The translations under genes and the position numbers were made by a program. From NCBI GenBank assembly GCA_048881705.1, contig JBHLSH010000028.1, positions 1 through 40,901 on the forward strand: a stretch of DNA of 40,901 bases. The letters are read 5' to 3'. The DNA is from Candidatus Heimdallarchaeota archaeon. Its GTDB lineage: Archaea; Asgardarchaeota; Heimdallarchaeia; Hodarchaeales; Hodarchaeaceae. The notes below the pieces were generated by a model that made no database searches, was not told the origin of the DNA, and saw only the letters and a list, made by a program, of their open reading frames with translations. Shown piece by piece: positions 1 to 40,901 of this stretch (its first letter is position 1; each line of letters opens with the position of its first letter).

Positions 1-725
1 AGGTCTAGGTCTTCAGCCAAAGTTTCAGAGCTCCAACCTCCTATCGTATTAATCACATCGCGTTTCCAAATCCCTCCGCTCCCATTAAAAGTAATAAAGG
101 CGTTTCGTTTCAATCGTCCGGGTTTCTCAACAAGGAAATGTCCGTCAAGCCCTATCGACATCGCCCGAGTAAATAGCGAGTAATGCAGATTTCTATGATT
201 CCAGCGTGTTTGAACGGCACCGAGATATTGATTCGACTTAAAATAATGAACAGAACGTTGTATAAAACTGGGATCGATTTGAAAATCCGCATCAAAAATT
301 GCAACAAGATCAGATTGGATTTGTTTCAAACCATGGGCGAGTGCCCCAGCTTTATATCCAGTACGGTTCGAACGACGGACTATGTCCACGTGAACACCTT
401 TTTGGCAAAGAATGGAAACCTCCTGATCGAGTTTTTCCGATGTTACATCCGTGGAATCATCGATTATCTGAACCCTCAGCCGATCAGGTGGATACAGTAG
501 GTTTGCAATATTTTTAAGCGTACTTCGGATTATGCGAGGTTCGTTATAAACGGGGATCTGGATTGCTACGGTTGGAAGTTCAGATTCTTCATAATACTCT
601 GTAATTGGGGGATCAACCCATCTAGAGGAAGAAAGGGCTAGAAATAATAGATTAATAGGGTAAGGGACCAGTAATATTCCTGAACATATATTTATTAGAA
701 GTAATAGGAAAAAAAACTCGTCCAT
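1..725 (-). CDS. Glycosyltransferase family 2, cellulose-synthase-like (3' end beyond window edge)
   Basis: Not in the ORF track; translated by hand from ATG at 725: MDEFFFLLLLINICSGILLVPYPINLLFLALSSSRW (TM), then LPTVAIQIPVYNE, QIIDDSTD, GYKAGAL, IFDADF (DxD), FNGSGGIWKRDVINTIGGW, TLAEDLDL (TED-like motif). The frame is open to position 1. Confidence 0.9.
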   Translation of the reverse strand, partial: MDEFFFLLLLINICSGILLVPYPINLLFLALSSSRWVDPPITEYYEESELPTVAIQIPVYNEPRIIRSTLKNIANLLYPPDRLRVQIIDDSTDVTSEKLDQEVSILCQKGVHVDIVRRSNRTGYKAGALAHGLKQIQSDLVAIFDADFQIDPSFIQRSVHYFKSNQYLGAVQTRWNHRNLHYSLFTRAMSIGLDGHFLVEKPGRLKRNAFITFNGSGGIWKRDVINTIGGWSSETLAEDLD

Positions 726-858
726 TTCGAACCGACTCTAGTCTAGGGGTAGATAATGGATTTTTTGATGGGTTTTGTAATTAGCTTTTTAACGAGGCCT
801 GATTCGTTGAGGCTGCCGCAGCAACACCTTATAAACGAGTTCCGAGCTCGTTAACCCG

Positions 859-2385
859 TTGGAGCTGGAAGAAGTGCATGAAAAACCTATCTCTACGCTA
901 GAAATGAGCATTATTGATGTTAATTCCGAGTTCCTTGGTGTGAGCCGTCATCTACTTATGGAAAACGCCGGTCGGGGGATAGCTGATTTAGCTTGGAAAA
1001 TCTGCCAGGAAACCAACAGAAGTGAGATTATTATTTTTGCTGGAAAAGGTGGAAACGGGGGTGACGGGATGGTAGCAGCTCGTCATCTTGCTTGGCACCT
1101 CCCGATTACTGTATACTTAATGGGTTCTAGCCATGCGATAAATAAAGGCAGTACCAAAACAAATTGGAAAATTCTATGCCAAATGACCAATACTGTCAGG
1201 ACGGTCGAAATCAAGGATAGTACAGATGTCACAAAAATAAAAACTCACCCAAAAGCTTTAATTATTGACGCATTACTTGGGACAGGTATACGTGGAGAGA
1301 TGAAAAACCCCATCCTCTCAATACTTGAGAAAATCAACTCTTGGAAAAAAAAAGGTGCATTTGTCATCAGTATTGATACCCCAACGGGTGTAGATCCAAA
1401 TACTGGACAATTGTCAAATATCTTCTTAACCCCTCAAAGGACGTTTTGTCTACATAGACCGAAAAAAGGCTTATCTACAGAAAATTCTGGCCGGATAGAC
1501 GTCATTTCGATTGGAGTTCCCCCCGAAGCTGAGGAAATAGTTGGGCCAGGCGATTTATTGGCGCTAAAAACTAGGCAATCTTGGTCAAAAAAAGGGGATC
1601 ATGGGAAAATCCTTGTTATTGGAGGAAACGAGACCTATTCTGGTGCTCCTACCCTGGCTGCAATGGCAGCGATTCGTGCAGGGACAGATCTCGTGACAAT
1701 TCTTACTCCAGATAATATAAGCGCAGCAATTAGATCTTATTCTCCTGAATTAATTGTTCAACCCCTTTCAACGCCTCATCTAGCAAAAGAATCGATCACA
1801 TTAGATTTAATCTCGCAAAATGACGTTGTTTTGCTGGGTCCAGGCCTTGGCACCCATCCAGATACCGCGGAAGCCGTCAAATCGATTCTCGATATGGTCA
1901 AGAGCCAGAAGAAACCAATCGTGATCGACGCGGATGCGCTTAAATTAATCGATACTAAACTCCTATCTGAACAAACTATTCTCACCCCTCACTCTGGGGA
2001 GTTTGAGCGACTTACAGGAAAGAAACTTCCAACAGGAAGGAATCAGTTTGAAAACCGAAAACAATTGGTCTATCAAGCAACCAGCAGTTCTCCAAACATA
2101 TGGGTCGTGAAGGGACATTGGGATATTGTCGCAGATACAAATTACTTGAAGGTTAACAAGACAGGAACCCCTCTCATGACTCGAGGAGGAACTGGTGATG
2201 TTCTTGCAGGAATTATCGCGGGGTTGATTCCCCAAACGGCTTCGTTATTTTATGCAGCCTGTATTGGGGTTTACCTTAACGGACGGGCTGGAGAACTTTC
2301 AATTCAGAACTTCTCTTTACCTCAGCTGCTCCAACATATACCCCTTGCAATCCAAGAAGGATTGGACTTCATAAGGAAAGAATGA
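859..2385 (+). CDS. nnr: Bifunctional NAD(P)HX epimerase/dehydratase (YjeF N + C)
   Basis: LMENAG, GKGGNGGDG, DALLGTG, SIDTPTG (epimerase); GSKKGDHG-like segment, GPGLG, VIDADAL, LTPHSGEF, GGTGDVLAG (dehydratase). TTG start. Confidence 0.95.
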   Translation: MELEEVHEKPISTLEMSIIDVNSEFLGVSRHLLMENAGRGIADLAWKICQETNRSEIIIFAGKGGNGGDGMVAARHLAWHLPITVYLMGSSHAINKGSTKTNWKILCQMTNTVRTVEIKDSTDVTKIKTHPKALIIDALLGTGIRGEMKNPILSILEKINSWKKKGAFVISIDTPTGVDPNTGQLSNIFLTPQRTFCLHRPKKGLSTENSGRIDVISIGVPPEAEEIVGPGDLLALKTRQSWSKKGDHGKILVIGGNETYSGAPTLAAMAAIRAGTDLVTILTPDNISAAIRSYSPELIVQPLSTPHLAKESITLDLISQNDVVLLGPGLGTHPDTAEAVKSILDMVKSQKKPIVIDADALKLIDTKLLSEQTILTPHSGEFERLTGKKLPTGRNQFENRKQLVYQATSSSPNIWVVKGHWDIVADTNYLKVNKTGTPLMTRGGTGDVLAGIIAGLIPQTASLFYAACIGVYLNGRAGELSIQNFSLPQLLQHIPLAIQEGLDFIRKE

Positions 2386-2389
2386 GAAG

Positions 2390-2986
2390 TTAAGCCGCGG
2401 GCGTGGCCATGACCTCGAATGCTTCGATTTCTTCTAAAATGGAATAAATCTTTTCAATGGATTGATATACATATTCTTCTTTCTTCGCACCAGTGCAAAC
2501 CAATTTTCCTGATTGGAATAATAGTAGGACCACTTTAGGTTCCTGCATACGATATATAAGACCAGGAAACTGTTCTGGTTCATACATTGAGTGCTCTAGT
2601 AAAAGGGCTGCCAATTCCAGATTAATTCGTTTTCCCAGAGTCCCCGATGCCACGATGTTTTGAACCGTAATCGTTGCTTCATGTTTAACATTATGCCCCG
2701 CCTGTCGCAGAAGCTCCGAAATCACCTCAACTGCTTCTTCAATCATAGGAACCGATTTTGCCCCCGTAACAACAAGTTTTCCACTACTGAAGACTAGGAT
2801 AGAAACTTTTGGCTTTTTTATCTTCACCACAACGCCAGGAAACTGTTCAGGAATATATGAGACCTGTACATCCCCTGGCAAACGGCTAGCCGCTCGTTCC
2901 AGCTTAATTTTACAACGTAGGTCAACTGATGCCACAACATTCTGCACTTCGGCGTATAAATCTGCTTTTTTTTCATCGTCTGACAA
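2390..2986 (-). CDS. tbp: TATA-box binding protein
   Basis: Two TBP repeats: QNVVAS...YIPEQFPG...VFSSGKLVVTGAK and QNIVAS...YEPEQFPGLIYR...LFQSGKLVCTGAK. ORF is open to 2998; TTG at 2986 preferred because an SD-like GGTGA (2992-2996, minus strand) lies 5 nt upstream. Confidence 0.97.
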   Translation of the reverse strand: MSDDEKKADLYAEVQNVVASVDLRCKIKLERAASRLPGDVQVSYIPEQFPGVVVKIKKPKVSILVFSSGKLVVTGAKSVPMIEEAVEVISELLRQAGHNVKHEATITVQNIVASGTLGKRINLELAALLLEHSMYEPEQFPGLIYRMQEPKVVLLLFQSGKLVCTGAKKEEYVYQSIEKIYSILEEIEAFEVMATPAA

Positions 2987-3067
2987 GAAAATCACCAAAG
3001 ATTCGGTTTACCGAACCCACCATTTGAATGGTCTATCCAGCTTTCTCTAATTGGCCATTCGTTTCAA

Positions 3068-3089
3068 AGTTTATAAGTGAGTTTATAAA
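3068..3089. promoter_or_regulatory. Tandem TATA-like elements in the tbp/tfb divergent region
   Basis: Direct repeat AGTTTATAA at 3068-3076 and 3080-3088; the second copy contains palindromic TTTATAAA (3082-3089). About 85-100 nt upstream of the tbp start. Confidence 0.5.
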
Positions 3090-3487
3090 GTGTAAAAAGA
3101 TACCATCTGAAAATATGGTTCCATACCCTTAATAAGGCTTTAAACGACATTAAAGTCTCGAGAACGCACATCAGTCATTCACATGAGAGCAATAACAACT
3201 GAATTCCGTTGACATGAGTAGTTAAAGTCCTTTTTCTTATCTCTGAAACATAAATTCTTGTAATACAACCATACCAGCATTAAACATGCGGATAAATCAT
3301 TTATAACAAACTCCCTGTAATCAGAAGCGATCCACTGGAATTTGAATGATTTACGACATGCATATGGAATAGCAAAAATGTTAGATCCCAAGAACTTATA
3401 AACTCCCCTTTTAAATCTTTGCCCAGCAATCTGAGCTAGCGGAACCTTCCCACAAGCATGAGGAACTTTGGAGGGGTTGTTGATTTG

Positions 3488-4432
3488 ATGTCACAAAAAA
3501 CCCAAAATGGAAAATGTCCTGAATGTGGTTCTGTCGATATTGTAAATGATATGACAAAGGGCACCTCGATTTGTGCTTCATGTGGCCTTGTATTAGAAAC
3601 GCGGATAGATCTCGGTCCCGAATGGCGGGCGTACGATTCGAATGAAATGGCAGAGAGGGCGCGCACGGGTAGTCCAATTACTCCGCTAAAACCTGAAATG
3701 GGTTTACGTACTCAAATCGGCAGTATTCGCAAAGATATATCTGGAAGAACCTTATCTTACGCATCCCAAACCAAATACCGCCGCCTATCACGGATCGATA
3801 ATCGAACACGGAAATCAGAAATAAGGAATCTTCGTCTCGCTCTCAAGGAATTAAAGCGTATAAAGAGTCATCTTGAACTTCCTGAAGATGTAGCAGAGAT
3901 GGGAGCACGTATTTACAGAAGAGCATTAAAGAAAAACCTAATCCGTGGACGATCAATAGATTGTATGGTGGCTGCAAGTTTATATTTGGCATCTCGAAAG
4001 AAAAGGTTGCCACAGACATTGAAAGATATTGCTGCGGTTTCCTATATCTCGACGAAGGATTTAGGCCGCTGCATCAGAATTATTTTACATAAACTTGATC
4101 TTAAAGTGAGTCAAAGTGACTATCGGGGCCTGGTGCATCGATTAGGTGTAAATCTACGGGTCTCAATGAAAGTTCGGCGCAAAGCTGTTGAAATCCTCAA
4201 CATTGCCAGGAGACATGGAGCTACAGTGGGAAAGAACCCAATGTCGTTGGCAGCAGCAGCCATTTACATAGCATCCATCCAGACTGGTGAACGCAGAACT
4301 CAGCAGGAAATATCGACGGTAGCCCGAATCACCCCTGTAACTATTCGAAACCGCTTTAAAGAGCTGATCAGAATCCTAGAGGATGAAGCGAAACAGGCTG
4401 GGACTGATCCGCTCCGTACTTTGTTAACCTGA
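3488..4432 (+). CDS. tfb: Transcription initiation factor IIB
   Basis: Zn ribbon CPECG...CASCG, B-reader GPEWRAY, two cyclin repeats (LIRGRSI, GKNP...AAAAIYIAS, TIRNRFKEL). ORF is open from 3458; ATG at 3488 is the likely start. Confidence 0.97.
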   Translation: MSQKTQNGKCPECGSVDIVNDMTKGTSICASCGLVLETRIDLGPEWRAYDSNEMAERARTGSPITPLKPEMGLRTQIGSIRKDISGRTLSYASQTKYRRLSRIDNRTRKSEIRNLRLALKELKRIKSHLELPEDVAEMGARIYRRALKKNLIRGRSIDCMVAASLYLASRKKRLPQTLKDIAAVSYISTKDLGRCIRIILHKLDLKVSQSDYRGLVHRLGVNLRVSMKVRRKAVEILNIARRHGATVGKNPMSLAAAAIYIASIQTGERRTQQEISTVARITPVTIRNRFKELIRILEDEAKQAGTDPLRTLLT

Positions 4433-4449
4433 CAATTCTCAAAATGAGC

Positions 4450-5151
4450 TCAGTTGACTTCTTCAACTGAAGATACCTGCCCATCCCGAATGTGAAAGAT
4501 TCTATTAGATTGCCGGGCTATGTTAATGTCATGAGTTACTAGAATCGTTGTTTGACCAAGCTCTCTATTTAGCTCCTTTAGTAAATCCAAAACCGCATCT
4601 CCCGTTTCAGTATCTAAATCTCCTGTTGGTTCATCTGCAAGCAAGATGGAAGGATTATTGGCTAAAGAGCGCGCAATGGCGACACGTTGACGCTCCCCAC
4701 CGCTCAACTCGTCAGGTTTGTGGTCTTTTCGTTCAATCAAACCGACTTTTTCTAAAAGACTTAGAGCTCGCTCTTGACGTTCTTCTTTGGGAACGCCTGC
4801 AATTAACATAGGGAGCTCGACATTCTCGAGCGAAGTTAAAACTGGCAAAAGGTTGTAGAATTGGAATACAAATCCCACTTTCGCTCTTCGTATTTCCGTG
4901 AGTTCCTTTTCGGAAGCAGCCGAGATATCTCTGCCCTCCAAGAGTATTTTTCCTGATGAGGGCCGGTCTAAAGATCCAATCAGGTTTAAAAGCGTCGTCT
5001 TTCCGCATCCAGAAGGCCCCATAATTGAAACCATCTCGCCTCGTTTGATTTCCACGGAAATTCCGCGTAGAGCGTCTACTCGGATGCCTTCACCGAGTAT
5101 ATAGCTCTTTCTGAGATCTACACACTTAACAATGACATCATTCTTTGACAG
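4450..5151 (-). CDS. ABC transporter ATP-binding protein, LolD/MacB family (no adjacent permease)
   Basis: Walker A GPSGCGKT, Q-loop FQFYNL, signature LSGGERQRVAIAR, Walker B LLADEPTG, H-loop VTHD. Track start is 5055, but the frame continues to a CTG at 5151 with GGAGG 8 nt upstream, restoring the usual N-terminal strands (VIVKCVDLRKSY...DALRGIS). Confidence 0.93.
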   Translation of the reverse strand: MSKNDVIVKCVDLRKSYILGEGIRVDALRGISVEIKRGEMVSIMGPSGCGKTTLLNLIGSLDRPSSGKILLEGRDISAASEKELTEIRRAKVGFVFQFYNLLPVLTSLENVELPMLIAGVPKEERQERALSLLEKVGLIERKDHKPDELSGGERQRVAIARSLANNPSILLADEPTGDLDTETGDAVLDLLKELNRELGQTTILVTHDINIARQSNRIFHIRDGQVSSVEEVN

Positions 5152-5288
5152 GCAATCCGCCTCCTATTATTCATAACCAGGCCTAGGTTTTCCTAAAATT
5201 CTCGCAATATAACGAAATAGGTTTCAATTTAAAATTATTTTTAACTGTGCGGATATCATCTGTTGGAATCTGAAGGAAGGAACCATTC

Positions 5289-5693
5289 GTGATAGAACAA
5301 CTGCTAAAAAACCCAATATCTATACCAATACTTCAATTACTTGCCAAAGAACCATCGAATATTCCTCAAATCGCAGCAGAACTCCAAATTGAGCTTTTAC
5401 CTTGCATTGCAGTGGTGAGTGAACTGTTCCATTTTGGCCTGGTTCTACCAGCTCAGAAGTCGTCCAACGAGCAGATACACCCGAGTAAATATCTCAATGA
5501 TCTGACTAATACATCATTGGGACTTCCAATGCAGGAATACCTCGCCCTATGGGAGGGTCTTCAACAGAACGAAGATCAAGTTGATCAGGAACGACTCAAA
5601 CGCCAAGTATTCACGGTTCCACCCGACCTAGTCCCAACACTGAAGCAGCATGAACCTGAAGAGATCCGAGCTTTACTTTTAGGCAAGCTTTAG
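5289..5693 (+). CDS. Hypothetical protein, ArsR-like winged-helix with long wing insertion
   Basis: NPISIPILQLLAKEPSNIPQIAAELQIE...VVSELFHFGLV matches the ArsR/wHTH helix pattern. GTG start with purine-rich GGAAGGAAGG upstream. Confidence 0.55.
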   Translation: MIEQLLKNPISIPILQLLAKEPSNIPQIAAELQIELLPCIAVVSELFHFGLVLPAQKSSNEQIHPSKYLNDLTNTSLGLPMQEYLALWEGLQQNEDQVDQERLKRQVFTVPPDLVPTLKQHEPEEIRALLLGKL

Positions 5694-5825
5694 GTGAAAA
5701 TGCTATAAACAAATTTTGTATGCAAAAGATTTTTCAACTGGCTTAAAGGAAGCATCTACGCGGGTTATATCCATCATATTGAGATTATCCTCCTTTATTC
5801 TTCATTTTTAGGGATATGGTTTGCG

Positions 5826-7442
5826 GTGTATAGGCAAAATGCCGTATTAAACGATTTTATTAACTTTTTAAAGGCCCGGGGTCGATTTCGATCAATTGAA
5901 TTCGTTGAAAATACGGTCCAAGCAATTCCTCGCATTCCTGATCTACCCTCTCTGATTTTCTACATTGAACAATCAGGGGCTGAGCAATATTACACACTTG
6001 AAATCACAGGAAACGAATCCGCGGTTATGAACAGAGAGATACGAGAGTTCTTTGCAGGTCATGCTAACGTGTTGATAGACACAAAAACAAAATATTTTTT
6101 GACTTCTGGCGCAGGTGAAACGTTCACCATTGAACTTACGGGAATTGGACCCCCATTCGAAAAACTTGACGCAGAAATCTTGGATCTCATTAGTGCACAG
6201 AATTATAACACCACTGGTATCCAAAAAACACTAGTTTTCGGTCGGGCTGAAGCACCTCTCATTTCCAGAAGTCCACCTGCCGCTATGCCATCATCTAGAC
6301 CCTCTCCAGGATCAAATTTTGAACCGCAACCTACATCTCCTCCCATACCTTCTAAAGCCTCTCCTAAAATTCAGAACAAGCCATCAACGCCCTCTTATCG
6401 ACCCAATCAGTCCTCCTCCGAATCTTCAATGGCCATTGCTGCAGAAATCCCTCATACCGAAGCCCACTCATTGGATACTCTCGAATACGATACAGACTTA
6501 GACAAAGGAACGGATGAAAAGCTGGAGGATCGAAACATAGAGGAGACCCAATTGACTGATGTTGAAAAAGACAATGATCCAGACCTTTTTCATCCATCCC
6601 TCCCTGATAGGGAATATTCGGATGACGTAGCACCATATCTTAAACAAACTACATCTCTCTTCCGACGAGATAATTGGGAAGAGGATTTACCATCAGAACT
6701 TGAAATGGAAATCCTAGAACGAACTTATCACAGGATAAAACATAGAACTAAACCAGAAATTCTAGCATCGGATATGGGTATGACCGTATCGGAGGCCGAA
6801 ATGTATTTACGTTCACTTATCACCAAGGGTCTTCTAAGAACTCAAGTAGGATGGTTTATTATAAAAAAAAGTCATCTTCCGTTTTTTAAAAAGACATTCG
6901 CAGATATCGATGCCAAACGGAAGAAAACGAAGAAATCACCGAGGATATCACGGGTCGGTGAGGGCCTTACCACAGAAGAAATCTCCACCATAAAAGCAAT
7001 TAAATCGCGGCCAAATCTTAAGGCACAATCTAATCTATTAACGCGCCCTACAGGATTAAAACAAAGCGTTCTAAAAGAAGTTTTGCGTAACTTAGTAGAC
7101 AAAGGTATATTACGGGTATCCTATGGTTGGTACATTCTAAAAGACAAGAATATACTAGAACACAGGCGTAGTGCCCAGTTTATGGAACAAAAAGTCCCTC
7201 AACGCCAATTCGAGACTCCATCTGGCTTGAAACTTACATCCGAAGAACAACAAGTAATTCAGGCCCTATTACAAAGGCCCAATTATAAAGCGCAAACCAA
7301 TTTACTTTCTCCAGAGGTCAAATTGCCGAAAGATCAAATTAAACATGCGTTACGATCTCTTGTAGACAAGGGTATAGCCCAAGTAAAATTCGGATGGTAT
7401 CAGCTACTCAATCCCTCAACGTTTCAGGTCGACGGTTCATAA
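5826..7442 (+). CDS. Hypothetical protein: N-terminal alpha/beta domain, Pro/Ser and acidic linkers, three tandem winged-helix repeats
   Basis: 538-aa ORF. Repeats at aa ~288-347, 381-439 and 470-528 each end LxxKG...GW[FY]; repeats 2 and 3 share 30/58 identities (counted by hand). Confidence 0.8.
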   Translation: MYRQNAVLNDFINFLKARGRFRSIEFVENTVQAIPRIPDLPSLIFYIEQSGAEQYYTLEITGNESAVMNREIREFFAGHANVLIDTKTKYFLTSGAGETFTIELTGIGPPFEKLDAEILDLISAQNYNTTGIQKTLVFGRAEAPLISRSPPAAMPSSRPSPGSNFEPQPTSPPIPSKASPKIQNKPSTPSYRPNQSSSESSMAIAAEIPHTEAHSLDTLEYDTDLDKGTDEKLEDRNIEETQLTDVEKDNDPDLFHPSLPDREYSDDVAPYLKQTTSLFRRDNWEEDLPSELEMEILERTYHRIKHRTKPEILASDMGMTVSEAEMYLRSLITKGLLRTQVGWFIIKKSHLPFFKKTFADIDAKRKKTKKSPRISRVGEGLTTEEISTIKAIKSRPNLKAQSNLLTRPTGLKQSVLKEVLRNLVDKGILRVSYGWYILKDKNILEHRRSAQFMEQKVPQRQFETPSGLKLTSEEQQVIQALLQRPNYKAQTNLLSPEVKLPKDQIKHALRSLVDKGIAQVKFGWYQLLNPSTFQVDGS

Positions 7443-7564
7443 GGTCAAATTACTTGAGAAACGCCATCGTTCGAAAGGTAAAACAATAAATTTATGAAGG
7501 CCTTTGGATAAATATACCTAAAAACATGCTGAAATATCGAATATAATTACAAAGAGAGAATAAA

Positions 7565-8323
7565 ATGACAACGAAAGTCCATGGTGTTGTGACATCTCCG
7601 GTGACGTCAGAAAAGGCCACTGATGGCGCAGTCGTAAAACCAGTAACAGTCACCAAGAAAAAACGATTTCACGATGACAAGCTCATGCTTTCTACTCTCC
7701 TGATCGCAGCCACGATTACTGTTCTTTTATATACTGTACCAGATTGGGTTTTCCTAGAAATACCCACCAGAGACATTATCCATATGCTGTTAAATTTCGC
7801 AGGAATAGAAAACAGCTTGATTCCGAATGGAAATCCGACACGAGTCATTCCAGAGTTTCTGCGAGGCGGGTTGTTCCCCTTTTTGGAGGCTACCGCTAAA
7901 ACCCCAGGAATTTACATTCCTTCTACAAATGGAGACTACTGGATAGTCAAAGCCTGTACTGGGATGCAGGCTGGTGGATTGCTAATTGCCCTCATTATGG
8001 TAACGGAGGCCCCCTGGTTAGCTCGCCTTCGCGCTAGCATTGCCTTCTTTATAGCCTTATTTATTGGTAATGCCCTAAGAATCGCGTTTCATTTATGGTC
8101 GGTTCATTTTTTGGTTTCTCAGATGGGAATGGATCCCGAAACAGCATTTTACTGGGCCCATGATGTCTCCTCGAAGGTTATTGGATTCTTCGGAACGATT
8201 TTTTTCGCATTCTTAATTGAAAAATGGGGTCCCGTACCCATAATAGACCAGTTTGCCGATTGGCTGGATTATTTCTGGTACCGAATAAGTTCGCTTTATT
8301 CTTGGGTTCTAGGTAATCGATAA
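7565..8323 (+). CDS. Exosortase/archaeosortase family transpeptidase
   Basis: Multi-TM protein with IVKACTGMQ (catalytic Cys), GNALRI (Arg) and WAHD (His), the family's catalytic-triad pattern. Confidence 0.85.
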   Translation: MTTKVHGVVTSPVTSEKATDGAVVKPVTVTKKKRFHDDKLMLSTLLIAATITVLLYTVPDWVFLEIPTRDIIHMLLNFAGIENSLIPNGNPTRVIPEFLRGGLFPFLEATAKTPGIYIPSTNGDYWIVKACTGMQAGGLLIALIMVTEAPWLARLRASIAFFIALFIGNALRIAFHLWSVHFLVSQMGMDPETAFYWAHDVSSKVIGFFGTIFFAFLIEKWGPVPIIDQFADWLDYFWYRISSLYSWVLGNR

Positions 8324-8503
8324 GGCCTTTTGCCAGTTTTTTCAGAAGATTACAACCTCAAGATTCAGGGATGGCGATCTGCGCATATGAATCAAATGGA
8401 TCAGTATGAACAAAAAAGATCATAAGTTGCAGAAGCACCAAGATAATAAAGATCATTAAATGTTCTGATAGTTCGAATAGAAAGATCAATGGTGGCCTAA
8501 TAA

Positions 8504-8689
8504 TTGAGTACATTGCGAAAAAGTAGACGAAAGGATGATTCTCCCATGCCAGCCACGGGAGCAGGCCTGATAAGATTCTATTCAGAAAGTGATTCACCAG
8601 GTTTAAAATTGGGACCCATGTGGACTGCTGTGATTGCAGCTGTGTTCGTTGCTTTCATTCTTTTATTAAACATTCTTGGACCTAGATAA
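8504..8689 (+). CDS. sec61b: Preprotein translocase subunit Sec61beta
   Basis: Basic N-terminus, AGLIRFY...KLGP motif and a single C-terminal TM helix. Confidence 0.9.
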   Translation: MSTLRKSRRKDDSPMPATGAGLIRFYSESDSPGLKLGPMWTAVIAAVFVAFILLLNILGPR

Positions 8690-8777
8690 TTTTTGACTTC
8701 CTCTCATTTAATTACCGCAAACTTCAATCATTCTGCTCAAAAAACTCTGACAATAATAAATACGTTGGTGGGAATAA

Positions 8778-9656
8778 ATGGTTACGGATATACCTATTTC
8801 CAAGATTATGACAAAACGGGAGAAGCTCGTCTGTCTGAATATACCAGGGAATAGGGACCTTTTACTGGATACTATACAAAAGACAGGTCTGAATGTATAT
8901 CCAGTCTTGAAAGAAGATTCGGACACGCTGGTAGGGGTCGTTTCACGATCGGATCTATTCAAAAATCCGAGTGAAACTCAATTGTCTTTGCTCATGAAGC
9001 GTGATGTGATCACGCTGCGGTCTTCTGACACGATAATCAAAGCTGCGAAAATCTTTGCACGAGAGGTTTTCCAAAGAATTCCTATCACAGATGAAAACGG
9101 CCAGCTCGAAGGCCTTATTTCACGAACGGATATTGTACGGATGGTAGTCAACCCTGCCAAACTTCAGGCCGACGTAAAAGACTACTTTAATACTAACGTT
9201 ACGACTATCTGGGAGGAAACCCCTATCACCGTAGCAGCTCGTGTTATGCGTCTTTCTCATCAAAAAGGAATTCCTGTGATCAATGAAGCCGAGATGGTAG
9301 GAATAGTAAGCCAGAATGATTTCTTGAAGGTTGTTCAAATCCTAGATACTCAAAGTAAGAGTTTGACAGGGCATGGAGCTGAAAATGATAGCTCCTCGTG
9401 GGATTCAGAGTCTGTTCTGATAATTGGAGCTAAAACCCTGACCTTGCCTCGGGATCTTATGGTTCGCGAGATCATGGAAAGAAATGTCGAGATTTGTTAC
9501 CAGGATAGTACAATCTCTGAAGTCTGCCGAAAGATGGTCACAAAAAAAATTGATCAGCTGCCCGTTGTGGATGTCGGTGGAGAAATTACGGGAATCATCA
9601 ACCAGAAGGATCTGATTCGTGCGTATATAGACTTCTATAACGCTAATCCTCCATAA
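8778..9656 (+). CDS. CBS domain protein (two CBS pairs)
   Basis: Four CBS motifs: YPV...LVGVVSRSDL, IPI...LEGLISRTDI, IPV...MVGIVSQNDF, LPVV...ITGIINQKDL. Confidence 0.9.
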   Translation: MVTDIPISKIMTKREKLVCLNIPGNRDLLLDTIQKTGLNVYPVLKEDSDTLVGVVSRSDLFKNPSETQLSLLMKRDVITLRSSDTIIKAAKIFAREVFQRIPITDENGQLEGLISRTDIVRMVVNPAKLQADVKDYFNTNVTTIWEETPITVAARVMRLSHQKGIPVINEAEMVGIVSQNDFLKVVQILDTQSKSLTGHGAENDSSSWDSESVLIIGAKTLTLPRDLMVREIMERNVEICYQDSTISEVCRKMVTKKIDQLPVVDVGGEITGIINQKDLIRAYIDFYNANPP

Positions 9657-9706
9657 CTTCCCGAGGTAATCTTCTCGAAAAACGTTGAGGAGAGTGAAAC
9701 GAGGCC

Positions 9707-10549
9707 ATGCATTTAGTTTGTGCTATTCCTGACTCAGCAGTATCTGACACCTCGGATTTGAGAATTAAAACAGAAAAACTATATCAAATTGCACGGGCAG
9801 TGGCAATCTTCCGAGCATCGGAGATTTTGATCTACCATGATCCCTTTCTCAAGCCGTCTCGGGCCAAACGTGAACGAAAAATAATTTCCCGTATTCTTCG
9901 TTACATTGAGTGCCCTCAATACTTGAGAAAACGGTTGTTTCCCCTTTACCGGGAAACGGCGGCGGTTGGAATCCTCCCGCCATTGGCTACTCCACACCAT
10001 GGGCGTTTTCATAAGCTAAAAAGAGGAGAAATACGAGAGGCCGCTGTTTTTCTGAACCAAGGAAAGGTAGTAGCTGATGTCGGTGGTCCTCACCTTCTTG
10101 AGGTTTCAAATCCTCCCCGACAATCACTGAAGGACCGGACTGTAAGATATACAGTCAAGATTGAAGAAATCAACGGGAAATGGCAGGCAAACGTAATTGA
10201 TCCTCCTCGGAAGCTATATTGGGGCTTTTCAGTAAATCTTTCAGAGGCACCACTAGGTAAGGCCCTATTGAATCGAAAAGAGATTCTTATAGCTACATCA
10301 AGGAGTTGCCAACCTCTGTCAGCAGCCACTTTCAAGGAAAAATCCTCAGAGGGATTTCTGGTAGCATTTGGAGGCCCTTATAACGGAATTCCAAATATGC
10401 TTAAAAATGAGGGGAAAAAAATTCAGGATGTGTTTGGCATCTGTCTTTCCGTCATCTCGAACTACGGAACACGATCTTTGAGGCTGGAAGAAGCCATAAT
10501 CATCACATTCACCAAATTAGACCAATATTTGACTGGAACTTTAGCCTAA
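9707..10549 (+). CDS. SPOUT-class RNA methyltransferase (DUF171/SPOUT1 family)
   Basis: IPDS...KTEK...IARAVAIFR...EILIY, YIECPQYLRK, GILPPLATPHH, VAFGGP, NYGTRSLRLEEA. Confidence 0.88.
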   Translation: MHLVCAIPDSAVSDTSDLRIKTEKLYQIARAVAIFRASEILIYHDPFLKPSRAKRERKIISRILRYIECPQYLRKRLFPLYRETAAVGILPPLATPHHGRFHKLKRGEIREAAVFLNQGKVVADVGGPHLLEVSNPPRQSLKDRTVRYTVKIEEINGKWQANVIDPPRKLYWGFSVNLSEAPLGKALLNRKEILIATSRSCQPLSAATFKEKSSEGFLVAFGGPYNGIPNMLKNEGKKIQDVFGICLSVISNYGTRSLRLEEAIIITFTKLDQYLTGTLA

Positions 10550-10674
10550 GCAGATCTCTTCGTGTTGAAATACCGAAATAATAATGCAAGAATCATTATT
10601 GATAGAAAAAAAACGAAGAAGAAAGGGAGTTCTGCCACTTCTGTAGTCGGAATCGTCGAAAATCGCATTATCAT
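10546..10674 (-). CDS. Possible 42-aa single-TM peptide
   Basis: Manual translation MIMRFSTIPTTEVAELPFFFVFFLSIMILALLFRYFNTKRSA. Its TAG overlaps the TAA of the convergent SPOUT gene, and it fills an otherwise empty 214-bp gap. It could be a chance ORF in AT-rich DNA. Confidence 0.3.
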   Translation of the reverse strand: MIMRFSTIPTTEVAELPFFFVFFLSIMILALLFRYFNTKRSA

Positions 10675-10763
10675 TAGCGTCCAGTTGATTAGGCGTAAAG
10701 GTTTTGCGGAATAACCATTCAGATGACCTTATTACCTTTTGCCTTCGTAAAAAGCTTTAGAGA

Positions 10764-11570
10764 TTGTGGAACGACGAGGGTTTTGATTTGAAATTCAGGC
10801 TTGATTCAGTCCTCTACCGGTTGTATGAAAGGCGGCTCTGGTCACAAATCAAGGATGGGATTACCCATGGAGTTCATCCCGAGCATGTTGCCATGATCCT
10901 GGATGGCAATAGGCGGTTTGCTCTAGAAAGAAATCTACCGAGCTATCTAGGTCACAGATTTGGACAGGAAAAATTGAAAGAGGTTCTCAACTGGTTTTGG
11001 GATCTGAAAATTAAGTACGTGACATTATATGCTTTTTCTACTGAGAATTTCGAACGTCCTGATCGGGAAGTTAAGGAACTAATGAAATTAGCTGAAAAGG
11101 CGTTTCGGGATATTGTAGCTCATCCAGAAATCAAAAAGCGTAACGTAAAGATTAAAACTATTGGTAGAACACATCTACTCCCTTCTAAAGTTCAAACTGC
11201 CATCAAGGAGGCTGAGGAGGCTACTGCGAATAATGAAGGCCCCATATTAATTATTGCTATTGGTTATGGCGGCCGTGCTGAGATGATCGATGCAATTAGA
11301 TCGATAGCACGAAAAGTTGCGACCAAAGAAATGGCAGTAGAGGATATTAACGAAATCGTGGTTAATCGACACCTTTATACAAATGGTATTCCAGACCCAG
11401 ATCTGATTATCCGTACTTCTGGAGAAGAACGACTATCTGGTTTTCTGACTTGGCAATCTGCCTATAGCGAACTCTATTTTGCGGATGTGTTCTTCCCTGG
11501 TTTTCGTAAAATCGATCTGTGGCGTGCAATTCGAACCTATCAGTCACGACACAGACGGTATGGCCGATAA
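10764..11570 (+). CDS. uppS: cis-prenyltransferase (polyprenyl/undecaprenyl diphosphate synthase)
   Basis: HVAMILDGNRR, LYAFSTENFERP, IGYGGRAEM, PDPDLIIRTSGEERLSGFL, RRYGR. Confidence 0.95.
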   Translation: MWNDEGFDLKFRLDSVLYRLYERRLWSQIKDGITHGVHPEHVAMILDGNRRFALERNLPSYLGHRFGQEKLKEVLNWFWDLKIKYVTLYAFSTENFERPDREVKELMKLAEKAFRDIVAHPEIKKRNVKIKTIGRTHLLPSKVQTAIKEAEEATANNEGPILIIAIGYGGRAEMIDAIRSIARKVATKEMAVEDINEIVVNRHLYTNGIPDPDLIIRTSGEERLSGFLTWQSAYSELYFADVFFPGFRKIDLWRAIRTYQSRHRRYGR

Positions 11571-11610
11571 CATATCCTAGATAAATATGAGGGAGTTGAA
11601 TTCAATTCAA

Positions 11611-12366
11611 TCAGGTATACATACGACGAGATAAATCCTTATCTCGATTTGTTTCTTCAATAGGAGCCAATTGGCGCTTTATTTGTTCCTGGATCTTTTG
11701 CGCATTTTCTATCAGCATTTCTGTACTTACTTCAACCTTCAGAAGAAGATTCAACTTGTTAACGGCAGAAACAGCCGCAAGAGGATCGGGTCGTTCACGT
11801 GTGGCGTAGGCTAGAAGTCCAACTGCTGGAAACATGTTAATATCAAGATACCCCAGGGTTACAGCCAGAGGTCCAGCAACGAAGAGGCCAGGGTCTAAGA
11901 GGTTCTCCCGAACTTCATTGATAAACCCATCTGGTACGTTTTGATAAGTGTAAAAGGCACGACTTGGGATATACTGGAGCGGATTGTCCCCTGCCTTTAA
12001 TACTTCGTCCACTCCTCCCAAAAAATACGCCACTTCCAGGTTTGGGTGATTTAATATCCATTCCGAAAGTTTTTCTGAGAACTCGATCTGAACATGTCGG
12101 TAAGGCTGTAAATGAGGGACAAAGATGGCAAAATCATGATTTTGACTAGCATAAATTTCAAACGGTAATCGGAGATGGTTATCCTGGACAGAAATAAAGG
12201 GTGGAGCCCCGCTCGAGAGGATAGTTGCACATCGGGTCAGATTGAGTTCCTGGACCAAATGAGTAACTGTAATATAGCCCGTTTCACCGAGTCCATGCCA
12301 TCCTGCAACGAAGATTCGACATTGGTCAAGGATTTCGGGATTTTCGTTAAAGATCTTAAATTTCAT
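11611..12366 (-). CDS. PAC2-family proteasome assembly chaperone
   Basis: FVAGWHGLGETGYITVTHL (GxxGxGxxG-like), P...LRLPFEIY, GPLAVTL, PDPLAA, LIENAQKIQEQ; acidic tail ending MYT. Confidence 0.8.
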   Translation of the reverse strand: MKFKIFNENPEILDQCRIFVAGWHGLGETGYITVTHLVQELNLTRCATILSSGAPPFISVQDNHLRLPFEIYASQNHDFAIFVPHLQPYRHVQIEFSEKLSEWILNHPNLEVAYFLGGVDEVLKAGDNPLQYIPSRAFYTYQNVPDGFINEVRENLLDPGLFVAGPLAVTLGYLDINMFPAVGLLAYATRERPDPLAAVSAVNKLNLLLKVEVSTEMLIENAQKIQEQIKRQLAPIEETNRDKDLSRRMYT

Positions 12367-12384
12367 CGGATCTTCATCTCAACT

Positions 12385-13029
12385 TTATCTTTCATTTTTG
12401 GGTATGTAACGGGCTCGGGATGCAATCTTCTTAACCTGCTCAAATACCTTGGGGCCATTTTCATTTGTTTCCAGGTAAATGGACTGAAAGCCAGCGATCA
12501 GATCTTTGTAGTGTGGAGAAACAGCTTTTAAAGTGTTTTGGAATAATAATAAGTCATCTGCGTGTTTTTCATGCTCAATAGTCATTTGTGCTAGCCCAAA
12601 ATCTATCAACCATGGAATTTCTTCATCAACTATGACATTAAATACGGTCAGATCTCCGTGAACGATATCATTTCTGTGAAGAAGCCCTATCTGCCTACCT
12701 AGCTCGTGAAAGATTGGAATTAGATTGAAGGCGGGAAGAGTTACCACGAGCTCATAAAGAGTAACCCCTTTAATCTCTTCTATAATCAGGGTTCGTTTTT
12801 CTGTGTCAATGCCCAGGAGTGCTGGAACCCGTATACCCAATTGCCAGGCCAACTTTATTATACGTGCTTCGGCCCGTAGTCTCTGTAAACGAATAATCTG
12901 ATCAATTTGGGGAAGTCGGTATTTCTTAGGGGGACGTCGTTTGATAATAACAGACAGATCGAGAAATTTCCCCTTATAAACCATTGCCTCGGCTCCCTTG
13001 GCAATCAATCCCTCCTGTACTAATTTCAT
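12385..13029 (-). CDS. bud32: KEOPS complex kinase/ATPase Bud32
   Basis: KGAEA, IKRRPPKKYR, R..AEAR, HGDLTVFNVI, LIDFGLA. ATG at 13029 overlaps the kae1 TGA (ATGA coupling); track start is 13065. Confidence 0.93.
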   Translation of the reverse strand: MKLVQEGLIAKGAEAMVYKGKFLDLSVIIKRRPPKKYRLPQIDQIIRLQRLRAEARIIKLAWQLGIRVPALLGIDTEKRTLIIEEIKGVTLYELVVTLPAFNLIPIFHELGRQIGLLHRNDIVHGDLTVFNVIVDEEIPWLIDFGLAQMTIEHEKHADDLLLFQNTLKAVSPHYKDLIAGFQSIYLETNENGPKVFEQVKKIASRARYIPKNER

Positions 13030-14018
13030 GGTACCCAACTCACTGTTACCTGATCTGTGCGCCAACGTGGCATGACAAAAGAGTCCTCGATTGTGAGAAA
13101 GTCCTGATGTTTGAACATGAGTGCCCCAGTTAAAGCAATCATTGCCCCGTTGTCTCCTGCAAGATGTCGAGGTACTACGAAGTATTTTACCCCCTGTTCA
13201 ACACCTACTTTTTGTATCATTTCTTGAAGACGAAGGTTGGCAGCGACTCCTCCCGTTAATAGCAGAGTTGGTTTCTTTGTGCAGGCTAAGGCTCTCTCTG
13301 TTGCTTCCGCTAGCGTTGAAAATGTATACTCCTGAAAGGAGTAACAAATATTCGCTATGGTATTTTGAGGGATTAACCTTTTTGCTGCTGTTAACACACC
13401 TGAGAAAGCAAATGACATCCCTTTTACTGTGTAGGGAAGGGGTAGGAGGGTATTTCCGTTTTTTGCATGTTTTTCAATTTGAGGGCCCCCAGGATGGGAT
13501 AGCCCTAATTCCCTTCCAAGCGTATCTAAAGCATTGCCAATAGCAATATCGAGGGTTTCTCCCAATACACGATATCGTTTATTAAGAAAAGCAATGAGTT
13601 GAGTGTTCCCTCCACTCACATACAATACCAATGGATCGTGAACAGGGGCGACAACTCGCCCCAGTTCGATATGAGCCACACAGTGATTGACTCCAATTAG
13701 AGGCCGTTTGAGGTATGATGCGATAGTTCTGGCTAGTGTTGCAGTAACTCTGAGACAAGGGCCAAGCCCTGGGCCTTGCGAAAACGCAACCGCATCAATC
13801 TTTTTTATCGAAAACGGAAGTTCCTGAATGACAACCTCCAACAGTGGAGGGAACGCCTTGGATAAGAATTGAGCCGCTTCCCGAGGATGAATTCCACCCT
13901 TTTGCGGCAAGTATGTTTTCGCCTTATTTACAATAATTTCGTGACCCCGGACAACCGCAATCCCAGCAGTGTGGGCTGTACCCTCAAATCCCAGTATAAT
14001 TGGATCACTGATCTCCAT
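13026..14018 (-). CDS. kae1: tRNA t6A synthase Kae1
   Basis: GFEGTAHT, GGIHPREAA, GPGLGPCL, VNHCVAHIE, VSGGNTQ, GETLDIAIGN, GGVAAN, GDNGAMIA, PRWRTD. Start placed at ATG 14018 because rps27ae occupies 14038-14202. Confidence 0.96.
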   Translation of the reverse strand: MEISDPIILGFEGTAHTAGIAVVRGHEIIVNKAKTYLPQKGGIHPREAAQFLSKAFPPLLEVVIQELPFSIKKIDAVAFSQGPGLGPCLRVTATLARTIASYLKRPLIGVNHCVAHIELGRVVAPVHDPLVLYVSGGNTQLIAFLNKRYRVLGETLDIAIGNALDTLGRELGLSHPGGPQIEKHAKNGNTLLPLPYTVKGMSFAFSGVLTAAKRLIPQNTIANICYSFQEYTFSTLAEATERALACTKKPTLLLTGGVAANLRLQEMIQKVGVEQGVKYFVVPRHLAGDNGAMIALTGALMFKHQDFLTIEDSFVMPRWRTDQVTVSWVP

Positions 14019-14037
14019 AGGTTGTACAAAACTCGCA

Positions 14038-14202
14038 CTAATATTCTGTGTATCCACAGTGTCCACAAGAACGTCTATCTTTATGTTCCGCTAAAAATGA
14101 GCCTTTGCAGCGGGGACAGAACTTTCTAGATCTGTTAAGCTTCGTTTTCTTTTTGTAATCGACATCATAAAATTCGTGTGCTTGTTTCCTACGATTAGGC
14201 AT
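14038..14202 (-). CDS. rps27ae: 30S ribosomal protein S27ae
   Basis: Not in the track (54 aa). Manual translation [54 protein letters not shown] has the CPRC...CGHC Zn ribbon and sits in the conserved S24e-S27ae-kae1 position. Confidence 0.95.
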
Positions 14203-14208
14203 GATCTT

Positions 14209-14508
14209 TCAACTTTTAGGCTTCGGTTCCACTATTTTATTCCGAACCAATCGATAACGTGCTTCGAACTCCATAGCATCCTGGGCTTTATCATAACAAT
14301 GAGCAACGACGCTCGAGATAGGTTTCCCGAAGTGTCCTTGGATACTTTGGATTACAACCCGTTCTAAATCTATGTTTAATTGAGCGGCAACTTTCGCTCG
14401 AACGGCTTCTCGTGTTGGGGTCGTCTCCCCGAGATGCGTGATGATTACGGAAACCTCCTTCCGTTCTATCAAAGGGTTATATCTTTCTTCTTGAATTTGT
14501 ATTTCCAT
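14209..14508 (-). CDS. rps24e: 30S ribosomal protein S24e
   Basis: YNPLIERKE, TPTREAVR, IQGHFG, E.RYRLVRN. Confidence 0.93.
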   Translation of the reverse strand: MEIQIQEERYNPLIERKEVSVIITHLGETTPTREAVRAKVAAQLNIDLERVVIQSIQGHFGKPISSVVAHCYDKAQDAMEFEARYRLVRNKIVEPKPKS

Positions 14509-14511
14509 GAT

Positions 14512-15075
14512 CTACCCACGGTATTCATTATAGTACTCGAATTGGTCAAGCAATGCAGTTATTCTATCTTTCGATGATGGCGTAATCGTAACTACTACGA
14601 TTCCAGCTTCCCTATTTTCGATAGGAGGCTGGCCGTATAGAACCATACTTCCGAGAGGTGACCAGAGGATACACGGGATTGTGAGAAGATCCTCCTCACC
14701 GGAAACCCGGACACAAACACGAATTTTCGACCTGGATGAAAAACTTATTGCGTTTTTGATTATATCGATAGCCTCGTTAAGAATCCATTCAGCAGGATTC
14801 CGTAGGACCAATTCCTTGTACAATGCGAGGTCTAGTGTCACCGTATCGGATCTTAGGGTTTTACCATCATAAATAACGACATTGGGCAAGAAATTCACAT
14901 TGAACAGGCTTGCCGTACAAAAATCGCCTACAGAAATTACTAAGGGCGGAGAACGAGAGGTGATAAATCCTACGGTTTCTATTGCAACTTCACGAGGTTC
15001 TCCAATAAATAATCGGCCAATTGGGCTACGTAATGACTCTCGCAAAGACTTGGGAAGCTTATAGCCGCCTGTCAA
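14512..15075 (-). CDS. GTP-dependent dephospho-CoA kinase (DUF359)
   Basis: LRESLRSPIG, SVGD, IYDGKTLR, VSGEEDLL, YGQP; conserved position after spt4. Confidence 0.88.
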   Translation of the reverse strand: MTGGYKLPKSLRESLRSPIGRLFIGEPREVAIETVGFITSRSPPLVISVGDFCTASLFNVNFLPNVVIYDGKTLRSDTVTLDLALYKELVLRNPAEWILNEAIDIIKNAISFSSRSKIRVCVRVSGEEDLLTIPCILWSPLGSMVLYGQPPIENREAGIVVVTITPSSKDRITALLDQFEYYNEYRG

Positions 15076-15105
15076 AAAACGTCCCTAACTATTATGGAGG
15101 AATAC

Positions 15106-15300
15106 CTACCGTACTTTAATAGCATATATACCTGGTCGAGAGACATTCAATTTACGAGCAATCTTGCTTTCTTTCGCATTTCGAATTATAACCATGCCGC
15201 TAAAGTTCTTCGATAGATGATTGTGAGTTCTACAGATTGGGCACACCTCCTCCCCATGCACAATGCTTTTACATTTTTTGCAGGCCCGATAATTTACCAT
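15106..15300 (-). CDS. spt4: Transcription elongation factor Spt4 (RpoE2)
   Basis: RACKKC...CPIC, SKNFSG, SKIARKL, PGIYAIKVR. Confidence 0.93.
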   Translation of the reverse strand: MVNYRACKKCKSIVHGEEVCPICRTHNHLSKNFSGMVIIRNAKESKIARKLNVSRPGIYAIKVR

Positions 15301-15852
15301 CTACGCCGGCTCCTGATCTTTTTCTTCATCTAGCCATGTTTTGAGGCCCAAACCTTCCCCTTTCATCGTTACTGCAATTTTCATGCTTACATGGTCAACC
15401 GTAGCCGTAATAATTCTTCCTCGTACCAGATCTCCTTGCCTGATTGTTCGTCCCGATTCGCGTCCAACAAGAACCCCCGAAGCTCTAGATGACATTTGAA
15501 AGAATTCATCTGAGATTTGACTGATATGAGCTAAGGCATCTGTACAACCAATGCGCATAAAAAATCCAAATTTGGTCGTTTCTACCACCTCACCCTCCGA
15601 TACTTCGTTGTTTAACGGTCGGAAAGTGATTGCTTCATATTCAACATCATGGAATGTTTCGCCGTGTCCTGGGACGATACGACCAGGCGAAATATGAAGG
15701 ATGGACAAAACCGCTACAATCATGCCTACATCTGCGCCAATTGTTGTTTCATTCTTTTGTCGACTAATATCAAGGATGACGTTTTCAATCGGTTCGCCAA
15801 AGCGTTTGGGAGGAACTCGGATAGTTTCGCGAATTCTAGTTAGGTAATACAT
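15301..15852 (-). CDS. rpo7: RNA polymerase subunit Rpo7 (RpoE1)
   Basis: IRVPPKRFG, GRIVPGHG, FRPLNNEVSEGEV, FGFFMRIG..DALAHISQI, GDLVRGRI, GLGLKTW. Confidence 0.96.
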   Translation of the reverse strand: MYYLTRIRETIRVPPKRFGEPIENVILDISRQKNETTIGADVGMIVAVLSILHISPGRIVPGHGETFHDVEYEAITFRPLNNEVSEGEVVETTKFGFFMRIGCTDALAHISQISDEFFQMSSRASGVLVGRESGRTIRQGDLVRGRIITATVDHVSMKIAVTMKGEGLGLKTWLDEEKDQEPA

Positions 15853-15877
15853 CTTCTTTCCAAGTTAGATAGGTATT

Positions 15878-16027
15878 TTTGCGAGATCCGCAAATATTTT
15901 TTCCGCAATTCGGGCTTGAAATCGGTAACGATTAACCCTCATTAGGACGACAGTGATTTAACTAGGTGACTGAAGAGATCTTCGGTCATTTCTTAAGGAA
16001 ATCGGATTATTAATCCAATGCAGGGTT
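15878..16027. other. Putative structured RNA / inverted-repeat cluster
   Basis: Five hairpins plus a long-range helix read directly from the sequence (see findings). No Rfam family recognised. Confidence 0.4.
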
Positions 16028-16191
16028 TGTATGATAGATTATTGAGGTTTTCGATACAGTTTGGTGATATAAGCAGACCCAAAAGTTAAAATTCCGATTT
16101 TAACGGGGAGAATTGCTATTATATCCCCTTCTCATGGGATCTATGTACATCATTGGAATCTAATGGAATAGAGAAAGAGGAAATGTGACAT

Positions 16192-18690
16192 ATGTTTACC
16201 ACATTCTTTCAGTTAGACCTATTTGAACAATTAGTTCTCATAGGAGTGATCTTGGTCGCGATTCTGAGCTTTGTATACTCATGGTGGCTCAGAAACGACG
16301 TCATGAGGCAAAAAACTGGTACTGAAGATATGCAAACTGTCTGGCGAGCTATCAAGGAGGGGGCCGATGCGTATCTCGGTAAGCAGCTTAGATCAATTTT
16401 ACCCATTGTGGTTATTTTGACGGGTGCTCTTTTCTTAAGCGTATGGTTGGTTCATCCATCGAGAGCGGCACAGACTGAATTCGGACCCGGTACCCTTGCT
16501 GCGAGTCTCGGACTCGATCCGACATTAATGATAGCACTGGGAAGAACATTCGCATTTATTCTAGGTGCAAGCTTTTCACTTATGGTTGGTCAGTTTGGAA
16601 TGCGTATTGCTGTTCAGGGTAACCTTCGAGTTGCCGCCGCTGCGGCAAGCGCAACAGATGAATCAGGCAATGTTTTAGACGTTGACAGACGTTACAATAA
16701 AGCGCTTTCCATAGCTTATCACGCAGGTACTGTAACAGGCATGTTGACCGATGGCTTCGGTTTATTAGGAGGTACAGTGATTTTTATAATTTTTGGAACT
16801 GCGGCACCCGATGCCTTGTTAGGCTTTGGTTTTGGGGGAACAATTCTTGCACTCTTTATGCGAGTGGGAGGAGGTATTTATACAAAAGCAGCAGATGTAG
16901 GCGCTGATCTTGTCGGGAAGGTTGAAGCTCAAATACCTGAAGATGACCCTCGTAACGCCGCGGTAATCGCTGATCTCGTGGGAGACAATGTTGGTGATTG
17001 CGCAGGAATGGCGGCAGATATTTTTGAATCCTACGAAGTAACGATCGTCTCCTCACTGATCCTTGGCCTCTTCCTCTATCAGCTTGCCTTGGATGCAGGG
17101 CAACCCTTAGCCCAATCAGTGATTTGGATCATGTTCCCTCTTATAGTTCGTGGCATTGGAGTGGTTAGTTCCATCGTTGGTACTTTCGCTGTTGCCCTCT
17201 GGAAAACGCCCGATGCTGAGAAGGCAATGTTCAATTCCTATGAACTTTCCAGTGCCATCACAATTTTCACATCCTTTCTCTTTGCGACCTTCTACGCTGG
17301 AGATTGGCGCCTCGCCTTGCTAATTGCCACTGGGGTGATGCTAGCAGTCTCTTTTAATCCTATTACAGCCCGATTTACGGCTAAGGAGCGTGGTCCAGTT
17401 CAAGAAGTTGTCGATTCGATGCACGGCGGTCCGGCAACAACAATATTGTCTGGTTTAGCACTTGGATACGAATCTTCTGTTTGGGCTGTGGCAGCGATTT
17501 GTATTTCGTTTGTGGTTGCAGTTGCAACATTTCTTATCCTTCCTGGGAATCAACTCATCGTTTCGATACTACCTGTACCGAAACTATACATTGATACGGA
17601 TAGCATACTCCAATATATGTTGTACGGTATCAGCTTGATTGGGATCGGAATGTTATCTCACACAGGTAACAATGTTGCGATGGATTCATTCGGCCCTATC
17701 AGTGATAACGCACAAGGCATCGCTGAAATGACCTCCATGGATAAAGAGTCAGCTAGTGTATTGGAAGAGCTTGACGCAGTAGGAAACACAACTAAAGCCA
17801 TAACGAAAGGCATTGCAATTGCAAGTGCAGTTATTGCTGCAGTGAGTCTCTTTGCTTCATTTGTAACAGATATTCAAGTTGTTGTCGATAGCTTACGAAG
17901 TGAGTTTCCTGATATTGTAAATCCGTTGGCTGATGGCTTACGTGTGAATATCCCCGCAGTGTTCGTAGGATTACTCCTTGGTGCGGCGCTACCTTGGATC
18001 TTCGCTGCATTCAATATTCGGGCAGTGAGTCGTGCGGCTGGTGACATTATCGAGGAAGTGAGAAGACAATTCAAAATTCCAGGGGTGATGGAAGGAACAA
18101 AAAAGCCAGATTATAGACAAGCTGTAGGAATTTCCACGGCTGCAGCCCAAAAAGAGTTGGTGAGCCTTGCAGTAATCGCAGTATCAGTTCCTATTATGGT
18201 TGGAATTCTATTTGGCGTCCTGATTGCCCAAGGAGGTGCCATGACTGGTTTATCGGAAGATGCTCTCCATACCATCGGTTCGGGGGTTGAAGTTCTAGGA
18301 GGATTTCAAGCAGGAATCATCGCATCTGGACAATTATTGGCTGTTTTCATGGCTAATGCTGGGGGAGCATGGGATAATGCGAAGAAAGCTATCGAAGATG
18401 AAGCTCAGGATATAGAGAAGAACATGGGAAAAGGTTCAGAACGTCATAAAGCAGGTGTCGTTGGGGATACTGTTGGGGATCCCCTAAAAGATACCGCAGG
18501 TCCTGCTATAAACCCCATGATCAAAGTAGTGAACTTAGTGAGTCTAATTTTAGCTCCACTTCTTGTTGAATCTAGTCATGATCCGCAATTGAGTCTCATA
18601 TTAACTTTGGTCGCGGCGGCACTGTTTGTACTGTTTGTGTGGGCGTACAGGAAAAGTAACCGAAGAATGGCTGCCCTAGGTGAATCATGA
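16192..18690 (+). CDS. hppA: Membrane-bound H+-translocating pyrophosphatase, K+-independent type
   Basis: GGGIYTKAADVGADLVGKVE, EDDPRN, DNVGD, GNTTKA (Lys at the K+-dependence determinant), GGAWDNAKK, GDTVGDPLKDTAGPAINP. Confidence 0.96.
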   Translation: MFTTFFQLDLFEQLVLIGVILVAILSFVYSWWLRNDVMRQKTGTEDMQTVWRAIKEGADAYLGKQLRSILPIVVILTGALFLSVWLVHPSRAAQTEFGPGTLAASLGLDPTLMIALGRTFAFILGASFSLMVGQFGMRIAVQGNLRVAAAAASATDESGNVLDVDRRYNKALSIAYHAGTVTGMLTDGFGLLGGTVIFIIFGTAAPDALLGFGFGGTILALFMRVGGGIYTKAADVGADLVGKVEAQIPEDDPRNAAVIADLVGDNVGDCAGMAADIFESYEVTIVSSLILGLFLYQLALDAGQPLAQSVIWIMFPLIVRGIGVVSSIVGTFAVALWKTPDAEKAMFNSYELSSAITIFTSFLFATFYAGDWRLALLIATGVMLAVSFNPITARFTAKERGPVQEVVDSMHGGPATTILSGLALGYESSVWAVAAICISFVVAVATFLILPGNQLIVSILPVPKLYIDTDSILQYMLYGISLIGIGMLSHTGNNVAMDSFGPISDNAQGIAEMTSMDKESASVLEELDAVGNTTKAITKGIAIASAVIAAVSLFASFVTDIQVVVDSLRSEFPDIVNPLADGLRVNIPAVFVGLLLGAALPWIFAAFNIRAVSRAAGDIIEEVRRQFKIPGVMEGTKKPDYRQAVGISTAAAQKELVSLAVIAVSVPIMVGILFGVLIAQGGAMTGLSEDALHTIGSGVEVLGGFQAGIIASGQLLAVFMANAGGAWDNAKKAIEDEAQDIEKNMGKGSERHKAGVVGDTVGDPLKDTAGPAINPMIKVVNLVSLILAPLLVESSHDPQLSLILTLVAAALFVLFVWAYRKSNRRMAALGES

Positions 18691-18763
18691 TTCCTTGGGG
18701 TATCTCCAATCTTTTTTTTCATTTTAGATACTTACTTCATCAAAGATGAAATTGGAATAAAGC

Positions 18764-19234
18764 GTGAGACAAATGAATTCAGGAAATCCAGAAACCGACT
18801 CAGAACGAAGTTTGCTGCTGATTAAGCCTGATGGGGTTAGAAGAGGCCTTATAGGCCAGATCATTGCTCGAGTAGAATCAAAGGGACTCGAAATCATCGG
18901 ATTGAAGATGGTTAATCTAACTGATTCCCAAATCGATCGCCTTTATGACATCCATATCGGTAAGGACTTCTATACCGATTTGAAATCTTTTATCAGCTCT
19001 GGTCCAGTGGTTGCGGTTGCAGTACAAGGATCGAATGCTGTGAAAGTTGTTCGTAAATTATTGGGCGCTACTAATTCTATCGAAGCTCTACCTGGAACCA
19101 TTCGTGGCGATTTTGGCCTAGCTTTAACAAGGAATATAGCCCATGGTTCCGATGCTCCCGAACGCGCTCAATATGAATTATCGATTTTCTTTCCACCTGA
19201 GATTTCAGGAAGACACCCCTTGGATAAACTGTGA
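18764..19234 (+). CDS. ndk: Nucleoside diphosphate kinase
   Basis: LIKPDG, SGPVVA, PGTIRGDFG, RNIAHGSD (catalytic His). Start may be ATG 18773. Confidence 0.96.
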   Translation: MRQMNSGNPETDSERSLLLIKPDGVRRGLIGQIIARVESKGLEIIGLKMVNLTDSQIDRLYDIHIGKDFYTDLKSFISSGPVVAVAVQGSNAVKVVRKLLGATNSIEALPGTIRGDFGLALTRNIAHGSDAPERAQYELSIFFPPEISGRHPLDKL

Positions 19235-19899
19235 AAAGTGGAATCCTAGTGAAACAACGTACACCCTATTCACGTGTTAGGATCGAAAGCATATCACGGG
19301 GCGAAGTAATACAAGAACAAGAAGGGAGATGGCGCCTACTAACCCCCGATGATCGGTTCCTTTTTCGAGTATGGATTATGGGTATTATCACAGATAAAAC
19401 TGTTGATGACGATCGGGTTACCCTATCCATTGATGATGGAAGTGGGGTAGTACGAGTCATTGCATTAGATGGGAGGTTTGATGAATTCCAGCGCTGGGAT
19501 AGGGTTGAGGTTCTGGGAGCTATCACCGTTTCCCCTGTGGAGGACGAGGTGGATGTCACGATCACACCTGATATCGTTACACGAATTACAGATGATAACT
19601 GGTTTTTGGTGCATCGATTGAAGATACTAGAAAACAGGAAAGTGACAACGGTCGATACCGTTCGATCGGCTGTAGTGGGAGGAATAGAACTCACAGGAGC
19701 AGTCTCGATTGAGGATCTGAAGGCCAAACTGAAGCAGGCTGTAAAAAGATTAGATGCTGGTTCTGGTGTAGGATACGACCAATTGATTGCAGAATTTCCG
19801 AAGATTGATGAAGAGCAAATTTCTGCCGCATTATCGGAACTATTGGATTCGGGAGAATTTTTCGAACCCAATCCAAGCGTGTATTCCTATATTGAGTGA
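19231..19899 (+). CDS. RPA32/RPA2-like OB-fold protein with C-terminal winged helix
   Basis: OB fold RVWIMGII...IDDGSG...VEVLG; C-terminal wHTH GVGYDQLI...EEQISAALSELLDSGEFFEPNPSVY. GTGA overlap with ndk. Confidence 0.8.
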   Translation: MKSGILVKQRTPYSRVRIESISRGEVIQEQEGRWRLLTPDDRFLFRVWIMGIITDKTVDDDRVTLSIDDGSGVVRVIALDGRFDEFQRWDRVEVLGAITVSPVEDEVDVTITPDIVTRITDDNWFLVHRLKILENRKVTTVDTVRSAVVGGIELTGAVSIEDLKAKLKQAVKRLDAGSGVGYDQLIAEFPKIDEEQISAALSELLDSGEFFEPNPSVYSYIE

Positions 19900-20112
19900 T
19901 TTTGCCATATAAATTGCTGGTCATACTCTACTGAATGTTCCATTGGCTTATGGGAGTCAATCTACTAATCTTGTTAAACAGGATACATTAGAATATGTTT
20001 GTTTATGTAAGGAGAGCAATAATCCACTCTGATATGTATTGCTTGCTTCATTGGAGATTTTGGATTCAAATGGAAAAACACGTGATACTGCGACCCCGTC
20101 ATTAATGAAAAC

Positions 20113-20661
20113 CTAGGGACGATTCCACTGAAACGCATAATACCGTATCTGTTTGTCAGAGAGAACCGTTGCGATTACATAACGTTTCCGGACCGAAGTA
20201 GCCAGCCGCCCAGCACGAACCAAATCAATAGGTTCCAGACGAGATTTGTTTGGAATTACGGAAATAAGGAAAGGGGAATGATCGATACCGGGACCCCTTT
20301 TATAAACCGCAAAATCCGTCCCAAATTTCAATCCAGGGCGTACAATGTATCTTAAACGTCGAAGGTCGAGATAAACAGCATATAAATCTTCAAACTTGGC
20401 AAAGCGGTCTTTGCAAATCCTCTGGAACTCTTCTCTCTCAAGAGGTTTTAGTCCCTCTGTGATACTTATGACTTTTTTTTCTTGAAGAAATGCCGCTTCA
20501 AGTAAAGTAAGCTCAAGTGGCCTATCGAATCGGGGGGATTTTGGCTTCCGGATCCCAACAGGCTTTCCATAATAACCAAGTTGATAAACGCTGCTCCCAG
20601 CCTCAGGATCCCAAATTACGACCTGATTTCCGACCAATTGGGCAGGGATTGGTTTATCCAA
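20113..20661 (-). CDS. endA: tRNA-splicing endonuclease, catalytic (alpha) subunit
   Basis: LTLLEAAFL, VYLDLRR..YIVRPGLKFGTDFAVY (catalytic Tyr), GPGIDHS (His), RLATSVRK (Lys). Confidence 0.93.
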   Translation of the reverse strand: MDKPIPAQLVGNQVVIWDPEAGSSVYQLGYYGKPVGIRKPKSPRFDRPLELTLLEAAFLQEKKVISITEGLKPLEREEFQRICKDRFAKFEDLYAVYLDLRRLRYIVRPGLKFGTDFAVYKRGPGIDHSPFLISVIPNKSRLEPIDLVRAGRLATSVRKRYVIATVLSDKQIRYYAFQWNRP

Positions 20662-20690
20662 CAGTTATACACCAATTTTTGTGGATTTAT

Positions 20691-21398
20691 TCAAAGATTA
20701 TTGGCCTGTTGTTCTCTACGATTGAATTTAGGAGCAATCAAACGGATTAAAAGCATAATATCAATCATGATAATGGTAATCAGAAGGATGAGGGCCGCAT
20801 AAAAGTTTGCCCAAGAAATATCTTCAGGAGGCTCCATAGCTGTGATTTCTATGGAATTTGTCTCCGTAATTAATCTGATCGCGTTGGTTTCAGAATCATA
20901 ATATTCAATAACGGCAGCCTGTATACTAAATTTCCCGATCGCGTTGGCAGTGATAGAATAACCAAACACTCGCGTTTCATTAGGACCAATCTGTGCATAA
21001 GAAAGTTTATCTAACCCCGTGGTGTTAAAAATCCATGGATTTGAGAATCTTTCAATGTATGTAACATTATAGGCTGTTCGATTTCCGAAATTCCGAATAA
21101 TGACGGTAACAATTATTGTCTCCCCTAAAGTGACATCGGTCTTATCAATCGACTTCGTGGCAATTAGAGCAGGATACTCCTTCGAGACCTTCAAGGTAAT
21201 ATCATTCCCTGATGATATCACTCTTGTGTGGGGGATTGTTGCAAATGTAATTGGATAAATCATGGTAGATAGACAAATAAGCGCCACACACGCAATACTT
21301 AGGAGTGGCAGGAGATAAGAATGATAGGACCGCATTTTATTCATCACTCGAAGCCGTTTAGTCTGCGTTTCAATGGGCTTTTTTTCTATAGTTATCAA
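20691..21398 (-). CDS. TRAP-beta (SSR2)/BatD-like membrane protein
   Basis: N-terminal hydrophobic segment, Ig-like domain (LIATKSID...GETIIVTVIIRNFG..TAYNV...IGP...GKFSIQAAVIEY), C-terminal TM and basic tail; four N-x-T sequons. True start may be ATG 21344. Confidence 0.7.
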   Translation of the reverse strand: MITIEKKPIETQTKRLRVMNKMRSYHSYLLPLLSIACVALICLSTMIYPITFATIPHTRVISSGNDITLKVSKEYPALIATKSIDKTDVTLGETIIVTVIIRNFGNRTAYNVTYIERFSNPWIFNTTGLDKLSYAQIGPNETRVFGYSITANAIGKFSIQAAVIEYYDSETNAIRLITETNSIEITAMEPPEDISWANFYAALILLITIIMIDIMLLIRLIAPKFNRREQQANNL

Positions 21399-21443
21399 AT
21401 CGGGTAAAAAAACTTTTTTTCTCCAGTAGTAAAAAAGCGACTC

Positions 21444-22406
21444 ATGTCATCTCTTAGGTCATCTTCGTTGTTTGAGAAGAAATTTCTTTTTTTTGGCGGC
21501 AAAGGAGGAGTTGGAAAAACTACCATGGCTGCCGCCACAGCTATTCAGGCTGCCGATATGGGAATTCGCACTCTTCTTGTTTCCACAGATCCTGCACACT
21601 CAGTGTCGGACAGTCTGAACCAACAAATCGGAGGTGATACATATACTGAAGTCACGGGAGTCTCAGGACTTCAAGCTATTGAACTAGATACTCAAAATGC
21701 TATGCGGTCGTATTCTGATATTGTATCACAGCAAGATCCATCAGGGCTTATTTCCGATCTCCTTGGAAGTGATGACCCCTCCGCCTTGTCTCCTCCTGGT
21801 GCAGATGAAACAGTAGCTTTTATCCAACTTCTCGAATTCATTAGAAACCCTGAGTTTGATACCATCATTTTTGACACGGCTCCGACTGGACATACTCTTA
21901 GGTTGTTACAGCTCCCTGAAATGACACAAACATGGCTTTTTAGACTAATTAAAATGCGACAACGTCTCGGAGGAATAATGACTGGCATGAAAGCGTTTTT
22001 TGGAGGGGGATCAGGACCCAGCGAAAAAGAAGCTTTTGAAAAATTGGAAGAACTCCGAGATCAAGTAGAATTTGCCCGGGAGCATCTTCAAAATCCTCAA
22101 GAAACAGAATTCGTGGCGGTTACGATACCAACAATAATGGCATTATGGGAAACGGAGCGTCTTATCAAAGCATTATATGAAGTGGCCTTTCCAATCTCCA
22201 AAATCTATATCAACCAGGTTCAACCGGAGAATCCCCATTGTGCTTATTGTACGGCCCGTTTTGCCAATCAGAACGAAACATTGGCAAAAATCCATGAGCT
22301 GTACAATGAATACGAAGTTTCCGAGATCAAGATGTATGAACACGAAATTAGGGGAGTGGAAAACCTCCGAACACTTGCGGCTCTTTTGTATGGCGGTACA
22401 AAATAA
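21444..22406 (+). CDS. ArsA/Get3 (TRC40)-family ATPase, single domain
   Basis: GGKGGVGKTT, STDPAHS, PGADE, DTAPTGHTLRLL, ETERLI, C-terminal CAYC. Confidence 0.92.
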   Translation: MSSLRSSSLFEKKFLFFGGKGGVGKTTMAAATAIQAADMGIRTLLVSTDPAHSVSDSLNQQIGGDTYTEVTGVSGLQAIELDTQNAMRSYSDIVSQQDPSGLISDLLGSDDPSALSPPGADETVAFIQLLEFIRNPEFDTIIFDTAPTGHTLRLLQLPEMTQTWLFRLIKMRQRLGGIMTGMKAFFGGGSGPSEKEAFEKLEELRDQVEFAREHLQNPQETEFVAVTIPTIMALWETERLIKALYEVAFPISKIYINQVQPENPHCAYCTARFANQNETLAKIHELYNEYEVSEIKMYEHEIRGVENLRTLAALLYGGTK

Positions 22407-22536
22407 TAAAAATATGTCTCTCAGATTGGATGAAGATCTTTGTAGGATTGTATTGGAAAATGCATCCTCGTGGATTAATCGCAAAAAATCTGGGGAGAAC
22501 GAACGCTCCCAAGGTAACTGGGTAATGATATGTAGG

Positions 22537-23235
22537 TTAATCCTCGTCGTCCCAATTCTTCTTAATTCTCGCAAAAGCGGCCCTTAGTTCGTCATTCATT
22601 TGAGCTTTTAGAGCCATGGGAGACATACGAGCAGGAGATCCAGGTGCCTGCGGTTGTGATTGAGGAGCAACTCCTGGAGGCCCCGAACTAGGAGGAGAAA
22701 GGCCTGGAGGTGGGGGAAAGGACGAAGCAGGACCTGTAGACTGACCAAATCCTGGTAAGGGGGGTAGCCCAGATGGAGGAGATGAGGACGTATTCTGTGT
22801 TGGCGAACTTGAAGGAAGAGTAGGGGGAGACGGAAAATTGGAGCCTCCACTGCCAGGGGAAGGGGGGGGTGGGGGAGGAGTTCCTCCCATGGAGGGAGCG
22901 GGTGGTGGGGATGAAGTTGGAACTGCAGGCATGGGTGGGGGCGCAATTTCAGCAGAAGGAGTTGCAGGCGATCGTGTAGATGCTCCCATAATAGGACTAG
23001 GTGGAACTGGTGAAGCGACTGAAGGAGATGGAACATTTGTGGTAGGAGTTATTGCCCTTGAAGGAGTTGAACCAAGGGCCTCCAACCTCGCAGTAAGTGT
23101 ATTTACCTTCGCATCGAGCTCCTCGGTAATTTCTGCCAATTGAGAGACGAACAAGAAGAATTTTTTTGTCATTTCAACTAAAATTTGCACATTTCGGTCT
23201 TGATCTTCACCGAAAAATTCATCCAGGTTTGTCAC
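22537..23235 (-). CDS. Hypothetical protein: coiled coil + proline-rich region + C-terminal amphipathic helix and acidic Trp tail
   Basis: 232-aa ORF; aa ~15-54 heptad helix, aa ~57-203 Pro/Ser/Gly-rich with PPPPPP and FPPPP, C-terminus MNDELRAAFARIKKNWDDED. Confidence 0.8.
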   Translation of the reverse strand: MTNLDEFFGEDQDRNVQILVEMTKKFFLFVSQLAEITEELDAKVNTLTARLEALGSTPSRAITPTTNVPSPSVASPVPPSPIMGASTRSPATPSAEIAPPPMPAVPTSSPPPAPSMGGTPPPPPPSPGSGGSNFPSPPTLPSSSPTQNTSSSPPSGLPPLPGFGQSTGPASSFPPPPGLSPPSSGPPGVAPQSQPQAPGSPARMSPMALKAQMNDELRAAFARIKKNWDDED

Positions 23236-23413
23236 TATTAATACACATCACTAAGATCGTCTTTGGCACCAGTAACGAGGAAATCAGCTATTATTAACTG
23301 AAAACGGGGTAGTTTGTGTTACTATTATTATATACTTTCCGGTACCTTCGTTGTTTTTTATTTCTCCTTGAGATATTATAAGTCATCTCTTATTATGATA
23401 ATACTGTGAATAT

Positions 23414-23830
23414 TCAGTATTTCCATGACACAATTGAGTGTAGCGTGATTTCAATGACACAATTCGTATCTGCTAGGATCTCCTCCGCACTAGGATGTTT
23501 AAGGCTATTGAAATAGCGAAGGAGGATCTGTTCTGCGATTGAAACAACACGCCTATTGTCCAGTAGTATATGGGCGTCTCCAACTCCCATAACACCATAA
23601 ATGGGAGCACGGATGCCAGCATCCACACAAAAACTAATGCGTGGATCATTCAGGATGTTTTTAACTTTTTTTGTACGCGTATGGCTTCCAATGTAAAGTT
23701 TTCCACGGACATATTGATACCAGACGGGAACAACATGGGGATGACCGTCCTCATCTATTGTAGCCAAGTGAAGAAGTTTTTGATTGGCTAGGAATTCGAG
23801 TTTTTCATCCAATTGGAAAGCCTCACTCAA
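23414..23830 (-). CDS. Pyridoxamine 5'-phosphate oxidase-like split-barrel flavin/F420-binding protein
   Basis: LATIDEDGHPHVVPVWY, KKVKNILNDPRISFCVD, GVMGVGDA. Confidence 0.88.
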   Translation of the reverse strand: MSEAFQLDEKLEFLANQKLLHLATIDEDGHPHVVPVWYQYVRGKLYIGSHTRTKKVKNILNDPRISFCVDAGIRAPIYGVMGVGDAHILLDNRRVVSIAEQILLRYFNSLKHPSAEEILADTNCVIEITLHSIVSWKY

Positions 23831-23838
23831 AAAAATCC

Positions 23839-24705
23839 CTATAGACCGTATTGTTTTAATAAAAACGCAATTTTACATGCATCTCTGGTCTCTTTCACAT
23901 CATGGGTGCGTATAATATGCGCTCCAAGTGAAACTCCAATTGCTGTTGCGGCCAAAGATCCAAAGAGTCGTCCATCAGGTGGTTCGTTCAATACTTTGCC
24001 TATAAATGACTTTCGACTAATTCCAAGTAGGATAGGGCGCCCCAAAGATCTTAATTTGGGTAAATTCTTGAGAATGTTATAATCAGCCTCGATTTCACGC
24101 TCGGGTATCCATCCTCCCAGGCCAGGATCCACGACCATCTTAGAATCAGGAATTCCCGCATTTTGTCCAATGATTAGACTGTTTTGTAATTCGTCCAGGA
24201 TTTCTGACACGATATAGACATCTCCTGGTTTTTCACGGCATGACATAATGATTGCTGACGCTTGATGGTCTGCAATTACAATCGGTAGACGTTGATCGCT
24301 CTTAAACCCAGAAATGTCGTTAATGATTGTGGCTCCCTTCGAAAGGGCGTATTCTGCGGTTTTAGCAGATTGTGTATCTATTGACAGAGGTATTTCTTCA
24401 CCAATATCGTTGAAAGCATCGAAGAACTTAGATAGACGCTCTCGCTCGGTTGATTCCGAGACAACATCTGATCCCTGGTATAAAAACGCGGGAGCGCTGG
24501 AAATCGCCCCAACATCCAGGAAGTCTGCGCCAGCCTCCATCATCGCTGTTATTTGAGAACCAATCTCGAATTTTGAGGTTTTAACGCTCCCCTTGAAAAA
24601 CGACCCAGGAGATAGGTTAATTACACCCATGATTTGGGTAGGTTCCTTATCACCTAGGATTTTGCCACCAAGTATCCCTTCAATTAACACCTTATTCAAC
24701 CTCAA
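23839..24705 (-). CDS. folP: Dihydropteroate synthase
   Basis: IMGVINLSPGSF, GADFLDVGAISSAP, SIDTQ, INDISG, VDPGLG, GISRKSFIG, IIRTHDV. Confidence 0.93.
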   Translation of the reverse strand: MRLNKVLIEGILGGKILGDKEPTQIMGVINLSPGSFFKGSVKTSKFEIGSQITAMMEAGADFLDVGAISSAPAFLYQGSDVVSESTERERLSKFFDAFNDIGEEIPLSIDTQSAKTAEYALSKGATIINDISGFKSDQRLPIVIADHQASAIIMSCREKPGDVYIVSEILDELQNSLIIGQNAGIPDSKMVVDPGLGGWIPEREIEADYNILKNLPKLRSLGRPILLGISRKSFIGKVLNEPPDGRLFGSLAATAIGVSLGAHIIRTHDVKETRDACKIAFLLKQYGL

Positions 24706-24711
24706 TTGTCA

Positions 24712-25584
24712 TTATTCTTTTCGAGAATACCATAATGGACCCATATATAGACACAATTCCGGATCCATCTTCATTTGCTGGTTGTTTTCGTACTCATCTA
24801 CCTTCCCTTCATGGAAAGAAAGTTCATCGCATCCCCGAGCAATTACAATGGGTACCTGTTGCGCGGACTCGCCCATGAGTATTTCTGCACCACAAACGAG
24901 ATTGTCCGCAATAGCACGAGATGTTATTCTCATCGAACGTCCAAAAAGGTCTAAAGATCCACGATCATCAATGACCGGACTAAATCCAGCAACGGCGAGG
25001 GCAAAACCTGATGTCCCTCTTCTCAAGGGGTGAGTTTTCGAATCCGAAATAATTATCCCTACTTTTTTTCTTGTACGAGCATAAATCTCCTCATGGATAG
25101 ATTTTGCCGTTTTTACGGGATCCTTGGGCAAAACAATTAAAAACCCCTCTCCTCCAGCATTACTTTGATCTACTCCGGCGTTAGCTTGGAGAACTTTGTC
25201 TCTTAAGGCAAGGACAGCTCCTGGAACGGCTCCAAAAACTTCATCTGCTTCTTGAAAAACAGTTTCGACAAATCGTGGATCCAGGTTCGCAGTAGCCGCA
25301 ATTTCCTTTGTACGTTCGCCAACCTTTGTAATAGAATCCAATGGCCGCTGTCCCCCTTCGCTGATTGAAATGATCTTGCTGGCGATAATAATAACATCCC
25401 TATCTCGTAAAACGAAATTATTAGATTCGATGGCATCGAGCAGAACTGATGTTATGTTTTCATCCGATTTTGTGACTTTAGAGGGTGTCGGAACCCCAAG
25501 AAACTCGATTTTCACGAGGTATACACCAATATCAACCGGATATTTCATTTGCTTATTAACATCAATAAGACATTCTTTTAACAT
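24712..25584 (-). CDS. cofE: CofE-family gamma-glutamyl ligase (F420-0:glutamate ligase-like)
   Basis: DVIIIASKIISISEG, ANAGVDQSN, LPKDP, IISDS..HPLRRG, DLFGRSMRIT..AIAD, MGE...VPIVIARG. Start may be ATG 25548. Confidence 0.9.
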   Translation of the reverse strand: MLKECLIDVNKQMKYPVDIGVYLVKIEFLGVPTPSKVTKSDENITSVLLDAIESNNFVLRDRDVIIIASKIISISEGGQRPLDSITKVGERTKEIAATANLDPRFVETVFQEADEVFGAVPGAVLALRDKVLQANAGVDQSNAGGEGFLIVLPKDPVKTAKSIHEEIYARTRKKVGIIISDSKTHPLRRGTSGFALAVAGFSPVIDDRGSLDLFGRSMRITSRAIADNLVCGAEILMGESAQQVPIVIARGCDELSFHEGKVDEYENNQQMKMDPELCLYMGPLWYSRKE

Positions 25585-25674
25585 GTTGAAAGTATGTTCG
25601 AAATCAACATATCCTGAAAACAGGAAGCTACTAAATCAATAGTAGGCTTAATAATTCAACAGGAGACACATTTA

Positions 25675-26430
25675 ATGGCTTTAGAAGATCGAGCTAAGTT
25701 CGGAATTCCCCTATTGGACGACGCACTCGGGGGTGGCGTTCCCCGCGGTTCCATCATCTTAATTGAGGATGAGGTTGGAATTAATACAGAACATATTTTG
25801 GTTCAATTCCTATCAGAGGGCCTTAGAACTGGGGAGTACGGGTATATCTTATCGACGGAACATCTATTCAGTCATTATTCACCTTTGTTTGTACCCTACA
25901 ATATCTCTGAGGTTACATTTGAAACTAAGAGGTTAGTCTTTTTGGATGCGTTTTCTAATCCCTTTGGGTACTCCGAGGGACGCCCAATGACGACTGCTGC
26001 GGAAAATGTGGTTAGAGATATCACACAACCAAGACATGTGACAGACCAAATTCGACGCTCTCTTTTGCACGTTAGAAATCAACCCGTCCGTGGGGTTCTT
26101 GATTCTTTAACCACTATTCTCCTTGTTTCTGATACATTGAAGGCTCCAATGGCCTTCTTACAACATAAGATCGCTACCGACAAAGAAATGGGAATCGTAA
26201 GTCTGTTCACACTACATACAGATGTTCACGACGCCCAGATCGTCAAAGCTATAGAACATTATTGTGATGGAGTGCTACGTCTTCGAAACGTAATTCCTTC
26301 CGACGAAACGGACGTTTCAGTGGAGATGCTTCAGATCCTTAAAGTTCCCGGCATTCCACTAGCAGAATTGGAGGCGACGGAATTCGGATTCAGTCCAAGT
26401 CCAGGTCATATTGAACTCACTCCTCATTGA
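25675..26430 (+). CDS. KaiC/RAD55-like RecA-fold protein with degenerate Walker A
   Basis: FGIPLLDDALGGGVPRGSIILI N-terminus, VLDSLTT, EHYCDGVLRL; the P-loop reads EDEVGINT instead of GxxGxGKT. Confidence 0.8.
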   Translation: MALEDRAKFGIPLLDDALGGGVPRGSIILIEDEVGINTEHILVQFLSEGLRTGEYGYILSTEHLFSHYSPLFVPYNISEVTFETKRLVFLDAFSNPFGYSEGRPMTTAAENVVRDITQPRHVTDQIRRSLLHVRNQPVRGVLDSLTTILLVSDTLKAPMAFLQHKIATDKEMGIVSLFTLHTDVHDAQIVKAIEHYCDGVLRLRNVIPSDETDVSVEMLQILKVPGIPLAELEATEFGFSPSPGHIELTPH

Positions 26431-26460
26431 AGCATTATGGCTATTATTGGTTTGATGGTA

Positions 26461-26679
26461 ATGGCTTCCAGGAAGAATTGTGATATCGAAAATTGTGAAA
26501 ATGAAAGTAAACGGACCGTTTCCCGTGAGAAAGCTGGCGCTGCGATCCAACAAGCTGGACTTAATCTAGCCGTTCGAGACAAAAAAACAAAAGCGCATCT
26601 CTGCGCTGACCACTATCGGAAAATAAAGAAGCAGCTGAAGAAAGACCGAAAACTTGAGCGGCTGCGTTGGGGAAGCTAA
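26461..26679 (+). CDS. Small basic putative Zn-binding protein
   Basis: MASRKNCDIENC...HLCADHYRKIKKQLKKDRKLERLRWGS (C-x4-C...C-x2-H). Track ORF from 26437; ATG 26461 is preceded by GATGGTA. Confidence 0.7.
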   Translation: MASRKNCDIENCENESKRTVSREKAGAAIQQAGLNLAVRDKKTKAHLCADHYRKIKKQLKKDRKLERLRWGS

Positions 26680-26693
26680 ATTTCTAAAATTAT

Positions 26694-27551
26694 TCATTCG
26701 CGACCTAGGATGAATTGGAGAAAAGATATTACTTGTCTGGATCCAAGCATCAGTGCAGGCACCCGTTTCTTATACTGGCGGTATGAATCTCCAAATCGTT
26801 CAATTAACTCCTTTTCTTCAACCAAAATGAGATGTAAGTTTATTCCGATTAAGAAAAGGATTAGCGTGTAGAGTGCATAACCTGATAATCGGAAAAACAA
26901 CCCACCAACTGCCACCAATACCAACCCAAAATAGGCAGGATGACGAAGAACTGAATAAATCTTGTGATCTTGAAGTTCCGACTCTTCTGGATAGTAAAGA
27001 TAGATCAAGGCCATGTAATCCACCCCGAATGTTGTTAAAGCTCTATATCCAGTTAATATTCCCAACAATAAGAAAACAATTCCTGTTGATTGTACAATCA
27101 AGGATATTAGCTGAGGGAGATCGAGTATAGTTATTATAGAGTTAAATAAATAGCCAGATAATGTATTCAATGGCTGATTCGGTATTATTACAAGAAAAAA
27201 ATTGTGCATTACTACGGCCAGGACAAGCGGAATCCCAACGATACCCCATATGAATCCTCGTTGGAACGCGAGTTCGAAAGTTTGATCAATCAAATGGCTT
27301 CTACGTGCCCAAACACGGGATATCAAGAAGAATCCTATTCCAACCAGCGATGTTTGACAAAATATCGGCAAAACTGGTTTCAGGGCAAGCAAAAATTGAT
27401 TATTGGGAAATAAATTTGTTATTGTATATGAAAACAGCAAAAAGAACAGACCAAAAATGAAGGTGATGAAAAAAAGAAGAGGAATAAAGAGAAGTCGTTT
27501 TCCAGGATAATCTGGGAGTTTCTCTCTCAGTTTCTCCGTTCCTTTTAGCAT
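26694..27551 (-). CDS. ICMT/PEMT-like membrane methyltransferase family protein
   Basis: Multi-TM; IYSVLRHPAYFG and EEKELIERFGDSYRQYKKRVP motifs. Confidence 0.8.
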   Translation of the reverse strand: MLKGTEKLREKLPDYPGKRLLFIPLLFFITFIFGLFFLLFSYTITNLFPNNQFLLALKPVLPIFCQTSLVGIGFFLISRVWARRSHLIDQTFELAFQRGFIWGIVGIPLVLAVVMHNFFLVIIPNQPLNTLSGYLFNSIITILDLPQLISLIVQSTGIVFLLLGILTGYRALTTFGVDYMALIYLYYPEESELQDHKIYSVLRHPAYFGLVLVAVGGLFFRLSGYALYTLILFLIGINLHLILVEEKELIERFGDSYRQYKKRVPALMLGSRQVISFLQFILGRE

Positions 27552-27642
27552 TATGTCAATCCTCCTTTCTATTGCACCTTATAACAGACGAAATGGCAAA
27601 TCAGGTTTCTTGGCCCAATTTAATGCTCCAAATTCCCCACTA

Positions 27643-28554
27643 CTAGAAAAGCTTTAGTTCCATGGCATCGTCAGGGCAAATAGCAATACAGTCCAAACAA
27701 TTGATACACTGCTCTGATCTCACCCTTTCTGGAGGATAGGCAAGTACACGTACCCCTGTGGGGCATACGTCTTCACACCAACCGCAATGGGTACATTTTG
27801 TGACATTTCTTCCAACCCCAACAATTGAATGTTTTGCTAAATATCCCATGATGATTCCTACCGGACAGAACCATCTACACCAACCCTTAGGTACATAAAT
27901 AACAAGAATGAAGGCAAATACGAATATCGCTAATCGAACCCAAAATATTATGTCTATAAGTACGATTTCTTCCCATACCAAAAGGTTACTGATTCCACCC
28001 CAATAGAAAAGGCCTGGTATTATGACAAACAAGAAGGTCGCAGGACTTAAAACAGTCCAGGGTTGATAAGCAAAGAAACCAAAAGCATCTTCTACGTCAG
28101 CTGCGTTTCCAAGTCCAACATTAATCCCGATAAATATCGAAACCAACAAAGTAGCTCCTGTTATGAATTCCCCTATTTGACGTAGATTCAAATTGGTTTC
28201 ACGGGTAGGTTCGTACTTGCTTTTCCATGTGGTGGCGAATCCGACTAAGTCTTGGGCCAGCCCAATTGGACATGCCCACGCACAAAACATTCGACCGACC
28301 AGTGCACCTATGATTAAAAAAACTGCAAGCGGAACCAACGGAGCAATAGCCATTGTTAGCATCCGTTGTAGGAGATCGAAAGCTCCCTCACTGGTAGTAA
28401 ACAGCGTTCTAGGCATTACCACAGGAAGAACTAGCCAAGTTGCTCCAATAGAAAAAAAAGTCAAATTAAGGAGTAAAAACATGACCCCTTGAACGAACAC
28501 CCGGAAAAGCCGGAGTTTGGTGAGATTAACTTTAGGTTTTTTGTGATAACCCAT
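27643..28554 (-). CDS. NapH/MauN-type membrane 4Fe-4S binding protein
   Basis: GRMFCAWACPIG and KGWCRWFCPVG (CxxxCP) plus two ferredoxin motifs CTHCGWCEDVCP and CINCLDCIAICP. Start placed at ATG 28554 (GGTG upstream); track start 28593 overlaps the upstream small gene. Confidence 0.9.
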   Translation of the reverse strand: MGYHKKPKVNLTKLRLFRVFVQGVMFLLLNLTFFSIGATWLVLPVVMPRTLFTTSEGAFDLLQRMLTMAIAPLVPLAVFLIIGALVGRMFCAWACPIGLAQDLVGFATTWKSKYEPTRETNLNLRQIGEFITGATLLVSIFIGINVGLGNAADVEDAFGFFAYQPWTVLSPATFLFVIIPGLFYWGGISNLLVWEEIVLIDIIFWVRLAIFVFAFILVIYVPKGWCRWFCPVGIIMGYLAKHSIVGVGRNVTKCTHCGWCEDVCPTGVRVLAYPPERVRSEQCINCLDCIAICPDDAMELKLF

Positions 28555-28564
28555 GGAAATACAC

Positions 28565-28711
28565 CTAGGGGAGAGGTAAACCTGCAGTGGCACTGTCAGT
28601 AATTTCAGAGATGATTTCTTGAATCAACTCGAATTGGTTAGTGGAAATAGCCAGGGTTATGAAAATAATCCCAAGACCAAGGGCTAGAAAAGACTTTGCG
28701 TTACTCTTCAC
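28565..28711 (-). CDS. 48-aa single-TM peptide upstream of the 4Fe-4S protein
   Basis: Not in the track. GTG 28711 gives MKSNAKSFLALGLGIIFITLAISTNQFELIQEIISEITDSATAGLPLP; TAG at 28565-28567, 10 bp before the next start. Confidence 0.65.
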   Translation of the reverse strand: MKSNAKSFLALGLGIIFITLAISTNQFELIQEIISEITDSATAGLPLP

Positions 28712-28839
28712 ATTTTCACATTCCTAATTCGACGAGATCTCTACACAGGGGAGCCCGTATGGTCGTTACTTAAAGACTCTCCATCCGACTCTATACGTAC
28801 TTTGTTTTAAAACGGTATACAGAAAGCAATACGAACATC

Positions 28840-30063
28840 TCAGAAACCCCAATCTCGACTAATACTGAATCCCTGGGCGACGATTCGGGCATCCCTGAAC
28901 TTAAGAAGTAAACGAGGGTGAAAAAGAGCTTTTAAGGGAAGAACAAGTTTCTGTATTGCACTCAGAGAGGTAATATTCCATCCATCAATCATCTGCCCGA
29001 AATTTTCGAGATCTTTACCAGTGAATTTGGCATAGAGGATATCATGGGCTGATTTTATCGTGGGATTGGTATAATCCATGGCCATAATTTTTTTGTGATA
29101 TATGCTTAATTGTTTTTCATCAAATCGGTTGTTCGCATGGACTTCAACCGCTGTTTGCCCTGCTAACATACCAGAGTGCACAGCTATTGCGATTCCTCCA
29201 TAAAAGATTGAATTTGTAAGACCAGCGGCATCTCCAGCAGCCAAAAAGTTATCTGTGTAGAATCGAGGGATGGGCCCACTAGCCGGTATGATTCCCGCGA
29301 TTTTTTTAACAATTCCGCTGTTCCTAATTTCTTTATGGTTAAGATACTCAACGAATTCGTCTAATATTTTCATAGGATGTGATAAAGGATCACTGATGAT
29401 ACCTACATTGGTACAATTCCGTTTCGGGAAGACCCATCCGTAATGCATCTTTGGTAATCGTAAGAAATCAAAATAAAATTCCAAGGCATCTGTATGGACG
29501 CCTTCGATCTGGTATTCAACACCAGAAACATACTGGGCAGGTGGTTCCAAACCAATTCTTCTTACTGAATGAGCAGAGGGGCCATCACACCCAATGACTA
29601 CATTGCATGTGTAGTCTCCATTAGTAGTTTGAATCCTCATCATCTGGTCTTGATGTTGAAATCCAGTAGCCTGTGTTCCCAAGCTGAGTTCGGCACCCTT
29701 TTTTGCGGCAGTTTCCGCCATAATCTGATCAAATCTGGGACGGTTAATGGTAAAAGTAGGGAGATTTGATGTTGCTACTCCTGTATTTCCAAAAAAAAAG
29801 CGTTGGACATTTAAGCCACGTTCAATGAATGATCCTGTTCTTTGTAATTCAAGCCGGGGTTTTTGGATTTGAATCTGAGGTTTTGGCATGTTTTCGAGCG
29901 TTAAAAGCTTCTCTGCAGAGATTCCTTCCCCACAAGCGAGAGGCCGCCCGATTTCTTGGTGTTCTTCAATGATTAGGGTAGTTAAGCCTGATTGGGCTGT
30001 TGTAGTTCCTGCAGATAATCCCGCAGGCCCAGCACCAACAACTATCACATCAAAATCAGCCAT
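28840..30063 (-). CDS. Geranylgeranyl reductase family FAD oxidoreductase
   Basis: DVIVVGAGPAG, INRPRFD, IGCDG, YGWVFPK, AGDAAG..N...GGI..A..SG..A. Confidence 0.9.
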   Translation of the reverse strand: MADFDVIVVGAGPAGLSAGTTTAQSGLTTLIIEEHQEIGRPLACGEGISAEKLLTLENMPKPQIQIQKPRLELQRTGSFIERGLNVQRFFFGNTGVATSNLPTFTINRPRFDQIMAETAAKKGAELSLGTQATGFQHQDQMMRIQTTNGDYTCNVVIGCDGPSAHSVRRIGLEPPAQYVSGVEYQIEGVHTDALEFYFDFLRLPKMHYGWVFPKRNCTNVGIISDPLSHPMKILDEFVEYLNHKEIRNSGIVKKIAGIIPASGPIPRFYTDNFLAAGDAAGLTNSIFYGGIAIAVHSGMLAGQTAVEVHANNRFDEKQLSIYHKKIMAMDYTNPTIKSAHDILYAKFTGKDLENFGQMIDGWNITSLSAIQKLVLPLKALFHPRLLLKFRDARIVAQGFSISRDWGF

Positions 30064-30147
30064 TTTCTTTCGTTAGTTTGGGGAATCGAGCTTTTTCTGA
30101 GTCAGCACCTACATCTCCTCAGAAATAATATAAATTTATCTGAGAAA

Positions 30148-30480
30148 ATGTTGATCGTGCCACAAGACCCAAAAAGATTAGGAATCTGTACAAAAAAGAC
30201 CCAAGGAAAGGTTCTTGTTCAGGTTAGAGAAGGAAAATTACCAAAAATAGGAACCCGTGCTGCTGTTAGGAAAAATGGTGTATATAAGGAAATAGGGGAG
30301 ATTATTGAGGTGATTGGCTCAACACGAAGTCCGTGGATTGTTATTGCAGTAAAAAAGGAAATCTATCAGCTTGTACAATCGGATGACGTGGTTTATATCG
30401 GAGAACGCCCCGTTAGAAAAAAGCTGAAACGCTTTACGCCCAAAAAACGAGGGAAAAAAACACAAAAGACGAACCTTTAA
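30148..30480 (+). CDS. gar1: H/ACA RNP protein Gar1
   Basis: KRLG...GKVLV...PKIG...IGEIIEVIG...PWIVI beta-barrel pattern; directly upstream of rps8e. Confidence 0.75.
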   Translation: MLIVPQDPKRLGICTKKTQGKVLVQVREGKLPKIGTRAAVRKNGVYKEIGEIIEVIGSTRSPWIVIAVKKEIYQLVQSDDVVYIGERPVRKKLKRFTPKKRGKKTQKTNL

Positions 30481-30564
30481 GGATGATTAACAACCTAAAT
30501 CGCTTAACCTGTGCTCGACAGGTTGTTTACGACTCAGAGAGGTTCACCATAAGAAGGTACACAT

Positions 30565-30942
30565 ATGGCGCGAACGCAAAGAAGATCAAAGCGCAGACCT
30601 AGCGGAGGACGCTATCACGTTTCCACTAAAAAGAAAAAACGTGATCTTGCGCGACCCCCAGCTTTAACGCATCTCGGTCAAGGGAGGAAGAAGTATATTC
30701 GAACTCGAGGCGGAAATAGAAAGATTCGGCTTCAGGTAACTCAGTTTGCCAATATATCTACCGGAAATCCTAGAAAAACAGAAAAACTGGAAATAGAAGA
30801 CATCGAAGATAATTCTGCGAATCGTGACTTTGCACGCCGTAAAATCATTACGAAAGGAGCAATTATTCGCACCAGTAAAGGGTTAGCTCGAGTTACAAGT
30901 CGGCCAGGCCAAGCTGGCACGGTAAATGCGGTTTTGATGTAG
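30565..30942 (+). CDS. rps8e: 30S ribosomal protein S8e
   Basis: RSKRRPSGG, RTRGGNRK, N.DFARRKIITKGAII, ARVTSRPGQ.G.VNAVL. Confidence 0.97.
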   Translation: MARTQRRSKRRPSGGRYHVSTKKKKRDLARPPALTHLGQGRKKYIRTRGGNRKIRLQVTQFANISTGNPRKTEKLEIEDIEDNSANRDFARRKIITKGAIIRTSKGLARVTSRPGQAGTVNAVLM

Positions 30943-31092
30943 TATTTAACAAACCTTGACGAGGTACTGTTGGAGGGACGCCTACAGGTTATTGGTTTTG
31001 AGAGTAGGGTAGATCATCTATCTTTGAACGTGACTATATTTGGTATAACACCAATTTATTCTTAACGGAGCGATTTCACGCTCTAGGAGTCC

Positions 31093-31100
31093 AAAAAAAA
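31093..31100 (-). terminator. Candidate archaeal oligo-T terminator
   Basis: A8 on the plus strand (T8 on minus), about 90 nt downstream of the minus-strand TVP38-family gene. Confidence 0.35.
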
Positions 31101-31188
31101 GATAATTGCAGATTTTGACCTTTGCGTCCCATCACAATAGGGAAGCGACGAGGAATCAGCTGTAATAAGGAGGAAAGATACAATAGGG

Positions 31189-31965
31189 TCAATCCAATGA
31201 TCCAAGTTGGGGTTCAGCTAAGTCAACTTGTGATTCTTCCTTCCTGCCGACGTATTGCTTCAACTTTTTCATGAAAACAATATATAAGGCTAAAATTACA
31301 AGGGTGGTACCTAGAAGGATGATAAAAAAGAGATTCAGATCAGTTTCAGCGAATGATACCAATCCAGCACCTAATAAAATGTAAAAAGCAACGCGTGGAA
31401 TAGTACCTATTAAAGTAGGAATGAAAAAACTCCAGAAACGAATTCTTGTCATGCCAGCACCGTAAGACACGGCATCAAATGGAATAAACGGGACTAATCT
31501 GCCAATGAGGACAAATTTGAAGCCATGCGTTTCTATTACATCCAAGAAATACTCTGAATCTTCATCAATAAAGCGTGCCAGTAGATTGGCCAGAGGGGTT
31601 AAGAATCTATGTTCTGAACCTTGTCCTGTTTCTGAACCTTTACCAGTTCCGAATTCATCGACAACGTGGCGTTTCAAAAGGGTTTGAAGCCCTTTTGCAA
31701 TGTAAAATGCACTAATAGCACCCAAAAGAGATCCAATTATACCACCGACCAAGGCTAACAAAATTCCAGTGGGTCCATAACGATCATAGAATCCATACCC
31801 TGCAACTGTTAAAACCGCTTCAGAAATAATTGGAGCAACAATGGCCTGGAATACCATGGCAAATATTAGGCCAAAAACTCCGAAGGTTTCGACTAAATAC
31901 ACTAAAACATCATTTAGATAATCCCAGATAGATGCAATGCTTTGAAGAATCACTCTAGATCCCAT
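31189..31965 (-). CDS. TVP38/TMEM64 (VTT/DedA superfamily) membrane protein
   Basis: FQAIVAPIISEAV...GYG, GSLLGA..AFYIA, LIGRLVPFIPFDAVSYGAG, TLIGTIP. Confidence 0.9.
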   Translation of the reverse strand: MGSRVILQSIASIWDYLNDVLVYLVETFGVFGLIFAMVFQAIVAPIISEAVLTVAGYGFYDRYGPTGILLALVGGIIGSLLGAISAFYIAKGLQTLLKRHVVDEFGTGKGSETGQGSEHRFLTPLANLLARFIDEDSEYFLDVIETHGFKFVLIGRLVPFIPFDAVSYGAGMTRIRFWSFFIPTLIGTIPRVAFYILLGAGLVSFAETDLNLFFIILLGTTLVILALYIVFMKKLKQYVGRKEESQVDLAEPQLGSLD

Positions 31966-32180
31966 TACTTGAGGAAATTACGCCCAGGATAAAGTTTTCA
32001 CCATTTAAATTCCAGAATACGGCAGTATCGTCCATTTTGGCGACGTTATTTATATTCAAGGTTATCAGGGAATTAACCCCGTACCTAAACACATATTAGA
32101 AGGGGTTGTAAGAACAATATCAAACAAGTATTACAGACCATATGGTCTTAAGTACTAGAGGTACGCCCTAGAAGTACCTA

Positions 32181-33893
32181 GTGGAGATTTTTTTTGTGGA
32201 TAACGACGATTTAAAGGAATCTATTAAGCAGTCTCGTCCGAAGAGGAATCCGGATCATGATATTGATCAATGGCTAACCTTAGAACACTTCCCTGATGAC
32301 ACAAGGGTCAATTTGACAGCACGCGGGCGCAAATTCATTTTTCAAAAGGGAAATATCCAAAAAGACCTGGAAGGTGTAGTAAGTCGTGCCCAATGGTCAC
32401 GGTACAGGTCCAATCCCGAAATGACTATCCCCTTGTCCACCCTCCGTTTATTGATTGGACAATCTAACCATGAAATGTTCATGACTTCATTTACAGTCAC
32501 TTCGATCGGATCAAAAAAGATTCAACTCCCTATTCGACTCCCCATTCGGACCAGGAGGAATCATCTTGCAAAGCTCCTGGCCCTGCTTACTCTGGCCCGT
32601 AACGTCTTCCTCACTGGCACCTATCAAACAGATCAACGTCATAAAGTCGAGGCTCTAATAGAGACCTTTGAGGAAATTTTTGACTTTAATTTATGCCCAG
32701 ATGGTGAAATCGATTATAATCAGAGAGGGTACTATATCAAAATTCCTGTACAACTTTGTCAGGCTTTGATCAAAGTCTTCACTGGTGAATACAAGGCTAA
32801 TTTCCCCCAAATCATTCATTCAGTAGCTATGTGTGAAGACGAACAGGATATCTTAGATTTCGTCCGTCTGTGGCTTCAATTTTCAAGGGTTTATCGGTTT
32901 GAGCAAGGAGAAGATCTGTTCATGTTCAGAGCTTCCGATGAAACTCGTGAGATCGTCAAATTACTAGAAAAACTAGGGGTACAATGTGATACAGGGTCAA
33001 TCATGGAAGGAGGAAATAAATTTGTGCCGGTATATAGGATCCCCAATGTAGCGGATAATGAACTTATCCTCGCCAATCCCTCTGTGGTCTCCCGTTTAAG
33101 ATCTAAAATTGCAAACCAGGATGCACGGATCAAAGAACTAGAAACAATCAAATCATCTTTGGAAACGGAATTGAACGAAACCACACGTAGTGCAAGTGAA
33201 AAAGTACTCTGGTCACGTGGGATGGATGAACGTCTCGTTGAAGAATTAACCGAGAAACTGAAGGAATTTGAACATATTCTTGTCCGTTCGAAACGAGAAA
33301 ATGAAGAATTAAAACGGCTTTTAAGTGAAAGTGGGACAATTTCTGCCAAACAACCTTTTCTAAAAGAGGCAGCAAATGCCTCGAACCTAGCGGAAGATCT
33401 CGAAAAATTGCGCGGAGAAGTAGAAGATTTAAAAACTCGTTTGGCTACTATTGGAGAGCCTAAAGCCAGGGAACTAAGCTATGAGGTTACCCAGAAACTC
33501 ACGATGAAAACAAATCAATCCCTTCCCCAGCAATCAGGTCAAGAAGTTCCACTTGGCGTTGATGTAAACTGGAAGCAATTAGTGAAGACATTCTTAGCCC
33601 ATCCAGATAATTGGATCCTCTTCCTGCTTAGTACCAATCAGGCTTTACCTCGGGGGACAATCGCTCAAATACTTGGCGTTCCCACTGAGAGACGGATGGA
33701 ATTACAAAGACGTTTGAACGATTTTGTGGATAAACACATCTTAAAAGTCGACATGACAACTGAGGGGGAAGAGGTTTATTCTATCGATCGCCTAAACTGG
33801 TCCGATCAGATAACCGCTTACCGTGATATCATCTTGGGCAATAAGGGGGCACCACTCGAAATACGCCAACAGATCCGTAGCGTTTTGAGATAG
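32181..33893 (+). CDS. Hypothetical protein: degenerate LAGLIDADG-like region + coiled coil + C-terminal wHTH
   Basis: 570-aa ORF. Pattern similarity to intein-type LAGLIDADG endonucleases at aa ~110-290, heptad region at aa ~300-425, wHTH-like segment at aa ~475-535. Confidence 0.7.
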   Translation: MEIFFVDNDDLKESIKQSRPKRNPDHDIDQWLTLEHFPDDTRVNLTARGRKFIFQKGNIQKDLEGVVSRAQWSRYRSNPEMTIPLSTLRLLIGQSNHEMFMTSFTVTSIGSKKIQLPIRLPIRTRRNHLAKLLALLTLARNVFLTGTYQTDQRHKVEALIETFEEIFDFNLCPDGEIDYNQRGYYIKIPVQLCQALIKVFTGEYKANFPQIIHSVAMCEDEQDILDFVRLWLQFSRVYRFEQGEDLFMFRASDETREIVKLLEKLGVQCDTGSIMEGGNKFVPVYRIPNVADNELILANPSVVSRLRSKIANQDARIKELETIKSSLETELNETTRSASEKVLWSRGMDERLVEELTEKLKEFEHILVRSKRENEELKRLLSESGTISAKQPFLKEAANASNLAEDLEKLRGEVEDLKTRLATIGEPKARELSYEVTQKLTMKTNQSLPQQSGQEVPLGVDVNWKQLVKTFLAHPDNWILFLLSTNQALPRGTIAQILGVPTERRMELQRRLNDFVDKHILKVDMTTEGEEVYSIDRLNWSDQITAYRDIILGNKGAPLEIRQQIRSVLR

Positions 33894-33938
33894 CGTAAAA
33901 AGCAATTTTCACTCTGAAACGTGTCCTATAGTTTATTT

Positions 33939-34274
33939 TTACAGGTTATCAATGATTTTTAACGCCTCTAATAACTCCTTTTTCTCTGAGTCCTTTTCCA
34001 CTGGAAGATCAGTTGCCGTAATCGTTGAAGGAGAAGCCTTCTCATCATGGGGTGTTGAGTCGGTATGAGACACTGATTCGTCGTTTAAAGAGGACGATGC
34101 AACCTGAGAGGCCGATTTCAGTGGTAGACCCTGATCAATCGTTATTTTTATGGCGGCAACCTCTTTTTGGAGCAGTGCTAACTTGGTATTTTGCTCCTTC
34201 AGCTGATCACTCAATAATCGGGCTATCTTGGTTAGAGTTTCGATCTTCTTTTCGTTCGTCTCAGGGGATGTCAT
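33939..34274 (-). CDS. Hypothetical protein: coiled coil + low-complexity linker + C-terminal helix
   Basis: 111-aa ORF with an ATG start; heptads IETLTKIARLLSDQLKEQNTKLALLQKEVAAIK; tail KKELLEALKIIDNL. Confidence 0.65.
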   Translation of the reverse strand: MTSPETNEKKIETLTKIARLLSDQLKEQNTKLALLQKEVAAIKITIDQGLPLKSASQVASSSLNDESVSHTDSTPHDEKASPSTITATDLPVEKDSEKKELLEALKIIDNL

Positions 34275-34375
34275 TTAGGTAACCCGATCTAGATTGCAGG
34301 AAGACTCTCTTAAATAGAGTTCCTTACAAGTTCAGACTCAATCTCAGAACAGGTTTTGACTCATTCAACCGAGCC

Positions 34376-35128
34376 TTAAATGATTTTACTGATTTCATCC
34401 ACCAAAAGATCAGCTAATCTTTGAATGTAAAACTCCCCAGCATCCGCTGAAGCTTTTGTCGGATCCCCAAGGATTCCGTTCTCAGTTAATTCTTTCATGC
34501 CATGATCAAATATCAGGGCGATTTCCTTATCACCAAGAGAACCTATATAGCCAGGATCCATTCGTTCTTTGACAATAAATTCTTCAGTTAAACATAACAT
34601 CATAGAGGTCTCGCTTTCACCCGCATGGCCTCCTGATTCTGCTTTTGTAACTCCAAAATTAGCAGAGAATTCCGCAAGCAGATCAAGAAGTCTATTTAGG
34701 TCAGTATAACCCCAAATCCTCACTCCAGGATACAAAGGAGTCAATTCTGTTATGATTTCTTCCGTTATTCTAAAATTCCCGCCATGACTGGGGAACAAGA
34801 GAATTTTCGTAAAGCCATGCCTCACGAGGCTTTCAACATAATCTCTAATGACTGCTTTTAGTGTTGAAGGTTTGAGGGAAATAGTCCCTGGAAAATCTAA
34901 ATGGTGGGCTGAGTTACCCACCTTTATCGTAGGAGCCTGGAGGGTATTTCCCAATTTTATGGCGATTCGATTTGCAACCTCATCTCCCCAAAAAGAGTCC
35001 GTGTATTCAGGTAAATGTGGACCATGCTGTTCAATAGATCCAATACAAAATATTACCTTGTTAAAACCTTTATCTATGGCGTGCTTTATATCTGGCCAGG
35101 CCATTTCCTCGGTTCGAATGGTTTGCAT
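34376..35128 (-). CDS. Creatininase / creatinine amidohydrolase family protein
   Basis: GSIEQHGPHLP..TD, SAHHLDFPGTISL, SHGGN, GGHAGESETS, NGILGDPTKAS...G. Confidence 0.92.
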   Translation of the reverse strand: MQTIRTEEMAWPDIKHAIDKGFNKVIFCIGSIEQHGPHLPEYTDSFWGDEVANRIAIKLGNTLQAPTIKVGNSAHHLDFPGTISLKPSTLKAVIRDYVESLVRHGFTKILLFPSHGGNFRITEEIITELTPLYPGVRIWGYTDLNRLLDLLAEFSANFGVTKAESGGHAGESETSMMLCLTEEFIVKERMDPGYIGSLGDKEIALIFDHGMKELTENGILGDPTKASADAGEFYIQRLADLLVDEISKII

Positions 35129-35281
35129 GATATTTTCTCCTTTGCAAAATATTTCTCCGTTTAGAATCAGCAGGTTAAATTCTCAAGGTTGATGTCTAGT
35201 TGGAAGTTTATTTTTATTCGTATCGATGGTGTATTCAAAATCGATTGTTTTATTTTCTAGTAAAACCCAGAAAATTTTCTC

Positions 35282-37789
35282 TCAGGTAAAAAATTCCATC
35301 AAGTTTACTTGTCCAGATTCTAATTCCTGCCCTGACAGATCTAACGCTCCTAGTAGTTGATCAAAAGTTGAATCAATCATAGTTTTGTAGGCCTTTACAT
35401 CTATTTGTGTTACAGGAGTGACCAGCTCCACTGGCGTAACTCGATCGCCACTCTTGGTTTTAACGAAACGAATTAATGTACCTGCCTTTATTCGGCCTGG
35501 TTGCTTCTTTTCGAGCTGGCGAGCCGCCTTAACATGCTGTGAGTTAACCTTATATCTGTCCAAAGGCATTGTCAATTGCATAGTGATTGCCAGATCTTCA
35601 CTAGTGTATCCTCTTTTCTCCAAGCGTTGATATATCGAGCGAACAAGTTTTTTTACTCTTTCTTTTGCTTCATCAAATTCTTCATTGGAATGTACATGGC
35701 TAAGGATTTTGAGTACATCACGAAATCCTTCCTGTAGGAAAGGTGGTGTGTTACGTTTCTTGCCCATAAGACCTTTAACATCCACTTTGGAATCGGGAAA
35801 CACACCAAAATAGTTCTTTTTAAGTTCAGAGAGAACCATATACCGATAGGTTTTTTCCATTTCCAATCCCACTCCGAGATCGCGCTGACTCCATTGAATA
35901 ATCTCCTCGATCTGTTCTGGAGTTGGAGATAAAAGAAATACCGAATCAGTATCACCGTACAAAACTGTAACTCCCAATTCACGAGCTTTTGCCACAGTTC
36001 TCTCGATGGCATCACGTCCATATGCTGTGGTCGAATCAGCAACAGGAAGACAGTATAATTGAAAACGATCACTACCCAATACACCGTAGGAGGCATTTAT
36101 CAGTACTTTAAGGCTCCGTTCTAGAATTTGCAAGAAATCTCTGTGTGGGGTCTCCTTTTTCGATTCGGGTTTTAACCATTGGACACGAACATCCTTGATA
36201 AACCCTATGATGTCAGAAATAACACCACGTTTTTTCGTGCAGACCCAATAATCTGTTTGAGGGACTTTATTGCTGCGACAATCACCATGCGTACAATTTA
36301 TGGTCTCATAGCTTAGATTAAAAGTTCCAATGATGCTAGGATACAGGGAGGCGAAATCTAAAACTGCAACATCGAAATGGACCCCCGGTACCGGATCAAT
36401 TACCAATGCACCCTTGTACTTTTTCCCCTTTATAAGGGCCTGAGAGCTTGCTATCGATCCTTTTTTTAGTTCTATGTCCTCAGGATTCGGAATGAAGTAT
36501 TTTTTCCGGCGGTGTTCACTATAAAACATACTTCTGACCCAATTAGATACGCTTGTTCTGACCAGATCGTCTAGAGGAGTTCGAGAGATACGGGCTAGTA
36601 TAAAAATGAGATTTAGGGGAGTACGGTTATCAAAGAACAGTAAGTCCAAGGTGATCTTGGCATCCCGAGCGCAGTAATGAATGAGCTCCCATTCGGAAAG
36701 CTGGGCAATTTCCGTTGTGAGGTTGAGCTTTCCTATCCCTAACATGGCTTCTGCGATTGCATCCAGAGTTTCCTCCGTGTAACGATTCCCAAACGCGTAA
36801 GATCGGATTGCTACATTGTGATAGAACCGGTAAGTATCAATATGGATTGCATGAGTGAAGTTACAATCCTTATTCCGACGGTTCCATATAATTGGGCTAG
36901 AACTTCGAATCCCTAGGTGCCTTGCCCGTTCGTGCATATAGGGAAAATCGAAATTGTCTCCATTAAAGGTGACGATCATTGGATAGGCCTTTAGGATTTC
37001 AAAGGCCTTTTTGAGGAGCTCGCGTTCCTCTGTAAAATGAAAGATTTCGATTTCCGGCAGATCATCGGGTCTAAATCCTTTTGAAATTTGCTCGCGTTCG
37101 AGAACTAACGCGGTTCGCTTTCCTTGGCTATCTGCAAAGCAGATACAAATGATCGGAAACTTAGGATCTGTGGGTTGGGGAATCTGGCCGGCAGAATAAT
37201 CAGTCTCAATATCACACGCGATTACCCTCATTTCAGGAATTTCTTGAACAAAATCGTCCTGAAACACCTCAAGCAACCCTTTATATTGAGCCAAATTCTC
37301 TACAACAGCTTTGGGAATTCGCATCCCTGTACTGCTGCTTTGAGAAGGAATAAATCGACTTATTTCAGGATCCCACCAATATTTTCGGCCGGGAACCAAC
37401 TGCACATCGTAAAGCCAATTACGGTGATATTTAATGCGAGATTCCCAAGTTTCCTGGTTAAGTTCTTTTTTGATTATATCTCGAACCTGAGGAACTTCGC
37501 TGGGCGTGGGAGTTACAATGCGCGTGAAATCTCTTTCTATATCATCTAAAAGATCCATTCGAGCAACTGAATCAATTCTTTTGATAACAGGAGACAATGA
37601 GCTAAGTGATGAAATACGATCAATGGTTTCTTTACTATAACAGTACGGTTCATGACCATAAGTATCCGTTACGTAAACTATTTTTTGAGCCTGAACATCT
37701 AATAGTTTTATCCCCGCCCCGTTAGAGTTTGCGTCATAAACTGTGGACAGAAGGAAATAGTCCCGATTTGTAAATAACTGGTCAGACAT
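35282..37789 (-). CDS. polB1: Family B DNA polymerase, PolB1 type
   Basis: Exo DIETD, FNGDNFDFPY, YCARDA; pol DFASLYPSII, KVLINASYG, YGDTDS, KKNYFG, KGLMGKK. NLSYET and LYCLPVA segments are typical of PolB1. No intein. Confidence 0.95.
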   Translation of the reverse strand: MSDQLFTNRDYFLLSTVYDANSNGAGIKLLDVQAQKIVYVTDTYGHEPYCYSKETIDRISSLSSLSPVIKRIDSVARMDLLDDIERDFTRIVTPTPSEVPQVRDIIKKELNQETWESRIKYHRNWLYDVQLVPGRKYWWDPEISRFIPSQSSSTGMRIPKAVVENLAQYKGLLEVFQDDFVQEIPEMRVIACDIETDYSAGQIPQPTDPKFPIICICFADSQGKRTALVLEREQISKGFRPDDLPEIEIFHFTEERELLKKAFEILKAYPMIVTFNGDNFDFPYMHERARHLGIRSSSPIIWNRRNKDCNFTHAIHIDTYRFYHNVAIRSYAFGNRYTEETLDAIAEAMLGIGKLNLTTEIAQLSEWELIHYCARDAKITLDLLFFDNRTPLNLIFILARISRTPLDDLVRTSVSNWVRSMFYSEHRRKKYFIPNPEDIELKKGSIASSQALIKGKKYKGALVIDPVPGVHFDVAVLDFASLYPSIIGTFNLSYETINCTHGDCRSNKVPQTDYWVCTKKRGVISDIIGFIKDVRVQWLKPESKKETPHRDFLQILERSLKVLINASYGVLGSDRFQLYCLPVADSTTAYGRDAIERTVAKARELGVTVLYGDTDSVFLLSPTPEQIEEIIQWSQRDLGVGLEMEKTYRYMVLSELKKNYFGVFPDSKVDVKGLMGKKRNTPPFLQEGFRDVLKILSHVHSNEEFDEAKERVKKLVRSIYQRLEKRGYTSEDLAITMQLTMPLDRYKVNSQHVKAARQLEKKQPGRIKAGTLIRFVKTKSGDRVTPVELVTPVTQIDVKAYKTMIDSTFDQLLGALDLSGQELESGQVNLMEFFT

Positions 37790-37935
37790 TTTTATCCTTT
37801 TTTTTCTACCTGTTGAACTTGAGGTTTATGCTTATCTCCCCTTTCTATAAATTTAATTTCATGTCATAAGCTTTATCGAGGAAAACGTTGCAGGCGGATT
37901 TTCATATGAAAATTCCTCAAGGGGAGGCGATTGAT

Positions 37936-39276
37936 TCAATTGCGAAGTCCAAGCTTGAATATTGAAAAGCCTTCGGTTAGAGTTTTGTGAGGAAACAAAC
38001 GTTGTGCAAATGGAAAATCTGACATAGGTGTGCCAATATAAGGAGCTTGCGGTTTTAGAGTAAAATCTGGATTTTCATCCAAAAACTTCGCGATTACATC
38101 CTCATTTTCCATGGGTAGAAGACTGCATGTAGCATAGACCAGTCGCGAAGTTAGCTTCGGTTTGAGGAGTGCAGATGCCTGGGATAACAAGGCAAGCTGA
38201 AGTTTACTCAGCCATTTCACTTGATGGCGGTTTATCCTCCATTTGGCGTCTGGTCTGGATGAAAAAGTCCCAGTTCCAGAACACGGGGCGTCAACCAGAA
38301 TCTTATCGAACCGAATATGAAAGAGGTTGTTTACGGGTAGCTTTCTCACGTCAGTTAGGAGGGGATAAATGGTACGCAATTCGTACAGTTTAATTTTACG
38401 TGTCAGCTCGGCAATTCTTCTTTCATGATTATCTAGGGCAATAATTCTTCCTTGTTCTTGCTGCAAAGCAGCGATATGAGTTGTTTTACCTCCAGGAGCA
38501 GCGCATACGTCTAAAACCGTTTCTCCAGGTCGAGGATCCAAGATATGGGACACAAGAGCAGATCCTTTGTTTTGGATGTAGTAGAGCCCTTTCTTAAACG
38601 AGGTTAACCGCGGAAGGGGTAATTCCCAATTCACGGCACGAACAATATCATCAAGATCAGGATCTTCTTCCAGGGTGACTCGTTCGTCTCTTAATGTTTG
38701 AATGATCTCATCTTTCGTATGCTTCATAAGATTCAATCTTAGATACGTTGGAAGAATTTTATTATTCGTGGTCAAAATCTGAACAGTAGCTTCACGACCA
38801 TAATACTGAGTGAAATCACGAACTAGCCAAGTAGGATGAGCGAACTGAACGGCTAATCTCTCCTCTGGATCATTGATTGTTAAGAGCAGTTCAGAGAGGT
38901 GCCAATCTTTGAACATTGAATCAAAATCCATCAGTATTTTGGGAAGATTATGGGAGGTGATAGTCTTTAAAACCGCGAGACATCCTGACCGCCATTGTTC
39001 CGTCCTTTGGGATCCTGGGGCAAGCGCAAGAAGATAAATCACCACGCGTAATAAATTTAAGACGGATTCGGGGAGTGCTTCACTCAGGAAACGTTGCACA
39101 TGGATATAGATAAGACGATTGAGGGTGTTTCTATAACGAATGGTTTCAAATGTAAGAGCATTCACCTGTGCATAAAAAGCGGGATCGGTGTGAGAAGATA
39201 AGGTCGGAAAAATCTTCATAGCATTCCTAAGAGATACCTGATTTTTTTCAAGGTGGGTCAAAATTGCGGCGACCAT
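37936..39276 (-). CDS. RsmB/NOP2-family RNA m5C methyltransferase
   Basis: VLDVCAAPGGKTTH, ILVDAPCSGTG, VYATCSL..ENEDVI, RLFPH..EGFSIFKL. The frame stays open upstream to a CTG at 39336. Confidence 0.93.
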   Translation of the reverse strand: MVAAILTHLEKNQVSLRNAMKIFPTLSSHTDPAFYAQVNALTFETIRYRNTLNRLIYIHVQRFLSEALPESVLNLLRVVIYLLALAPGSQRTEQWRSGCLAVLKTITSHNLPKILMDFDSMFKDWHLSELLLTINDPEERLAVQFAHPTWLVRDFTQYYGREATVQILTTNNKILPTYLRLNLMKHTKDEIIQTLRDERVTLEEDPDLDDIVRAVNWELPLPRLTSFKKGLYYIQNKGSALVSHILDPRPGETVLDVCAAPGGKTTHIAALQQEQGRIIALDNHERRIAELTRKIKLYELRTIYPLLTDVRKLPVNNLFHIRFDKILVDAPCSGTGTFSSRPDAKWRINRHQVKWLSKLQLALLSQASALLKPKLTSRLVYATCSLLPMENEDVIAKFLDENPDFTLKPQAPYIGTPMSDFPFAQRLFPHKTLTEGFSIFKLGLRN

Positions 39277-39346
39277 ACGGATAATAGTTTCTGTACTCGG
39301 GGGATCCTTTGGTTTAGCCAGAATTAACTTCTCCAGTTTTTCTGCC

Positions 39347-40447
39347 CTATTTATCTTTCTCTTGTCGTTTAACCACCAGGATATCAGAAAGCCATATCCC
39401 TAGGAATGTTTCCCCCTCGCTCAGGCGAGGAAGAAAACGTATTTCAACAAAGCGTGTTTCGAAGGTGGAAGTATCCATAATCTGGGCCATTTCATTATCA
39501 TGTTCAAAATTCACCAACTGAAAACGGGTGAACTCCTGGTCAACTGTTTGAATTGTTGCTTCTCGAAACTGTTTCACTGGACTACTCTGGTGCCTGCTTT
39601 GTTTGAAATCCCAATAATCCACCTTAAAATCTCGAAATCCAAGAATTTGGACTGGATCCCCGTTATAGATGATGATCTCATCTGCTTCGTATGGTGGTAA
39701 ATCCACCAACACAACATGCCTCCGTGGATATTCCCGAGATCGCGATTTATCAAAACCTGCAAATTCAGTGGTAGTACTCAAAATACCGCCGCGATTCCTT
39801 GCGAATTCTCGAGCTACTGCCAATGCGGGTGATCGGGTTTGAAATAGGGCATCGATTCCAGTCTTAAGTACATTAATTCGGAATAATGGATTCTTGCCAT
39901 CTCTTAGGGGGTAATTCTGGCTTAGCATGGTTATTTCTTCATTCCACTGAGACAAGTGTTCTGGGCTGATTCTCTGATGTGTACGAACTTGAATCTTTGC
40001 ATTATATCGACCTGAAGCCCGTTCTCGACATTCAGTACATTCTCCCCATTCTAATTTGATATATAGCTCTTCAGTTGATCCTAGAAGTGGTACAAAAGCA
40101 TCTGGACTTGCTTGTATCTCCACATATCCAGTAGCAGCAATAGGATCACGACTCTCTTCATCGATAACTGTTTCTACTTCCTTGACCACCAAAGAGGTGG
40201 GTTTATACTGAAAACGCCAGAGCTTCAATATCAATGAGGAAAACCATTGTTTAACTTCTGGATTTTCGATTTCATCTAGGAAAAACGTGGACCACTGTTT
40301 TCCTGCGAAAAGGAGACCGCACTCACCACAAACCACCACTGAAAGGGGTTTTGTATCCAAAATAATGGGATGGTTTTCCAAAAAGCATTGCTTGCACATT
40401 CTTTGAAAAAATACCGTTCTTAATCCACAAGCAATGCAGCGAGACAA
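39347..40447 (-). CDS. nmd3: 60S ribosomal export protein NMD3 homolog
   Basis: CIACG, CKQC, CGECG, CTECR..SGRYNAKIQVR Zn-binding pattern plus a C-terminal eIF5A-like region. Confidence 0.88.
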   Translation of the reverse strand: MSRCIACGLRTVFFQRMCKQCFLENHPIILDTKPLSVVVCGECGLLFAGKQWSTFFLDEIENPEVKQWFSSLILKLWRFQYKPTSLVVKEVETVIDEESRDPIAATGYVEIQASPDAFVPLLGSTEELYIKLEWGECTECRERASGRYNAKIQVRTHQRISPEHLSQWNEEITMLSQNYPLRDGKNPLFRINVLKTGIDALFQTRSPALAVAREFARNRGGILSTTTEFAGFDKSRSREYPRRHVVLVDLPPYEADEIIIYNGDPVQILGFRDFKVDYWDFKQSRHQSSPVKQFREATIQTVDQEFTRFQLVNFEHDNEMAQIMDTSTFETRFVEIRFLPRLSEGETFLGIWLSDILVVKRQEKDK

Positions 40448-40490
40448 TGATTGAACCCCTTCAATCTAGTAATTGTTTATCGTATAATTT

Positions 40491-40871
40491 TTAAATTGGA
40501 GGAATGGAGAAGATCAAAAGATGAGGAATCCTTTTACCATCCGATGTTTTGAACCAAACACAAGCTTCCTCTGTAATCACCTGCTTTTGAATAGCAAGCT
40601 CTAAAACTGAGCCAAAAGCATTAATATTACCGTAATTTCGAAATAAGGCTAACGCATCATCTGCTGAAATTTCCTGACCAAGATAGAACTGTTCCGAAAT
40701 CTTTACACGCGCCCTATCATTTGAAATGGTCTGTCCTAACAGGGAAAAATCACAAACGGCGAGGATTTCGGATCGATTTCGTCTATGAATCTTGAACACG
40801 ATACGTGTTGGGCCAGAATCCTCATTAGAACCCTCTAGGGATTCTTCATTTGACTGCACTGCGGGCACCAC
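40491..40871 (-). CDS. DUF424 family protein
   Basis: KIHRR...ILAVCD..LLG......VKISEQFYLG, NINAFG; usual neighbour of nmd3. Confidence 0.85.
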   Translation of the reverse strand: MVPAVQSNEESLEGSNEDSGPTRIVFKIHRRNRSEILAVCDFSLLGQTISNDRARVKISEQFYLGQEISADDALALFRNYGNINAFGSVLELAIQKQVITEEACVWFKTSDGKRIPHLLIFSIPPI

Positions 40872-40901
40872 ACGCCTCGCACTGTTTTTGCAGGATTCTC
40901 C

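Follow-up and report, generated by a model that had tools for sequence, protein, structure and literature searches.

A predicted nuclease-dead LAGLIDADG-fold protein with a MarR-like winged helix, confined to Hodarchaeales

WhiA is the one well-studied LAGLIDADG homing endonuclease that has been turned into a regulator of host genes (PMC3384342). I-DmoI carries D20/21 and E117 at the bases of its two LAGLIDADG helices, and at those catalytic positions the WhiA of T. maritima has Arg and Gly (PMC3384342). The LAGLIDADG-equivalent domain of WhiA contacts DNA only peripherally and docks WhiB (PMC10243135). Here we analyze a gene in the window, by which we mean the whole 40,901-nt stretch of Hodarchaeales DNA under study, whose product the initial annotation had described as a domesticated, catalytically dead LAGLIDADG domain fused to a coiled coil and a winged helix. 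Hodarchaeales were placed as sister to eukaryotes in one major analysis (PMC10307638), and the title of a later study puts the origin of eukaryotes outside Heimdallarchaeia (PMC12222021). Our literature search found no paper that ties LAGLIDADG to Hodarchaeales or Heimdallarchaeia.

A conserved single-copy gene of one archaeal order

Translation probably starts at the second GTG of the open reading frame, at 32196, which would give a protein of 565 aa from the window, because a GGAG (32183-32186) lies 9 nt 5' of this codon and because both a 95%-identical orthologue of 565 aa (P0002) and the ESM Atlas record of the protein begin at the corresponding residue. Homologues number 71, with identities of 32-95%, and every one of them is annotated as hypothetical. 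In a pairwise Nei-Gojobori comparison with the 95%-identical orthologue at locus L052 the gene has dS 0.40, dN 0.022 and dN/dS 0.054. Because of these homologues and this ratio, the stretch 32181-33893 is, judged by sequence comparison, a real gene and not a chance open reading frame, and the ratio indicates strong purifying selection.

Within one archaeal order the gene is fixed, syntenic and present as a single copy. The window's genome holds one copy, 20 of the 21 genomes in the same genus-level group carry it (the missing one is 74% complete), and both genomes of the sister family, which belongs to that order, have it too; it was not found in the other genomes of the phylum (400 searched; 0/31 in the next family). 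Named carriers include Heimdallarchaeota B3_Heim and Candidatus Hodarchaeum mangrovi, the latter belonging to Hodarchaeales in the NCBI taxonomy. The protein is one of few that are both universal in Hodarchaeales and limited to it, and its phyletic distribution, which the initial annotation had proposed as a check, shows no patchy, mobile-element-like spread. One genome (G072) has two full-length copies on separate contigs (C30 and C379); with contamination estimated at 9%, this probably reflects two strains binned together and not a duplication.

In about 20 genomes of one genus-level group the gene sits in a conserved block, in the order FeS protein, geranylgeranyl reductase-like protein, Gar1, S8e, VTT membrane protein, target gene, small coiled-coil ORF, PolB, RsmB and NMD3. 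The neighbours in the sister family are unrelated, with an Arf-like GTPase and PRPP synthetase in one locus and lipid-synthesis genes in the other, and therefore the adjacency to PolB is inherited gene order and not functional evidence. A functional link to PolB was rejected on these grounds, the synteny being that of a whole block in one genus-level group and lost in the sister family. In the window's genome (34376-37789, minus strand) and in L052, PolB lies on the opposite strand and is separated from the small ORF by a creatininase-family gene; in the further loci with enough flank, 18 of the 20 from L053 to L072, PolB is on the strand of the target gene and the block has no creatininase match. 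This arrangement is a lineage-specific inversion plus insertion. L052 (JBHLRO010000018.1), which holds the full 11-gene block at 71-96% identity, is labelled 'Candidatus Thorarchaeota archaeon TM1M.79'; this label, like the 'Hermodarchaeota' labels of other members, appears to be a submitter's misassignment of a Hodarchaeales genome.

Convergent with the target gene is a 111-aa ORF (33939-34274, minus strand), kept in 19 of 22 related named loci at 36-71% identity. Its N-terminal part is a helix (NAKKIETLTKVARLLGDQI..), its middle is disordered and variable, and its C-terminal part carries the conserved S[ED]K[EQ]ELLxALK[VI]ID[NDE]L; no Pfam family matches it, and it was not found beside the sister-family gene. 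The small downstream coiled-coil ORF was considered as an obligate partner and rejected, as it was not found beside the sister-family gene. At one sister-family locus a 63-aa ribbon-helix-helix-like ORF (..EEVLERINDLVRMGIYSNRSEFIRAAI..; L044, 3119-3310, plus strand) lies just 3' of the target homologue.

About 50 nt before the probable start lies an imperfect palindrome whose core, AGACCATATGGTCT, is perfect over 14 nt (32135-32148) and occurs once in the genome. The orthologous upstream regions lack the AGACCATATGGTCT palindrome and share no common motif, so far as a conserved operator was sought there; they bear other short palindromes, (A)TTCATGAA(T) in four loci at about -93 to -105.

Modules, fold and lost catalytic positions

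An AlphaFold2 model of the whole protein, with alignment A1 as input, has a mean pLDDT of 76 and is confident over aa 30-300 and 464-570, and a second model of aa 25-300 alone, made from a 43-sequence alignment, reaches pLDDT 91.7 and pTM 0.88. The modules that these models delimit are listed in Table 1.

Table 1. Features of the gene and its surroundings (window positions; aa numbering from the first listed codon)
Feature	Residues	Position	Strand	Remarks
Candidate operator, imperfect palindrome		32127..32156	.	30 nt; candidate only
Whole gene	1-570	32181..33893	+	570 codons as listed; stop 33891-33893
N-terminal tail	1-24	32181..32252	+	low confidence, pLDDT ~41; variable, gapped in alignment A1
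N-terminal module	25-122	32253..32546	+	most constrained module of the protein
Predicted double LAGLIDADG-fold pseudo-dimer	123-300	32547..33080	+	without both catalytic acids
First LAGLIDADG-equivalent helix and base	129-141	32565..32603	+	LAKLLALLTLARN; column 140 faces I-DmoI D20/21
Second LAGLIDADG-equivalent helix and base	221-236	32841..32888	+	EQDILDFVRLWLQFSR; columns 235-236 face I-DmoI E117
Helical hairpin or coiled coil	301-425	33081..33455	+	long helices 302-338, 343-383, 401-425
Linker	426-462	33456..33566	+	disordered, variable; pLDDT 29-41; dN/dS 0.26
MarR-like winged helix-turn-helix	463-570	33567..33890	+	confident in model from aa 464

In the model the N-terminal module has helices at 47-54, 69-77, 85-92 and 96-103 and short strands within 106-123, and it packs with the LAGLIDADG-fold domain as a single unit. 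The HTH-like stretch VSRAQWSRYRSNPEMTIPLSTLRLL (aa 66-90), which had been picked out from the sequence, coincides with the second and third of these helices; its likeness is XRE-type and weak when set against the five-helix XRE bundle. The coiled coil of about 125 aa that had been expected after the LAGLIDADG domain is likewise there in the model as long helices, forming a hairpin that carries a conserved WSR..DER turn. The linker that follows it (37 aa) differs in length among the sequences of A1.

The initial annotation had also called the C-terminus winged-helix-like, and here the model and the sequence profile agree. The element order of the domain, a1-a2-b-a3-a4-b-b-a5-a6, is that of a MarR-like winged helix, and a profile of 36 family members searched against the PDB matches the MarR/EmrR regulator 3nrv (E 7e-4, profile positions 448-540). 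HTH_20 matches occur in 6 of the 36 members (best E 3.2e-5), and N477 and W478 are invariant. Element order and profile match together assign the domain to the MarR-like winged helices; the structural scores are tied among TFE-alpha, ArsR and MarR and do not separate the subtype.

With high confidence, aa 123-300 are predicted to take the double LAGLIDADG homing-endonuclease fold. In Foldseek against the PDB the top ranks go to PI-SceI, the TliVMA intein, PI-PkoII, WhiA, I-Tsp061I and I-DmoI, among them PI-SceI and WhiA, which the initial annotation had suggested for comparison, and the ESM Atlas model of the protein also falls on the LAGLIDADG_3 and VMA-intein clusters. At the level of fold the domain belongs to the LAGLIDADG homing endonuclease superfamily. 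The double layout proposed from motif spacing stands for the second half-domain, where helix 221-234, strands 237-238 and 245-250, helix 253-265, strands 270-276 and 280-288 and helix 291-298 follow the exact LAGLIDADG order. It does not fully stand for the first half-domain, in which beta2 is missing because only the strand 147-150 lies between helices 1 and 2; in the model, strands 106-123 of the preceding module adjoin this half. A prediction for aa 110-290 without the paired LAGLIDADG fold had been named as grounds for abandoning the assignment; since models and Foldseek both return the fold, these grounds did not arise, the missing beta2 of the first half being the one deviation.

The fold escapes sequence searches. 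With the window protein as query, Pfam, NCBIfam and PDB phmmer searches returned only coiled-coil noise over aa 300-430. None of the LAGLIDADG Pfam families (PF00961, PF03161, PF14528 and others) matched at E<=10 for the protein or at E<=1 for the 36 members, and WhiA_N, LAGLIDADG_WhiA and HTH_WhiA gave nothing at E<=10 with the window protein nor in the 36 members. Apart from the MarR match, the family profile found nothing informative in the PDB. Profiles of LAGLIDADG_3 built from 30 intein loci of the same class scored at most 6 bits in hmmsearch, and hhalign of the family against LAGLIDADG_3 of the class gave probabilities of 0.4% and 3.6%, the second alignment being out of register. LAGLIDADG homology by sequence is thus not significant, and only the weak HMMER register, in which alignments to intein domains pair LIGLLIGDG with LLALLcLsKN, agrees with the structural mapping. 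When 1.84 billion cluster representatives were searched exhaustively with phmmer, only 20 proteins emerged, all of them full-length members or fragments of the same family. The A3 profile likewise matched only full-length members or fragments of this family in 400 Asgard genomes and a 5.8-billion-protein set, with no N-terminal-only or otherwise fused relatives. Sequence searches with Pfam, NCBIfam and the PDB do not see the family, and because its only annotation is hypothetical, naming it from its structure and giving it a function that can be tested closes a genuine gap in annotation.

The motif strings of the initial annotation lie where it had put them (LAKLLALLTLARN at aa 129-141, ILDFVRLWLQFSR at aa 224-236), and its observation that both lack the Gly and the catalytic Asp/Glu holds across the family. 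Structural alignments place I-DmoI 4-180 onto aa 123/124-300 with an offset that is constant, at 118-120, at both ends; the counterpart of D20/21 would therefore lie near aa 138-141 and that of E117 near aa 235-237. This mapping is taken from alignment offsets and is accurate to some 2 residues. Among the 43 aligned sequences, column 140 has K in 24 and R in 17 (K/R in 41/43), N, G or H occupies column 141, S occurs in 39/43 at column 235, and column 236 is R in 42/43 and K in the remaining one. No conserved acid was found in columns 137-146 and 232-240 of these 43 sequences, where acids appear in stray sequences at most. The Asp/Glu that an active enzyme conserves at each helix base thus gives way to K/R140 and S235-R236, and because neither base has a conserved acid, the family as a whole lacks the canonical catalytic centre. 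The protein is predicted not to cut DNA by the canonical mechanism. Nor does it look like an intein: the ORF stands alone, its endonuclease-like domain lies between the HTH-like module and the helical hairpin, and, in keeping with the initial annotation, no Hint or Intein_splicing Pfam match was found for the window protein at E<=10.

Proposed function and competing explanations

A dead fold fused to helix-turn-helix modules and a helical hairpin makes a DNA-binding regulator the most likely function. We assign a probability of roughly 0.65 to the following reading: a LAGLIDADG-fold protein, domesticated and without catalytic activity, whose most likely role is to bind DNA, probably as a dimer and probably in order to regulate transcription. 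The domestication proposed at the outset is supported by the fold, the lost acids, the fixed single-copy gene and purifying selection. MarR proteins dimerise and read a DNA site, and the C-terminal winged helix, aided by the helical hairpin, may do the same. The N-terminal HTH-like module and the dead endonuclease domain would form one rigid unit, which would either touch DNA or dock a partner protein as in WhiA. DNA contact by this unit could be made through the conserved strand residues Q149, N180, Y185, K187, Y238, R239, R250 and Y285, to which R182 in the adjoining hairpin turn may be added, and the flexible linker would let the two DNA-binding ends act at variable spacing.

The LAGLIDADG region of the window protein is net acidic (20 K+R against 26 D+E), and this, together with the peripheral DNA contact of the WhiA domain, makes it a serious rival explanation, possible though not favoured, that the same dead fold is purely a docking platform, as the WhiA domain is for WhiB and RNA polymerase, and that all contact with DNA is left to the C-terminal winged helix, perhaps with the N-terminal HTH. 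However, the polar, basic and aromatic residues N180, K187, R239, R250, Y185, Y238 and Y285 are conserved on the strands, with R182 in the turn, so that direct nucleic-acid contact stays possible, and no gene next to the target is kept as a partner in both families.

We consider it unlikely that the protein is a nucleoid-architectural or chromosome-segregation factor, a dimer with four DNA-binding modules on flexible arms that bridges or loops DNA rather than regulating promoters. Two separate predicted DNA-binding ends, long helices, the flexible linker and a gene that is universal and single-copy in the order would all suit such a role, and a WhiA mutant of B. subtilis is reported to affect chromosome segregation (PMC10714963). 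Yet SMC, ParB and kleisin signatures are lacking, the one SMC-related NCBIfam match covers the coiled coil only (E 0.006, 15 bits against a cut-off of 300), and the gene context offers no pointers to segregation genes. Doubtful in its turn is an extended form of the regulator reading: a Hodarchaeales-defining factor, captured from an archaeal homing endonuclease independently of WhiA, whose nuclease-dead saddle would read a long asymmetric DNA site without cutting it, together with the MarR-like dimer, and which would serve as a master regulator or as a binder of a chromosome landmark (origin, terminus or segregation site).

An RNA-binding, maturase-like factor for rRNA or introns would fit the ribosome-biogenesis neighbours, but is improbable: that neighbourhood is whole-block synteny in one genus-level group and absent in the sister family, maturases score structurally below the archaeal endonucleases and WhiA, and the MarR-like winged helix points to duplex DNA. 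It is very improbable that the protein retains nuclease activity through a non-canonical active site, or acts as a selfish, free-standing homing endonuclease that uses one, for although the fold is an endonuclease fold and the same class is rich in intact LAGLIDADG genes, both free-standing and in inteins, neither helix base has a conserved acid, the gene is single-copy, syntenic and fixed in position at dN/dS 0.03-0.05, and it is absent from all other Asgard genomes, with none of the patchy spread of a mobile element.

Comparison with homing endonucleases, winged-helix regulators and WhiA

The archaeal likenesses of the domain are the TliVMA/PhoVMA intein, PI-PfuI, PI-PkoII, I-DmoI, I-Tsp061I and Pfam LAGLIDADG_3. 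Unlike these homing endonucleases the target has lost the Gly and the Asp/Glu of both motifs, has no Hint domain, lies in neither a host gene nor an intron, is not mobile, lacks beta2 of the first half-domain, and has a similarity to them below HMM detection. Intein LAGLIDADG_3 domains are common in the class (70 of 83 genomes). The window's genome (90.9% complete) has zero Pfam LAGLIDADG_3 matches, which are present in 20/21 genomes of the same genus, mostly as inteins. The same genus also has free-standing LAGLIDADG proteins of 313-344 aa (L046, 1367-2308, minus strand; L047, 979-2010, plus strand; L048, 7-945, minus strand). Their motifs are intact (ILGYIFADG, RGYFDGDG); the N-terminus bears a Myb/HTH-like segment, and the C-terminus a zinc ribbon with a basic tail. 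These proteins look like active homing endonucleases. As donor they were rejected, since they have no detectable similarity to the target family. Inteins and free-standing genes together form a pool of possible ancestors, none detectably similar in sequence.

For the C-terminal domain the likenesses are the MarR/ArsR regulators and the extended winged helix of TFE/TFIIE-alpha, compared with which the winged helix of the target ends a 570-aa multidomain protein.

The closest parallel to the whole protein is the bacterial transcription factor WhiA/DUF199 (PDB 3hyi, 3hyj, 8dy7, 8dy9). In WhiA a dead LAGLIDADG domain is tethered to a DNA-reading C-terminal HTH, and in the target a dead fold is joined to a predicted tethered winged helix; the C-terminal domain is a sigma-region-4-like HTH in the former and MarR-like in the latter, and the target, unlike WhiA, has the extra N-terminal HTH-like module and the helical hairpin of about 125 aa. 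WhiA occurs in Gram-positive bacteria, whereas the target family occurs in one archaeal order, and Pfam profiles show no sequence relationship between the two at E<=10. The archaeal intein endonucleases match the domain at least as well as WhiA does, so an origin separate from WhiA is plausible but not proven. The different architecture and the missing sequence link to WhiA suggest that the domestication route was taken twice, and the description that suits the family best is a second domestication of a LAGLIDADG endonuclease, distinct in architecture and limited to Hodarchaeales. If true, this would be the second case of a LAGLIDADG protein turned regulator, this time in archaea, with an HTH-like module, a dead LAGLIDADG domain, a helical hairpin and a MarR-like winged helix in one chain.
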